Part shown: positions 1 through 64,000 of the stretch, in pieces
How the letters are laid out: each line of letters opens with the position of its first letter
Numbering within the stretch: the stretch's first letter is position 1
From: a virus
Lineage: Duplodnaviria > Caudoviricetes
Length of the DNA: 64,000 nucleotides
Virus record (IMG/VR): IMGVR_UViG_3300037010_001838
Strand: one strand, 5' to 3'
Notes under the pieces: generated by a model
Seen by the model: the letters and a program-made list of their open reading frames with translations, nothing else
Told to the model about the DNA's origin: nothing
The model's database searches: none
Made by a program: the position numbers and the translations under genes

Positions 1-379
1 ATGATGCTGGAAAATCATCTGGAGCATACATTAAGCCAAGTATAATAGGACTATCACACACAGCGTAGTCCACCTGTCCAACCAACCGACGAATTCGTGT
101 GTGTTGTTTTGCAAAAATGTAATCTTGTTCTGTTAACATATGATGTCTTCGTTCCCATGTCATGTCTTTTGCGACTTCAGGGACATAATCAACCAAATAA
201 CCTTCAATTTTCATCTTTGCTGAAAGAGACATTGCAGTTGCACTCTTCCCTGTACAAGGTCCCCCAAACAAATTTATAACAGTAAGTTTTTTATTCTCTT
301 TATACGATAACATATCATCTTCTTTAAATTAATCTTTAATATACAGTAAAAATTAGTTGACGTCAATAGTAAACTGTTG

Positions 380-387
380 TATAAATA
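380..387 (+). promoter_or_regulatory. TATAAATA (T4-late-promoter-like) upstream of nadM, followed by hairpin CATCTCTG-aaaga-CAGAGATG
   Basis: Exact octamer at 380-387; 8-bp stem at ~392-412; SD GAAAGGAG before ATG 438. Confidence 0.5.
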
Positions 388-437
388 TAAACATCTCTGA
401 AAGACAGAGATGCTCAACATATAGAAAGGAGTTTTCT

Positions 438-1460
438 ATGCAAAAACAGTACGATTATGCTGTGTTTATTGGACGGTTTCAACCATTCCACATTGGACAC
501 AAACAAGTATTTGAAACAGCTTTGTCAATTGCTACCAAACTAATTGTTATTATTGGTAGCGCAAATTCGTCTCGAACTCCAAAAAATCCTTGGACTGCTT
601 CAGAGCGTGCAGCAATGATTATAAGTCAGGATTTTGGTGGAAATTTAGACCGAATCAAAATTGCCAAAGTCAACGACCAATCAAGCGACCAAAAGTGGAC
701 TACTGCAGTACAAGAAGCTGTTAGTGAGGCTATGCTTGGAGAGTTTTGGTTGGACCGTCCAAAGATTGCAATCATCGGATATGATAAAGACGAAAGTTCG
801 TATTACCTTAAGATGTTCCCACAGTGGAGTCCAGTGGAACATGAATTAAACGAAGATGTTAATGCAACTGATCTTCGTGAACTTTACTTTGAGGGTAAAA
901 ATCTTAAATTCCTTCAAGCACTCGTTCCTGAGCCAGTTTATGCAAAACTTGAATTATTTAAGTCAACACCTGAATTTACTATACTTTCGGAAGACTACGA
1001 ATATATCAAAAAATATCACAAATCTTGGTTACCAGCTCCATATCCTCCGACGTTCGTTACCACAGATGCTGTCGTTGTTCAGTCAGGACACGTTTTATTG
1101 ATTAAACGTCGTTCATCTCCAGGAAAAGGTTTGTTGGCACTTCCGGGTGGGTTCATTAACCAAAACGAACGTTTAGAAGATGCAATGTTGAGAGAACTAC
1201 GTGAAGAAACAAAAATTAAAGTTCCAATACCTGTACTTCGGGGAAACATTAAAGGTATGAAAGTGTTTGATGACCCTAACCGAAGTTTGCGAGGTAGAAC
1301 TATTTCTCATGCTTTTTTCATAGAATTACCACCAGGCCCACTACCAAAGGTTAAGGGTGATGATGACGCTGAAAAAGCAATGTGGGTTCCCTTGGGATCA
1401 TTGCAGGGTGAAAACATGTTTGAAGACCATTGGTTTATCGTCGAACACTTTGTTGGATAA
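438..1460 (+). CDS. nadM: Bifunctional NMN adenylyltransferase / ADP-ribose pyrophosphatase (NadM-Nudix)
   Basis: GRFQPFHIGH (HxGH) N-domain; Nudix box GGFINQNERLEDAMLRELREET; GDDDAEKA and FEDH motifs; ATG 438 with SD preferred to track start 357. Confidence 0.92.
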   Translation: MQKQYDYAVFIGRFQPFHIGHKQVFETALSIATKLIVIIGSANSSRTPKNPWTASERAAMIISQDFGGNLDRIKIAKVNDQSSDQKWTTAVQEAVSEAMLGEFWLDRPKIAIIGYDKDESSYYLKMFPQWSPVEHELNEDVNATDLRELYFEGKNLKFLQALVPEPVYAKLELFKSTPEFTILSEDYEYIKKYHKSWLPAPYPPTFVTTDAVVVQSGHVLLIKRRSSPGKGLLALPGGFINQNERLEDAMLRELREETKIKVPIPVLRGNIKGMKVFDDPNRSLRGRTISHAFFIELPPGPLPKVKGDDDAEKAMWVPLGSLQGENMFEDHWFIVEHFVG

Positions 1461-1847
1461 ATCTCTGTACCATCACCTTCCTGAGGATACAAATACAATA
1501 CGGAAGTCATCAATTTTCGTTTCCCTTCTTCGTGAATAGTTCCATACCGGTATCCCGCTGGTGATACTACCAACTCACAATTAGAGTATTGAACTTGAGG
1601 GAGAACTTTCCCGCCGAAATTTAGTGTATCAAATAAGGTATCTCTAAGTTGATATACTTTCGGACACAGGATATTGCTAATTTCGGTATTACAACTGTCA
1701 TCTAAAAATTCTTTATATCCTTCAGTCACCGGCAAAAAAGCTAGCAGTGTTTTTACGTAATCCACAACAACATCATATTCACTATTGCTTAAAAAAGCTG
1801 TCTGTTAGTGCATACTTCCAAGTTATTTCGTGTATAACTGTTTCCAT
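1307..1847 (-). pseudogene. Disrupted 2OG-Fe(II) oxygenase-like gene
   Basis: ATG 1847 (METVIHEITWKYALTDSF) joins ORF 1307-1765 by a 1-nt shift in the A6 run at 1791-1796; HEE...TSVLYL...GTEIY motif, then runs antisense into nadM. Confidence 0.55.
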
Positions 1848-1849
1848 AA

Positions 1850-3367
1850 TTAAATCGTATGTGTTTCTGCAGTGTAGGTAGTAGTTGCATCCGTTAAGGT
1901 AGTAGTTGCAGCTGTTAAGGTAGTAGCTGCATCCGTTAAGGTAGTAGCTGCATCCGTTAAGGTAGTAGCTGCATCCGTTAAGGTAGTAGCTGCATATTGT
2001 AATACTGGTGTTGCATATACTTGTGAAAACGTAACACTAGATCCTGTTTTTGTTCCATCTATCGGTAGACTTGCACTGAATGAATTTGAACTAGCATGAG
2101 ACTGATTTGTAGAAACACTGTTATAGTAGCCGCACACACTAAATGTGGTTCCATTAACTACGATTGACGTACCGTACAAGACATGTGAACTACTATAGAC
2201 TCTTCTTTGCCACTGAATAACCCCACTTGTATTGTATTTAGCTATGATGATATCGTTAACACCTGCAGTCTGTGAAGTTTCACTACCAGTTATGTATACA
2301 TTTCCAGACCCATCAACGGCAATGCCCGAGCCACTATCATCACTCGTTCCACCTAATCTTCTTTGCCACTGAATAACCCCACTTGTATTGTATTTAGCTA
2401 TGATGATATCGTTACCACCTGCAGTCTGTGAAGTTCCATATCCAGTTATGTATACATTTCCAGACCCATCAACGGCAATGCCCGATCCTTGGTCATAGTT
2501 CGTTCCACCTAAACTTCTTTGCCACTGAATAACCCCACTTGTATTGTATTTAGCTATGAAGATACTGTTATTACCTGTAACCTGCGAAGAAGCTTCATAT
2601 CCAGTTATGTATACATTTCCAGACCCGTCAACGGCAATGCCCAGGCCATAATCAAAGTCCGTTCCACCTAATCTTCTTTGCCACTGAACAACCCCACTTG
2701 TATTGTATTTAGCTACGAACACATCGTAATTACCTGTAGTCTGTGTTGCTTCATATCCAGTTATGTATACATTTCCAGACCCATCAACGGCAATGCCCGA
2801 TCCTAGTTCATCACTCGTACCTAATCTTCTTTGCCACTGAATAACCCCACTTGTATTGTATTTAGCTATGAAGATATCGGTATTACCTGCAGTCTGTGAA
2901 GCTTCATATCCAGTTATGTATACATTTCCAGACCCATCAACGGCAATGCCCGATCCTCGGTCATCATTTGCTCCACCTAATCTTCTTTGCCACTGAATAA
3001 CCCCACTTGTATTGTATTTCACTATGAAGATATCGCTATAACCTGCAGTCTGTGTTGTTTCATATCCAGTTATGTATACATTTCCAGAACTATCAGCGGC
3101 AATAGCTTGTCCATAGTTGTCTTCCGTGTTAGCAGAGTTAATAGTTAGCATAGACATCCAATATGTGGCAGCAGCAGCTGCTGCCGTCCCATAGAAGTTC
3201 CAGAAGTTAATTTTTCCACTAGAAGGAACTGCACCATTAGTTCCAGTCGCACCCGATGGAACTAAGCCACCACCAGCGTAATACTCATTCAGTCCAATAG
3301 GATTAGCTCCCCCAAATTCTGTTTGAATATCACTAAGTGATATTGCACCTGATGTTTGTAGTGTCAT
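1850..3367 (-). CDS. Tail-fibre-associated adhesin-like protein with SBBP-type beta-propeller repeats
   Basis: N-term MTLQTSGAISLSDIQTEFGG typical of distal fibre adhesins; ~6 repeats IAVDGSGNVYITG...AKYNTSGVIQWQR; AATTLTD tail repeats. Confidence 0.75.
   Translation of the reverse strand: MTLQTSGAISLSDIQTEFGGANPIGLNEYYAGGGLVPSGATGTNGAVPSSGKINFWNFYGTAAAAAATYWMSMLTINSANTEDNYGQAIAADSSGNVYITGYETTQTAGYSDIFIVKYNTSGVIQWQRRLGGANDDRGSGIAVDGSGNVYITGYEASQTAGNTDIFIAKYNTSGVIQWQRRLGTSDELGSGIAVDGSGNVYITGYEATQTTGNYDVFVAKYNTSGVVQWQRRLGGTDFDYGLGIAVDGSGNVYITGYEASSQVTGNNSIFIAKYNTSGVIQWQRSLGGTNYDQGSGIAVDGSGNVYITGYGTSQTAGGNDIIIAKYNTSGVIQWQRRLGGTSDDSGSGIAVDGSGNVYITGSETSQTAGVNDIIIAKYNTSGVIQWQRRVYSSSHVLYGTSIVVNGTTFSVCGYYNSVSTNQSHASSNSFSASLPIDGTKTGSSVTFSQVYATPVLQYAATTLTDAATTLTDAATTLTDAATTLTAATTTLTDATTTYTAETHTI
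1877..1995. repeat. 21-bp tandem repeat x~5.7 (encodes AATTLTD)
   Basis: GGTAGTAGCTGCATCCGTTAA units at 1877, 1898, 1919, 1940, 1961, 1982. Confidence 0.95.
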
Positions 3368-3380
3368 AGCATCTCTCTTA

Positions 3381-3899
3381 TTAGAAGGAGTTGACCTGGA
3401 ATACCGAAGGTTCTATTGGCCATGTTACACTAATAGGGAAATCGGTTTGTGTTGGTATGTCACGTAAAGCTTGTCGGAATGTTGCCCACATTTGTTGGTC
3501 GGTAGATGACATAATAGCCCAACGGTCAGATGTAACATATACATCTGAAGCTGCTAATAATTTGTTACGCTTTGTACGAACCCGTAAAGCAATTCCTGTT
3601 TTGGCAGCAGTGATTTGGTCTGCTGTCATGGGAGTTGCAATCCAAGCCTCTTTCCATATTCCATCTACTGGATCAAGAGTAGGCAATCCCATCGTATAGA
3701 TCGTTGTCGGGTCTGGATTTACAACAGGATTTACCTGAACAACCACATAACCAGCAGGACATAATGTCCCATTGTTAATTGTTATGTTTTTTGGATCATC
3801 CAAAGGAAATTTTAAGTCCGTAAATAACGGTTCAAGTTGTCCTTCAAATATGGGATATTCAGTTGCTACACCATTTTCGACCTTTGCATAAATTGCCAT
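3381..3899 (-). CDS. Phage tail fibre assembly chaperone
   Basis: C-term RTKRNKLLAASD...WATFRQALRDIPTQTDFPISVTWP. Confidence 0.85.
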   Translation of the reverse strand: MAIYAKVENGVATEYPIFEGQLEPLFTDLKFPLDDPKNITINNGTLCPAGYVVVQVNPVVNPDPTTIYTMGLPTLDPVDGIWKEAWIATPMTADQITAAKTGIALRVRTKRNKLLAASDVYVTSDRWAIMSSTDQQMWATFRQALRDIPTQTDFPISVTWPIEPSVFQVNSF

Positions 3900-3911
3900 C
3901 GTTGTATCCTC

Positions 3912-6767
3912 CTAATTAACTTTTGCTTTTAACACTTCAATTTCAGCAGATAATTCTTTAACCGCTTCAATAAGAAGTGCAACCATACGCTCGTATTTAA
4001 CCGCTTTGTAACCATCATCCCGATCGACCACAATTTCTGGCATCACAGCCTCAACTTCCTGTGCGATTACGCCAACGTCGTGTTTACGAATAAAGTAACC
4101 GTCTTCACCTCCATGAGACTCGATGAAATCTTCTGTCCAATCATACGTAACACCGTTAATTAACTTGACCTTAGCAAGAGCATTTTCGATTGGTTTTATG
4201 TTTTCCTTTAAACGAGAATCCGAGGAATAATAAGCTGTCACATTATTAGTAGCACGAATCTCACCAGCCGTGCCTGAACCTGCTGTTCCAACACCCAAAC
4301 TATTCATTTGGTAGTTGTTGCCGGTGTTGAGCGCATTCGCTGTCGAGGCCGTTGTTGCAGTAGCAGCATTTCCAGTTGTGTTTTGGTTTAATATTGGGAA
4401 ATTTGTTAATGATGCAGCACTCCCCGTTGGTAACAAATAATCTGTTCCTGCTATGGCTATTGATGGTACGCCTGTGGTTGTTGTGTTTTTCAACAATCCG
4501 GTTGTTAACCCAGATAAAGCCGTCCCATTTATTTTTGTTACTGTTGCTGTTAAGACTCCAGTACTCCCAGAAGCTGTAACGTCACCTGAAATAGAAATTG
4601 TTTGGTCACCTGTATTAGTTCCACTTAAATTAGCGACTGCACTATTTGCTAACATTGTATTCGTAATTGCACCAGTACCGATAGACGTTGCATTTCCTAC
4701 TGATGTAACTACTCCTGTTAAATTGGCGTTAGTGGTGACAGTAGCTGCATTTCCTGTAATACTAATACCCCACGTCCCAGAAGCTCCAGTTCCTGTTAGT
4801 GTAGGTGCGTATGTTGAATTAATATCAGTAATTCCATAACCAGCAACCGTTGTTGGAATTGAAGTTAAAGAACTGAATGCAGGAGTGATTGTTACGTTGG
4901 CACCCGTTCCTGTAACAAGTCCTTTGGCGTTAACTGTTATTGGAGTAACTGCCGTTGCACTATTATTATACGTACCAGCTGTTACACCCGAACTAGTTAA
5001 TGTTAAAGCTGCTGTTACGTTTGTGCTTCCATCAAATGATACTGACCATGCTCCATCACCTGTTGCGGAAATTGTTCTTGCTGTTGCTAGTTTTGTTGCT
5101 GTTCCCGCATTTCCTGTTGTGTTTTGATTTAATGTTGGAATGTCTGCTGCAACTATTGCACGTAATGATGGAGTTCCCGTCGAACCGTTTGGTGTTGCAA
5201 GGAAATAATTAGCCGTTGTAGATCCCAGAGCAGATGTAACATCACCACTCGTTAATGTTACAGAACCAGTTCTCGTATTAAATGAATTAACAGTAGCTGG
5301 ATTACTTCCACTTGTAACACGACCGTATGAATCTGTCGAAACACTCGTGTATGTGCCAGAAGTTCCAACTTTAGTTAATGAAACTTGGGCTGCTGTTGAT
5401 GTAGAAGGTGTTGTTCCATCAACTGTTAGCATTAATCCGCCACCAGAATATACGTCAACACCAACCTCGTCTGTTGGGAGTTCAGCAATACCTGCACCCA
5501 ATTGAATATTAACTGTATTTCCTGTATTTGCTAAACCTACTCCCCAAGTATACAAAGCCCCACCAGTAAACTCTGAAAATGTAACTGTATCAGTTCCTAC
5601 AGTTACCACAGTTGCTGTTTCTGTCCAACCAGAACTTTGATATAATGTTCCTTCTTTTACAAAGACTGCAGAACCATCAAATTCACTGGCTAAATTCATA
5701 TCTAAAGCACGTGTCCATGCACCTGTTCCAGCGATATAAATTCCGTTTTCTTTTGGTAATGTTTGATCTTTAACGAGAACTCTGTCACCTGCAACGGTTG
5801 TAACACCATCTACCGCAATGAGTCCTCCTGTGGTAAGGTTTATATTTGTAGTCGATGCTACTCGAACAGCAGATTTCCACGTGAGACCGTTAGTTGCCGC
5901 ATCAACGTAATTTTTATTTGCAGCATCTGTTCCACCTGTAGGAGAAGGAAGTCCTGTTACCGTATGAACTCCATCAAAAACAAAATTACCTGTGATAGAA
6001 TCTCCAACTTTATTAGCAGGAGTATATCCAAGAGTTGTTGTTATATCAGAAGAAGTTACTGTTGTTGTTCCTGTTACTCGTCCAAACCCATCTGCGGTTA
6101 TCTTCTTGAAAGAACCAAGACCAGAATCTGTAATAGTTGCAAGGTTGAGTGTAACGGCTCCCGTAGATGCACTTGCTGTAATATTACCAGCCGTTCCTGT
6201 AACTGACGTTACACCTGTTGAGGAAGTTAAATATGTGTTTGTGTCAAGCACCCATGTATTTGCGGCAGTTTTCTTTAAAAGACCACTTGTTCCAGCAAGT
6301 CCAGCAATTGAAGTTAAGTCTCCGTCTAGTGGCTGTCCATCCGTTATTCCGTAACCCGATAATGTTGTGGGTTTGCTTGTTATTCCACTGAATGGAACAG
6401 CAGAAGCTGTGGTGGCGTTTCCTGTAATACTAATACCCCAAGTTCCTGAAGTCCCTGTTCCTGTCAATGGAGCATACGATGCAACAGAGTTATCAACATA
6501 TTGTTTAGTTGCTGCTTGGAGATTCGTTGTTGGGTCAGCATTCAACACAAGATAACCAGTCATTGTTCCGCCAGATTTCAATATGAATGATGTGGCGTCA
6601 GACGTGTTCAACAAATTCCACGTAGAACCATCATACACATGAAGTCCCACGCTAGTTTTGTAAAACAATTCTCCTACATTAGGAACAAGCGGAAAACTTG
6701 CTCCACTTTCAATCGATGCGTTTAGAATATGCGAACCTTCGTTGAGTGTAATACCATCAAATAACAT
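3912..6767 (-). CDS. Long tail fibre protein with C-terminal intramolecular chaperone (peptidase S74)
   Basis: Gly/Thr/Ala-rich fibre repeats, AATKQYVD motifs; SDSRLKENIKPIENAL...GVIAQEV...LIEAVKEL. Confidence 0.9.
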   Translation of the reverse strand: MLFDGITLNEGSHILNASIESGASFPLVPNVGELFYKTSVGLHVYDGSTWNLLNTSDATSFILKSGGTMTGYLVLNADPTTNLQAATKQYVDNSVASYAPLTGTGTSGTWGISITGNATTASAVPFSGITSKPTTLSGYGITDGQPLDGDLTSIAGLAGTSGLLKKTAANTWVLDTNTYLTSSTGVTSVTGTAGNITASASTGAVTLNLATITDSGLGSFKKITADGFGRVTGTTTVTSSDITTTLGYTPANKVGDSITGNFVFDGVHTVTGLPSPTGGTDAANKNYVDAATNGLTWKSAVRVASTTNINLTTGGLIAVDGVTTVAGDRVLVKDQTLPKENGIYIAGTGAWTRALDMNLASEFDGSAVFVKEGTLYQSSGWTETATVVTVGTDTVTFSEFTGGALYTWGVGLANTGNTVNIQLGAGIAELPTDEVGVDVYSGGGLMLTVDGTTPSTSTAAQVSLTKVGTSGTYTSVSTDSYGRVTSGSNPATVNSFNTRTGSVTLTSGDVTSALGSTTANYFLATPNGSTGTPSLRAIVAADIPTLNQNTTGNAGTATKLATARTISATGDGAWSVSFDGSTNVTAALTLTSSGVTAGTYNNSATAVTPITVNAKGLVTGTGANVTITPAFSSLTSIPTTVAGYGITDINSTYAPTLTGTGASGTWGISITGNAATVTTNANLTGVVTSVGNATSIGTGAITNTMLANSAVANLSGTNTGDQTISISGDVTASGSTGVLTATVTKINGTALSGLTTGLLKNTTTTGVPSIAIAGTDYLLPTGSAASLTNFPILNQNTTGNAATATTASTANALNTGNNYQMNSLGVGTAGSGTAGEIRATNNVTAYYSSDSRLKENIKPIENALAKVKLINGVTYDWTEDFIESHGGEDGYFIRKHDVGVIAQEVEAVMPEIVVDRDDGYKAVKYERMVALLIEAVKELSAEIEVLKAKVN

Positions 6768-6850
6768 TATATGCTCCCTAGTTACTATTATTTATATTTA
6801 TAACCAGAAGCATTTTTTCTGTTATACATAAATATTGAAAAGATGGAGAT

Positions 6851-7108
6851 ATGGTCTTGTTACTCAATAATGGAGCTACGATAAGAACTGGTGATATTAT
6901 TAAGGTTCAACCCCTTGATCCTTTCTTCGCGTTGTTGGAATCACCAATGTATATGGTAGGACAAATTATATCTGATAATACTATTGTTACTATCGACAAT
7001 AACGTAATTGATTTGACCACTTTTCGTGTAGTTTATGTAAATGGTCAAGAACTTGACAAATATACAATAGATGATATCCCTTCTGACGAAGAAGGTAATT
7101 GGTTATAA
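6851..7108 (+). CDS. Hypothetical protein
   Basis: 85-aa ORF with SD GGAG. Confidence 0.65.
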   Translation: MVLLLNNGATIRTGDIIKVQPLDPFFALLESPMYMVGQIISDNTIVTIDNNVIDLTTFRVVYVNGQELDKYTIDDIPSDEEGNWL

Positions 7109-7117
7109 GGTGACTAA

Positions 7118-7539
7118 ATAAAATTAAGAGAACTTTATGAAGGTGGAATGCCACCTAATGCAATCAAGCACAAACAAAGACTTTCATTGATGAATAAAGA
7201 AGAGTTCAATGATTATATCAAAAAAGCAGCGAAAGAGCGCAATAGAACACCTGTAGAACACCTGTAGAACACGCCAAACAACTTGAAAGGTTACATACTG
7301 TGTCTCCAGATAAGTATGTTAATAGACTAACAGAAGCAACATACGGAAAAGCAAAATACGAAAAAACAGATTCTGACTTTGATACTTTAATTGACTACAG
7401 GGGAGATGGAAAATTTGAAAGATTAGGTTCATTTTATTCCGAGAGTACCGCGGAACGAGAAGGAAGAGAAAATTGTCCCGATGGTAAAAAATATAAAGTT
7501 GTTAATACAAAAACGAAAGAAAGTAAGACATACACATGA
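7118..7539 (+). pseudogene. Disrupted hypothetical gene ([M]KLRELYE...)
   Basis: SD AAGGTG then ATA where ATG is expected (7118); 11-bp duplication CCTGTAGAACA (~7250-7271) shifts frame into ORF 7300-7539. Confidence 0.6.
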
Positions 7540-7541
7540 GG

Positions 7542-7566
7542 AAAAGGGGACTAAAGTCCCCTTTTT
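7542..7566. terminator. Bidirectional intrinsic terminator
   Basis: AAAAGGGGAC-TAAA-GTCCCCTTTTT between convergent genes. Confidence 0.8.
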
Positions 7567-8303
7567 TATATCACGTCTAATGAAGTTCCACAATTACTGC
7601 AGAATTTTGAACCGCTTTTATTAACTTTCCCACAAGTTTGACATTTTGGTTTCACCTTGACATTCACGGGAACAATAACAGGTTTGTTTTGTTCTGTTTC
7701 TCCCTTAATTTGGAGAACGATTACATGTTTTTCCGTTTCAAGGTTTAATGGGGCAACTGTTGTAAATTGTTGTGTTGACAACGACCCGGGAACAGTAATA
7801 CCAACATCATTTTGAGGAACATACGACATTGCGTCATTTACTGACTGTGCACTGTATGACTCTGAATCATGCACAGAACCAACGACAGTGCCACGGCAAA
7901 TTGCACTTTGTGCATACGCTGGTTGAGAATCGATACAACCATACCAATGTATTTGTGGTTTTTCAAACTGATACTCAATTCGAACTAACCCATCCTCTGT
8001 TCCAACACCACGATATTGTTCAATAGAAGAAGTTCGTTCAACAAACTTGAAACGATTACCTTTATCTAAATCTTTCAAATATCGTTCCAACTCAATATCT
8101 TTATTTGCATCAACGATAATTGAACTGCCATTCAATACGTCTTCGCCATCAATTGAAATTGAAACACTAGCACGAACTGTGTTCAAATTTTTAAGAAATA
8201 TTGAAAACTCTGAACCAAAAGGAACGTAAACTATATTTCCATGTTCACGAAGAACTTTACCACCAGCTTTAATTGTTGCTACGAATTTTTCTGAATACAT
8301 CAT
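7566..8303 (-). CDS. Conserved-type phage protein with C-terminal zinc ribbon
   Basis: CQTCG...FCSNCG; SD AAGGAG. Confidence 0.8.
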   Translation of the reverse strand: MMYSEKFVATIKAGGKVLREHGNIVYVPFGSEFSIFLKNLNTVRASVSISIDGEDVLNGSSIIVDANKDIELERYLKDLDKGNRFKFVERTSSIEQYRGVGTEDGLVRIEYQFEKPQIHWYGCIDSQPAYAQSAICRGTVVGSVHDSESYSAQSVNDAMSYVPQNDVGITVPGSLSTQQFTTVAPLNLETEKHVIVLQIKGETEQNKPVIVPVNVKVKPKCQTCGKVNKSGSKFCSNCGTSLDVI

Positions 8304-8321
8304 TCATTTCTCCTTTTATAC

Positions 8322-8392
8322 GGCATACAGACTAAATGCCTTTTGTTAAAGTCTGTTGGTTTGTCTTCATTGCAAAGACAACTTTATTTATA
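8322..8392 (-). promoter_or_regulatory. Structured 5' leader (hairpin plus pseudoknot-like pairing) after a TATAAATA motif
   Basis: TATAAATA on minus 8385-8392; stems 8361-67/8375-81, 8327-33/8350-56, 8322-26/8336-40. Confidence 0.5.
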
Positions 8393-8400
8393 TATTAAAT

Positions 8401-8694
8401 TTACTTCGTTGTCAACTTATTTTTAAGGTGAATGTTTTCAACGTTAAGATAAAAGTTTTCAAGAACCACTTGGGAAAGTGCTACGATATAAGACATCAAC
8501 TGTTCATTCTGGTTTAATACCTTACTATCAAAAATATCGACTATTAATGGAATTGTTTGTTCAATAACCAACCGTTTTGCTATTTCATAATCAACTGTTG
8601 GGTCTTCAAAATTTACTTCTGATGTTAATACTGCTGTGTCAATCAAATCATAAAGTGTTTCTAAAAAATCTTCACTTACCACATAATCTGTCAT
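8401..8694 (-). CDS. Hypothetical protein
   Basis: 97-aa ORF co-oriented with neighbours. Confidence 0.7.
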   Translation of the reverse strand: MTDYVVSEDFLETLYDLIDTAVLTSEVNFEDPTVDYEIAKRLVIEQTIPLIVDIFDSKVLNQNEQLMSYIVALSQVVLENFYLNVENIHLKNKLTTK

Positions 8695-8699
8695 TTGCT

Positions 8700-9171
8700 G
8701 TCTCGTATATTATTGTTTTAATATTTATTGTCCGAATCATAACGTTTTTTGAAAAATGGTTTAGTGTAATACCATCAACAACGTCATCAATCAAGATGTT
8801 AAGGGAACCACTGGGAGCAGTTGCAGTACACACACCGATAAATGATTTAGATTTTCCCTATATTTGAATAACTTCAAATGGTGACAAACCAAATTGTGTT
8901 TGCGTACAATCTGTCCAATTTCTTTTAATGTAAAAACTTTTGATGCAGTAATTTTCAATCCTCGTTCCAGGCGTTGCTTGATATCACTATCAAAGACTGA
9001 TTTGTCGTGTTCACCGTCAATCACAAAAGAAAAAATTTAAATATCTTTAATACCGTTTGGTTTTAGAAAAAATTTAACTGCCTGGATATTGATTAGACGA
9101 GGGTTATCCCAACTACCAATTACAGTTTCTTCTAAATCAAGAAAAACGGTTGGTGTTTGTGAGTTTATCAT
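8700..9171 (-). pseudogene. Disrupted HAD-like hydrolase
   Basis: VFLDLEETVI (motif I) and ILIDDVV (motif IV) recoverable across an internal TAA, a frameshift and an in-frame TAG (IQI*GK). Confidence 0.6.
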
Positions 9172-9207
9172 TTTCTTTCATAGTGGTTGAGATATAATTA
9201 CTATACC

Positions 9208-9393
9208 CTAATCAACAAAAGATTGACGTTTGTGTTCTAACAACAATCTAGTCCAAACGTCAATCTTTTGTTGTTCAGAAAAAGTTCTCCAATTTTTGAT
9301 TTCATCTATTGTACGAAAGCATCCAACACAAATACCTTTTTCATCTAGCTTACATACATTTGTGCAAGGAGAAGCAACTTCCATTATGTCCAC
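9208..9393 (-). CDS. DUF1289-like small Cys-rich protein
   Basis: SPCTNVCKLDEKGICVGCFRTIDEIKNW. Confidence 0.8.
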   Translation of the reverse strand: MDIMEVASPCTNVCKLDEKGICVGCFRTIDEIKNWRTFSEQQKIDVWTRLLLEHKRQSFVD

Positions 9394-10238
9394 ATGTCCG
9401 AACGAACTTTAATTAAACGAACCATCATATCTGTATCTTCTTCGTGTTGGGCAATTTCGATGCGACTAGAAACTTCATACATATCCTTTTCTTCTTTAGT
9501 TTGCACTCTATCCAAGATATCCCATAAATCTTCTGTGTTATCAAAACGATTTTTAAACGCTTCCGTTCTACCAGAAAGCTCATCTGGTGTCGGACGAACG
9601 GGACGAACATCTTTCCACCAAATATATAAATCCATAATTTCACATGCGGCTTTTGCATGATTCGTTGGCGTACCGAACCTTGAGTCTGTTTCTGGTAAGT
9701 AATCTCCATCACCATGTTTTAGAGTCATTGCCCATTCAAGTGATTTAATTCCTAATTCCCTGGAGCGCCATTGACCAAACCTATATGTTAAAGACCTATT
9801 CCACCAAGGAGTCTTGCTCTTGTATTCTTTTCGGTTTTCTTCATTCCATAAAGCCATGCTTGCTTGTTCAATTTCAACGAAATCAACAAGAAGTTCAAAC
9901 ATGCTGTGAAGTAACACCTCTTCGGTCTCGTGCCATTCACCTTTTTTAAGATGTGTTGAAACAAGGTGAGTTTTACTAATATAACGATTGCGAACGTAAA
10001 CACGAAAACCATCCCATACATCATACGGGAACATAAAAAAGTCTTGTGCTTTATTGAGGAATTCTTCCGTAAACCAATACACGAATTGGTTGTCGTCTTT
10101 AGCAGCTTTTTTCCATTCTTTCCATTGAGTAGAAGTTCCAGCACGTAATTTGGGAGTATTAGAAAAAGTTCTCCGGAACCAGTCAGCGAACTTTGAACAA
10201 GACCAATAGTAACGACGAGAACGATAAATTCGAAACAT
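9384..10238 (-). CDS. Hypothetical phage protein
   Basis: 284-aa ORF with SD AGGAG. Confidence 0.8.
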   Translation of the reverse strand: MFRIYRSRRYYWSCSKFADWFRRTFSNTPKLRAGTSTQWKEWKKAAKDDNQFVYWFTEEFLNKAQDFFMFPYDVWDGFRVYVRNRYISKTHLVSTHLKKGEWHETEEVLLHSMFELLVDFVEIEQASMALWNEENRKEYKSKTPWWNRSLTYRFGQWRSRELGIKSLEWAMTLKHGDGDYLPETDSRFGTPTNHAKAACEIMDLYIWWKDVRPVRPTPDELSGRTEAFKNRFDNTEDLWDILDRVQTKEEKDMYEVSSRIEIAQHEEDTDMMVRLIKVRSDMWT

Positions 10239-10294
10239 GTAAACTCCTTATAAGGTACAATCATATTACCATAAAGATATTAAACGTTCAACTG

Positions 10295-10615
10295 CTATCT
10301 CCGAATTTTATCTTTTTTCTTCTCACCAACGGAACCCTTTTCACCTCTCGTTGGTCCACCGAATTCAGGAACAACTTCTGCTTTGACACGATCCGCTACG
10401 TATTCTTTGAAAGATGTTTTTTTGGAAGCATGATACTTCGCCTCAATCTTTGCAGCAGCCTTTAATGCACGTCCTTTATCGTGGAATTTAGAACAATATT
10501 GATAACCACTTTGTGTTGGGGCTGTCCATGAATAAATGTTCCCCTTCTCTATCATACCAAGGCCAATTACGTCCCCATCTTTTACAAGTTCGATTATATA
10601 CATTTCTTTACCCAA
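10295..10615 (-). CDS. Hypothetical protein
   Basis: 106-aa ORF in minus-strand block. Confidence 0.65.
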   Translation of the reverse strand: MGKEMYIIELVKDGDVIGLGMIEKGNIYSWTAPTQSGYQYCSKFHDKGRALKAAAKIEAKYHASKKTSFKEYVADRVKAEVVPEFGGPTRGEKGSVGEKKKDKIRR

Positions 10616-10909
10616 TTAAACATAACTATTAATAATATTTATAATAACATGTTAAAAGGTTAAGATATGTTTATTGGTTTTACTATATGCCGGGGTGGCA
10701 TAAAGTTAGACTCTAAAAAATCAAGAAAGTTTCATTCCGATTTTTTATCATGTGATAAAATCTTTTTGTGTATTCCCAATAGAGATTATTAGTTTTGAAC
10801 CTGTTGTAGTCAAACCGGGCAATATAGAATTCAATAGTTCATCGTCGATTGGACGTTATTTAACGGACTTCCAACCACCAGTTCCAAAGTTGTTCAATTT
10901 GTTGATTGT

Positions 10910-11254
10910 TTACCAAGAAATTGCCCATATCCACGTTTGAAATTTTGGACCCTCTTCAAAATCATTCACAAGTCCACGAGGAACATAATCAGCATGAATA
11001 TTTCTCCACGATACTTCATACCCCAACTTTCTTAATCTATCCATCACCAATGCTGCGGTTGGATTAGGTTCGGGAACATAACGCACTGATTCGGATTCAA
11101 AAAATGGAATTCCAAAAATCGAAAAGTTACATTCCAAATTCACAAATCCCTTTTCAGCTCGTTCAACCATCTTCGCTTCAAGTTCATCAAGAATTTTTTT
11201 TATCATACGTTCACTATTATCGGCAATTTTTCTTAACTCTTTAGCTGTCTTCAT
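10910..11254 (-). CDS. Hypothetical protein (MKTAKELR...)
   Basis: ATG 11254 with SD AGGAG. Confidence 0.7.
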   Translation of the reverse strand: MKTAKELRKIADNSERMIKKILDELEAKMVERAEKGFVNLECNFSIFGIPFFESESVRYVPEPNPTAALVMDRLRKLGYEVSWRNIHADYVPRGLVNDFEEGPKFQTWIWAISW

Positions 11255-11848
11255 TCCACTTCTCCTATTCTTTGTATCTGTTATTAAAACGAAGGTATAC
11301 AATCAATGAACAAATCAAAAAGAATACACCTCCTGAAAAGTATCCAAATACATTTGGAGTAAACAATGTACAACAACATCCCAATATGAAATAAACCATT
11401 GGGAGTTTATTATAAAGCCAATTTGGTAGCCACATATTACTATCTCCTTATGTCCAAACCAATACACCATTTGCGATTAAATATACCAAGAGTGATACCG
11501 CTGTACCAATTCCCATCAAGTATAGAGTCCCCTTAAAGAAGTGTTGTTCGTTTCCACCAACAAACAGAACAAACAGAGATACTATACCTCCCCTAATCAT
11601 TCCCATCATGAGAGCAGAGCAGAAAAGGTGATACACGTATTGTGTACATTTACGTTTTCCTTATAATGCATAAGATGAAGCATATTGTATATCATAGAGG
11701 GGAATATGTCAACTGTTGATTATAAACAATTTTGGATTTTGGGAAAAAAATTTGCCAAAAAATTTTTGCGCATATGGGAAAAACAGTGCGGTGTTTATTT
11801 TAGGGTGACAAAAAAATCGTGACGCGGGTTGGAAAATAATTGTGGGGT

Positions 11849-11965
11849 GATAGTTAATGATAGATTGGAAGATAGTTAATGATAGATTGGAAGATAGTTA
11901 ATGATAGATTGGATTGGATTGGATTGGATTGGATTGGATTGGAAGATAGTTAATGATAGATTGGA
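11849..11965. repeat. 22-bp tandem repeat with embedded (GGATT)n microsatellite
   Basis: GATAGTTAATGATAGATTGGAA at 11849, 11871, 11893, 11945; GGATT run ~11911-11940. Confidence 0.9.
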
Positions 11966-12099
11966 CCAACTTAAATTGGAAAAAATCATCCTTCCCTCAA
12001 CACACATATATTATACATCATACGCATAGCAAAGTCAACTGTTTACTTTTATTTCAAAGGTGCCCTATCGCCATAGAGCACCTACAACATTATAACTAT

Positions 12100-12408
12100 C
12101 TACAAAGGAATCTTGATACAAAGTTTGTCGTAGGGTCCATGACCATAATACGAATGAGCCTCAAACCAATACACTTGACCAGTTACTCCATGATTGGACA
12201 ACAGTTGTTCAACTTCTTGTTTGATATGTGCCTTGATCTTTTCAGGAACCTTACAATTGAACTTCGAATACGGTACCTTTGAATATGGTACCCTCGAATA
12301 CGATACCCTTCGATGGGTCACACCCTTGTCGTTGTATGTACTGTAAACATCCCAACCATAGCTACTACAAATGGTACGAACTTCTTTATGAAAAGTTATA
12401 TTGGACAT
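12100..12408 (-). CDS. Hypothetical early protein
   Basis: ORF with own promoter and SD. Confidence 0.7.
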   Translation of the reverse strand: MSNITFHKEVRTICSSYGWDVYSTYNDKGVTHRRVSYSRVPYSKVPYSKFNCKVPEKIKAHIKQEVEQLLSNHGVTGQVYWFEAHSYYGHGPYDKLCIKIPL

Positions 12409-12468
12409 TGCTCATCTCATTCTCGTTACAGTGAAGACATCTTACCTTAATTTGGGTTTAAAGTCAAC

Positions 12469-12741
12469 CTAAATTTGTTCAGGAGTATCTGGTCTTGTTT
12501 TCACTTTTCCGTCTGTGACCGGTCGGATGATGTACAACGTGTTGTCATGTTCGATTTTCCAACCATACTTGACGGGCACAACAGAGTATGTGACAATGTA
12601 GGTTATTTGTTGGTCAGTCAAGTCCTTATCCAACCATTTGAAATAATTCGACACACATTCACGAAGAGTTTTTCCTGTGATCTCTTTCACGTTGAAAAAG
12701 CTACGTTCATGAAGAGGGACTTCAATGATTTCGAGTTTCAT
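12469..12741 (-). CDS. Hypothetical early protein
   Basis: ORF with own promoter. Confidence 0.65.
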   Translation of the reverse strand: MKLEIIEVPLHERSFFNVKEITGKTLRECVSNYFKWLDKDLTDQQITYIVTYSVVPVKYGWKIEHDNTLYIIRPVTDGKVKTRPDTPEQI

Positions 12742-12818
12742 CTATGTTTATGTTCTTCTTAATCAGTGAAGACATCTTACCCCATTATAGATAAGATGTC
12801 AACACTTATTTCAAAATT

Positions 12819-13256
12819 TCAGCCGATAAGGGCGGCAACTCGTTTAATTCCTTCAGCCTTGTTGCGGAACTTGACAATCTGTTGGGCATCGCTGACCTTA
12901 CTGTTGTACAAAGCAACCAGTTCGGAACCGGTCATCACCTCAAGGTTGATCTTTTCAGATTTTTGTGTGACACTTTGAACGGACTTGTTGGCCTGTTCTT
13001 TTGCACGATGTTTTGCAACATATTCACCAGTGACCAAAGCGATCATTTCAAGATACGATTCTTTTTGAACAGTTCCAGTTGACCACAGACCACTCTTGCA
13101 GTTGGCGTAATAAGTACTTGCACCTGCCATCGAAAGGCCACATTGTTCACTGAGAATTGCAAGAGCTTCTTTGCGCTTCATGTCAACGGGCAGTTGGTTG
13201 AAAGCGGAAACGAAAATCGATTTCTTGGAGGTCTTGGAGGTCTTGGTGTTGGTCAT
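12819..13256 (-). CDS. Putative DNA-binding protein (GASTYY-domain family)
   Basis: GLSMAGASTYYANCK; shares two domains with 33088-33477. Confidence 0.7.
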   Translation of the reverse strand: MTNTKTSKTSKKSIFVSAFNQLPVDMKRKEALAILSEQCGLSMAGASTYYANCKSGLWSTGTVQKESYLEMIALVTGEYVAKHRAKEQANKSVQSVTQKSEKINLEVMTGSELVALYNSKVSDAQQIVKFRNKAEGIKRVAALIG

Positions 13257-13630
13257 TTTGTTTCCTTTCGATTAACGTTTCAGTGAGACCATTGTCACAC
13301 AAACTGTGGTTGAGGACAACAATTAGTTACAAATTCTTTCAATGTATTCCAAAACTTCTTCTTCAGTGCCCTCAATTTCAGGGCAGCCACCAAAATCGGC
13401 ACAGATGAGACCATTTACTCCAAGTGAAACATAAATTTTGATTTCAATGAGGACATTGTATCTGAATTAGGGGATTTGGTCAACTGTTGACTTTAGGGTC
13501 AAAACATGAGATAATGTACTCGAAATCAGGAATTCAGGGGAGAGGTATGGAGTTTAGAGAACAGGTCAGTTTTAACGAAATGAATAAAAGTCAACGAATA
13601 TTTCATCGTTGACTTTTTCTTTAATTATAA

Positions 13631-13828
13631 TTACTCGAAACTTGTTTCTTCACCTTCGATGACAAAAACGTTATACGACTCACCATTTTCGTCTTCTCTG
13701 TATGTCTCTTGACCGAACACATCATCACTTGAAGATAAACAACTCAACCCCGACTCGATCGTAATAATTACATTAATGGATTTGTCTTCAACAGACATCA
13801 GAGACTTGATCAGTTGTTGTACAGTCAT
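13631..13828 (-). CDS. Hypothetical protein
   Basis: MTVQQLIKSL-type small ORF with SD. Confidence 0.65.
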   Translation of the reverse strand: MTVQQLIKSLMSVEDKSINVIITIESGLSCLSSSDDVFGQETYREDENGESYNVFVIEGEETSFE

Positions 13829-14099
13829 TTCTTTCTCTCTTTTTTATAACGTTTTAGAAAAGATATTGTATTACCCTTTTAAGAAAAAGTCCACGAATAT
13901 TTCATCGTTGACATTTGGGTCAAAACATGAGATAATGTACTCGAAATCAGGAATTCAGGGGAGAGGTATACGATTTCGAGTACAGGTCAGTTTTAACGAA
14001 AAATAAAAAGATCAACAGTTGACTTTCACAAAAGACCACTCTAATCTCACCTCACTTACTCACCCCAACCCACATTTTTTCAACCCCCCGTCGTGATAA

Positions 14100-14199
14100 G
14101 TAAACCTGATCGGGAGATACATAAATTTGATAAGAACCCATATTGATCAGTAAACCTGATCGGGAGATACATAAATTTGATAAGAACCCGTGTCGATCA
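14100..14199. repeat. 50-bp tandem duplication
   Basis: GTAAACCTGATCGGGAGATACATAAATTTGATAAGAACCC at 14100 and 14150. Confidence 0.9.
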
Positions 14200-14799
14200 G
14201 TAAAAGTTATAGGTATATAACTTAAAGTTATAACTGAAAAGGGTCCAAATTTTTGCTCTTTTTGTAGGTTGTTCACCACAGTGATTACATTCAGTATGTG
14301 AACACTGTCTTACCATACCGTCTCTTATTGTACCTAACAACCCAACCTTCCGTGTTTACCCATTGTGTGTCGGGTATCACGTTTCCCGTTGCCGAGTAGA
14401 CAGAATAAAGGTACACACTTCATAATTGTTGGTGTGGTTGAATAATCAGTTCAATACATTGAGTACACTTACCCCATTCAGTAATCATCAACCCAATACA
14501 ATACTGTTGTACGTTTCAGACATTGCTGTGTGTTGTATGAATGGCTATAATTGGTAGCATTCCTTGCTGCTGGGTAGTCAATTATCTTCCCATTTGTGTT
14601 ATGTGTACATCTTTGTGTCTTTGTGTTTGGAGTGAGTGCTACGCTCAAAAAAGAGGGGAAGCATGATACTTCCCCTTAAAGGGATATCTGAAGAGATAGA
14701 AGAGATAGAGGATTCATATATGTGAAAAATAAAATGAGATAGATTATGAAAGTGATTATTTTTGAATGTTGCTTACTAGTAAACAGTAGTGTCTGTCTA

Positions 14800-15051
14800 C
14801 TACACCACCTCAAACTGAAGTACAGTATCGATGTTGAAACTTCTCCACTCTACAAGGTCAGTATCGATACAACGAACCTGATTGTCAGGAACGATAGGAC
14901 CAGTTCCGTTAGGAGTCAACCCATTACTTTCAATGACGTTGTGTTGAAGAGTGCAGTTCATCACACGCTCGGAACTATCCTTCTTACGAAAGACAACACG
15001 ACACACATTGCTCTTGAGTACATCAGTGAAGTCTTGTTTGGTAGCGAACAT
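14800..15051 (-). CDS. DUF2693/WYL_2-like SH3-barrel protein
   Basis: VVFRKKDSSERVMNCTL...DTDLVEWRSF. Confidence 0.7.
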   Translation of the reverse strand: MFATKQDFTDVLKSNVCRVVFRKKDSSERVMNCTLQHNVIESNGLTPNGTGPIVPDNQVRCIDTDLVEWRSFNIDTVLQFEVV

Positions 15052-15265
15052 TTCTATCTCCAGTTGAATTATTCAATGAGGACATTGTCCAACATTTGAG
15101 GTAAAGAGTCAACTGTTGACTTTTGGGACAGTTTGAGGTATAATGTCTTTATGAAATCAAGATTCAGGGGAGAGGTATACAAGTCAAGTTTTAGAACACA
15201 AAATAAAAGTCAACAGTACTGATATACCATTGACTTTTTCTCGAGTCCTCTTCACACTTGTTACA

Positions 15266-15667
15266 TCAACGTTCATCCCAAAACGTAACACATCTTGATT
15301 CGATTAGTTTTGCTTTGGAACTATCGAATATGGCTTGGTGATAACTTTTGTGAAATGAATCTTTTGGAACTTCATAGCAGTTCAGTAAGTGCCCCTCTTT
15401 GTGAAGTAGCCTACGAATCTTTGCACTGTAAATCCAACGTTTCGCTTGTTCCAAAGAAGCAAAGCCAAACTTCCAATTAAGGACTTCTTTTGTTGAATGA
15501 ATATAGTCAAAAAAATAACTAATACCAAAATCAGTATTTTGACTTTCAGAAGATGGACCAGGATGTCGTTTTCCCACCCCCATGTACTTTAGGGCTGTGG
15601 TGCCCCAGTTGTACATTCCAACACCTCCGGAATTTTCAACACGCCAAACTTTTTTCATATCGGACAT
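15266..15667 (-). CDS. Hypothetical early protein
   Basis: 133-aa ORF with own promoter. Confidence 0.7.
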   Translation of the reverse strand: MSDMKKVWRVENSGGVGMYNWGTTALKYMGVGKRHPGPSSESQNTDFGISYFFDYIHSTKEVLNWKFGFASLEQAKRWIYSAKIRRLLHKEGHLLNCYEVPKDSFHKSYHQAIFDSSKAKLIESRCVTFWDER

Positions 15668-15945
15668 GATATTGATTTAGTTCGTTTCAACAAAGACATT
15701 GTCCTACATTAGGGTAACAATGTCAACTATTCTTCATCAAAATCTAGTGTGTCAAGAACTGTTTGGACTCTTGATGAGTTACCAGAAAAGACGACATATC
15801 GTCCTATCAACATCCGATCTTCACTGTCAACATATTCAAAACCCCAGTGCTCGTGATAGTCTCGGTTGATTAGCGAATCAAAATCATTTTCCAACAATTC
15901 GGGTCAAAAGTCAAGAGAGATCTTTCGATCTCTCTTGTTGACATT

Positions 15946-16446
15946 TCACAGAATGTAGTGTTGTTTGTTAATTGTTATTGACTTTATACTGTTGATGTTG
16001 TAGGTTCGAATGATCACTTTATTTTCAAGACCACCTTGTTGACCTTCACTTCGACTTTGAGGAAGTCCTTCGATGTGACCTTCGAACTTCTGACCGTCGA
16101 CCAAATACTCAACGTCACCTGATTTGAGGAAAATTACTTCAAGATAAACGTTGCCATCGTGGTCGATGAAAGGAGAGTCTTTACGACGAGTGCCCCAAGT
16201 ACGAGGTCCAACAGAGAACGAGTTCGGTTCGAAACCTTCTTGGATCAAACGTTTGTTGACCATATTTTCATAAGCATTGGTCGTCTTATTTTGGAACACC
16301 ATAACATTCGAACCGACCACTCGTTTCGTAACACGACCTTGAAGAGGATTCTTTTGACCACCAGTCAACTTAACAGGAGTTTCAGTGTTGATTGCGATGA
16401 AAGTAGAACCATTGACTTGGGTCATCAATTGTTCGATCTTTGTCAT
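15946..16446 (-). CDS. Hypothetical phage protein
   Basis: 166-aa ORF with promoter and SD. Confidence 0.75.
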   Translation of the reverse strand: MTKIEQLMTQVNGSTFIAINTETPVKLTGGQKNPLQGRVTKRVVGSNVMVFQNKTTNAYENMVNKRLIQEGFEPNSFSVGPRTWGTRRKDSPFIDHDGNVYLEVIFLKSGDVEYLVDGQKFEGHIEGLPQSRSEGQQGGLENKVIIRTYNINSIKSITINKQHYIL

Positions 16447-16514
16447 TTGTGTTCTTTCTGTGTTTGTTTCAATAAAGTCATTGTCTCACAATCAAGACCA
16501 AATGTCAACCAAAA

Positions 16515-16799
16515 TTACTCCACGCGACCCCAACCCATACTTTTGCTATTAACAGAAATTGAATATGTTGCTTCAGGAAATTCGTTGACTTTGAAATGAA
16601 AACCGAATGGACGTTTTGTCATCTTTTGAACTTTGAAGTTGACAGGGATGTTTTGTTGGATTACGGTTTGATAATCCTTGATGTCTTCATACTGTTTTTC
16701 ATCTTGCCAACGACAGTATAGTTGAACGAACAGGTTACTCCGTTTTTCATCAAACATCTTGTTGATTTGTTCGGTGACGTTTCGTGGAGAGGGAGTCAT
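16515..16799 (-). CDS. Hypothetical protein
   Basis: ORF with SD AAGGA. Confidence 0.7.
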   Translation of the reverse strand: MTPSPRNVTEQINKMFDEKRSNLFVQLYCRWQDEKQYEDIKDYQTVIQQNIPVNFKVQKMTKRPFGFHFKVNEFPEATYSISVNSKSMGWGRVE

Positions 16800-16849
16800 A
16801 AGTTAATTCCTTATATTAAGTTAGAAAAGTCATAATACTATGAATAAGA

Positions 16850-17158
16850 CTACGATACAACTAACCTTTTGATTACTTCTTCAAAATTTTTCGCTTGACC
16901 CAAACTATGAAATCGTGTAAATTTCTTTCCATCGTGAAGAATTTGATCCCATACACCTTGACTATCGCGATAAATTATGGGATAGTTTCCGTTGAACAAC
17001 CACAGCACATAAGGGACGACATTCTCGGCATCGTTCGTAACACTGCGAAATCCAACCTGTCCAAGATCCTTGATCCAAATGTACTTACCTACGAGGTTTA
17101 TTCCACAGTCAAATAAACTTGTTACTTTGTATTGTTCTTGGATTTCGACTGGTGTCAT
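16850..17158 (-). CDS. Hypothetical protein
   Basis: ORF with SD GAGGAG. Confidence 0.7.
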   Translation of the reverse strand: MTPVEIQEQYKVTSLFDCGINLVGKYIWIKDLGQVGFRSVTNDAENVVPYVLWLFNGNYPIIYRDSQGVWDQILHDGKKFTRFHSLGQAKNFEEVIKRLVVS

Positions 17159-17819
17159 GCTACTATCTCCTCATTGTTTTTGATAAAAAAGCATGAATTC
17201 ATTCACAGATCAACAGTTAGTCGATTACGTTGTCCATACCTGCTTGGTATCCATCTTCGAAACCTTCGAGGAACTCGAGTTTACATTTTGCCTTCACCCA
17301 CGCTATGAAATCTGCTTTGCTTACTTGACCGTCCTTAATAGATTGAAACATTTCTTCTTCAGTAATGCGGTCATGCATGGTAGTTCTCTTGTTTGTTACG
17401 GTAAAAACATTATCCCATATAATCAGTTAAGGGTCAAGCATTTTATTGATATCCCAACACCACCACTTGTTAACCATCTCATCGTGGGGTATCATTTTCC
17501 ACCTCTTATCAGGTTCTTTCATCCAAAATTGGATTCGTTTATTCAACACCCATTGGTTCCTAGTATACATGTATAAATGAATAAGAAGGGCCGTCAACGT
17601 AATTGTTAAAACAAACAACAAAAGGTGTATTACTATGGAGGGTATCAATGTAGTTCCTTTGGAAGAAATACTACAAACTTATTGTCTTCTATTTTAAGAG
17701 TAGAAGGCCACCCCATTAACTTTGCTTTGGGATTCTTGAGAAGTTCTGTTACTTCTCGGTAGTCTGTTGTGATTGTGTACATGTTACCTCGTTACTGAAT
17801 CGTTGCATTACTTATTTGT

Positions 17820-18074
17820 TTAAGGTATTTTACTGTGGATTTCTTGAATGTTCAACTGCTTTTTGAAAGCTTGTTCATTCACAATACGAAGAACAACCAT
17901 TGATTGATACACTTCGCGTTCATCACCTTTCATTCCAAGATAGGCAAGATGTAGACGTTCGAGTTCATCATTGATTTGGTTGTTTTCAAGAGTAGGAATG
18001 GCATCAAGTAAATCTTTTGCCATCTTTCTGAATTCAGTCCAATTACATTGAGTTGGTTCAAACACTACTGACAA
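17820..18074 (-). CDS. Hypothetical protein
   Basis: ORF overlapping stop of upstream gene. Confidence 0.55.
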   Translation of the reverse strand: MSVVFEPTQCNWTEFRKMAKDLLDAIPTLENNQINDELERLHLAYLGMKGDEREVYQSMVVLRIVNEQAFKKQLNIQEIHSKIP

Positions 18075-18433
18075 GCTTTTTTTGTGTTATAGTAGTACGT
18101 TGTTGCACCTTGTTTGGTCATGTTCAACTGCTCGATGAACGAAGAAATGACCAGTTGTTTGTCAGGGTTGACACCAAGTGACTTGTAGATGTCAATAGCG
18201 CGTTCAGCCTTTGTACCAGATTTACTGGTGACGATAGGACGTTCTTTGGTGGGAAACGTTTCAGGAGTGTTAACAAGTTTAAATATACCATGTTGACCTG
18301 CAAGGATTCTGTTGTACTCATCACGAAGGATTGTGAAATGTCCACCTTCCTTCACATCACGAAGAGTAACAATGACGGAATCACGACCGTCTTCGACTTC
18401 GAACAAACTATCAAAACAGGAGATATATTTCAT
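18065..18433 (-). CDS. Protein with C-terminal GATTYY-family domain
   Basis: LNMTKQGATTYYYNTKK. Confidence 0.7.
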   Translation of the reverse strand: MKYISCFDSLFEVEDGRDSVIVTLRDVKEGGHFTILRDEYNRILAGQHGIFKLVNTPETFPTKERPIVTSKSGTKAERAIDIYKSLGVNPDKQLVISSFIEQLNMTKQGATTYYYNTKKACQ

Positions 18434-18599
18434 TTTGTTCTTTCTTCAGTTGATGAAGACATTATCCCCTAATGTTGGTTGGAAGTCAACCGATCGTGTA
18501 TTGTTTTGTTTTGATGATATCAACTATATGTTCTTTGGACATTGAAGCTACCCCCAACCACAGAGACATGAGATAATGTCTCTGTGGTAATGTCAACGA

Positions 18600-18947
18600 T
18601 TACTTGAACACCCAAGTACTACGACGAGCGTCGTTACTATTGAGTCCAATATCGTTTTGTTTAAGACAAACAATACCTTTTTTGATGTAGATTACGTTTT
18701 CGACGACAAAACGTTTTCCATTGTGCTTGTAACCCACTCCAGTGTCTTGAGTGTATTTGGTGTCACCCAACTTCATACCCGATTCATTACCTGCACCGAT
18801 TACGTAACAAGGAGTATATGAGTCGTATCCAACTTCACGACGACCGACAACGATGGAGTATTCATCCCGCTCACCCTCCTCCTTCATGATTTCGGCAACA
18901 GTATTCCGCTTCGCGTTGTAATGATGAGCCACCATTATGTAGAGCAT
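18600..18947 (-). CDS. Hypothetical protein
   Basis: ORF with SD AAGGA. Confidence 0.65.
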   Translation of the reverse strand: MLYIMVAHHYNAKRNTVAEIMKEEGERDEYSIVVGRREVGYDSYTPCYVIGAGNESGMKLGDTKYTQDTGVGYKHNGKRFVVENVIYIKKGIVCLKQNDIGLNSNDARRSTWVFK

Positions 18948-19135
18948 ATTAGTTCCTTAATTAGCAAACAGATGGTAAACGATTTCGATACCCTTGAACG
19001 ACAGTGCAGCCTACATCAGGATGATCGTTAGGATTGTTGCAGTTTCACGCAAAGAGCAGGTTGTGTTCATTTCTTTTCACTGTTATTGTTTCAACAAAGT
19101 CATTATCACACAATAGGGGAACAATGTCAACCTTT

Positions 19136-19864
19136 TTAAAACTTCTTCTTACAATTTGCGTAGTAAGTGGACGCACCTGCTTTGGTCATACCCAACTCAC
19201 TCATGAATAATGTAATGATGAATTCACGGCTTTTGGTTGAAAAATCAGCGTATAATCGTTCTGCCCGATCCTTTTTGGATCCTTCACGTGAAGTGGTGAC
19301 AGTAGTAGTTTCCACTTTCTTTTTGGCAGTAGGCGCTTGGACACCTACCATACTATTTGGTGATATACGACCTTTGCATTTACAGACGTAAACTTTACCA
19401 CTCTGAATATTGTTGTGAATCTTTCCACCAACTTTGTAGCTGCGACCACACGATGGACACACATATTCGTATTTGGTTCGTTGTTGTTTGAACTCACTGA
19501 CGTCCATTTTATGACAACGATCAGGTGACAAGCCAAATGTAACCATAACATGACGCCATTCATGTCCATGAGCTTTTATTTTGTTGAATCGTGTGGTACC
19601 TTTGCTGTACTTTTCATGTGTAACGAGGTGGGCAACCTCATGTGGAACCACTTGGTTGATAAACTCATCGAAGTTTTTAGCACACATATCAGCATTGAAA
19701 TTGACTGTGTGTGCACGATAAGAGGCTTCACCAGCAGCAGTTCCTCTCTTATTAAAAAGAGTTGTAGGAACAGCCATGTTAATACCGAATTTCTTGTTGC
19801 CCATTTCTGTGAAATGGGCAACGGTTCGAATCACCAATTGTTTTTGTTCCGCAGAGAGGCTCAT
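19136..19864 (-). CDS. SprT-like zinc metalloprotease with C-terminal GASTYY-family domain
   Basis: VVPHEVAH, HGHEW, YVCPSC...C motifs; LGMTKAGASTYYANCKK. Confidence 0.85.
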   Translation of the reverse strand: MSLSAEQKQLVIRTVAHFTEMGNKKFGINMAVPTTLFNKRGTAAGEASYRAHTVNFNADMCAKNFDEFINQVVPHEVAHLVTHEKYSKGTTRFNKIKAHGHEWRHVMVTFGLSPDRCHKMDVSEFKQQRTKYEYVCPSCGRSYKVGGKIHNNIQSGKVYVCKCKGRISPNSMVGVQAPTAKKKVETTTVTTSREGSKKDRAERLYADFSTKSREFIITLFMSELGMTKAGASTYYANCKKKF

Positions 19865-19945
19865 TTCTGTGTCCGTTTAGTTATTCAATAGAGACATTAT
19901 CTCTCAATGAAGGTAAAATGGCAACTGTTGACTTTTTGTGAGAAA

Positions 19946-20512
19946 TCAGTAACCTTCGTGTTCTGAATTGTCTTTATCACCACCTTCGAACTCAATTGGA
20001 ACACATATTTTGTTCTTCCAACTGTCCCACATTAATGACACAATTCCTGGTTCAGAATATTTTTTTCGATATGGTTCTTCTTTCTTTGACTTCATGTGCT
20101 TACGAATCTCTTCGAATGGAAAAATGTTCCAAAGGTATAATATCAGTAACCCAGCATCAACTGTTGCCACAGCTTGATACAACGGCGTAAGAGGAATATG
20201 TTGAGTGAAATAACCAAAACTGTAAGGTGATAACACAACAACCATAAACCAACCGATGAGATTTCCTGTCCCCACTAACATGAACCATGCTAGAATAAGA
20301 GCGATCACCGCGATCACCAACGTGAGACCTAATACAAGAAATGTTACAAGAAATGCTATTACACACAACCTCGTGTAGTCACACAAAGATTCAGCATATT
20401 CAACAGAGTTTGCTCCGTGAAATTCTTCCAATAGTTTATAGTGCCATGAATTACGGTTAATCTTAGTCGGGTTCATCTTTTTACTTATGCTAATGGGTAA
20501 TAACCAAACCAA
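19946..20512 (-). CDS. Hypothetical membrane protein
   Basis: Long hydrophobic segments. Confidence 0.7.
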   Translation of the reverse strand: MVWLLPISISKKMNPTKINRNSWHYKLLEEFHGANSVEYAESLCDYTRLCVIAFLVTFLVLGLTLVIAVIALILAWFMLVGTGNLIGWFMVVVLSPYSFGYFTQHIPLTPLYQAVATVDAGLLILYLWNIFPFEEIRKHMKSKKEEPYRKKYSEPGIVSLMWDSWKNKICVPIEFEGGDKDNSEHEGY

Positions 20513-20679
20513 TCATGGAAGTATTGTCTTATACTGCTAATCTCATGTTGGATTTTTTCATTACGTTGCTTTACTAATAAAGTATCTCTCTTAACCTGAA
20601 GATTGATAACAACACCATGTGTATGATTCGTAACAACAGGGGTTGATTTGGGGATGAATTCGATGATAGTAGCAGTCAT

Positions 20680-21033
20680 TTAACTGTTCCTCTTACTTTG
20701 TTTCTCAACAGCGATTTGATTAAGTTGAGCATGATACTTGGTTAAACGAGATGTTCCCTTACTACCAATTTTGGTCCAATTTTGAACCATCCAGTCTTCT
20801 AACTTGCCATGTTTCATAAAATATTTTGCAGTTAAACAACCACTATGACCATCGGCGCCAGTAAAACCAATAGAGTTGTGAACTTTTGTCATATTATTAG
20901 CACATTCTTCTTCAGTTTGCCGTTGAAGCAGAGCAACTAATGCACGACCGATAACTTTCTGAACATACACCGGATTGGTGTTGTTTAACATCGCTTGAAG
21001 GCTTTCACGACTGACAAGAGGAGAAGTTTTCAT
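20680..21033 (-). CDS. Hypothetical phage protein
   Basis: 117-aa ORF with promoter. Confidence 0.75.
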   Translation of the reverse strand: MKTSPLVSRESLQAMLNNTNPVYVQKVIGRALVALLQRQTEEECANNMTKVHNSIGFTGADGHSGCLTAKYFMKHGKLEDWMVQNWTKIGSKGTSRLTKYHAQLNQIAVEKQSKRNS

Positions 21034-21084
21034 TTGTGTGCTCGTGTTTAGTTATCCAATGAAGACATTATATCTTCTTTTGGG

Positions 21085-21432
21085 TTAAATGTCAACCGTT
21101 TGTTCCCAGTTGTTGACTCTTTCTGCTTCAACAAGATATGGTTCAAACCGTTCGTAGTTATCTCTTACCCAATCACCAACATCAACCCAACCGTTTTCTG
21201 TTTCACGAGATTCTGTATTGAAAGGTGAACAATATGACAAAAGGTAGATGGCGACACCACGTTCGAAGGGGATTTCTGCTTGATTCCAATCATATTTGAA
21301 ACCATATGCTTTGTCACCGTGAGCAACTATCATTCCATTATTGTGTGGAGATGTATCTATTCCAACCAACTTAAAGAAACTCATCAAGTTGGCTTCAAGA
21401 TAATCATAGTGACCAGGTCCAAACAATCCCAC
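21085..21432 (-). CDS. Hypothetical protein
   Basis: ORF with promoter and SD. Confidence 0.7.
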   Translation of the reverse strand: MGLFGPGHYDYLEANLMSFFKLVGIDTSPHNNGMIVAHGDKAYGFKYDWNQAEIPFERGVAIYLLSYCSPFNTESRETENGWVDVGDWVRDNYERFEPYLVEAERVNNWEQTVDI

Positions 21433-21496
21433 TTTAATTCCTTTTGTTTAAGGCAATAACAACATCTTACCTTGTTGTTGCTTTGGGGTCAACGAA

Positions 21497-22075
21497 TCAC
21501 CAAGCGAACATTACCCAGATAGATACAACGAAGATCACAAAGTAAGAAATCCACAACCCCACAGCATACTCAACATTAAGTTGATCCCTGTTCTTTTCAA
21601 GAACATTATATCCACCCCACCAAGTTTTAGATGTGTTATCATACTTGATAACCAATTTTGTTGCTGTGGATTGAAAGTACAAAGTGATTGCTAATCCGAT
21701 GAATAATATCAACAATCCAAGGACCACGTGAATAATTGGACTACCAACATAGTTGAAGATGATCACACCAGCAGTCATCATACCAACAGGAGTCTTGAGG
21801 AAATCGTTCGTTGCCATCCCAATCTCTTTGGCTGCTCCACCGAACATCTTTCCGAATCGTTCACCGATGTTAACCCACTTGTCAGCAACATCAGCAACTT
21901 TCCCAGCACCAGGAACAATTTGATAGGGATCTTGTTGTTTCATCTGTTCGACTTGTTGAACCAACGTGGCTTTCTGACTATCAGACAAACCACGAGTGTC
22001 CACTTCAACAGAAGCGAAAACAGGGAAAGTGGCGATTTGAATCATTACAGCACACACCGAAATCAATTTCTTCAT
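21497..22075 (-). CDS. Exported membrane protein
   Basis: Signal peptide MKKLISVCAV...VFA; C-terminal TM helices. Confidence 0.75.
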   Translation of the reverse strand: MKKLISVCAVMIQIATFPVFASVEVDTRGLSDSQKATLVQQVEQMKQQDPYQIVPGAGKVADVADKWVNIGERFGKMFGGAAKEIGMATNDFLKTPVGMMTAGVIIFNYVGSPIIHVVLGLLILFIGLAITLYFQSTATKLVIKYDNTSKTWWGGYNVLEKNRDQLNVEYAVGLWISYFVIFVVSIWVMFAW

Positions 22076-22101
22076 TCCGATTTCTCCAAAGGTTAACAAC
22101 G

Positions 22102-22365
22102 TTATAAACCTGCAATTTCATCAGAAATTGCACCTTTCTTAAGTTTGCGGTCCCAATAAGCCACAACATGACCGTCTTCTTCGAAATGATATTCATTGAC
22201 GTCGGTGTGGAGGTTAACTGGTTTGAGTCCTAGATCGGAACAAGCATCAAACCAATCTTGAAAATCATCAAACTTTATCGTGGAGAACATTTGTTTACTC
22301 TTATTAGTTAATGAAAGTATGATACCCCAAAAATCAGAAAAGATCAACCATCGGTTCCTGGACAT
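22102..22365 (-). CDS. Hypothetical protein
   Basis: Small ORF in operon; start uncertain. Confidence 0.55.
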   Translation of the reverse strand: MSRNRWLIFSDFWGIILSLTNKSKQMFSTIKFDDFQDWFDACSDLGLKPVNLHTDVNEYHFEEDGHVVAYWDRKLKKGAISDEIAGL

Positions 22366-22637
22366 TTACCATTAACTTTTTCACCGATTGGATTAAAGAT
22401 GGACCAACCGATGAAATACACCGGGAGGATGACTGTTTCAATGGTGAGAACAGACCAGACAATATTACCAAAAGAAGCTTCATAACACATCTTTTCACTC
22501 TTCTGGGAGTTCTGGTTTATGAATCCGTATGTTGGATACGTTTTTGTGGAACCATCAGGTTGAGTCACGTCCAATGGGTGTCCACAACCTGCAAGCATGA
22601 GTGCAGCAATTACAACAGAAGCAATAGTTTTCTTCAT
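22344..22637 (-). CDS. Predicted lipoprotein
   Basis: MKKTI...LMLAGC lipobox. Confidence 0.75.
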   Translation of the reverse strand: MKKTIASVVIAALMLAGCGHPLDVTQPDGSTKTYPTYGFINQNSQKSEKMCYEASFGNIVWSVLTIETVILPVYFIGWSIFNPIGEKVNGKCPGTDG

Positions 22638-23264
22638 TTTCGTGTTTCCTTTGTTTGTGGCGAACAAGGGAAATTAAGAAATCTTGTTCACCGTTATTTT
22701 TGACATCATGTGTTTGTGCATGATAGAGAGGTGTTTGGAACAAAGTTCCTTGATAGCGGCACGTTCTATATCAGCGTGAATTCAATAATACCCAGAACTC
22801 CAACGAAATTCAACAACAATTTCAAATTCATTCATTTTAATTCTCCATGTTCCTGCGATTCTTCATTTCTTTGCGAAACAGTTCTGCTTGGATAGAACGT
22901 TTCGCTCTGTGTCCTTGCTTCAGTTCGTGTGAACCATTCTTACAACGCTTCAGGGTCTCGTTCAGATGACGTGAGGTGAAGGTCTTGCTCATTTCTAACT
23001 CCTTATTTACAGTAAAGACATTGTCACATATTTGTGGGTAAAAGTCAACAATCCAATTAAGCTAACAACAAGACTGATGATACCAGATTTATTCCTTTAG
23101 AATTGTTGGACCATTTGGATACACATTTGACCGCTTTGTGGCTAATCTTCCGCCCCCTTGCGAATAATCTTGATATTTGGTCCACTTCAGTGTGATGTTT
23201 ATGAAATCGGAAACCTTTCATATAACTTTCAATATGAAGAATCGTTACACGACAGTCGATGAGT

Positions 23265-23468
23265 TTATAACCCCAACAAGTGAGTGATATAACTAAAACC
23301 TGGAACCTTTTCCCACAAAAAATGCTCAAACGGGAAGGAAATTGTGATTCCTACCCAGAAAGATAATGATTTCAGTTGACTTTTGGTCTCATGATAACAC
23401 TTTACAAGAAACCCATTCTCATCGGCATGAAAATGCATCTTGTTTTCTTTAATCGTAGAACCAACCAC
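23265..23468 (-). CDS. Hypothetical protein
   Basis: Small ORF in operon. Confidence 0.55.
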   Translation of the reverse strand: MVGSTIKENKMHFHADENGFLVKCYHETKSQLKSLSFWVGITISFPFEHFLWEKVPGFSYITHLLGL

Positions 23469-23685
23469 AACCTGCTTTTACAGTAGGGTTAGTCAGAGGT
23501 TTCGTGAAATATGCTCCAATGAAGATTGAGTGACCTTCAAATTTTGGATTGTTGATAGATACGTTAGCACGGACTACCCCATCCCCTGATACATCAGAAA
23601 ATCGAACAGTCTCACCAGGAAGAACCTGGGAACTCGTTTTAACAAGATCTTTCCATTGCTCGATGGGCATTTCAGTCATATTCAT
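23449..23685 (-). CDS. Hypothetical protein
   Basis: Small ORF in operon. Confidence 0.6.
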   Translation of the reverse strand: MNMTEMPIEQWKDLVKTSSQVLPGETVRFSDVSGDGVVRANVSINNPKFEGHSIFIGAYFTKPLTNPTVKAGCGWFYD

Positions 23686-23694
23686 AACAGTTCT

Positions 23695-24075
23695 CTATTT
23701 CTCAATACGGAAGATTAAAGAACGAACATCACCCAAAGATGTTCGTTCACGAATCGCTATATTCGTCAATTCACAAAAGTTTTTCAACTCTTCATACCTA
23801 TCCGACTTCAAATCTTTTGTTCGAAGATTGTCCACCTTGATTTTAATATAAGTCTTGTGATAATCAAGATATATTTTACATCTACCGAATACACGCTTCA
23901 CTTTAGCGCGAACGACATCTCCAAACGCAATCTCTTGTTTGGAGAACAGAGTTTTAAAGGTTAAACTTTGGTTCTGATCTTGGATTGCCTTGACTTGTTT
24001 GTTACCCTTCTCGTATGCCATTGTTGAGTCTTCAATGTCACGAAGTTTTACCATGTTAGATTTCGTCCAACTCAC
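23695..24075 (-). CDS. Hypothetical protein
   Basis: ORF in operon. Confidence 0.65.
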   Translation of the reverse strand: MSWTKSNMVKLRDIEDSTMAYEKGNKQVKAIQDQNQSLTFKTLFSKQEIAFGDVVRAKVKRVFGRCKIYLDYHKTYIKIKVDNLRTKDLKSDRYEELKNFCELTNIAIRERTSLGDVRSLIFRIEK

Positions 24076-24418
24076 GCTGAAGTTGTTCTATTTGAACTTG
24101 GATCGCTCGACGTTTCATTTGGTTAATTGCGATCACTTGTTTAAGTTCCGAGACTGGAATAAACTTGTCTATTTTATATTCAACTTCTGCAATTCCAATT
24201 CCAATTCCAGAAACTTCTTCGTACATGTAGTCACAACCCTGAAACATCTCTTCTATGTTTGGACATGTACTGTGAATTCCGGTGGTGTTCATTTGCGGCG
24301 ACCAATAAGGGCGTCCACCTGTACCATGATCAACCAACGCAAATATATCATTTCCGTAGTTTTTGTCAATTCCAACAATTACATATCCGATAAACATTTC
24401 ATTCTCCAGTCTCTTCAA
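24056..24418 (-). CDS. Hypothetical protein
   Basis: ORF coupled to the RNA ligase stop. Confidence 0.65.
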   Translation of the reverse strand: MKRLENEMFIGYVIVGIDKNYGNDIFALVDHGTGGRPYWSPQMNTTGIHSTCPNIEEMFQGCDYMYEEVSGIGIGIAEVEYKIDKFIPVSELKQVIAINQMKRRAIQVQIEQLQRELDEI

Positions 24419-25526
24419 TTTTCATATCTTTAAATCCCAATTCTTTCCACTTACTCTTCATGAACTGTTTGTAGTCAGGACTCTTCCCAAGATACAAATT
24501 CATTACACGAGAGAAATACATCGGTGAAACTTCAGCCTGACCTTTAACAGCATAGTCTTTTCGGTCAAGGTGTTTGTTCATTTCATAGAACGTCTCAACT
24601 TCATTTACCATGCTGTTAAACATATGATCAACCTTCACCTGCATTTGATCAATCATCATCATTGCAACAGCATCAGTATAGAACATTCCACGAAGATCAT
24701 CAACACCTTCATCAAGAATACACTCAAACAATCGACGAGGATTGTTGACAGAATCTTTCGCGTGGTGCAAGGAAATGTATTCATCACACTTCACTTTGAC
24801 GAATTTGCCCTGTTGATACTCAATCACAAATCCTTCAACACCATGCATTAAGGCGACTGATTCAACGAATGATGTCGTAGATTCTACGTCAATAACGTCA
24901 ACCCAGTGATTCAACACATTGGGGTAATCCACCAGTTCGTCTTTATTAACAAAACGACCGGTTTTGTTGTAGCGAATGTTTAGTACAGTGAGGTGAGTTT
25001 CAGGATAGCCAATAACGATTCTATTTTCGGGACCACATAGTTCCATGTTGACTGTTAGATCAGCATGAGCCAGGTCCAATAGTTCATCACTGAACGATTT
25101 GTTTTTTGACAATAAAGCATATGCTTGTGCCACTTGATTAGAGAACAAAGAAGTTTTTGATTTAATACCCAACCTGTTGTTGTGAAGGAACGTTGAGATT
25201 AAACTACCATCCTTTTTCACCATGATCTGTTTTGTGTTAGAAAAGTCAATATCCATGGTGAATGGATTCTCACGCCAGTTGAAGAATTTGGGTAATACCC
25301 AAGAAGCCAATCTGACCGGCTGAGCATTCTCCCCTTGATTGGTGACTTCAAACAAATGACCACGACATTCCAGTGCATCAGGAAGAAGAAAATCAGAATA
25401 AGAAGCAAGGCGATACGTAAAACACCGATACCAGTTGTTGTCCAGTTGTTGGTCGACAAAGTAGAAGGCTTCGTTATTCACAAGAGCCATCAAGTTGTTA
25501 TACAATTCAGTCTGACGTTCATTCAT
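24399..25526 (-). CDS. rnlA: T4 Rnl1-like RNA ligase
   Basis: FTYRLASY, ECRG, PKFFN, motif I KKDGSLIS, EGFVI, VKVKCDEY, LH; ATG 25526 with SD GGAG. Confidence 0.88.
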   Translation of the reverse strand: MNERQTELYNNLMALVNNEAFYFVDQQLDNNWYRCFTYRLASYSDFLLPDALECRGHLFEVTNQGENAQPVRLASWVLPKFFNWRENPFTMDIDFSNTKQIMVKKDGSLISTFLHNNRLGIKSKTSLFSNQVAQAYALLSKNKSFSDELLDLAHADLTVNMELCGPENRIVIGYPETHLTVLNIRYNKTGRFVNKDELVDYPNVLNHWVDVIDVESTTSFVESVALMHGVEGFVIEYQQGKFVKVKCDEYISLHHAKDSVNNPRRLFECILDEGVDDLRGMFYTDAVAMMMIDQMQVKVDHMFNSMVNEVETFYEMNKHLDRKDYAVKGQAEVSPMYFSRVMNLYLGKSPDYKQFMKSKWKELGFKDMKIEETGE

Positions 25527-25929
25527 GTAAGATTCTCCAAGAGTTGTCGTAATATACGCTAAAAAGTTGTTGGGGTCAACGTGTGGTATCATACACACCA
25601 TCAAGCGGAGGAAACCATAATGTCCAAAAAAGATCCAACGACCACGTACACTCCCAAAACGCTTATTGGAGGAGATAATGAATGCTTCCAGTTGAACGAA
25701 ACAGATGTGGCTTTATTGGTTGAGCACGTTAATGGTTGTAGTGAAAAATCTTCGCATCATTCCTTGGGAGGATAATGCGAAGAAGGGGAACAAGTTTGAG
25801 TGTTAAGATTTTCTGGCGGTGCTCTTAATTTGATCTTTCAAATACATCAAGTCGGTAAAGTTTTTCACCAACGCAGTACTTGTTCCACAGTGCAGGAACA
25901 TTATCTACCAATTAGGAGAATGAGTCAAC

Positions 25930-26295
25930 CTATTTCAACCAAGCTCGTTCTTCGATATCACGAAGTGCTTTACGAAGAGCAGATATATCTTTCTTTTTTG
26001 CCGCCAATTCAGCATTCTCCCATGCTTGTCGTTCTTCACTACGTGCAAGAACTGCCGCTTCACGATTTTCCTTGTCCTGAATAGACTCAATGTATGCTGA
26101 ACGATAACGGTCAGAACCTATCTCAGTGCCAGTCTTCACACTAAATTCACGCTCATGACCATCACCTTCACGCTGAAGAGTGATTCGAACTTTGTTGATC
26201 TTTGTAACGATATAAATCCCCTGAGACCGAGTTGACCAACTGCTGCTGTATGCAACAGAGACACGATCACCAACTTTAAGAGTAGAGAGGTTCAT
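25930..26295 (-). CDS. Hypothetical protein
   Basis: ORF with promoter and SD. Confidence 0.7.
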   Translation of the reverse strand: MNLSTLKVGDRVSVAYSSSWSTRSQGIYIVTKINKVRITLQREGDGHEREFSVKTGTEIGSDRYRSAYIESIQDKENREAAVLARSEERQAWENAELAAKKKDISALRKALRDIEERAWLK

Positions 26296-26455
26296 TTTGT
26301 TTGCTCCGTTTGTTTAGTCAGTAAGAACATTATCTACCAATTTGTGAAATGAGTCAACTCAAACAAATGTTAAAATCCGTCGGACTTTTAATTATTCTTG
26401 ACTTTTTTTGTTTCAATATAGTAATTATACTACGTTTAACCCAAAAGTCAACCAA

Positions 26456-26695
26456 CTATTCTTCGAAGGTAGTCAGATTCGTTATATTGTTTTGCCATTC
26501 GTCGTTCCGAGGAATCCATTCATCAATGAACTCAACCAAACTATTAATAGCTCCTGGATTGTCAGCAAGAAATTCTTCCAAAGAACCATAACCACACACT
26601 TCTTGAATCAACTTTTTGAATCGCCGAACACCCGAATCCGATTCAAATGAATACATGCTATTGAGTTCAAGATAATCGTTGAGTTGTTTGGGCAT
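26456..26695 (-). CDS. Hypothetical protein
   Basis: Last gene of the leftward block. Confidence 0.7.
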   Translation of the reverse strand: MPKQLNDYLELNSMYSFESDSGVRRFKKLIQEVCGYGSLEEFLADNPGAINSLVEFIDEWIPRNDEWQNNITNLTTFEE

Positions 26696-26847
26696 CTTTT
26701 TTTCCGTTGTTCATTCAATGTAACAATTGTCTCTCATCTTGTGTAACAAATCAACTGTTGTTCTTTTACCCTATTTGTGAGATAATAGCCTTACCGGTGG
26801 GGACAGGAGTAGAAGGGTATGGAATTCTTATTACCCTAATTGATTCG

Positions 26848-26876
26848 TTGACTTTTACCCCACAATACTATATAAT
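26848..26876 (+). promoter_or_regulatory. sigma70-like promoter at the divergence point of the early blocks
   Basis: TTGACT-17-TATAAT. Confidence 0.85.
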
Positions 26877-26906
26877 GTTGTTGTTGACTTAAGAAAGGAA
26901 CACAAA

Positions 26907-27104
26907 ATGGAACACGAAGAATATCTCATCGACGATGAATATGGTGTACTGATGAACGATTGGTATGACCATCCTGAAGAGGGCTGTGATGAGCAGTATG
27001 AACCTGAATTTAATGACGACCTTGATGGCGACTTTGATTCAGGGATGGCATCAGCAGGCTTTGGTACGGACGAAGACTATGGTTGTTTCGGTGACGATTT
27101 TTAA
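26907..27104 (+). CDS. Small acidic hypothetical protein
   Basis: SD AAAGGA; Asp/Glu-rich. Confidence 0.65.
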   Translation: MEHEEYLIDDEYGVLMNDWYDHPEEGCDEQYEPEFNDDLDGDFDSGMASAGFGTDEDYGCFGDDF

Positions 27105-27113
27105 GGATAGTGT

Positions 27114-27341
27114 ATGATTCAAAAGACGAACGTACTCCATGTATCAGATTCCAAAAACACTTCCAATGTAGTGAGAGTGGTTGTGGGTTGTCAGTCGTTT
27201 ACAGACCAGTTGGAAGATACGTTTTGTCGCTTGGGGTTTCGGGTACACCGAACTCATGAATCTCTTCCAAAACGAAGTGAAAGTGAAATGCGTCGCGCTA
27301 AAGAATTGTTGGAGATTGCAGTTAAGTCTGTTGACGTCTAA
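27114..27341 (+). CDS. Hypothetical protein
   Basis: ORF in operon. Confidence 0.6.
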   Translation: MIQKTNVLHVSDSKNTSNVVRVVVGCQSFTDQLEDTFCRLGFRVHRTHESLPKRSESEMRRAKELLEIAVKSVDV

Positions 27342-27386
27342 TTTAGGATAGGGTATTGTTTACTGAAATTCAAACAAGGAATCAAT

Positions 27387-28016
27387 ATGTCAACCGTGAT
27401 ACAGAATCTAATTGATGCTGGTTATGATGTCCACTCGTACTTCAAGTGTGCTCGTGAAGTGAATGACAAGTACACAGAGCGTCACATAACTCCAAAAATC
27501 GCTGAAAAAGAGATTCATAAGTTGTTTGGAGTCACATTTCCAACGGAAAACAACGAAGAAGCCAATGTTGCTCTTCGATATATGATCACGGAAGCTGTTA
27601 AACTTCATGCTGATGGATTTGTCGTTGACCCTGAAGAATTGACGAAAGAGGTCAAACGAAAGGTTGCTGAATTCTTTATCAATTTTCCTTGGTATGACCC
27701 GAATGTTGAGAGCACGATCAAAGACATTCCAACTGCTGATGAGATCTTGAACGTTCCTACTGAAGAGATTTTGCTTACTCGTAAACAGGTAAATGGCCAA
27801 ACGGTTAAGCCAAAGAAAGGTTTGAAACAAGAAGCGGCCAAACTGATTTACGAAGCGAATCGCGGTAAGTCCAATCAAGAAATCATTGCTTTGTTCATTG
27901 GTCAACTTGATATGTCCAAAGCAGGTGCGACCACATATCTGTATAACATGAAAAAGGCTGCTGGTGATATCACTGAAGGTACCAAGAAAGGTCGGAAACC
28001 TAAAGTTGTAAGTTAA
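27387..28016 (+). CDS. Protein with C-terminal GATTY-family domain
   Basis: LDMSKAGATTYLYNMKK; own promoter. Confidence 0.75.
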   Translation: MSTVIQNLIDAGYDVHSYFKCAREVNDKYTERHITPKIAEKEIHKLFGVTFPTENNEEANVALRYMITEAVKLHADGFVVDPEELTKEVKRKVAEFFINFPWYDPNVESTIKDIPTADEILNVPTEEILLTRKQVNGQTVKPKKGLKQEAAKLIYEANRGKSNQEIIALFIGQLDMSKAGATTYLYNMKKAAGDITEGTKKGRKPKVVS

Positions 28017-28262
28017 CTACTAGGAAACACTATGACACATTCAACGATTGAAGTAGAGTTCGTACGAACACGGGCGAATAGTTGCCTTGAAGGGATTGGA
28101 ATGGCACAAAAGACGTTCGCCTTGGGATATCACTTGATCTTGAGGAGGGCTTAATCTAAACAGGAAACTATAAAGGGTTTAAGTATTTGAATACACGAGA
28201 TACCTCTCATTCCGAGTTTGATAGAACTCGTCGTTATTACTTTTGATTACTAGGAGATACAT

Positions 28263-28469
28263 ATGGCATACACAACTATTAACTTCAAAACGAAGAAAGC
28301 ATTGAAAGAAGCACTGGCTGCAGGTAAGCAGATTGGTGTATTCAGTCCTGGTCCTTTTCCAGTTAAACAAAATGGGACTGTTTCTTTGGAAGGTCCTCAT
28401 TACCCTGAACCCCACAAGTGGTATGCGTCAGCTACCGTTAAAGACGGCTACATCGTTTCAGTGAAATGA
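28263..28469 (+). CDS. Small phage protein
   Basis: SD AGGAG; NFKTKKALKEA...GPHYPEPHKWYA. Confidence 0.75.
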   Translation: MAYTTINFKTKKALKEALAAGKQIGVFSPGPFPVKQNGTVSLEGPHYPEPHKWYASATVKDGYIVSVK

Positions 28470-28582
28470 TTATGTCATATCACCCGGACGAAGACTGGTT
28501 ACCTGAAGACGACAGTGAAGACGAGGGTTGACTTTTATCTACTGTTGAGAGATGCTCATTAAATCAACTGGAGAGATTTTTA

Positions 28583-29590
28583 ATGCGACATCTTGCTACT
28601 ATTCGAAAAATCGATGACATTCAACCTATCCCTGATGCTGACGCTATTGAAGTTGCGTTGATTGGAGGATGGAAAGTTGTCGTCAAAAAAGGTGAATTTG
28701 AACCTGGTAACCTTGTGATATATTGTGAAGTTGATAGCTTCATCCCACACGACATTGCCCCTTTCCTGACTAAAGGTGATAATGCTCCTTTTGTATACGA
28801 AGGTATCTCTGGGGGACGTCTGCGCACTGTTCGATTGAGGGGGCAAGTGAGTCAGGGCCTTGTTCTCCCCATCCCCACATCCATGTTGGTGTTTAATGAG
28901 GGTGAAGATGTCACCGACCTCCTTGGCATCGTCAAGTACGAACCTCCAATCCCAGCTCAACTGGCTGGTGTAGTTAAGGGAGCTTTTCCATCTGTATTTC
29001 CCAAGACAGATGAAGAACGAATTCAGAATCTCACTAGTAACTGGGAAGAATTGAAGCAACTAACTTATGAGGTTACTGAGAAGCTTGAGGGTAGCTCGAT
29101 GTCTGTCGGTCGAATTGATGGTGAGTTCATCGTATGTTCTCGGAACTTGAACTTGAGAGAAACTGAAGGTAATTCTTTGTGGGCTCAAGCTCGTAAGTAT
29201 AACATCGAACAGCAGTTGATTGAAACGGGCTTGGATGATATCATTATTCAGGGTGAAATTATCGGAGAAGGTATACAGGGTAACCATTATGGGTTGAAGG
29301 GTCAAGACTTCTACGTGTTCGCGATATATGACATTAAGTTAGGATGTTTTCTTTCCCCTAACCAGCGGCGTCAATTGTGTGAAGAACTTGGACTTAAGCA
29401 CGTCCCCGTAATTCACGAAGAGTATGTGTTTCCACCTGAAACTTCTGTTCAGGATGTGTTGTCGATGGCAGATGGAACGAGTAAACTTACTGGTAAACTC
29501 CGAGAAGGAGAAGTATACAAGCGAGTTGATGGACGAGAACATTGGAAGGCTGTCAGCAATGAATATCTTTTTAAATACGGAAGAGGTTAA
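28583..29590 (+). CDS. RNA ligase, Rnl2/DRB0094-like
   Basis: N-terminal OB-type MRHLATIRKI...GWKVVVKKGEF; PKTDEERIQN; TEKLEGSS; QGEIIG; REGEV; KAVSN. Confidence 0.88.
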   Translation: MRHLATIRKIDDIQPIPDADAIEVALIGGWKVVVKKGEFEPGNLVIYCEVDSFIPHDIAPFLTKGDNAPFVYEGISGGRLRTVRLRGQVSQGLVLPIPTSMLVFNEGEDVTDLLGIVKYEPPIPAQLAGVVKGAFPSVFPKTDEERIQNLTSNWEELKQLTYEVTEKLEGSSMSVGRIDGEFIVCSRNLNLRETEGNSLWAQARKYNIEQQLIETGLDDIIIQGEIIGEGIQGNHYGLKGQDFYVFAIYDIKLGCFLSPNQRRQLCEELGLKHVPVIHEEYVFPPETSVQDVLSMADGTSKLTGKLREGEVYKRVDGREHWKAVSNEYLFKYGRG

Positions 29591-29591
29591 A

Positions 29592-29972
29592 ATGAAAGTG
29601 TTTATGTTGAACAAGAAGACTTACAAAGCACTCGAAAAATCTATCAAGAAATGGAAAAAGATTAAGAACGGCAATCAAGATTTAGACCGAGGAATTTCTA
29701 GCTGTCCTTTGTGTGCAGAATTTAATACATATTCTAACTCTCCACAGACAACAGGCCAGGATCGCTCTGATGATTGCACACGCTGTCCTATCTGTATCGA
29801 TACAGGGAAACAGTATTGTGAAGGAACTCCTTACACTTTAGCTGTAATGAACGCGGACGAAGGTGATGATCCGGGGTACTTTAAGGCTGCTAAAAAAGAG
29901 TATAAGTATTTGAAGGGATTGTTGGAACACAGTGTCGTTAAAACGAACATCAAAAATTTCAAAACCAAGTAG
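29592..29972 (+). CDS. Hypothetical Cys-rich protein
   Basis: SD GAGG; CPLC...CTRCPI...C. Confidence 0.7.
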   Translation: MKVFMLNKKTYKALEKSIKKWKKIKNGNQDLDRGISSCPLCAEFNTYSNSPQTTGQDRSDDCTRCPICIDTGKQYCEGTPYTLAVMNADEGDDPGYFKAAKKEYKYLKGLLEHSVVKTNIKNFKTK

Positions 29973-29980
29973 ATCATCGG

Positions 29981-30163
29981 ATGTAACAACAATTAGTTGA
30001 CTTTTTACAAAAAATTATCGATGATGGATGCTAGGATACAGATGAAGAAGACTTCATTGTTGATGATTATGCTGGTGGTAACGTCGATGATACCTTCTAT
30101 GGTGGCGTTGATGTCGGTCGAGTTGAATTGACACAAAACTTACTTGAAAGGTTTAACACATGA
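29981..30163 (+). pseudogene. Disrupted small gene (...GC*DTDEEDFIVDDYAGGNVDD...)
   Basis: In-frame TAA at codon 2 and TAG at 30032. Confidence 0.55.
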
Positions 30164-30390
30164 ACGTTTTGAAACTTCATCAAGAAACTGTAGAAGCTGT
30201 GTATGCATATGATTACTATGTGTCTTTGTTCAATGTATGTAAAAAAGGTAAACCTGAACCCACAACTCCGGAAGAAGTTTGTAAGTTCTGGAACAACTTT
30301 TAGTGTGCGTTATCTGACACTAAAGCTATTCACAGGGAACCGTTCAATCAGATATGTACTCTAGCTGAAGGTTCTTATTTGGAACACTAA
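30160..30390 (+). pseudogene. Small gene with a single in-frame TAG (FWNNF*CAL)
   Basis: TAG 30301-30303; frame stays open to TAA 30388-30390. Confidence 0.55.
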
Positions 30391-30398
30391 ACAAGTTT

Positions 30399-30474
30399 GG
30401 GCCTGTAGCTCAGAGGAAGTAGCAGGGTGCTCATAACGCCAAGGTCGAGGTATCGTAATCCTCCAGGCCCACCA
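30399..30474 (+). tRNA. tRNA-CAU, probably Ile2 (or Met), atypical T-loop
   Basis: Acceptor GGGCCTG/CAGGCCC-ACCA; loop CTCATAA. Confidence 0.75.
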
Positions 30475-30590
30475 AATTTTTGTTGACTTTATGGGATACT
30501 TAATATATAATAGTCTCATAGTAAAGAAGGAGTTAGAAGAATGACTCAGAAGTAAATGTTTTTGGTGTGACTGTTCTTTTATAATTTAAT

Positions 30591-30910
30591 GCCCCGATGG
30601 TGAAATAGGTAGACACAAGGGATCGCATGACGCTAGTCCCCCTCAATTGGAAACTTTGAGTAAACTATGGGTTAATTCGGGAGAGCCTTTAAAATGGCAA
30701 TCGCGAGCCAAGCAAGTGATACATCACTTGAAGGTGTAGAGACTACTGGAGAGGTTTAGTCCTCTTAATAACCAGCTTTGAACGCCCATTACCTGACCAA
30801 ATGATGTTGAAGGTAAAGAGATAGTCCGGGCTTGAAGGAAACTTCGAGACACAACCGCTTAAAATCCCTCGCTTTCGAGCGTGCCAGTTCAAATCTGGCT
30901 CGGGGCACCA
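30591..30910 (+). tRNA. tRNA-Leu(UAA) interrupted by a group I intron
   Basis: Exon 1 GCCCCGATGGTGAAATAGGTAGACACAAGGGA; exon 2 CTTAAAATCCCT...TCGGGGCACCA. Confidence 0.85.
30623..30857 (+). mobile_element. Group I self-splicing intron, ~235 nt, no ORF
   Basis: Core elements GGCAATCGCGAGCCAAGC, GAAGGTGTAGAGACTA, GGTAAAGAGATAGTCC; IGS AGTCCC; GAAA-capped P9; terminal G 30857. Confidence 0.85.
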
Positions 30911-31027
30911 TTTTTTAACTTTTTGTTTTTACAACAAAAAGTTGGTAATAATGAATCACAGTTAGGACAAACTGTTCTCAAGTTCTCTAATCTATGATCA
31001 TCATTTATTCCATTAATATGACCTAAG

Positions 31028-31065
31028 GTGAACTACCCAATTACTTTAGCAATTGGGTAGTTCAC
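31028..31065. repeat. IS200/IS605-like palindromic end remnant
   Basis: GTGAACTACCCAATT-ACTTTAGC-AATTGGGTAGTTCAC; related inverted copy at 59168. Confidence 0.6.
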
Positions 31066-31143
31066 AAGATTGCCGGATATAGTGACCAAAACTTTTTGTT
31101 GACTTTATAAATAGATTGCTATAAAATGTATATATAGTGTGTG

Positions 31144-31279
31144 TAGTAAAGAATGTTAGGTTTTGGGCTGCAATCCAAAACTAATGTGAGGTAATAAGAT
31201 TGGCCAGTCGAATTACCCAAGGCTACAGGCAGCGCACCGTCGCTGTCGGAGGTTTCGATTCCTCTTACATTCTTTACTA
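31144..31279 (+). ncRNA. tRNA-like multibranched RNA of unknown function
   Basis: Perfect 13-bp closing stem 31144-56/31267-79; T-arm-like GAGG-TTTCGATT-CCTC; three internal hairpins; directly after a promoter. Confidence 0.5.
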
Positions 31280-31356
31280 AATACATTTTTGTGTATTTCA
31301 GAAACTCAGTTGAGACGTTTATCGGGAACATCACCCCGAATCTGAAATACCTTTTT

Positions 31357-31429
31357 GCAGGAATAGCATATTGAATGCGTTAGGGGTCCACCTTAAAGAA
31401 GTTGGTTCAATCCCAACTTTCCTGCTCCA
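31357..31429 (+). tRNA. Atypical tRNA-Gly(UCC)-like (G at position 33)
   Basis: GCAGGAA/TTCCTGC-T-CCA; loop GGTCCAC. Confidence 0.55.
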
Positions 31430-31443
31430 TACATAGTATTATT

Positions 31444-31519
31444 GCGGTGTTAGCTCAGTAGGTAGAGCGCGATCCTTCCAAGTTCGAGGCCGTCGGTTCG
31501 AGACCGACACACCGCTCCA
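31444..31519 (+). tRNA. tRNA-Gly(UCC)
   Basis: Canonical cloverleaf, CTTCCAA loop, TCCA end. Confidence 0.92.
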
Positions 31520-31534
31520 AAATAAAATAAAATT

Positions 31535-31790
31535 AAAGTGCCTTCATAGCGAAGGTCTGATATAAAGGAACGATAAACGATATAGCCACTGCCATGGACT
31601 GTCAATAATCGTTCGCTCTGGCAGGAGAAAGAGGCTAACCTTTTCGTTGAGGTGAACCCTCCAGACTGGTCGCTATGAAGGTGCTTTAATAACTCAGCAC
31701 GACGTGCGCTGGCAGACATGGAAACCAACTCGAAAGAGCGCTGGTAAACCCATAGTGGATTGGAAACACAGGCCAATCATTTCTGAGTTA
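31535..31790 (+). ncRNA. Candidate large structured ncRNA
   Basis: 18-bp stem 31535-52/31670-87 plus 31554-59/31662-67; several GAAA-capped hairpins; no sense ORF. Confidence 0.5.
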
Positions 31791-31810
31791 TATTTTATTA
31801 GTTAGATATT

Positions 31811-31887
31811 CGGATATTAGCGCAGCCTGGTAGCGCATTTGCTTTGGGAGCAAAGGGTCGTAGGTTCGAATCCTACATGTCCGACCA
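31811..31887 (+). tRNA. tRNA-Pro(UGG)
   Basis: CGGATAT/ATGTCCG-ACCA; TTTGGGA loop. Confidence 0.92.
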
Positions 31888-31894
31888 AATTTAT

Positions 31895-31970
31895 GCTGTG
31901 TTAGCTCAGTTGGTAGAGCACTTGCCTTGTAAGCATGAGGTCGTCAGTTCAAATCCGACACACAGCACCA
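31895..31970 (+). tRNA. tRNA-Thr(UGU)
   Basis: GCTGTGT/ACACAGC-ACCA; CTTGTAA loop. Confidence 0.92.
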
Positions 31971-32038
31971 TTTTATTCTGTTGTATTCCTTTACCTTTTG
32001 TGGTATAGTGTTCTCACTAAATCAACAAAGGTATCAAA

Positions 32039-32329
32039 ATGTTAGTTAACTCAAGTTGTTTCACCTACGACAAATATGGTAAACAGTTTAGCTCTGAAAT
32101 CTCTAGTTTGGGTAAAGGTTTCCGGATGGAACGCGTTTACCCTGACGCTTGTGATGTTGGGTTCACGATGGTAAGTGATAAGACTGGCAAACAAGTTGTC
32201 TTTGTCGAAGAAGATGAAGTTCGAGATGTTGATAACGATATACTGTACTGGTTATTCGTTCCAACCAAAAACTCAATTCGACAAAATCCAGAACTGATGG
32301 GCGTTACTGTTCTCCTCTTTAATGATTAA
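32039..32329 (+). CDS. Hypothetical early protein
   Basis: Promoter and SD. Confidence 0.7.
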   Translation: MLVNSSCFTYDKYGKQFSSEISSLGKGFRMERVYPDACDVGFTMVSDKTGKQVVFVEEDEVRDVDNDILYWLFVPTKNSIRQNPELMGVTVLLFND

Positions 32330-32339
32330 GGAACCCAAA

Positions 32340-32570
32340 ATGAAACATTTCCCCCAATCTGTTTCACTAGAAACTGCGATTCAAACTCGTATCGCTGAAT
32401 CTCGGGCAGCTATGAAGTTAATCGAGATTGAATTGGAACAAGTTGAAGCTACTCTTGAAGAAGAACCGAATAAGTTGAACTGGGCAGATGCCGGTTCCGT
32501 GTTCCATGTAACTGAAATTTTGGAAGCTCTTGTTTCTTTTCTCAATTGTAGTATAGAAGTTGACAAATGA
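32340..32570 (+). CDS. Hypothetical protein
   Basis: SD AAGGA, ATG 32340. Confidence 0.65.
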   Translation: MKHFPQSVSLETAIQTRIAESRAAMKLIEIELEQVEATLEEEPNKLNWADAGSVFHVTEILEALVSFLNCSIEVDK

Positions 32571-32618
32571 CCCTAATTGTGAGACAATAGTCTTACTGAC
32601 TAAACAAACGGAACAAAA

Positions 32619-33023
32619 ATGACTGCAACACTTGCAAAATATTTGGAAGATCCTTCTTCGAGTATTTTCGCTCGCTGCAACAATTTTTACGATTGGTTCT
32701 GTAGTGACAAGGCCCTTGTCGCAAAACAGAAGTCTCTTGATGCGAAGGTTCGCAAGATTGCGAAGTCACCCAAAATTGATGTTGATACAATGTATGTGTG
32801 GTACAAGAATAACTGTCCCGTAATGGGTAAGTTATATGACGATATTCGAATCAGTGACGTGATTACTGGTGATGTGATCTACAACATCTGTCCCAAGAAT
32901 GGTCACAATTCGAAGATTGGTCTGTCCGAAGTGTATTGTCGGGACAACGGTTTTGAGGCCCCTGTTGTGTCGGGCACCTGGAAAGATGTTCTGAATTATT
33001 TTGAAGTAGGTAGTAAAAAGTAG
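32619..33023 (+). CDS. Hypothetical phage protein
   Basis: FYDWFC...WYKNNCP...LYDDIRI; own promoter. Confidence 0.75.
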   Translation: MTATLAKYLEDPSSSIFARCNNFYDWFCSDKALVAKQKSLDAKVRKIAKSPKIDVDTMYVWYKNNCPVMGKLYDDIRISDVITGDVIYNICPKNGHNSKIGLSEVYCRDNGFEAPVVSGTWKDVLNYFEVGSKK

Positions 33024-33087
33024 TTGACGTTGTTTGTGATATAGGGTAAGATGTTCTTGTTGTTAACCAAACCGTAAGGAGAATCAA

Positions 33088-33477
33088 ATGTCTAAGAAGA
33101 ATGATTTCGTTGTAAAGTATGTGGCCCTGAAGAGCAATTCGGCTTTCAAGGATGCCAAGCGTGGTCAAGTGGTTGCTGAATTGGCCAAGGAAGTGGGTAT
33201 TTCGGTCGCTTGTGCATCCACCTACCTGTCCAACGTGGCAAGTGGTAAGTGGAAGCTGGACGGTTCCGATGTCAAGGAAAAGGCTGTAAAGGCTCCCAAG
33301 ACGCCCAAGGCCCCTCGTGCCAAGAAGAACGCAATGACTGCTGAAGCTATCGCCGCCATGGACACCAAGACTCTGGTCGCGACCTACAACGGCAAAGCTG
33401 AAAAGCCTGTCAAGAAGTTTACCAACCGTGAAGCTGGTATCAAGCGTGTAATGGGCCTGTTCGGTCTGACTGCCTAA
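33088..33477 (+). CDS. Basic putative DNA-binding protein (GASTY family)
   Basis: VGISVACASTYLSN; KAPK repeats; paralogue of 12819-13256; SD AAGGAG. Confidence 0.75.
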   Translation: MSKKNDFVVKYVALKSNSAFKDAKRGQVVAELAKEVGISVACASTYLSNVASGKWKLDGSDVKEKAVKAPKTPKAPRAKKNAMTAEAIAAMDTKTLVATYNGKAEKPVKKFTNREAGIKRVMGLFGLTA

Positions 33478-33531
33478 CCGGTCATCAAGAGGGTGATCAT
33501 TCGGTCACCCTCAACTTACCAAAGGATACAG

Positions 33532-33745
33532 ATGAAACAACCTCGCTAAATTACAATCGTATCAACTGTTGTAACCACATTCACATATGATCGATATGAT
33601 AACGATCTTAGTGACGATGCTGTGTGTACATGAACACATACCTATCACAGCGTCGCAATTTACAGATGGAAGTTACTGTGAAGCTCGAAAACTTGAAGTG
33701 GTTGATGGACAATCGGGATTGGTACCAGGAGTTGATTACTAATTG
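33532..33745 (+). pseudogene. Degenerate small gene
   Basis: SD AAGGA, ATG, then in-frame TAA and TGA. Confidence 0.4.
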
Positions 33746-34407
33746 ATAAACTGGTTACCTTTGTGTTGGTTCTCCTTTTTGGAGAGAATTTGAAGATTAC
33801 CTTCCCAGTGTAAACCACACACGAGTTTGTGTTGAAGTGGTACGATGTGGTCTACTTGATACATTATTCCAGTTTCTCTTGACATAGAAACAGACTGTTC
33901 ATAAATCACAATCATCTTTCCGATATCCGCCCAATCAACGGAAGCACGTTTTATCTGTGCTCTTCGTTTAGAATTATAGTATTGAAGGAGTGGTTTGTTT
34001 CGCTCTCGCCACAGTTTGTTGAATTGAAGTTTGGTTTCTTTGTGAGTGGTGTAATACCGTTTGTGTGTTTCTTTGGCTGACTGTGGATTATTCTTTCTCC
34101 AATCACGAGTTCCAGTATTCACAACATCTTTATTTTTCTGTTGCCATTTGCCTATAATAGAAAGAGCCTGTTCTTTATTCTTCTCATACCAACTATAATG
34201 TCGAAGCCGAGTACATTCTCCGCAATGCCCAGTTGATGTCAATCGTTGTGAAATGTGACCATATTTGCAAGGTTGACCAGTATAATAATGTTTATGACCC
34301 TGTTCTTTTGCATGTTTACGTGATATTAGTTCCAATATAATCCCCTGTTGTCTTTTGGGTAAATCTATGTATAATGTATTTATGACATCACGAAGCAACG
34401 ACCACAT
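33739..34407 (-). CDS. Free-standing HNH homing endonuclease (start uncertain)
   Basis: YQVDHIVPLQ...CGLHWEGNLQIL...N; N-terminal PCKYGH...HCGEC. Confidence 0.85.
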   Translation of the reverse strand: MWSLLRDVINTLYIDLPKRQQGIILELISRKHAKEQGHKHYYTGQPCKYGHISQRLTSTGHCGECTRLRHYSWYEKNKEQALSIIGKWQQKNKDVVNTGTRDWRKNNPQSAKETHKRYYTTHKETKLQFNKLWRERNKPLLQYYNSKRRAQIKRASVDWADIGKMIVIYEQSVSMSRETGIMYQVDHIVPLQHKLVCGLHWEGNLQILSKKENQHKGNQFIN

Positions 34408-35515
34408 TCCTCATGGAGAGATCATGATTGACGAAGCCCCCGTTGAAAATTCGAATGAATTTAACATTGATGAATTTTATGGTGAAAAACAAATTCGCTG
34501 GTATCAAGTTGCTGCTCGCAATGCAGTGGCAGATGCGGTTGAACGTGGCGTTCAACGTATTCTTGTAGTTCTTCCTACTGGTGCTGGTAAAACAATTACT
34601 ATCGCTGCATCTTTGTCTTTCCCTCGCATACGAAAAGCGTTGGGAGTAGAAGGTGATCGTCCTCTTCGTGTGTTATTCGTCGCCCACAAACATCGCCTGC
34701 TTACTCAAGCAGAACAAACTTTCACGAAAGAAAGTAACGTAGAATTGATCCTTCAATCTATGTTTACGGATATTCCGGAAGATGTTCTAAAAAACGGTTG
34801 GGACGTCGCAGTTCTTGACGAAAGCCATCACGAATCTTGCATGTCTATGCAGTACCAACTTGAAAAGGTTGGTGATAAAGTGATTATTGGTTTGACGGCT
34901 ACACCTGACCGAGCTGATGGTTGTTTGATCAAATTTGAAGAGATCATTGAACCAATCTCTCGTCAACAGGCAGTTGAAGAAGGTTTTCTTGCTCCAACCA
35001 AAATCTATTCATTTGTTGACGCTCCTGAAAAGAATAAAACTCGTGTGGTCAAAGACATTCTCGATGGCTACATCCATCTGATGGGTCAGACAATGGTTTT
35101 CATGAGAACGAAGAAAGAAGCCAGTGAGATTCATCATTATATCCAATCTCTCGGTTACAAGTCTGTTTTCGTTGACAGCCAACCCAGTCATGAGCTTGAC
35201 CAGATCCTCGACGACTTTAGTGCAGGTCAATACAACTTCGTGGTCAACTGTTCACGTATAAGTGAGGGGGTTGATGTTAAAAAATGTGAGAGTGTCCTAC
35301 TAGGACGAACGTTTGCAAGTTACCCCCTTCTAAATCAGGTCATTGGAAGAGCAGCAAGACCTGACAGTGATTGCAGGGTATGGGAAATTATCAATCCGCT
35401 ATCGGGTTATAACTTGGAAACAACAGCGATTGTTGGAGAACCTGAAATCCATGTTCTGTCTTACCGCAAAAACGGCAAGTGGTTTGAAGAGCAGTTCGAT
35501 TACACTACTGTGTAA
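34382..35515 (+). CDS. Superfamily 2 DExH helicase
   Basis: PTGAGKT, LDESHH, GLTATP, SEGVD, QVIGRAAR. Confidence 0.88.
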   Translation: MTSRSNDHIPHGEIMIDEAPVENSNEFNIDEFYGEKQIRWYQVAARNAVADAVERGVQRILVVLPTGAGKTITIAASLSFPRIRKALGVEGDRPLRVLFVAHKHRLLTQAEQTFTKESNVELILQSMFTDIPEDVLKNGWDVAVLDESHHESCMSMQYQLEKVGDKVIIGLTATPDRADGCLIKFEEIIEPISRQQAVEEGFLAPTKIYSFVDAPEKNKTRVVKDILDGYIHLMGQTMVFMRTKKEASEIHHYIQSLGYKSVFVDSQPSHELDQILDDFSAGQYNFVVNCSRISEGVDVKKCESVLLGRTFASYPLLNQVIGRAARPDSDCRVWEIINPLSGYNLETTAIVGEPEIHVLSYRKNGKWFEEQFDYTTV

Positions 35516-35830
35516 AAGTAAACCTGGATTAAACACTCCTGTAGGTATAATGCTTATGGAGCGAAACGAAGAGCAACACTGAAGGTTGGGTTGAAATAAA
35601 CGAAATTCAATCATTATGTGAACTATGCACTCAACTTTCAGTTCAAACAAATACACCATATGGAGTTGACCACATCGAACCACTAAACAGTAATGAAGTG
35701 TGCGGCTTACATTGTATGTCCAATTTACGGATAATACCTCGAACGGAAAACCGCTAAAAAGGTAACAGTCGTGTTGACATTCAGGGTAAAATATGAGACA
35801 ATGTCTCTGTTAAAACGTAAGGAGTAATAA

Positions 35831-36499
35831 ATGTCTCGAATTGGTGATATCCGTGCAGTAATCGTTGCTCATGGTGGTAACCCCAACTTCACGTATTATG
35901 CAGATGGTCCATCTTCCAACATGCGTGGACATAAAGGTACCCGCCCACGAACCAAGAATGTTGTATACAAAATTGAACGATATTCCGATGGACTGACTCA
36001 CAAAAAACGGGAAAAATGTATTCCTGATTTGATGAAAATTCCTGGTGTTGAAAAGGTCTACATTTCCAAACAACTCAAGCCAGCATATACCGACTATATG
36101 GTTGGTGGACACTTGAAAATTGTATTCAGTAGTGTTGCATCAGTAATTCCAAAAAGTGCTCCAAATATTCCAGTGGTCACTCCTACTGTCATGCCAACGC
36201 AAACAACTAGTGACCTCTCGAACTTTGTAAAAGTGTTTGGAACATTCAAAGCTGAATCTGCTTTTGCAAAATTCGCGATTGAAATGATGGCAGAATCTGT
36301 TGTTTTGATGTGCGAAGATGACCCAACTCAACCAATCCCTAACTCACAAGATGTGGCAAATATGGCAAAGGACTACGCAAACGATATAATAGAAGATTTT
36401 CGTGTTGGTGTTCTTGAACAGATTGATGAACTAATTCTCGAAAATCCAGTGAAATTCGAAGCAAAACGAACAATCAAGATGCACATTAATTTCGACTAA
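35831..36499 (+). CDS. Hypothetical protein
   Basis: Promoter, SD AAGGAG. Confidence 0.7.
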   Translation: MSRIGDIRAVIVAHGGNPNFTYYADGPSSNMRGHKGTRPRTKNVVYKIERYSDGLTHKKREKCIPDLMKIPGVEKVYISKQLKPAYTDYMVGGHLKIVFSSVASVIPKSAPNIPVVTPTVMPTQTTSDLSNFVKVFGTFKAESAFAKFAIEMMAESVVLMCEDDPTQPIPNSQDVANMAKDYANDIIEDFRVGVLEQIDELILENPVKFEAKRTIKMHINFD

Positions 36500-36600
36500 A
36501 GGTCCACGAAAGACCATGTTTTGAGGGGAAAAGTAGTTGACTTTCCCCTCATTTTCATTTATAATGGTTGTGTTCTGTCAATCAGCACATGGAGAAGTAA

Positions 36601-37752
36601 ATGATTCTACCTTTTGATCATTCAAAAGTTCGGTTCCAAAATGTAAAAATCAAACGTGTGTCCACAGCTCTTGGTGGTTCAATGTCCATCCTCGATGAGA
36701 AGGTGTTTGCTGATACTGGCAAAGAGAAATTCATCAAAATTGATATTCCTTTATCTCTTGCTCGTATGTTCAAAGTGAAATATGGAATGTCCCAGTTCTT
36801 CATCCCACATGAAGGTCTAATCATGTGGTACGGTGACAAAGTTATAACGATCGAAAAAGCCAACGAAAACAGTCGGGTAATTGAATCTATTGATGGAACT
36901 GAACGTGTTTGGACTTCAAACACGGAAATTCATTTTCGTAATGCAGTCAGTACTTTCTTTGATAATTCCAATGTTGATTGGCTCTTTGATGGACTATACG
37001 TCTATAACTTTGGAGTACATTGGGACAACCAAACAATGCTTGATTTGGTAAAGTCAAGTAAACAGATTGATGAACATGGACTATTTCGTTCAGTTCCTTG
37101 TGAAGCGATTCATTTCACTTATCTGAATTTCAAACCTGCAGAACAAGAAAGTCGTGCGTGTGTTGCAATTCTTCCGAATTTGGACACATTCAGTATCTCT
37201 GCTCCAATATGGAAGACGCTTGGAACTGAAAATGCACGAATCTTGCATTCATCAGACGTGGAGTCAGATAGTGGAAAACCAGCATCTTTGGTTTCATCTC
37301 TGAAAGGTGTTGACAAACAAATTGCTGTTAATTTGAACTTTGCTCTTCGGTCAGCAAAAGAACTCACTGATCAATTTGGTTACGAGAGTATTCAACCACT
37401 CCAACTTCCAAAAATGATGATTCAACTGAAGACAGTGAACATTCCAAGACTTCCGAAAGAGGTCAAGGCAACAACTGATATTGGTTTGAAATTCACACAT
37501 GCACTGTCGTGGTTATTGGGAATGCAGTACAATGCTACCACTCCTAATCAAATCTTTGCTCTTCGTCAGATTATCAAGTACTTGATGTCGAAAGGTCATT
37601 TTTGGAAAGACAAAACAAAACGGAAATCGATTATCCGTGATACATCCAAAATTGCAATTCCCCTACTGTCAGTTCAAGAATTGGAGACGAGATATAATGA
37701 AAGTTTCGTTGTGAGTTCCCCAAAGATAGTAGATAATGTCTCTGTTGTGTAG
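36601..37752 (+). CDS. Hypothetical phage protein
   Basis: 383-aa ORF, promoter, SD GGAG. Confidence 0.8.
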   Translation: MILPFDHSKVRFQNVKIKRVSTALGGSMSILDEKVFADTGKEKFIKIDIPLSLARMFKVKYGMSQFFIPHEGLIMWYGDKVITIEKANENSRVIESIDGTERVWTSNTEIHFRNAVSTFFDNSNVDWLFDGLYVYNFGVHWDNQTMLDLVKSSKQIDEHGLFRSVPCEAIHFTYLNFKPAEQESRACVAILPNLDTFSISAPIWKTLGTENARILHSSDVESDSGKPASLVSSLKGVDKQIAVNLNFALRSAKELTDQFGYESIQPLQLPKMMIQLKTVNIPRLPKEVKATTDIGLKFTHALSWLLGMQYNATTPNQIFALRQIIKYLMSKGHFWKDKTKRKSIIRDTSKIAIPLLSVQELETRYNESFVVSSPKIVDNVSVV

Positions 37753-37806
37753 ATCACAACAAACGCATCAAAACTTTACTAATCCTTTGAAACGAAAGGT
37801 CACAAA

Positions 37807-38919
37807 ATGCAACTCGAACAACGTGTTCTTACCCCCAAACAACATCAACCTCTCGAGGTGAATGATTGGGCAGTAGTTCAAGCCCAAAAAGTTGAAATCT
37901 CTGAACTGAAGTCCGAAAAAAAGACTTCTGCAATAATCTCCATCAATGACGGTGAAATCATTCATCAATTCAAACCAACGTCACGTGTATCTCAATCACT
38001 CTCTTTTACTCCTCCAGAAGCTTTGGCTAAACGAATGGTCGGTGGAAAATTCTTCACCATCAACAACACACTCGTTGATTTCCGTGATGGATCGTACAAC
38101 GGTTTTATTCAAGATAACACTGCGATCCAACAACTGATTGATACAATCGGTGTTGCTAAAGTCAATCCTTTGGCTCGGGCAATCAAAGTTGATACCACTC
38201 AAAGTGATATTTTGTTGTCCAATCCATGGGGTGAACAAACTCTCGACATCACCGAGTATCAACAAGGTGGATTATTCACGTCACAGTTGAGTTACAGCTG
38301 GTCTCCGTTCAGTCAACATATTCGTGGTGTATTTGAACTGATTCGCCAGATCTGCACGAACGGTATGGTTGGTCTTACTGAATTCTTTAACGCAAAAATT
38401 CCTATGATCAATCGATGGGAAGAACATATGGACATCTCGTACACCCAGATCCAAAACAAAGTCCAGAGTCGTGTCAAAGCTCGGATTCTTGAAATGGGTC
38501 GAGAACGTGCAACAGTTGGTGAGTTACTTGCTATCACCGACCACGCCAATCTTCGGATTAAACAGATGCACGACATACATCCAGATGAACTTCATCGTCT
38601 TCGTACAATCAGTAACATCGCTAATCCACAGATCCATTTGGCTGATATCTATCTTCCAAACGTGTTTGATGATCGTTCAGTTGCACAACGAGTTGTCGGT
38701 CACTTGTCATCTTTTGATGCTTGGAATTTGGTGACTGAAATGTATTCACACACGACCGCATCGACCAACTCTTCCGACATTGGTCTTCAACGGATGGCAA
38801 ATGCATTTTTGCTTGAAGGTGAACAACGTAATAAGAGGCTGTTACATGTTGAACGTGATACTCGTGTTCCAAATGCATTTCTGGACCCAACTCAAGCGTT
38901 TTATGGTGTAATGCAGTAA
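37807..38919 (+). CDS. DUF932-like protein
   Basis: RGVFELIRQICTNGMVG motif. Confidence 0.6.
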   Translation: MQLEQRVLTPKQHQPLEVNDWAVVQAQKVEISELKSEKKTSAIISINDGEIIHQFKPTSRVSQSLSFTPPEALAKRMVGGKFFTINNTLVDFRDGSYNGFIQDNTAIQQLIDTIGVAKVNPLARAIKVDTTQSDILLSNPWGEQTLDITEYQQGGLFTSQLSYSWSPFSQHIRGVFELIRQICTNGMVGLTEFFNAKIPMINRWEEHMDISYTQIQNKVQSRVKARILEMGRERATVGELLAITDHANLRIKQMHDIHPDELHRLRTISNIANPQIHLADIYLPNVFDDRSVAQRVVGHLSSFDAWNLVTEMYSHTTASTNSSDIGLQRMANAFLLEGEQRNKRLLHVERDTRVPNAFLDPTQAFYGVMQ

Positions 38920-38992
38920 ACAACAAGGGTGAAGAGGGTTGACTTCTTCACCCTTTTGGTATACAATACATTATACCGTTGAAGGAGTTGAA

Positions 38993-39298
38993 ATGACACA
39001 GTTTGCTGTTAGTGATTCGATTATTCGGTTATTATCGAATCTACATTTCGTAAGCGCGTACGCGAATTCTGATGAAACATTGGAACATTACAAACCCAAC
39101 CAGAATACAGTGATCATGTTTGGGACAGAATATGTTGATGCAGTCAGCCTAGCTGACATCATTGATCCAAGATGTGACCCTGAAGATCGTGGTTTGTATT
39201 TAATATTCAAACTTCGTGGATTGGAAGATGCTGATTGGATTTCATTCAACAATTTCAACTCCAAAATGTTTAGTGTTTATAAAAAGGATCTATCATGA
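38993..39298 (+). CDS. Hypothetical protein
   Basis: SD AAGGAG. Confidence 0.65.
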   Translation: MTQFAVSDSIIRLLSNLHFVSAYANSDETLEHYKPNQNTVIMFGTEYVDAVSLADIIDPRCDPEDRGLYLIFKLRGLEDADWISFNNFNSKMFSVYKKDLS

Positions 39299-39491
39299 AA
39301 GACCAACAAATGACTCAACAGATTTTTGACAATGGTGATTCAACACCTGAATTCACCAATAATGAAATTCAACAACTGATGTTTACAGCAGAAGCTTTGA
39401 CAACTTTCTATGATGATCTCATCGTAAGGTCCACCAAAGATTTCAACTTCTTTATTGCACCTCCGACAAACTTCTCATATGGGGTCAACTG

Positions 39492-39746
39492 ATGTACAAA
39501 GTAAGCATCGTCGATAAGAAGACCAAATTAATATACGAAGGGTCAGAGAAGACCTTTGATTCCTTCGATGACGCATCAACTGATGCTTTGACAAGATTTG
39601 CACTAAATTTCGGATACGATGTTAATGCGACGTTTGAGTTCATAGACTCTTATACTTCCCCACTCGAAATCTCCAGCGTTGAACTTTTCCCCAAATTCGG
39701 GGATGATGGGGTATTCCTTTTTAAAGATACAGAAGTGATACACTAA
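39492..39746 (+). CDS. Hypothetical protein
   Basis: Coupled small-ORF operon (with 39295-39492, 39748-39957, 39972-40178). Confidence 0.6.
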   Translation: MYKVSIVDKKTKLIYEGSEKTFDSFDDASTDALTRFALNFGYDVNATFEFIDSYTSPLEISSVELFPKFGDDGVFLFKDTEVIH

Positions 39747-40197
39747 AATGCGAATGACCAATTACGCTCATATGGAAAAACCGAATCCATACAACGTTCG
39801 GATGTATATTCCATCAATGAACGCCGAACTCAATTACACCCAATACTGCAAACTTGTTAGAACAATGGGTCTCATTAAAGATCCAGCGAATCTATTCTTC
39901 ATCGGGGGATGGCCTGTTTATAATCTTCCTGATGGTACTATTTTTCAATGTGAATAAGGAAAGGAAGTAAAATGAACAATTCTTTTGTAAATCTCAATAT
40001 GTATCCCCTTTACAAGGTAACGATGATTAAGATGGGGGCATGCACAGAAGGACCAACTCAAATTACTGAATACATTCGAGCTTCAGGTATCGGTAACGTA
40101 GCTGAAGAAGCTAAACGCCGCCACCCCGGATATTTACCTTCAGGTCGATACGACAAGATTGACGACGGTATTCGTTAACAATCCAAACATTCAACAC

Positions 40198-40235
40198 ACA
40201 AAGCCTGGAACTCCCAGGCTTTTTCTTTTTCTTTT
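40198..40235 (+). terminator. Intrinsic terminator
   Basis: AAAGCCTGG-aactc-CCAGGCTTTTT. Confidence 0.8.
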
Positions 40236-40301
40236 TCTGTCGTATGTTAGGGTCAAATGTGGTATAGTGTTCACACTTACTGCTCAAACGGATAAAATCA
40301 A

Positions 40302-40586
40302 ATGAATTCAATTAACCTTATCGAGATTGCTGAAGAGATATCATATGATGAAATGGCAGAATTACTTGCGCGGTTTATCCTGAATGAAGAGCAGTCCTTT
40401 GCGAAGCAGATGATCGGTTCTTCAGACGATACTACAAAAATGATATATCGGAAGGTGTTATCAAATTCAAGCCAATTGGGTCTCGAAGCAGAGGATTTAC
40501 TGCGTGATGTATATTCAAAGAATTTTCTTGAAACTGTAAAAATAACGATTGGATCTGTTGCCGAAGAATACGTAAGGGATGTATAG
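40302..40586 (+). CDS. Hypothetical protein
   Basis: Own promoter. Confidence 0.65.
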   Translation: MNSINLIEIAEEISYDEMAELLARFILNEEQSFAKQMIGSSDDTTKMIYRKVLSNSSQLGLEAEDLLRDVYSKNFLETVKITIGSVAEEYVRDV

Positions 40587-40910
40587 TCTCTTTAGCGTTT
40601 GTGTTCAGACGACATAACAGGTCAGGACTACTATAAACATCACAGTAGAAGCGATTGGGTTGCTCGTACCGCAGCACAAACCTTTATAGGGTCCTGCAAT
40701 GGGGCCCTCTTTTTTATCTGTTGTCTTTAGGGTAACAAAAAGGTATAATACTTACATGACATCAGGGGTCAGTGGGGAGGTATAGAACAAACGTTTTAGG
40801 CCAACCTACCAGGTCAACAGTTGATCTTATTAGGCCAACCTACCAAGTCAACGGTTGATCTCATGTCACATTTGTGAGATAATGTTCACATCAAGTTAAG
40901 GAGAACGTAG

Positions 40911-41249
40911 ATGTCATTTCATATTATGAATTCAGATTTATTTGAATTTGGTTGTTCACCAAGAGCACTGAATATGTATGGTTTCAATATTTCCTCAACG
41001 CTTCTCTCATCAGAAGCCAGTGACAATATATTCTTCAGTAAGACCAAATGTTTGAACTTTATGATTCGTACGATGGAAATTCTCCAACAGGAAATTCTCC
41101 AACAATCGAGTGAAGAATCAACTATCATCTACCAACGTCCTGTTAATAGACTCCCTGTTGTTACATGTATGAACAACGAGAACGTTCCGCTATACACATT
41201 CAGTATGATCAAATTCACAACCCAAGATAGCCCATCGGAGGAACTCTAA
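40911..41249 (+). CDS. Hypothetical protein
   Basis: SD AAGGAG, promoter. Confidence 0.6.
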   Translation: MSFHIMNSDLFEFGCSPRALNMYGFNISSTLLSSEASDNIFFSKTKCLNFMIRTMEILQQEILQQSSEESTIIYQRPVNRLPVVTCMNNENVPLYTFSMIKFTTQDSPSEEL

Positions 41250-41545
41250 TGTCTTTTATAATCTACAACACAACAAATTTTTCTCTTTATCGGCCCAATT
41301 ATTCTGCAAAGACGTATTCAACAGAACGTAGCGCAAAGGGGGCTCTAACGAAGCTCATCAAACAACAAGAAGAGAATCAATGGTTCATTCCAGAACATTG
41401 GGCCGTAACCACATATGACCACTTCCGATCTATTGAACCAATGGTCGAAGTTAAAAGTTTAATGACCGGGGCACCTGTTCAAATTAGAGCATCAGATGTT
41501 GATTCATGTGTTGACCCATCCACGGAACGATTTTGGAGTATGTAA
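41249..41545 (+). CDS. Hypothetical phage protein
   Basis: Coupled ORF; C-term CVDPSTERFWSM. Confidence 0.7.
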   Translation: MSFIIYNTTNFSLYRPNYSAKTYSTERSAKGALTKLIKQQEENQWFIPEHWAVTTYDHFRSIEPMVEVKSLMTGAPVQIRASDVDSCVDPSTERFWSM

Positions 41546-41549
41546 TTTT

Positions 41550-41963
41550 ACTCTACACCGGTCTCAAACTAAACAAACTCCACTATTCATGCGGATCATT
41601 AAAAACGAAAATCGGTCGACTTTCTTCAGTAATTGGGTATAATAGTCTTTAGTGAGTTGAGTGGTGGGTATTCACTGATAGGTAAAGGGTTCGAGTACTC
41701 GCTTCGTTAATATGCCAAGTGGTGTAATAGTAAGCACACCTTTCGGCCGCGTTGCTCGTGGTGTTGAGAGGCCGGGAGACGGTTCCAGAATTTCGGACGG
41801 CGCTATGAAAATAGAGGTGTAAGTGGGCGGACGTCCATGAGAGAGAAGCCGTATGACAGAGAATAGAGCTTGGGGCAGGTGTCCACCTTCCCAGGCTCTT
41901 TCTTTTTGTAAAAATCGACTCTACACCGGTCTCAAACTAAACAAACTCCACTATTCATGCGGA
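41550..41963. repeat. 46-bp perfect direct repeats (41550-41595, 41918-41963)
   Basis: ACTCTACACCGGTCTCAAACTAAACAAACTCCACTATTCATGCGGA twice. Confidence 0.95.
41714..41907 (+). ncRNA. Candidate GC-rich structured RNA ending in a terminator
   Basis: tRNA-like 5' end GCCAAGTGGTGTAATAGTAAGCAC; CGGCC/GGCCG and CTAT-GAAA-ATAG hairpins; GAGCTTGGG/CCCAGGCTC plus T-tract. Confidence 0.45.
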
Positions 41964-42442
41964 ATTGAAAAATTCAAAGTCCTAATAGGGTCACAACTTT
42001 ACAACACATCTTTTACCCTATTACAAAAAGTTCGTAAAAAAATCTCCTGTATAATCAACTAACTACGTTCCAATTTTTTCAACAATCTCTTTATAATCAA
42101 AGAGTTATGATTTCATTTTTTCATGGAAAAACACCAAATTATTTTTCCTTCAATTCTTACTAAAAATAAATATTGTTTATAATCAAAGAGTTACAACGGG
42201 AATCCAAATGTATACCTTTGGTGAACTTTTTGTTGACTTTAGGGTAATGATATGAGATAATACTTACATGACATCAGGGGTCAGTAGGGAGGTATACAAC
42301 TCTTATTTTAGAGCAATTCAGCAGTCAACAAAATTCTTTCTATCAGCACATCAAAACATTCAATGCTCACAACAAGGTGTTCCACAGTATAATGGGCACT
42401 CGTCAACCCACTATTGACGGGGTGGTTCTTTGTGTCAACCTT

Positions 42443-42706
42443 CGCATGGATAGTGGGGTCTGACGCGCTTCAAATCGCGCATCAATAGTGGGTTCAGGCA
42501 CACCCAACCTTCGCATGAATAGTGGGGTTTGATGCGCTTCAAATCCCGGATCAATAGTGGGGTTTGATGCGCTTCAAATCCCGGATCAATAGTGGGGTTT
42601 GATGCGCTTCAAACACCGCATGAACAGTGGGGTTTGATGCGCTTCAAATCCCGCATGAATCGTGGGTTCAGACACACTCAAACCCCGCATGAACAGTGGG
42701 GTTTGA
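42443..42706. repeat. Array of eight 34-35-bp degenerate tandem repeats
   Basis: Core (A)TAGTGGGG at 42450, 42485, 42519, 42554, 42589, 42624, 42659, 42693. Confidence 0.92.
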
Positions 42707-42894
42707 CGATCGTCCAAAACCGTTTTGGAACGACATTGATCCGAATTTAACGTTGATTTCCTTGGAAAAATGCGAGATAATGATAGGTTATAGTTTGGAA
42801 CTGGACGACCCTATTACAAACTATAAAAAGGGTAACCGAATCGTTTGTTGACTTTACCCTAATACCCCTCCCCTTTTCAAACCAAAACCAAATA

Positions 42895-43269
42895 CTATTT
42901 AACAGGATGATTATTAGTATGAGATGTACTATAGCCATAAACATCAGTAAGAATAACCGTTTCACCAGGGTTAACAAGATAATCATGTGTAACTTTATGT
43001 ATAGAGATGATACGATATACACTATAAGCAGATACTGTTGAATATGAATCACATACAGTAACAACAGAAGTGTGAGGATCATTGGATATTACAACATTAA
43101 CAACTTCAATAGGTTGGAACACTATCAAACCATCTGTAATATCGTGGATAATACCAACACATTGAATACTATTATCGTTGTTTGTATCATAGTTCATCGT
43201 TATTGGTATACCAATCAAACTTTTCAAAGAATAATCCATTTTGTTCTCTTTTTGTTTACTAGTAAACAA
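42895..43269 (-). CDS. Hypothetical protein
   Basis: SD AAAGAGA before MDYSLK; isolated in a non-coding zone. Confidence 0.45.
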   Translation of the reverse strand: MFTSKQKENKMDYSLKSLIGIPITMNYDTNNDNSIQCVGIIHDITDGLIVFQPIEVVNVVISNDPHTSVVTVCDSYSTVSAYSVYRIISIHKVTHDYLVNPGETVILTDVYGYSTSHTNNHPVK

Positions 43270-44028
43270 TAAATCATTTCAAAAAATATGTCAAATTATT
43301 GTTTTCTTCTTTGTTAAGATAAGTTTACTAGTAAACAAATAAGTATTTTCTCCAATTTCCTTTTAACTCTTTGTTTATTCGAGGATATAAAATTGTCCCA
43401 ACTACCATTAAAGTCACAAAAACCTAGTTACATTGTACCAACCGTGTATTCATGCGGGTTTTCAATCCATCAAACCCCTGTATTGACGCGGGTTATTTCT
43501 TCTGTTAAAACAACAGATTATCTGTGTGTTGACATATTCCTCACACTAATATACAATGACGTTAATAATATATTGATATCATAACAAAGAGGTATAAAAC
43601 AAATACTTCATTCACTTGTGACATCATGAACTTTTGTAAAAAGTAGATAACCCTTTAAGTAATTTTTAATTGGTGAACTGCTTGAAAAAATTTTAACTTA
43701 TATCACATTAGAGTATTCATCTAAAGAACAACAAGTCTACAATGAATGGCATGAGCGTGATGTAATAGATGGATATCAACAAAGAAGCAATTAAGCCTAA
43801 TTCGTATTTTAATCAGGCAACAATAGCGAATGGACTTGATTCGAAAGTGGGATAAGATTTGGGATACTAGTAGTGGCCCGTGTTAGTTCCTGTATCACCA
43901 CCAACAAGGTATTTTTGTAACAGCACACAGGGAAGCAGAGATATAATACATTGATTAACCTTCTTTATTTAATAACAGGAGAAAATGTGAAATGAATATT
44001 AATTTAAACAAAGAATTGGGTTCACGAA

Positions 44029-44310
44029 ATGACTGAAACTGGTTATCGATATCTTGGGTATTACGTTCCCCAAAACACAATTGATGAACTACGTCGATAT
44101 GCGTTTAATGGAGTCCCGTTGGGAGGCTTTTTAGAAGCAGTCGTGTCTAATGATTTAGTTAGTGCAGTCAGTAGAGCCGACTCCTATAATCAAAATAATC
44201 TTCCAGCTCTTGTTGTGTATGTATACAATGAACTTCCTGCCGAATGTTGGGGTTCTAGAGAAACGTATGAACATTGGCTTGATAAATTTAGAGAAAATAC
44301 AAATGAATGA
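44029..44310 (+). CDS. Hypothetical phage protein
   Basis: GVPLGGFLEAVVSNDL...AD..N...P.ECWGS. Confidence 0.75.
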   Translation: MTETGYRYLGYYVPQNTIDELRRYAFNGVPLGGFLEAVVSNDLVSAVSRADSYNQNNLPALVVYVYNELPAECWGSRETYEHWLDKFRENTNE

Positions 44311-44464
44311 TCAACAAAGACAAATCACTACTCTTATTGTGATAGATTTGGTGTTTATAGAATTTGCAGCAGTTGAGTTAGAACAAGAATAGCAACCGAT
44401 TAGTACAGATCCTCTGAACGGTACAAACATTTTACTTTCGGGTGAAATGTATTTGTCCAGGTGA
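44303..44464 (+). pseudogene. DUF551-like fragment with in-frame TAG
   Basis: EQE*QPISTDPLNGTNILL resembles the WQPIETAPKDGT..ILL motif with TAG (44390) at the Trp. Confidence 0.5.
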
Positions 44465-44696
44465 TTGGTGAATTAAGACAGGTTACTGGTCTTACATAGA
44501 TAAACAATTTATTTTATATGGAGGGTTGTGGACACCAAGATGCTCAGGCTTATTGGGGTAAAGTTGTTCTCGTATCAGGAGAGTGGTGGGATATTAAAAG
44601 ATGGACAGGATGTTCGGAAACGATTGGTGATAACAACATTGCATCTACCAGATGAGCAATTGTTAGAGCTGCGGCAGAAATTGGAAAGGAAGTTAA

Positions 44697-45164
44697 ATGA
44701 GTGGAAGCATTCGACCCCCAGATGGATATGTTGGAGAATCAATGTTCTTCAACCCACGGAAAGAAACTGCAACATATCTTGTAACTAAAGATGATTTGCT
44801 CCTTGTGGAAAATCAACTTATACACGAATGTGAGTGGACGTCAGCTGATTGTACAGTTAGTGGAATGGAATTTAAGGATGTCCTTAAACTGTATCCTAAC
44901 GTTAAGGGTATAGCAATTCCTATGAAATTTAAATTTGATACACAAGACATCCACTATTTAACAGCGCATTTTGGTTGGAGTTGTTTAGGAATAGGGTTCG
45001 GTCAAATGTTTTTTGAAAAAATTGGGGTCAACGAACCACCAACGTTTGACACGGAATGTATGGGTCGTGAAACTACAAGAAAGATGTTGCATGATTTTGT
45101 TGACTTTATTGTTGACAATGGAATCAGTGATGATTGGAAATCAAAGGAGAACAAAGATGACTAA
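44697..45164 (+). CDS. Hypothetical protein
   Basis: 155-aa ORF. Confidence 0.6.
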   Translation: MSGSIRPPDGYVGESMFFNPRKETATYLVTKDDLLLVENQLIHECEWTSADCTVSGMEFKDVLKLYPNVKGIAIPMKFKFDTQDIHYLTAHFGWSCLGIGFGQMFFEKIGVNEPPTFDTECMGRETTRKMLHDFVDFIVDNGISDDWKSKENKDD

Positions 45165-45412
45165 AGAAGTTTATACAAACAATGGAGATGGTTCTAGTTC
45201 GTTACATTGATTTAAAGACACTCCAATTGAAAAGTTAAAAAACTTGGATGAGGTGTCTGGTGACTACGAATAAATATTGGGGTTCGGGTGATGGGGTTCA
45301 GATTACAACACTAACGTTCCCAGATGATTTTGATTTGAGTATTTTGGGTCTTTCGGAGTATGATTGGGACGATGCTTCAGTTGAAGACATATATGCAGGT
45401 TTAGATGTGTAA
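45157..45412 (+). pseudogene. Disrupted small gene (NGDGSSSLH*F...YWGSGDG)
   Basis: SD AAGGAG; TGA at 45208 and +1 frameshift near 45271. Confidence 0.55.
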
Positions 45413-45466
45413 ACATGTTGTAATTACCTCATTAATAAATACAATATATTAATGGAGTAACTACTA

Positions 45467-45694
45467 ATGATTCCAGGTGGATATGTTTCTTTTTTTAAAG
45501 GTGTTCCAATTCATTCTATTGTAACAAACTCTGTTAATTTAATATGGGATGTTTCAGCAACTCAACAAAAGAACACTGTTAATTTAAGCTGGGATGTTTC
45601 AGCAACTCAACAAAAGAACACTGTTAATTTAAGCTGGGATGTTTCAGCAACTCAACAAACGAACTCTGTTAATTTAATATGGAACGTAGATTAA
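45467..45694 (+). CDS. Small protein with 15-aa repeats
   Basis: VNLSWDVSATQQKNT; 45-bp DNA period at 45531, 45576, 45621, 45666. Confidence 0.65.
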   Translation: MIPGGYVSFFKGVPIHSIVTNSVNLIWDVSATQQKNTVNLSWDVSATQQKNTVNLSWDVSATQQTNSVNLIWNVD

Positions 45695-45711
45695 TATAAA
45701 GGAAAACACTT

Positions 45712-46266
45712 ATGGCATTAATTGGAACCGATTTAAAATTTGTAACGGCTGGAAATACTAGTTCGACTCTTGGTGATATGTTAGGTGGGAATTGTTTCTA
45801 TGGAGCGTCTTCAGGAACTTATAGAGCTCTGTTAAGCTCTTCTCTTAACGCTGTGTTCCCAGAAATTACACTTGCTCAAGCTTCTACTGGACAAATAGAC
45901 TATTTTTGCGTAGGGGTGGTAAACACCAACGCAGCGTCAGTTTCCGATAATACAAGAGTATGGTTATCTGCTGATTCGACATCACCCGACACATCTATTC
46001 AAATAGGACTTGGAACCAGTGGAATAGTTACGTGGTCTTCTGGATACAATACTACTATTATAGAACCGAGAACTGCAAATCATTTCGTTGTACCATCTGG
46101 TGTAACATTTGCAAATTATACCGGAACCATAGCAAATTCACTGTTGCTTGGAACACTCCAACCTGGGTATAGTAGAATGTTTTGGATTAAACGAACAGTT
46201 AATCCAGGGGCAGCAACATATTCAGGTGATAATTTTACATTGAACGTCGCAAATGCAACATCATGA
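45712..46266 (+). CDS. Putative virion structural protein
   Basis: Beta-rich; ATAAATA motif upstream at ~45435. Confidence 0.6.
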   Translation: MALIGTDLKFVTAGNTSSTLGDMLGGNCFYGASSGTYRALLSSSLNAVFPEITLAQASTGQIDYFCVGVVNTNAASVSDNTRVWLSADSTSPDTSIQIGLGTSGIVTWSSGYNTTIIEPRTANHFVVPSGVTFANYTGTIANSLLLGTLQPGYSRMFWIKRTVNPGAATYSGDNFTLNVANATS

Positions 46267-46575
46267 TAAAATAATATTGATGGTTTCGTATTAAACGGTC
46301 AGTTTCTCGTGTCGTTTGATGTTGGGTATGGGATATTCTCCACAAAACTCAATTTTTGGTTTTGTTTATATTGTTTAGAACTTTAACGTGAAGAGTGTAA
46401 CTCATTATGATGTTTACTTATTGTGTAATATATAGGTAATTATATACAAAAGACGATAAAGTATTAACAGAAATTTAACTGGGAACGTTTTGTGTAGATT
46501 ATCGTATATACAGAACAATCACCTCTTTTTATTTTGAGGTGTGTGTTCCAATAAATGGTCTGAAACGAAGAATAA

Positions 46576-46908
46576 CTATCTCCTCATTTTTGCAATGTCT
46601 TCTGCTTCTTCTTGAGAGAAAACTGGAATAGCGTTACTTTTGTGCATTGTACTAATCCCTACAATCTTATCACCTGTATAAACGGGTGATGGAATTTTTG
46701 CTGTATCTCCAATCGTTGGTTTGTGACTATTAATTGGAGGTGGTAGTCTGTCTTCAGGGATTCCTAATTTATATGTTGATTTTGGAGGAGGAGAATCTGG
46801 ATTACATTTCCATTTCTGGTTAATGTAATCCGTCATCGCCTTATCGGCCTTTTGTTTCGCTGATGATTTCTTTTTCCGTTTAGATGAAGACTTCATGTAC
46901 ACAATCAT
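46576..46908 (-). CDS. Basic phage protein
   Basis: YTGDKIVGISTMHKSNAIPVFSQEEAEDIAKMRR. Confidence 0.75.
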   Translation of the reverse strand: MIVYMKSSSKRKKKSSAKQKADKAMTDYINQKWKCNPDSPPPKSTYKLGIPEDRLPPPINSHKPTIGDTAKIPSPVYTGDKIVGISTMHKSNAIPVFSQEEAEDIAKMRR

Positions 46909-46909
46909 A

Positions 46910-47656
46910 TCAAACCTCCACTATGAAGTTTGGATTAAACAATACACTTTCATTTCCATATCCCCTTTGGTTTGAAATAATTCGCGTTTTCCCAATCATT
47001 CCATCAAAATTGCTGTGAGTGTGTCCATAGAACCATATACCTTCCCAACCCATAAACTCCTCCATGTTTTCAGTGAAATATGAATTTAAAACATTCGAGC
47101 CATATTTCGGGTCCACGGTTATGGGGTGAGGAGCAAAATGAGAAATTACAACTCGTTTCTGCCCTTCAGTTTCTTTAATCCAATGAGCCAATTCCCGACG
47201 AAAGATTTCATGTTGTTCGATATGGTTTTGTGTTTTCCAAAGAATACGAGGGTCATCCGATACCCGAATTAAAATAAAATCATTGATTCCCCGTTCCACC
47301 TGAAGTCGGGCCAATGCGTCTGTGGTTCCATTCAATGTGAATTGAGTAAACATTGTTCCGCCAAAGAAGTTAATATCATCAATCTTCGTTGAAGAGTTAT
47401 TGAGAAAATGAAAGTTCGGAAACTTGGTTTCTAATTCTGTGTGATAAGAAATAACATCATCCACCAAAGAATGGTAAAATTCATGGTTCCCTATTACACA
47501 CAAAATTTTAACACTAGAAGGAATTTGAATTAAAAACTTATCAAGTCGATTCCTAGTATGTATATCACCAGACAGAATGAGTACATCTTCTCCGTCGTAA
47601 GAATACTTCATATCATATCCTTCAAGGTGGAGGTCTGACAATTGTTTAATTTTCAT
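46910..47656 (-). CDS. Calcineurin-like metallophosphoesterase
   Basis: SDLHLE, GDI, GNHEFY, HFAP, GHTH. Confidence 0.9.
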   Translation of the reverse strand: MKIKQLSDLHLEGYDMKYSYDGEDVLILSGDIHTRNRLDKFLIQIPSSVKILCVIGNHEFYHSLVDDVISYHTELETKFPNFHFLNNSSTKIDDINFFGGTMFTQFTLNGTTDALARLQVERGINDFILIRVSDDPRILWKTQNHIEQHEIFRRELAHWIKETEGQKRVVISHFAPHPITVDPKYGSNVLNSYFTENMEEFMGWEGIWFYGHTHSNFDGMIGKTRIISNQRGYGNESVLFNPNFIVEV

Positions 47657-47782
47657 ATATAATTCCCTTTAATAAATTTAAACTAAAAGATTATTACACA
47701 TGCTTCACCAAAATTTATCAACAGGCAATGTTGTATTTTTATTAAAACAGTATAAAATGTGTTTTTTGAGGGGCGATATATT

Positions 47783-48127
47783 ATGAAACGATGGGTAGTA
47801 AAATACACTAATGCTAACACACAGACAACTAAATGGGTTACTCTCAATGGTGGAACGTCTGAAAAGGAAGATTCAGCGTTTATGTATACAAAAAAAGGTG
47901 TAGCAGAGAACAGAGTAAAAGATATAAAAAAGTACCATTATGGATGTATAGACGTTGAAATGGTTGAATACGAATTCTATCCAGTAGATGGTAAAACTTC
48001 AAGAGTTTCAAGACAGATGACACCAAAGATGAGAGAGATAATGTTGAGGTGTGAAGAATTTACTGTTGATGAAATGTGGACTATGTTGTTGGCGCTTGCT
48101 GAATCAAATGTAAATGAAAATGAATGA
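47783..48127 (+). CDS. Hypothetical protein
   Basis: SD GAGG; followed by small ORFs 48114-48389 and 48380-48604. Confidence 0.65.
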   Translation: MKRWVVKYTNANTQTTKWVTLNGGTSEKEDSAFMYTKKGVAENRVKDIKKYHYGCIDVEMVEYEFYPVDGKTSRVSRQMTPKMREIMLRCEEFTVDEMWTMLLALAESNVNENE

Positions 48128-48600
48128 TGCTCCATTGTGTATTAATTGTAAACATGAATTTAAAATTTGGGTTATATCATATTGTGACCTACGTCTGTCG
48201 TTGGTTAATGGTAAGCCTGATACGTCATGTTCAGTAATGCGGTTGAGTTTTGGAGAATGTGGACTGAAGGGGCAGTTATTCGAACCAAAAACACCAACAC
48301 CTGACACCAAAGTTGAATCCACTTTAACACAGAAACTAACTTCATGGTGGAAATCATTTTTCATAAATATTAAATCCAAATGGAAATGATAATGAAATTA
48401 GCAGACTTGTTTGAAAAAGATAACGATTTTGATGCTCAAAATTCAATTGACCACAAAGCTAAAGAGATGACATTCCCTTCTGTTTACGATAAACATGACT
48501 ATGGGAAAGATACTAAACCCAAAAGAGAAAAACTACTTGTCAAAAATACGAAAACAGGTAAAGTGTATGGGGCAAGAATGATTTGGCAACGCGATATAGA

Positions 48601-48822
48601 TTAAACTAACTTAATCTTCACGATAGAATTAATAGGAACGATAATCGTTTGTTCTATTGGGTTTGTCGTAAACCTTTGACGTTCCTCTGTTTTAATAGCC
48701 ACAAAAACTTCATCATATAATTCAATTGTTCCCACCAGTGATGTCCCATCTATTAATGAAAGAGACAATGTTTTATCAATCAAAAGATTTAGTACATCTT
48801 TTACCTGACCTGTTATATTCAT
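48601..48822 (-). CDS. Small Sm/Hfq-like-fold hypothetical protein
   Basis: LSLSLIDGTSLVGTIELYDEVFVAI...IIVPINSIVKI pattern. Confidence 0.45.
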   Translation of the reverse strand: MNITGQVKDVLNLLIDKTLSLSLIDGTSLVGTIELYDEVFVAIKTEERQRFTTNPIEQTIIVPINSIVKIKLV

Positions 48823-48984
48823 AATTAATACTCCATCGTTTAACTTATTTAGATATTTGCTGAAAAGCCATACTTTGAAAAATAATTTAAATAACCCTGT
48901 TGTGTTTCGTTGCTAAATAGTGTTCTTCTATAGTAATATAGAATGGTGATAAAGAAATCACATAACCTAAGGAGATTTAAAAAT

Positions 48985-49644
48985 ATGAAAAATTCAATGC
49001 TTATTGCTTTACTTTTGGGTTCTGTTGTTGCGTCGTCCGCTTTTGCAGGTGGTTTATCAGGTAGTGTTGGTGTTGCATCTGACTACGTTTTCCGTGGTGC
49101 TTCACTTTCAAACAACGACCCGAGTATTCAGGGTAACGTTAAATACACTCTTAATAATTTGACAGTTGGCGCAACCGCAACTTCTGTAAAGAATTCAGGT
49201 GACGACGTTGAACTGGACGCCATGATTAACTATAACATTCCTGTAACCAATGATGTTTCAGTTGATGTGGGTGCTATTAGTTACAACTTTCCTGGTGTTT
49301 CATCTCTCCAAACCACAGAGTATAGTGTTGCTGGAAATTTGAAGTTTGATAATGTCACAACACAGTTGAAAACGTCTTATTCTTCTGACTATTTTGGTTC
49401 TGGAAAACATTCTTTTTATACAGAAGTTAATGGAACATATCAACTTCCTTATGGGTTGATTGGTGTTGGTCACATTGGACATCTTGACCTTGATGGTGCT
49501 TCCAACAAAGCAAATGACTACAAACTTGGACTTAATAAGCAGTTCACCAAGAATATCGTTGGAGAGCTTGCTTGGGTTGACAGTAACAACCTAACTCTTA
49601 CGTCTGGTAAGAGGTGGACAGTTAGTGCCAAGTACAACTTCTAA
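48985..49644 (+). CDS. TorF/TIGR02001-family outer-membrane protein
   Basis: Signal peptide; ASDYVFRGASLS..DPSIQG; terminal AKYNF. Confidence 0.8.
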   Translation: MKNSMLIALLLGSVVASSAFAGGLSGSVGVASDYVFRGASLSNNDPSIQGNVKYTLNNLTVGATATSVKNSGDDVELDAMINYNIPVTNDVSVDVGAISYNFPGVSSLQTTEYSVAGNLKFDNVTTQLKTSYSSDYFGSGKHSFYTEVNGTYQLPYGLIGVGHIGHLDLDGASNKANDYKLGLNKQFTKNIVGELAWVDSNNLTLTSGKRWTVSAKYNF

Positions 49645-49661
49645 CTCTTTGTTTTAACACG

Positions 49662-49692
49662 AAAAAGGGGGAAGATTATCTTCCCCCTTTTC
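49662..49692. terminator. Intrinsic terminator
   Basis: AAAAAGGGGGAAG-attat-CTTCCCCCTTTT. Confidence 0.8.
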
Positions 49693-49731
49693 TATGTTTG
49701 ATAAATATAGTAACTTTAAAGGGGTTCTATT

Positions 49732-50550
49732 GTGAATAAGGCAAACATCTTAATGTGTGAACCAACTCACTATTCAGTTGATTATGAGATTAATTGTTGG
49801 ATGAATGGGAATGTTGATTGCGTAGATACTGATTTAGCACACAAACAATGGACAGACTTTAAACGAATACTTGAACAACATGCGACAGTTCAAGTTATAT
49901 CTGGTCAACAAGGATTACCAGATATGGTGTTTACTGCTAATGCTGGTTTGGTTGTAGGAAACAGTGTAGTTGTGTCTCAATTTAAAAATAAAGAACGAAA
50001 AGGGGAAACACCTCATTTCCGTAAGTGGTTTAAATGTAACAACTTTGAAGTTGTTCCAATTAATAATCAAATTGTGTTCGAGGGTGCTGGGGATTGTCTG
50101 TTAGGGAACAAAATATATTGGTGTGGGTATGGGTTTAGAACATCAAGAGGTGCTGCCGTCCACCTTCAAAATGTTTTAACGTGGTGGTATAATAAACAAG
50201 TCGTGCCCATTGAGTTGGTAGACGACAGATTTTACCATCTTGATACGTGTTTCTGTCCTTTGAATGATGGAAGTGTTATGTTATATCGTCCTGCGTTGGG
50301 AGATAACAGTTTCAAACACATAGAAACAATATTCGGTAAAGACAATATCATTGAAGTTAGTGAAGAAGATGCTTTAAACTTCGCTTGTAATGCAGTTAAC
50401 GTTGACAAACAAGTAATTACTAATTATGTAAGTGATGAGTTAAGGATGAAGTTAATCACACGAGGTTTTGAAGTCATCACAACACCAATGAGTGAGTTCA
50501 TTAAAAGTGGTGGTGGGTGTAAATGTTTAACTCTACAATTAAGCAATTAA
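49732..50550 (+). CDS. Amidinotransferase / DDAH-family protein
   Basis: PDMVFTANAG, FEGAGD, FYHLDTCF, KSGGGCKCLT. Confidence 0.88.
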   Translation: MNKANILMCEPTHYSVDYEINCWMNGNVDCVDTDLAHKQWTDFKRILEQHATVQVISGQQGLPDMVFTANAGLVVGNSVVVSQFKNKERKGETPHFRKWFKCNNFEVVPINNQIVFEGAGDCLLGNKIYWCGYGFRTSRGAAVHLQNVLTWWYNKQVVPIELVDDRFYHLDTCFCPLNDGSVMLYRPALGDNSFKHIETIFGKDNIIEVSEEDALNFACNAVNVDKQVITNYVSDELRMKLITRGFEVITTPMSEFIKSGGGCKCLTLQLSN

Positions 50551-51495
50551 TAGTAACACGCTTAATTGAAACGTCAGTTCGTGAATATTAGACACAAGTT
50601 GTTTGCTTGAATCTTCCCACCACGGTGAACAATTCGATGTAACTATTTGATTCGCTGCGGATATTTCCGATGAATTAACAAAAAACATTTTAACAATTTT
50701 AAAGTTGGTTCGTTGACGTTTTTCGTTTACAGCTAACTTTCCTCCTTGTTCTAGTCTAATTTCAAAAACATTAGATGGGTCGTGATTATAGTGAGCAATA
50801 TACAAAACAGACACGTCTATATTCTGAACCACTTCTATTTTATCGGAGATAGATTTTCCAAGGAACATTCTCCACCCCGGCCAATTCTCAAACACACCTT
50901 CTGGAGAAAGAGGAATATTCAACTGTGGATGTTCTCGGACCCACAACTTATATTCCTCTGGTGAAGACAAGTTTAAAGAATGAACAAACTTCATTGTTTC
51001 TTCTAATGAAAGTCTTGGTTCCGTTTGTTTAGAATAGTGGATATACTTTGAACCTAAAAAATCTTTCCATATCGTCCATTCTGGATAAACGAATTCTGGA
51101 TATCGTGGAATAAAACAGGTATTTGTCTCTTTGTGCCAAGCCCTCCATTGATGACTAGAACCAAGTTCTAATTTCAAAGCAAACTGTTTCGCGTCTTCAT
51201 AAGATAGGTATGGAATGGGTCTTGTTCCCAAAAAGTCAGTATCAGATTTCCACTCTCCGCGTATTGCATATGAACACTGGGGATTAGCTGGAATAAACTT
51301 TGGACGAATCAAACGTCCTTTAAGTGGACCCTTCTTATATCGTAGTTTTGCAAATTTTAACCACTGACGATAGTTCTCAAATCCCAAACGATTTACCCAC
51401 ACTTTTGCGTCTTGATATGGTATAAAATCTTTTTTGGGTTGTCCATTATTGTTTCTTACTTTCATAAAATCAAATGGTTCTTTGTTTTCTGACAT
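50539..51495 (-). CDS. Protein with phage integrase-repeat-like units
   Basis: Three repeats SYEDAK...L.L.S..QW...IP..PE.VY.EW..W.DFLG. Confidence 0.65.
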   Translation of the reverse strand: MSENKEPFDFMKVRNNNGQPKKDFIPYQDAKVWVNRLGFENYRQWLKFAKLRYKKGPLKGRLIRPKFIPANPQCSYAIRGEWKSDTDFLGTRPIPYLSYEDAKQFALKLELGSSHQWRAWHKETNTCFIPRYPEFVYPEWTIWKDFLGSKYIHYSKQTEPRLSLEETMKFVHSLNLSSPEEYKLWVREHPQLNIPLSPEGVFENWPGWRMFLGKSISDKIEVVQNIDVSVLYIAHYNHDPSNVFEIRLEQGGKLAVNEKRQRTNFKIVKMFFVNSSEISAANQIVTSNCSPWWEDSSKQLVSNIHELTFQLSVLLLIA

Positions 51496-51594
51496 AATTA
51501 AAATGTGAAAGTTGATAATATTTATCCTGGAAAACCAACGTTTGTCTTATTTTACATAAATAGATTCATAATATACATTTTATAGGAGTTTATT

Positions 51595-52236
51595 ATGGAC
51601 ATCGGACGTTTAAAAAATCTTGCAGGTATAATGGAATCAGCACCTTCTTCTGGTATGTCTAAGGGAGAAAAGTCAGAAGTTGTAAGCAAAGCAAAGAAAG
51701 GTGAAGACCTTGGTTCTAAAGGAAAAAACTTTAAGAAAATCGAAAAGAAAGCTGCTGCTCGTTATGGCTCTGAAGAAGCGGGTAAGAAAGTTGCTGCAGC
51801 CGTTATGTGGAAGAAAATGGCTAAAGAGGGTATTGATTACTCCGATGAAGACATTGTTCGAATTTTAGAAGCCGCTGAAGAAGCAGATGCTGAAGATACA
51901 GACAAGGATGATAAAAAAGACAAAAAAGAAGAAAATAAGGACGAAGAAAAGAAAGACAAAAAAGAAGATAAAGATAAAGATGAAGATGAAGATGAAGATA
52001 AAGATGAAGAAGATAAAGATGACGTAGAAGAAAGTTTTATGTCTGACATTCGTCGAACTGCTGGAATTGAAACCGACCCAAGCATTGAATCTATGGAAGA
52101 AGAGTCTGATACTTTCATCGTTTTTGAATCCAAAAAGTCTCCAACTGTCATTGGTGTTTTTCATAAAGCAGAAGACGCAAAACAGATTATGAAAAAATAC
52201 AAAAAAGCAGTTTCACGTGGATACAAATCAAAATAA
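51595..52236 (+). CDS. Acidic/Lys-rich putative capsid-internal protein
   Basis: MDIGRLKNLAGIMES; low-complexity D/E/K tract. Confidence 0.7.
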   Translation: MDIGRLKNLAGIMESAPSSGMSKGEKSEVVSKAKKGEDLGSKGKNFKKIEKKAAARYGSEEAGKKVAAAVMWKKMAKEGIDYSDEDIVRILEAAEEADAEDTDKDDKKDKKEENKDEEKKDKKEDKDKDEDEDEDKDEEDKDDVEESFMSDIRRTAGIETDPSIESMEEESDTFIVFESKKSPTVIGVFHKAEDAKQIMKKYKKAVSRGYKSK

Positions 52237-52610
52237 TGTCAAAATTTAGTTTGCTCTCTCAAATTACGGAGTCATTGAACGATTCTTTTGACTCCGTAAG
52301 ATATAAATTAAAAAGCAAATATCAGGATAAAGAAGTCGGACCAGTTGTTTGGCAAGTGTTTGGAACTAATGATTTTATTGGTGTGGGGTTCGATTTAACA
52401 TATCGTAGAATGACACCATCTCAAGCGTGGACTCATTTTGCATCCAGGATTACACAAGCCAACGATGTATTAAATTCTATTAACACAGAATTTAAAAACA
52501 AATTTCGTACCGAAATTCATTTAGCGAAGAAACCTTCAGGTGGAAAATATTCCGAATATGAACAAGAATTTGGTGGCGAAATTAAATTATATAAAAAGGA
52601 TTCCAAGTGA
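52236..52610 (+). CDS. Hypothetical protein
   Basis: Coupled ORF. Confidence 0.7.
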   Translation: MSKFSLLSQITESLNDSFDSVRYKLKSKYQDKEVGPVVWQVFGTNDFIGVGFDLTYRRMTPSQAWTHFASRITQANDVLNSINTEFKNKFRTEIHLAKKPSGGKYSEYEQEFGGEIKLYKKDSK

Positions 52611-53101
52611 TTGATATAGGACAACTTCGTGTTTATGTAGTCCGTCCAGTCCTTACATATCTTAATATGTGGAGTGATGTGGCTGAAAATTTGGTGATTG
52701 GGACAGCCATTCAGGAATCCCATGCCACATACTTAAAACAAGTTGGTGGTGGTCCAGCAGTTGGAATCTTTCAAATGGAACCATTTACACACGACGATAC
52801 ATGGTCCAATTATATCAATTACCACCCTGATTTAGCTCGACTTCTTCATGGGTTAACAATGTCTATTAGTTCTATTCATCCAAACACAATCAACTCTATT
52901 TCAGCAAATGAAATGATTGGAAACTTATACTATGCCACAGCAATGTGTAGAGTACGATATATGCGTGTTCCAGCAGCATTACCGAACAACGATGTTAATG
53001 GTTTGGCGGCATATTGGAAACAATGGTATAACACACCAAACGGTGCTGGAACAATTCAAGAGTTTGTTAATAATTACAACACATATAATAAAACCGCTTG
53101 A
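52607..53101 (+). CDS. Lysozyme-like (putative peptidoglycan hydrolase)
   Basis: GTAIQES...GIFQMEP...YWKQWYNT. Confidence 0.6.
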   Translation: MIDIGQLRVYVVRPVLTYLNMWSDVAENLVIGTAIQESHATYLKQVGGGPAVGIFQMEPFTHDDTWSNYINYHPDLARLLHGLTMSISSIHPNTINSISANEMIGNLYYATAMCRVRYMRVPAALPNNDVNGLAAYWKQWYNTPNGAGTIQEFVNNYNTYNKTA

Positions 53102-53147
53102 GTTGACATAACCTTTAGAATGTAGGATAATTCTCCGCAAAGGTTAA

Positions 53148-53618
53148 ATGCCTATAATATTTCTAAGGAACACAATAATGCAACGCACAGACAACCCAAG
53201 TATTCTTAATAGAGCGGGTCTCATTCCGTTTTATGTGGATGATAAAAACAATATACAAATGATGTTCATGATTCCAACCGAAAATGAGTGGGTAGAAAGT
53301 ATCCCTCAAATTAGTAAGGGTCGGATTGAGCCAGGTGAAATGGTCTTACTTTCGGCAATTCGTGAAGCATCTGAAGAATTAGGACTTAAACGTTCTAATT
53401 TATCACGCATTGAACCGATTGGTCAGTATTCTACAATTATGTTTTATATTGGGCAAATTAAAGATCCAACTGACTTTGATGATTTTGATTCAACAGAAAC
53501 AAAAGCAACTGTTTGGATGACACTGGAACAATATTTAAGTGACGGTAGACAATTACACTCTGTCGTAGTTCGGGATGCTGTTGAAAAGATTGAGGAATTA
53601 GTAAATGTAGCCGAATGA
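53148..53618 (+). CDS. Nudix hydrolase
   Basis: KGRIEPGEMVLLSAIREASEELG. Confidence 0.85.
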   Translation: MPIIFLRNTIMQRTDNPSILNRAGLIPFYVDDKNNIQMMFMIPTENEWVESIPQISKGRIEPGEMVLLSAIREASEELGLKRSNLSRIEPIGQYSTIMFYIGQIKDPTDFDDFDSTETKATVWMTLEQYLSDGRQLHSVVVRDAVEKIEELVNVAE

Positions 53619-53824
53619 ATATCCAAACGACTATCACAAATGAACAACCGTTATAGTTCGTCCTACGTTCTAGTGGAGGTTAAAATTGTTGTTTAACCCT
53701 CGCGAGTTAATCTTTTGCTGGAGTGATGAAGCGTGGATATTGGATGGATTCACAAGGGAAGATTATTTTTCATATGATGGATTGCCAGATAAAATAAGAC
53801 ACCGTTTAAAACAAGGAAAATAAA

Positions 53825-54322
53825 ATGAAATTGAATGAAATCACAGAAACTCAACCTGAGATGGTTATGTTGGTAGGACTTCCTGGTTCAGGCAAATCCA
53901 CATATATCGCTCAGTTAAAAAAACATAAGAATTATGTTGTTATCTCAACAGATGATATTTTGGAACAAATTGCGAAAGACTCTGGTATTAGTTATTCGGA
54001 TGCTTTCAACAGTTATTACAAAGAATCAGAAAAGAAAATGTTTATACAGTTGAAACAAGCTATCAACAAAAAACAGAATATTATTATTGACCAAACGAAC
54101 ATGACAGTTGGGTCTCGTAGTCGGAAGTTGGGACTTGTTCCAAACAGTTATACGAAGATTGCTGTGGTGTTTAGTGTGGATTCAGCAGAACTTCAGCGTC
54201 GATTGGATAATAGAGAAAAAGAAACTGGAAAACGTATTCCTTCTTCCGTAATCAAGAGTATGAGAGAAGCATACCAAGAGCCAACAAAAAGCGAAGGTTT
54301 TGCGGAAATTATTAAAGTTTAA
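53825..54322 (+). CDS. P-loop kinase, polynucleotide-kinase-like (AAA_33)
   Basis: MLVGLPGSGKST, STDD, IIIDQTN, R...R lid. Confidence 0.8.
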   Translation: MKLNEITETQPEMVMLVGLPGSGKSTYIAQLKKHKNYVVISTDDILEQIAKDSGISYSDAFNSYYKESEKKMFIQLKQAINKKQNIIIDQTNMTVGSRSRKLGLVPNSYTKIAVVFSVDSAELQRRLDNREKETGKRIPSSVIKSMREAYQEPTKSEGFAEIIKV

Positions 54323-54327
54323 AATAT

Positions 54328-54540
54328 TTAATTTGAAACTGTTAGAAGAGCGGGGCACCACTCAGGTGCTCTATCTCTTTCATACCAACAATTTGAAATT
54401 ATTTTATTGTTAACTCCACAGACTACTTGTATTCCTCGGTCATATTCTTCTGGCGTATTACAGTAGTAATCAGTTATTAATTGAGTACATCCTTTACAGT
54501 GATATGTAATTGTCATTGATGGTCCAAAATTGTTTTCCAT
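54328..54540 (-). CDS. Small Cys-rich protein
   Basis: CKGC...C...PEWCP. Confidence 0.55.
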   Translation of the reverse strand: MENNFGPSMTITYHCKGCTQLITDYYCNTPEEYDRGIQVVCGVNNKIISNCWYERDRAPEWCPALLTVSN

Positions 54541-56798
54541 TATCTCACCTTTGTTGTTATGTCTTCATACACCCGATTGTGAGTGTTATTCACTCTAATA
54601 AACGTTGCACGTTTTGAAAGTTCCTTTAGTGTTTTACTTCCTGTATATGTACACGTACTCCGAACCCCACCTAGAATATGGTTAATTGTATCTTTAACTG
54701 GTCCTCGATATGGAAGTTCGATTGTTCGTCCTTCACTCGAGCGATATTCAGCCAAACCCCCACTGTGAGCTTCCATTGCTGTAGATGAACTCATCCCGTA
54801 GAATTGGACAAACTTACGCTCTACTTCCAAACACTCAAGAGAAGAACCATCAATATCTTTTATAACTTCGTTAGTTTTATACCACTTCGAACTTACTTCA
54901 CCTCCACCTTCGTCGTGTCCAGCGAACATTCCACCACTCATTACAAAATCAGCGCCACCTGCAAATGCTTTTGCAAAGTCTCCAGGAGTATTACATCCCC
55001 CATCGGAACACAACCTTCCGCCTAATCCATGAACAGCATCAGCACATTCTATAATTGCACTCAATTGGGGAAAACCAATTCCAGACACTAACCTTGTGGT
55101 ACAAACTGAATTGTGAACAATCATGTTGTTTGCAATGAAACTGTGGGTTGGGTGATCAATTTCCAAATCGTAGACGGGAACCTCACACTCTGTTGGGTTT
55201 TCAATTTCAAGTATTTTTATAACCTGATAATGTGAAAGATGTCTTTTTTTGTGAGAGGTCGCCAGAAAACTTCGATATCCATCTTTTCGGGGGTGTTGCA
55301 TAGGATATGAAGACCGTTTCCCGTTGTTTGACATATTTGGGAAACTCCCAAATATATTAAACGTAATCCAGCTGAATAGTTCCATGAGTTGTTGTGACGT
55401 GTTGTTAAAATTAACCTGGCCTTCTTTTGTAATGTGGCCGTCACTATCAACTAATCCATCATACAATCCCCGCAAATATTCTGTGTTGGTGCACATGAAT
55501 TGGTCTGGAAGATGTTTTTCATGGAACTTTCCAAACTGTTGGAAAAATTCTTCCCACTGTTTACTATACAAGGTGATCGTGGTCAACGTTTTCCGTTTAT
55601 TAGAACATACTGGGATTTTACCCGTAACCATCTCAACAGCAGACATTAATTTAACTACATGATGTTGATCTCTTGAGTTTATATACCACTCAACACCTTC
55701 AGAAAAACTTGAAAATCCCCTGCTGTTGGTTCCTTTTGTTTTTCTTGAAGTACCATCTCCAAGAAAAAAACCAAACACATAACCAGTGTTGTAATCAGAT
55801 TTAACAATAGTGTTATAATTATCCAAATGCTCTTCTCGTATAAAATAACTTGAAATATCGATATGAAAACTATCTGGTGTTTCCCAATTAATATTGATGG
55901 GAAGTAAAGCTACATCTTGTCGTATTTCACTCACCGGTTTCCATTTTATTTTTTCCTCTCCCAAACGAGTAGGAACCTCCAGCGCCTTTTTATACCCTTT
56001 GCTTTGTAGTGTTGTAATACTAATAGAATTTAGATCACCTACGTAACAATGATGGTCAGGAGTTAGTCTCAACGGAATGTTGAAGTGATCATGTTTTATC
56101 TGTGTTGTTTTCTTATATCCTGTGGTATAAGCGGATAACACAGTTGCTGGTTCTCCAGTACTCGTAATTATACGATCCCCAGGTTGAACATCTTTGATAT
56201 TTTTATAAACACCACTGGACATTAAAATTCGAGCATCACCCGTTAAACACCCACTGCCTACTCCAACCTTGATGATATCTGCACCAGATAATACTAATTG
56301 TTCTGCCATTTCAGGTGTAACAACGTTACCAACAAGAAGAGTTGTGTTTGGATATTTGTCTCGTAATTTAGTTACAGTAGATACAAAAGTTTCTGTATAC
56401 CCATTAGCAACGTCAACACACACATTTAAAGGAGGTCTGCCAAACATTTCGATGAAGTGTTCAAGCTTATCGAGGTCACTTTGAGACGTTCCAACTGAAT
56501 AAAAAATATATTGTTCAAATGAGGGATTGTTTTTATAAAAATCTACAAGTTGAACTACTGGATAATGTTTATGTAATGCTACCATCATTTTAAATTCAGC
56601 AAATCGTTCCGCCATTTCAAAAGTTCCAACTCCATCCATATTTGACGCTATAATTGGAATACCAGTCCATTGTTGGTGAGAGTATTTGAATGTGAACGAC
56701 CTTTCAAGAGACACGTCTTTGCGTGAAGTTAGTGATGACCTTTTTGGAATAAGTAGCACATCACCAAAATCCAATTTAACATCCTCTACTATTCTCAT
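54540..56798 (-). CDS. guaC: GMP reductase with intein
   Basis: KLDFGDVLLIPKRS, ASNMDGVGTF, DVANGY, KVGVGSG|SVCTTR, FYGMSS, YRSSEG. Confidence 0.92.
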   Translation of the reverse strand: MRIVEDVKLDFGDVLLIPKRSSLTSRKDVSLERSFTFKYSHQQWTGIPIIASNMDGVGTFEMAERFAEFKMMVALHKHYPVVQLVDFYKNNPSFEQYIFYSVGTSQSDLDKLEHFIEMFGRPPLNVCVDVANGYTETFVSTVTKLRDKYPNTTLLVGNVVTPEMAEQLVLSGADIIKVGVGSGCLTGDARILMSSGVYKNIKDVQPGDRIITSTGEPATVLSAYTTGYKKTTQIKHDHFNIPLRLTPDHHCYVGDLNSISITTLQSKGYKKALEVPTRLGEEKIKWKPVSEIRQDVALLPININWETPDSFHIDISSYFIREEHLDNYNTIVKSDYNTGYVFGFFLGDGTSRKTKGTNSRGFSSFSEGVEWYINSRDQHHVVKLMSAVEMVTGKIPVCSNKRKTLTTITLYSKQWEEFFQQFGKFHEKHLPDQFMCTNTEYLRGLYDGLVDSDGHITKEGQVNFNNTSQQLMELFSWITFNIFGSFPNMSNNGKRSSYPMQHPRKDGYRSFLATSHKKRHLSHYQVIKILEIENPTECEVPVYDLEIDHPTHSFIANNMIVHNSVCTTRLVSGIGFPQLSAIIECADAVHGLGGRLCSDGGCNTPGDFAKAFAGGADFVMSGGMFAGHDEGGGEVSSKWYKTNEVIKDIDGSSLECLEVERKFVQFYGMSSSTAMEAHSGGLAEYRSSEGRTIELPYRGPVKDTINHILGGVRSTCTYTGSKTLKELSKRATFIRVNNTHNRVYEDITTKVR
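55110..56249 (-). mobile_element. 380-aa intein with LAGLIDADG-type endonuclease domain
   Basis: Starts CLTGDARI, ends IANNMIVHN, +1 Ser; blocks GFFLGDG and GLVDSDG. Confidence 0.92.
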
Positions 56799-56885
56799 TT
56801 TATCCCCTTTTGTGTTGTCTTTTATGTAATTATTAATTATACTATACGTAACTTAAATTATCTTTACAACATACTGGAGAAACAA

Positions 56886-57194
56886 ATGTGTTATATTATT
56901 CTCATTGTTATTTTAATTAATGGGTTCTTTTTCTTTAATAATTATCGGTTGAATGTTGCTTATCGTTATCGAGATCAAGCGATAGATAAAGTCAGTGAGA
57001 TGAACCACGAAGACGTTGACAATACTTACGCTAATGTTGGTTATACACAAAGAGACATTTGGGAGTTGGAACTCCGTATGAATAAAAGGTGGGATAAGTT
57101 TCATAGTTATTCGGCTGATAAAATGATATGGGAACTTACAAAGTGGAAGTATGATGATTTTTACCCCAAAGGCTTTTTTGAATTAGAGGAATAA
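56886..57194 (+). CDS. Hypothetical membrane-anchored protein
   Basis: SD GGAG; N-terminal TM. Confidence 0.65.
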   Translation: MCYIILIVILINGFFFFNNYRLNVAYRYRDQAIDKVSEMNHEDVDNTYANVGYTQRDIWELELRMNKRWDKFHSYSADKMIWELTKWKYDDFYPKGFFELEE

Positions 57195-57198
57195 CACA

Positions 57199-57624
57199 AT
57201 GACATTACCAGCAAATAATATTAGTTACACACATCGTTTTAGAAATGGACGGATGCACAACTGGGTAGCACTGAATGCACAGTGTCAATGTCATAGCGAT
57301 GAACACCAACACAAATTGATTATCGAGTATGATAACGAGTTTGATTTGTTGTCTTTGACGTTGTATTTTAAAACATGGACTCCAAATTATTGGAACCACC
57401 AAACAGGATTTTTTGGTTGGTTTAAGGACGTTTGGGCAAGTGTTAAATTCCGATTGGAGTGTGTATTCAAGGGATATAATACATTGTCTTATGATTTTAT
57501 TTTTAATGGTGAAGAAGCTATCCAAGATTACATTGATGCTCTTCAAGCGTCTCTAAATCAAATCAAACAGGTAAAAATGGAAGCACAACAAAAAAGGAGC
57601 AACAGAAGTGATAAGCAGCAATGA
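57199..57624 (+). CDS. Hypothetical protein
   Basis: SD GAGG. Confidence 0.65.
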   Translation: MTLPANNISYTHRFRNGRMHNWVALNAQCQCHSDEHQHKLIIEYDNEFDLLSLTLYFKTWTPNYWNHQTGFFGWFKDVWASVKFRLECVFKGYNTLSYDFIFNGEEAIQDYIDALQASLNQIKQVKMEAQQKRSNRSDKQQ

Positions 57625-57834
57625 TGTTTTAGTTGGAACAGTGATTTTGATTTTTTGTTTGTCTGCTATATTCCCATTGATCATATGGGTAGAGTCAACA
57701 GACACATGTGGTTTCAACTTGAAGAATACGAAATAGTAGAGGATCACAGTGGTATTATAATCAAAAAGTAGTTGTTAAAAGCATTGAATACTTTTATAAT
57801 AATTTCACTCTGAATATTTTAAAGGAAACACACA

Positions 57835-58335
57835 ATGAAAATACATTCTGTTGTGATAGGTTTAACCGTTGGTGTTATGTTGTCTGGTTGTGTCGATAGT
57901 GGTAATGGCAATAAGGTTGGTTCAGTCACAAAGTTAGCCCAGGAAGGAGTTTTCTGTAAAACATGGGAAGGTCAACTCATTCGTGGTGGATTTAGTAATG
58001 GTTCTGGTGTAATGGGAGCTCCATTCGAATTTACTATCGAAAACAATCCTGAACTGGTTAAAAAAGTTGCTGAACTTATGGATTCTCAACAAGAAGTCAA
58101 AATCACATACCGAACTGAAGCTATGACTTGGTGTCGTTCAGATTCCAACAATCACTTTTTGACAGATATTGAAGTTCTCGGAAAACAAGCTGAACACCCC
58201 GTGAAGATAGATTCCACTGAACCTATTAAAGTGGAGCCTGTTAAGTCTGACCCAGTGTCTTCGCACGATAAAGTACTCAAATTACTTCAGACGCAACAAC
58301 AAATAATTACTGAACTTGTTAATGAAAAAAACTGA
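57835..58335 (+). CDS. Predicted lipoprotein
   Basis: MLSGC lipobox; KLAQEGVFCKTWEG. Confidence 0.75.
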   Translation: MKIHSVVIGLTVGVMLSGCVDSGNGNKVGSVTKLAQEGVFCKTWEGQLIRGGFSNGSGVMGAPFEFTIENNPELVKKVAELMDSQQEVKITYRTEAMTWCRSDSNNHFLTDIEVLGKQAEHPVKIDSTEPIKVEPVKSDPVSSHDKVLKLLQTQQQIITELVNEKN

Positions 58336-58497
58336 TAAAAAAGATACAAATGACCCCATTTGATGAAGATATGAAAATATTGTCTGACCTTAGTTTCAAA
58401 CTTTATAATTTAACCAAAGACCCACAACCAGGTTTGTTTATGTGGAAACATGTGTTGGGTACAGTAATGACAGACATGAAAAACACGTTGGAACGAA

Positions 58498-58839
58498 TTG
58501 GTGTTGGTGAGAATGTTTGATTTTAATCTGAATCCACAATCATCTGAACCAACGTCTAAGTGTGTTGTGCGTTTAAAGACATCTGTATGGAACGATAGTC
58601 GTGGTATTCATATTAAAAAAGATATCACATATCTCCGAAGAAAAAGTTTTGGTTTTAATATTTTAGAAGAAGATGTTAGTAATATTGGACCTGAGTTCGT
58701 TGTTTCTGATATCATAAACCTTAACAGTTGTTCTGATGGAATTTACGAAGTAGTTATTTGTAACGAAAGTCATGACTGGGAAACTGGATATGTTGATGCG
58801 TACAACTATAAATTAATAAAGGTGGTAAATGATGAGTGA
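58498..58839 (+). CDS. Hypothetical protein
   Basis: ORF in operon; start uncertain. Confidence 0.6.
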   Translation: MVLVRMFDFNLNPQSSEPTSKCVVRLKTSVWNDSRGIHIKKDITYLRRKSFGFNILEEDVSNIGPEFVVSDIINLNSCSDGIYEVVICNESHDWETGYVDAYNYKLIKVVNDE

Positions 58840-59116
58840 AGAAAACACAATTTGGAAACGTCGTACGAACCTTGATACACATGAAAGAGAATTACGAAAA
58901 GGGTGGATGTACCAATATCACAATACACCTGAATATAAACAATATCAACAGGATATGAAATCTCTCCAAGAAGAATGTGGAAAACTTGGACATGTTCGTG
59001 GGAAGTTTTGGGATAATGGGTTGGGAACAACTTGGTATTATTGTGCCCACTGTGGAGCAACTTTTGATATCGAAAAGTATGATTTGGGTTTATCAGACGC
59101 GGAGGAAGATGAATGA
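58829..59116 (+). CDS. Hypothetical Zn-finger protein
   Basis: CGKLGH...CAHCG. Confidence 0.65.
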   Translation: MMSEENTIWKRRTNLDTHERELRKGWMYQYHNTPEYKQYQQDMKSLQEECGKLGHVRGKFWDNGLGTTWYYCAHCGATFDIEKYDLGLSDAEEDE

Positions 59117-59130
59117 CATTTATCAATCTC

Positions 59131-59205
59131 TCGACTAAGAAAACCCCCAGATGCTTCAGCACCGGGGGTGAACTACCCGATTGCTAAAACAATTGGGTAG
59201 TTCAC
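59131..59205. mobile_element. IS200/IS605-like double-palindrome remnant
   Basis: ACCCCC-AGATGCTTCAGCACC-GGGGGT then GTGAACTACCCGATTG-CTAAAA-CAATTGGGTAGTTCAC. Confidence 0.55.
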
Positions 59206-59289
59206 ATGATATCATTGAACAATTAATCGATAATAACACGGAATGTCAGAAATTTGTTGGTGGTATTTCTGATGGAATAGAATGATTCG

Positions 59290-59318
59290 TTGACTTTTAT
59301 AAATAAGTCATATATACT
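59290..59318 (+). promoter_or_regulatory. Promoter of tRNA cluster 2
   Basis: TTGACT-17-TATACT with TATAAATA inside the spacer. Confidence 0.85.
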
Positions 59319-59354
59319 TATAACACTGAATTAATTACTTAAAGGATTTACAAA

Positions 59355-59450
59355 ATGAACACAAACGGATTAGGTTATTGTCTATCACTCGGGTCTTTAT
59401 CCATATTGGATAAGAGCCAGGTCGCCGTTTGGGGAATTACCAAGATGTAA
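59355..59450 (+). CDS. 31-aa attenuator leader peptide MNTNGLGYCLSLGSLSILDKSQVAVWGITKM
   Basis: SD AAAGGA at 59341, ATG 59355, TAA 59448; overlaps attenuator segments. Confidence 0.8.
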   Translation: MNTNGLGYCLSLGSLSILDKSQVAVWGITKM

Positions 59451-59503
59451 AGAGAAAAAATCCCAAAAGAAAGCCTGGCTCGAAAGACCCAGGCTTTTTT
59501 GTT
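59392..59503 (+). promoter_or_regulatory. Transcription attenuator (1:2 protector, 2:3 antiterminator, 3:4 terminator)
   Basis: 1:2 = 59392-402/59408-18; 2:3 = GAGCCAGG 59414-21/CCTGGCTC 59474-81 plus TTTGGGG/TCCCAAA; 3:4 = AAAGCCTGG 59470-78/CCAGGCTTT 59489-97 plus T-tract. Confidence 0.8.
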
Positions 59504-59536
59504 GTAAACTGTTATTTAAAAATTTGAAATATTTTG

Positions 59537-59655
59537 GGGCATGCGGCGAAGTTGGAGAGTCGCGGCGGACTGACTAGAGAGCATTGGTTTTCCAGTGTTC
59601 TCGACTAAATCCGTTCCCTCGTGGTGAGTAGGTTCGATTCCTACCATGCCCACCA
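59537..59655 (+). tRNA. tRNA-Tyr body with a 33-nt hairpin insert in the anticodon loop
   Basis: GGGCATG/CATGCCC-ACCA; GCGGA-CTG[...]TAAA-TCCGT; insert hairpin GAGAGCATTGG/CCAGTGTTCTC. Confidence 0.75.
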
Positions 59656-59661
59656 ATTTAT

Positions 59662-59747
59662 GCGCTAGTGCCGGAGTAGACGAACGGAACTGCCTGCAAA
59701 GCAGATGGTGAAAGCCCACGTGGGTGCAAATCCTACCTAGCGTTCCA
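59662..59747 (+). tRNA. tRNA-Cys(GCA) with long variable arm
   Basis: CTGCAAA loop; U73; V-arm GGT-GAAA-GCC; T-loop TGCAAAT. Confidence 0.8.
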
Positions 59748-59754
59748 AAATAAA

Positions 59755-59844
59755 GGGGAGTGAAATAAGGCTAGGTGGTCCTGGCGCAGGGTTGTAGCTC
59801 CTGTCCCTCGTGGCAAGAAGTTCGATTCTGTCCTCTCCCCACCA
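59755..59844 (+). tRNA. Atypical tRNA-Tyr(GUA)
   Basis: TTGTAGC loop; 6-bp/4-nt D-arm GCTAGG-TGGT-CCTGGC; ACCA end. Confidence 0.6.
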
Positions 59845-59853
59845 AAATTTAAT

Positions 59854-59930
59854 ACCCTTCTACGCTAATTGGTAACGCGGCAACGCTTAGAACGTTGTGG
59901 TTCTCAGTTCGAATCTGAGGTTGGGTACCA
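59854..59930 (+). tRNA. tRNA-Leu(UAG), short variable loop
   Basis: CAACG-CTTAGAA-CGTTG; ACCA end. Confidence 0.8.
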
Positions 59931-60061
59931 AGTTTGTCCTGTTGTGTGTTGTTTGGAACAATCGCTTTGTTGGTGGTATCTGGCTATTCAAACGAACCAT
60001 AATTCGATACACAAGAAAACAGTTAGAACGTACATTTATAAAGATTAAAACATGATAAATT

Positions 60062-60144
60062 GCCCTGGTGACAAATGCAAATTGGTACAGCTACTGCGCT
60101 AAGAACGCAGGTTTTTACGGGTTCGACTCCCGTCTGGGGCACCA
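60062..60144 (+). tRNA. tRNA-Leu(AAG), expanded D-loop, short variable loop
   Basis: CTGCG-CTAAGAA-CGCAG; ACCA end. Confidence 0.75.
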
Positions 60145-60152
60145 AAAATATT

Positions 60153-60248
60153 ACCGTATCATTCCAGTAGGTGCTGGTAAGAATCCATAAGAGTTGTACT
60201 TGGAGTCCAGGTGCAACACAGGCAGAGCGTGACTGCAATACGGTTCCA
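60153..60248 (+). ncRNA. tRNA-like RNA, anticodon not assignable
   Basis: ACCGTAT/ATACGGT-T-CCA; T-like arm GCAG-AGCGTGA-CTGC. Confidence 0.55.
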
Positions 60249-60257
60249 AAATTTAAT

Positions 60258-60330
60258 GCGGGTTGTCAAGTGGTGTACGTTTGGCCTTCCAAGCCGAAAG
60301 AGGTGAGTTCGAATCTCATAGCCCGCTCCA
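60258..60330 (+). tRNA. tRNA-Gly(UCC), reduced D-arm
   Basis: CTTCCAA loop; GCGGGTT/AGCCCGC-TCCA. Confidence 0.8.
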
Positions 60331-60339
60331 AAATATTAT

Positions 60340-60441
60340 GGCGCAGATAGGTGTAGTTGAAACAGCACTGTGGGAGATTCCTCGAGGCGTAGCTCCCATT
60401 CCTCTGGATAAGTGGGTTAAATTCCCATCCTGTGGCCACCA
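60340..60441 (+). tRNA. Tyr-like tRNA with enlarged (18-nt) anticodon loop
   Basis: TGGGA-[GATTCCTCGAGGC GTA GC]-TCCCA; ACCA end. Confidence 0.5.
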
Positions 60442-60509
60442 AACACGTTTGTCTCATTAATCTATATGACAAGGTGAGCGAGGGTTTGAATCCCTCTTTG
60501 GATACTAGT

Positions 60510-60594
60510 CGGCAAGTGGCTTAGGTAAATTGGTACAGCCCCTGGATTTAAGTTCCAGTGCTCTTGGTTGGGTTCGAATCCCCCTTGCCGACCA
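60510..60594 (+). tRNA. tRNA-Leu(UAA), expanded D-loop
   Basis: CTGGA-TTTAAGT-TCCAG; CGGCAAG/CTTGCCG-ACCA. Confidence 0.75.
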
Positions 60595-60600
60595 AATATT

Positions 60601-60691
60601 GGAGAGTAGCGTCCATGGTGGACAAACTGCCTAGAAAGCAGTCGCCGGCATCTAAGTAGAGCCGCTGGTTCGATTCCTGTACTCTCCGCCA
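60601..60691 (+). tRNA. tRNA-Ser(AGA), 8/4 fold
   Basis: 8-bp acceptor GGAGAGTA/TACTCTCC; CTAGAAA loop; long V-arm; G73. Confidence 0.8.
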
Positions 60692-60696
60692 CATTT

Positions 60697-60780
60697 CCGC
60701 AGGTGGCTTAGGTAAATTGGTACAGCCCCTATCTTCAAACGGTAGTGCTTTTGTGGGTTCGAATCCCTCCCTGCGGACCA
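60697..60780 (+). tRNA. tRNA-Leu(CAA), expanded D-loop
   Basis: CTATC-TTCAAAC-GGTAG; paralogue of 60510. Confidence 0.75.
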
Positions 60781-60792
60781 GACAGTTAAATT

Positions 60793-60876
60793 GCCCCCGG
60801 TGACAAATGCAAATTGGTACAGCTACTGCGCTAAGAACACAGGTTTTTACGGGTTTGACTCCCGTCTGGGGCACCA
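60793..60876 (+). tRNA. Second, slightly degenerate tRNA-Leu(AAG)
   Basis: Near copy of 60062 with TTTGA T-loop and a stem mismatch. Confidence 0.6.
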
Positions 60877-60882
60877 AAATTA

Positions 60883-60969
60883 CGAGTGTGGTGTAATTAG
60901 GTAGATGTAACAGGCTTAAACCCTGCCTGCCTGCCGAAAGGTCGTACCGGTTCGAATCCGGTCACTCGG
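60883..60969 (+). tRNA. tRNA-Leu(UAA), long variable arm, no encoded CCA
   Basis: CAGG-CTTAAAC-CCTG; GGTTCGAATCC. Confidence 0.7.
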
Positions 60970-61029
60970 ACTTTTGTTGATATTTTCGTCATTTTAATAT
61001 ATCATTTAATATATGATGAGAGACTAAAA

Positions 61030-61533
61030 ATGAACAGACATTATCAGAATTATCTTTTTAAGAAGTATCCTGCTCTATATAAAGAACACACTCTTCCGAT
61101 GAGTGAAACTTGTATGTGTTGGGGGGTTACTTGTGGAGATGGTTGGTTTAATCTTATTAATCAATTGTCTGAATTTTTGTGCAGCGATTGGATCTATGAG
61201 AAATACACATACGATCGTATGGTGACTAACCTTGGTCAACTTTTGTATCCAGGTAGTCCTGAAAGTGATTTTAACCCTATTATCACAACTGAGTTGATTG
61301 CCGCAGTCAAAGTAAGGATGGATGATGCAGAACTTTCGATTCCTGTTGCTCGGCAAGTGAAAGAAAAATTTGGAACTCTTCGGTTTTATGTTTCTAACGC
61401 AACTGAAGAACAATATTCAGCAATTCAGTTTGCTGAATATCAAAGTAAAATGATTTGTGAAGTGTGTGGTGCACGAGGAACTGTGGGTGGCCGGGGTTGG
61501 ATTTCAACTCGGTGTATTAAACACAGAAAGTGA
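61030..61533 (+). CDS. Phage protein inside the tRNA cluster
   Basis: CGDGWFNLI...QVKEKFGTLRFY...ICEVCG...RC. Confidence 0.8.
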   Translation: MNRHYQNYLFKKYPALYKEHTLPMSETCMCWGVTCGDGWFNLINQLSEFLCSDWIYEKYTYDRMVTNLGQLLYPGSPESDFNPIITTELIAAVKVRMDDAELSIPVARQVKEKFGTLRFYVSNATEEQYSAIQFAEYQSKMICEVCGARGTVGGRGWISTRCIKHRK

Positions 61534-61538
61534 TATAT

Positions 61539-61629
61539 GGAAGGTAGTGTCTATGGCAGACAAACTGTTTTGAAAGCAGTCGCCGGCATCTAAGTAGAGC
61601 CGCTGGTTCGATTCCTGTACCTTCCGCCA
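61539..61629 (+). tRNA. tRNA-Ser(UGA), 8/4 fold
   Basis: GGAAGGTA/TACCTTCC; TTTGAAA loop; V- and T-arms identical to 60601. Confidence 0.8.
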
Positions 61630-61648
61630 GTTTTAAAGTTTTAAATTT

Positions 61649-61733
61649 GTCTCGGTGCAGGGAATTGGTAGACTGAATTGTTTCAAAAACAATTGACCGA
61701 AAGGTGGGAGTTCGAGTCTCCCTCGAGACACCA
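61649..61733 (+). tRNA. tRNA-Leu(CAA)
   Basis: ATTGT-TTCAAAA-ACAAT; V-arm ACC-GAAA-GGT; ACCA. Confidence 0.8.
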
Positions 61734-61741
61734 AACAAATT

Positions 61742-61834
61742 GGTCCTGTAGTTTAAAGAAAACAAGATGATTTATAAACATCCAAGGTCCTAGATGAGGG
61801 CAAGTAGTGGGAGCGTTACCCACCAGGACTACCA
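61742..61834 (+). tRNA. Atypical tRNA-Ile(UAU)
   Basis: GATGA-TTTATAA-ACATC; GGTCCTG/CAGGACT-ACCA; T-loop AGCGTTA; long extra arm. Confidence 0.6.
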
Positions 61835-61837
61835 AAT

Positions 61838-61960
61838 TGTTGTGTGAGGGGGATTGGTATACCCCGGCGGTGGAATCATAGTGGGGAGCTCTGTGAAAAC
61901 AGACTAAAATAGTAACCCTTCCAGTAGCTTGTGTAGGTTCGAGTCCTACCACAACAACCA
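61838..61960 (+). ncRNA. 123-nt tRNA-like RNA with expanded central region
   Basis: TGTTGTG/CACAACA-ACCA; D-arm GGGG-ATTGGTATA-CCCC; canonical T-arm; no clear anticodon loop. Confidence 0.55.
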
Positions 61961-62176
61961 ATTGTTGACTTTTACTCTCCATTAGTGTAAAGTATCTTTA
62001 CTTTAAATGTTTGTTGATAAGGTGAACTGTGTCGGAACGTGATTATAAAGAACTTCGAAAAATCGCAAACCAGTTTGTTGATTACAACCTAATACAGTGT
62101 TGCGCAGAACTTGCAGCTATAAGTAACAGGACAGGGGGGAAAACCCCGTTCTTTTGGACTTAAATTAAAAACAGGA

Positions 62177-62452
62177 TTGAATATGACTCATACTGATTTA
62201 TTATATGCTCCACCAGGAACGAAAGTAAGGTTTCTTGATGAACACGGTCTTGATTATAATCGCATTCAAGCTAGAAAACTTGGATTGGTTGAAGGTGGAG
62301 AGTATACACTATCATATATGATTATAAGTGATTATCATACAAATATCTTTCTTGAAGAGTTCCCCGGAAAATCCTTTAATTCTGTAATGTTTAGTTGTAA
62401 ATATGAACATCCGAACAGTCTTTGGATAAATACTACAACAATTAAAGGATAA
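62177..62452 (+). CDS. Hypothetical protein
   Basis: SD AGGA. Confidence 0.65.
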   Translation: MNMTHTDLLYAPPGTKVRFLDEHGLDYNRIQARKLGLVEGGEYTLSYMIISDYHTNIFLEEFPGKSFNSVMFSCKYEHPNSLWINTTTIKG

Positions 62453-62456
62453 TATT

Positions 62457-62708
62457 ATGACAACAACATCAAGACTCATGGAACTCGCTGGAATTGGTCA
62501 ATCGGAAATGCTTATTGAAGCAGTCGAGATTCCTGATAACGTTTCTTTGGACCAAATTGCATCAATGATGGATGCTGCAAAACGTGGTTTGGGAATTGTT
62601 AACAAGATGAAAAACCCCGTAGATAAGAAGAAACACGCCTCTGCTGTTCTATCTAATATGAATAAAATCCGTTCTGCACTTCAACGTGTAATAAGTTCGA
62701 TGGAGTAA
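62457..62708 (+). CDS. Hypothetical, possibly capsid-internal protein
   Basis: SRLMELAGI...LIE N-terminus. Confidence 0.7.
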   Translation: MTTTSRLMELAGIGQSEMLIEAVEIPDNVSLDQIASMMDAAKRGLGIVNKMKNPVDKKKHASAVLSNMNKIRSALQRVISSME

Positions 62709-62709
62709 T

Positions 62710-63068
62710 ATGTTGTTATAGGAACTATATCAAGAAGATTCGAGCATTATTCGCTCTGAAGGAAATGATTATAGTGTTAATAAATTATTATGAATAATTA
62801 AAAACGTCAAGCCCCAAGAGTTTGAAGTATCTGATTTAATTTGGATTCCCCATACACTAAAACAGAAAAACAGCGAACAATCAAGGCAGATACTTCACAT
62901 CCTATAATTGTTATCAAATCGAGAGGTAAATTGGTAGTATTAGATGGGGTTCATAGACTAGTTAAATCAGTTCAACAACACAAAAAACAAATATTGGGCA
63001 AATTAATTACACAGGACCAACTCAATAAAGCCAAAAATATAAATACCCTTTTTGGAGTTATTGTATGA
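62710..63068 (+). pseudogene. Disrupted ParB-like (DGxHR) gene
   Basis: ATG 62710, TAG 62719, TGA 62791, frameshift into VVLDGVHRL frame 62841-63068. Confidence 0.55.
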
Positions 63069-63694
63069 AATTTCTATTTGGGCTTCTTTTAGTTTCTTCT
63101 TTCGCGTTTGCAGACTGTCCTCAACTATACCCAGATCATAAACCTTTTAACATTCCTAATACTACTGAACTTTGTAATAGTTTTTACGTATCGGATTATG
63201 ACACTATCAACCACAAGGTAATTGCTGTATCAGAATTATTGAAACACAATTTCCCAGTAGGGTCAGTAAAACGAACAAACAATTTTCATTCTGATGATAG
63301 GGTTGGTTCTGTTCCTAACAACCGCCAATATTTAAAAACACATTATGACAAAGGTCATATGGCACCTGCTGATGATGCATCTTCTTTAGAAGAAATGAAA
63401 GAAACTTTTTTGTTGACAAATATGACTCCACAATCTCCAACTTTAAATAGAGTTGAGTGGAAGTTACTAGAAGAAAAAGTAAGAGGTATTTTTGATTCTT
63501 CAAAAACAGATGTTTATGTTGTAACGATAGCAGTATACGAAAACAAACAAACAATTAATGGTCTTCCAATTCCGTCTGGATATTGGAAAATTGTGTATGC
63601 TGATAACTCTCAATACTTTTTTTATGCTGATAATAATGATGACGCAGTTGTTGTTCAACGTGGTTCAGTTGCATTACCCTCTTTATTTAAATAG
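63065..63694 (+). CDS. DNA/RNA non-specific endonuclease (NucA/EndA-like) with signal peptide
   Basis: YDKGHMAP, TNMTPQ..LNR..WKLLE, P.GYWK; MKFLFGLLLVSSFAFA. Confidence 0.88.
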   Translation: MKFLFGLLLVSSFAFADCPQLYPDHKPFNIPNTTELCNSFYVSDYDTINHKVIAVSELLKHNFPVGSVKRTNNFHSDDRVGSVPNNRQYLKTHYDKGHMAPADDASSLEEMKETFLLTNMTPQSPTLNRVEWKLLEEKVRGIFDSSKTDVYVVTIAVYENKQTINGLPIPSGYWKIVYADNSQYFFYADNNDDAVVVQRGSVALPSLFK

Positions 63695-64000
63695 TTATTG
63701 ACGTTTATTCACTTTTAAGTTAATCTGACCACACAGTGTTCAGGCAGGTGTATGAACGTATATCGGTCTGCTGTGGACAATTTGAAGACTCCAACTAATG
63801 GGGAATAATCATGAAATTTAATTTAACATTTAAAGACCCCCGATGGTGTATCTGAAAGTATTGCTAACGCCGTTAAACAGAGTATGGTAGACGTAACAGG
63901 TCTTTCATCACAAGAAATTGAATCAATACGTGATGACCGAAGTGAAGAACTTTATGATATCATATCACCGTGGGTTAGATATGGAGAATATTTAATTATT

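Follow-up and report, generated by a model that had tools for sequence, protein, structure and literature searches.

Paralogous phage tRNA-Ser genes with AGA and UGA anticodons, assigned to the 8/4 type through covariation in their family

Results

Two closely related tRNA-Ser genes in a phage tRNA array

The DNA analyzed here is a 64-kb stretch of phage sequence (hereafter the window), with a G+C content of 38%, in which ARAGORN detects 12 tRNA genes. Two of these, both on the plus strand and both 91 nt long, are serine tRNA genes: tRNA-Ser(AGA), at 60601..60691, and its paralogue tRNA-Ser(UGA), at 61539..61629. We assign both to the 8/4 type, i.e., to tRNAs with eight acceptor pairs and four T-stem positions. 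The AGA gene is identified by ARAGORN, Rfam, direct reading of the sequence and covariation within its family; the UGA gene is identified by ARAGORN, Rfam and its identity to the AGA gene. The two are closest to each other, at 87.5% identity.

The acceptor strands of the AGA gene lie at 60601-60608 and 60680-60687, the D-arm at 60611-60623, the anticodon arm at 60626-60642 with the anticodon at 60633-60635, the long V-arm at 60646-60664, and the T-arm at 60665-60679; G73 is at 60688 and CCA at 60689-60691. The pair that defines the 8/4 type, namely the eighth acceptor pair, is formed by A8 (60608, plus strand) and U65 (60680). In the UGA gene this pair corresponds to 61546 and 61618, and the anticodon is at 61571-61573. 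According to ARAGORN the anticodon comes unusually early in both genes, at position 33.

Direct reading of the sequence gives eight Watson-Crick acceptor pairs in each gene (GGAGAGTA/TACTCTCC and GGAAGGTA/TACCTTCC). In both, a connector of two nucleotides leads to a compact D-arm (stem 4-5 bp, loop 3-5 nt, GG kept), and the two-nucleotide connector AA leads from there to an anticodon stem of 5 bp, in which the would-be sixth pair is A·C. The V-arm is a 19-nt hairpin whose closing C:G pair adjoins the T-stem, and both genes have G73 and an encoded CCA. The T-stem consists of C-G, U·U, G-C and G-C, that is, of standard pairs at three of its four positions. Thus the length of the genes, their eight-pair acceptor stems, compact D-arms and shared V- and T-arms are as the original prediction described them, and the 4-bp T-stem that it also described is right in its four positions but has U·U at the second, leaving three standard pairs.

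The paralogues are distinguished by compensatory exchanges in acceptor pairs 4 and 5, which the original prediction had correctly pointed out, by a compensatory replacement of C-G by U-A in the D-stem, and by a change from C-G to U·G in the anticodon stem. Between nt 38, in the 3′ strand of the anticodon stem, and nt 82, in the 3′ acceptor strand, there is no difference, and the V-arm and T-arm are therefore the same in both.

Against the Rfam tRNA model the UGA gene scores 39.1 bits, above the gathering score, while the best Rfam model for the AGA gene is that of tRNA-Sec, with 36.5 bits. We rejected an identity of either gene as tRNA-Sec (RF01852), because the anticodon is wrong, the branch formed by acceptor and T-stems has 12 bp, and both genes fall below the gathering score of 47. 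The likeness to bacterial tRNA-Sec (selC, 8/5) lies in the 8-bp acceptor stem, the long D-stem with a small loop, the long V-arm and the presumed charging by SerRS; in contrast, tRNA-Sec has a 13-bp branch and a UCA anticodon, whereas the window genes have a branch of 12 and serine anticodons. With canonical class II bacterial tRNA-Ser (7/5) they share the long V-arm, G73, G1-C72, G2-C71 and A3-U70, but canonical tRNA-Ser has unpaired U8 and G9, a large D-loop and a 5-bp T-stem. From their sequences, the AGA and UGA genes are real and very probably functional phage tRNA genes.

Genomic setting and strain variation

Two further tRNA genes of the array, detected by ARAGORN and Rfam on the plus strand, lie between the paralogues, at 60697-60780 and 60882-60971. 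ARAGORN calls the former tRNA-Lys(ctt) and places its anticodon at position 37; visual inspection shows that the loop, TTCAAAC, can also be read with the anticodon CAA (Leu), and because the loop is readable in two ways the Lys assignment looks unreliable. The ORF list also places a cysteine-rich ORF of 167 aa between the serine tRNA genes (61030..61533, plus strand), which has many strain variants and gave no Pfam or PHROG match. Two stretches of it, 61106-61181 and 61340-61392, recur at about 85% identity in other contigs from the same metagenomes, and so it may have paralogues or be a mobile gene. Just upstream of the array, at 59355-59500 on the plus strand, is a 31-codon ORF followed by a strong terminator-like hairpin; this is the leader to which the original prediction referred, and its serine codons are UCA, UCU, UCC and AGC, one of each.

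Elsewhere in the window, an RNA ligase of the T4 Rnl1 type, with both its N- and C-terminal domains, is encoded at 24399-25604 on the minus strand. T4 Rnl1 repairs tRNA cleaved by a host anticodon nuclease, a function that bears on a phage carrying many tRNAs. An ORF of 751 aa (54540-56798, minus strand) has an IMPDH/GMP-reductase domain split by weak intein/Hint and LAGLIDADG matches, and is probably, from these matches, an intein-bearing gene of nucleotide metabolism. A further protein encoded in the window resembles a tail fibre and carries an endosialidase-chaperone domain. A group I intron match, which passes the gathering score with 61.1 bits, lies at 30619-30848 on the plus strand, about 150 nt downstream of a tRNA-Met gene at 30399-30474.

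Across most of its length the window matches, at 97-99% identity, the initial 42 kb of IMG/VR record UViG_3300035181_001013 (G001; 178,796 bp, CheckV completeness 52%), and this close match points to a jumbo phage. Whole-genome checks were run on G001, as a 98%-identical relative that is about 52% complete. Both serine tRNA genes are present in it with identical sequence, among 42 tRNAs detectable by ARAGORN, and it carries a tRNA-Arg(ACG). Beside the two 8/4 genes, G001 has a third tRNA-Ser(UGA), beyond the equivalent of the window at 51011-51098, which is canonical 7/5, with U8, a large D-loop and a 5-bp T-stem. About 4.7 kb past the right end of the window, at 46568-46641, it also encodes a 74-nt tRNA with a CUA anticodon, labeled tRNA-Pyl by ARAGORN; this is possibly an amber-suppressor-type tRNA of the phage lineage.

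A search of sequencing runs matched the DNA of the window in microbial-mat and sediment metagenomes; no RNA run was listed. Contigs from three other studies show zero variants in the AGA gene and two, both harmless, in the UGA gene: T10C, in the connector, and A26G, by which an A-U becomes a G·U and the pair is kept. In contrast, the 504-nt ORF between the genes has at least 14 variants in the same contigs, and the ORF plus spacers about 20. Such a sequence pattern, with few variants in the tRNAs and many in the intervening DNA, is consistent with purifying selection on both serine tRNAs.

A family of homologous tRNA genes

A BLAST search of GenBank phages with the window tRNA returned three Aeromonas records only, and wider recall was obtained via intermediate queries. 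Stepwise in this manner, the homologous tRNA type was found in more than 500 GenBank phage records, most of which annotate it as plain tRNA-Ser. The carriers include T5-like Aeromonas and Klebsiella phages, Felixounavirus, Mooglevirus, Acinetobacter Saclayvirus, a Klebsiella phage of the Schitoviridae, and Streptomyces phages; the tRNA-Ser(UGA) of Aeromonas phage TS3 is 77-80% identical to the window genes. Matches to Acj61 and a Rhizobium phage in the first BLAST search were to other tRNAs of the array, not to the serine genes.

In IMG/VR, an overly stringent first pattern matched 4 loci. Two IUPAC scans, in which positions 1-31 and 63-76 were left free and the T-loop and the GCC that opens the V-arm were fixed, supplied many extra loci. 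We kept sequences whose anticodon stem was paired, whose anticodon was UGA or AGA and came early, and whose discriminator was G73 or U73; this yielded 107 distinct sequences, from cultured phages and IMG/VR together, which aligned cleanly. Canonical tRNA-Leu(UAG) genes caught by the pattern for the AGA loop were removed by the register of the anticodon stem and the discriminator. Two loci were left out of the family set: L023, from Acinetobacter AB-Navy-v2, is a 7/5 tRNA-Ser of canonical form, and L017 resembles a copy in decay.

Covariation of nucleotides 8 and 65

Because A8-U65 competes with G49·U65, the window sequences by themselves are compatible with either an 8/4 or a 7/5 fold. The changes at acceptor pairs 4 and 5 on which the original prediction relied are silent on this choice, since the two genes do not differ at pair 8. 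The alternative is that the genes encode ordinary 7/5 cloverleaves, in which A8, G9 and N10 form the connector, G49·U65 closes a 5-bp T-stem, and the V-stem is one pair shorter. This is the register that ARAGORN and the Rfam tRNA model draw; both impose it on 8/4 genes.

The 107 homologues argue against this alternative. At the eighth acceptor pair (alignment columns 9-88) we find AU in 69 sequences, GC in 21, UG in 7, CG in 3, and other combinations in 7; nucleotides 8 and 65 have changed together in 31 sequences, so that four types of pair occur, and this would be unexpected of an unpaired nt 8. At the competing position, 49:65 (columns 72-88), the counts are GU 69, GC 27 and, in 11 sequences, an unpairable G·G. 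That is, the invariant G49 could pair with nt 65 in 96 of the 107, as the 7/5 fold would have it, but there are zero double changes, because G49 never varies. Only 8:65 is pairable in 10 sequences and only 49:65 in six, the latter being homologues in which 7/5 is the sole pairing register. Clustering at 85% identity gives 52 clusters (A:U in 32, G:C in 12, U·G in 2 and C:G in 2), and the type of pair at 8:65 switches within two of them. A tree shows one independent contrast between A8 and G8 on well-supported branches, as against 14 on the best tree; with sequences of about 90 nt it is underpowered, and the short sequences make it weak. Lastly, in both window genes the nearest-neighbor energy of the 8/4 cloverleaf is lower than that of the 7/5 cloverleaf by 1.2 kcal/mol, because the 8/4 fold keeps the A-U pair and the closing C-G of the V-stem in place of one G·U.

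The other stems covary as well: 94.9% of cells pair, compared with 72% in shuffled alignments and 40-52% with slid partners. The V-stem is among those that covary across the 107 homologues, although the invariance of its closing C is partly imposed, as the IMG/VR patterns fixed GCC there. Acceptor pairs 1-3 are nearly fixed (GC in 98, GC in 105 and AU in 91 of 107) and pairs 4-8 are variable, a pattern that fits serine identity as known from the E. coli literature. In the D-loop G18 and G19 are nearly invariant, and the commonest forms of the D-arm have a stem of 5 bp with a loop of 4 nt (37 sequences) or 3 nt (28). The U·U at the second T-stem position recurs in 25 of the 107 homologues and is thus a trait of the family.

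The joint variation of nucleotides 8 and 65, with no double change at 49:65, supports the 8/4 fold for the homologue family, and the window genes have all the architectural features of this family. Since 8:65 is A-U in both of them and in their closest relatives, their own 8/4 assignment rests on family homology. Hence the predicted 8/4 fold is borne out, though by evidence other than that first offered for it, and we regard 7/5 cloverleaves as quite improbable.

Discussion

Membership in a published class

An 8/4 class of tRNA-Ser in bacteriophages was reported by Mukai et al. (2017, Nucleic Acids Res 45:2776; PMC5389517), who place it in bacteriophage tRNA clusters; the tRNA-Sec covariance model detects tRNAs of this class. 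As characterized in that report, the class has a 12-bp acceptor branch split 8/4, a D-arm like that of tRNA-Sec, a long V-arm, and G73 or U73. The window genes have each of these features: an 8-bp acceptor stem with a T-stem of four positions (one of them U·U), and hence a 12-layer 8/4 branch; a short D-arm of the tRNA-Sec kind; and a long V-arm with G73. Their anticodons, AGA and UGA, are for serine, which separates (8/4) tRNA-Ser from the recoding allo-tRNAs. The AGA gene was, in addition, also picked up here by the tRNA-Sec model. On the other hand, the anticodon stem is not longer than canonical but has 5 bp in both genes; the published description states the lengthening for the allo-tRNA and selC* groups. 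On the features so described, rather than by direct alignment, the window genes belong to the published 8/4 tRNA-Ser class.

The original prediction took the 8/4 type to be rare. Its publication for phages (PMC5389517) and its presence in more than 500 GenBank phage records show instead that 8/4 tRNA-Ser is common in phages, and that the window genes are further, fairly ordinary examples. Their homologues in cultured phages have the same architecture and an alignable sequence, and those of Pseudomonas and Streptomyces phages include AGA versions; unlike the window genes, they are annotated as tRNA-Ser or unannotated, and they mostly occur in one copy, without an AGA/UGA pair.

Proposed function

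We think it likely, with a probability of roughly three in four, that both genes are working phage-encoded 8/4 serine tRNAs supplying the favored UCU and UCA codons. The pair would have arisen by local duplication, followed by a switch between U34 and A34 and by compensatory drift in the stems. In each tRNA the 8-bp acceptor stem, stacked on the four-position T-stem, would keep the usual 12 layers of the acceptor/T helix, and because this helix is preserved we infer that EF-Tu and the ribosome would accept both. Host SerRS would charge both through the long V-arm, G73 and the conserved G1-C72, G2-C71 and A3-U70 pairs. Mukai et al. (PMC5389517) and a later review (PMC7609411) report that 8/4 allo-tRNAs are serylated and that E. 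coli ribosomes use them efficiently. For the UGA tRNA we predict reading of UCA and UCG, to which a modified U34 might add UCU; with A34 unmodified, the AGA tRNA would read essentially UCU. Together they would top up the two UCN codons most used by the phage during infection. The serine codons of the window (UCU 28%, AGU 25%, UCA 23%, UCC 10%, UCG 8% and AGC 6%) fit such a simple supply role, with the AGA tRNA for UCU and the UGA tRNA for UCA and UCG.

It might instead be that the genes are decaying duplicates, or that they specify tRNA-like RNAs with a task outside translation, for instance in regulation or as a decoy to anticodon nucleases of the host. Several aberrant tRNA bodies in the neighboring array would agree with this, as would the finding, for some of the allo-tRNA groups covered in PMC5389517, that they are inactive in E. 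coli and associated with toxin-antitoxin loci. The U·U mismatch in the T-stem could be taken as a sign of decay too, but its recurrence across the family speaks against that. Moreover, in both genes the stems are intact and the cognate serine anticodons, G73 and CCA are in place; both are identical in the 98%-identical G001 and conserved across strains; and every stem of the family shows compensatory evolution. We therefore consider decay or a decoy function very improbable. As far as sequences can tell, these are very probably functional, non-canonical 8/4 serine tRNAs, as had been proposed.

The wobble adenosine

The AGA anticodon occurs in 19 of the 107 homologues, a proportion that is no estimate of its frequency, because the AGA scan was targeted. 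These members fall into six clusters, three of which also contain UGA members; such mixed clusters suggest repeated switching between U34 and A34, of which the window pair would be one case. Among cultured phages, Streptomyces phage Dennebes and its relatives have an annotated tRNA-Ser(aga), in about 19 Streptomyces records, and Pseudomonas phages of the PAK_P1-like group have an 8/4 tRNA-Ser(AGA) in about 122 records, mostly unannotated (including our loci L200, L167 and L169). A34 is therefore not unique to the window phage, and with some 120 Pseudomonas and 19 Streptomyces phage records carrying such versions, the presumption that it is rare outside Arg does not hold for phage tRNA-Ser. It is not discussed in the main text of PMC5389517.

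A further proposal was that A34 of the AGA tRNA is converted to inosine, by host TadA or by an enzyme of the phage, so that one tRNA would read UCU, UCC and UCA. Most genomically encoded A34 tRNAs are indeed converted to I34, and some bacteria have extra A34 tRNAs, such as O. oeni, with four, two of them modified (PMC11066159); G001, moreover, encodes tRNA-Arg(ACG), the normal substrate of TadA. Nevertheless, we found neither of the deaminase domains PF00383 (dCMP/cytidine) and PF14437 (MafB19-type) in the 179-kb, about 52% complete G001, and no deaminase in the window with a scan for the H/C-A-E...PCxxC motif. When 15 A34 anticodons were tried in a single tRNA body, E. coli TadA acted on ACG, AUG and AAG alone; modifications aside, the anticodon loop of that body is the tRNA-Arg2 loop (PMC11066159). 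The loop of its AGA variant would be CUAGAAA, the same as in the window AGA gene. Without inosine, this variant read UCU at 19.7% and UCC at 1.4%, a discrimination of 10:1 or better (PMC11066159), and UCC makes up only 10% of the serine codons of the phage. E. coli TadA may not match the enzyme of the host, and since some bacteria edit extra A34 tRNAs, the host enzyme may do so here; even so, given the deaminase searches and the behavior of E. coli TadA, we regard inosine editing of the AGA tRNA as unlikely.

Wider significance

Taken alone, the window adds little, being one more phage with a published tRNA architecture. The set of 107 sequences, in turn, supports by covariation that phage tRNA-Ser forms an eighth acceptor pair, and the comparison indicates that standard annotators misregister or miss 8/4 phage tRNA-Ser genes. 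More tentatively, the distribution of the AGA versions (the window, about 120 PAK_P1-like records, the Streptomyces phages, and at least six clusters) leads us to entertain, as a broader but still doubtful reading, that phage 8/4 tRNA-Ser(AGA) is a widespread and recurrently evolved natural class with an unmodified wobble A. On that reading the class would be kept because strict reading of UCU suits AT-rich phage genes, and the 8/4 body may let it slip past host enzymes, tRNA-cleaving or tRNA-modifying, that check nt 8 and the D-arm.

The residual value of the present case thus lies in the recurrence of the A34 variant in tractable phages. A natural tRNA with unmodified A34 represents a state described as exceedingly rare, and because A34 serine tRNAs recur in cultured phages of the PAK_P1-like and FlowerPower-like groups, it is there that natural unmodified A34 would be testable.
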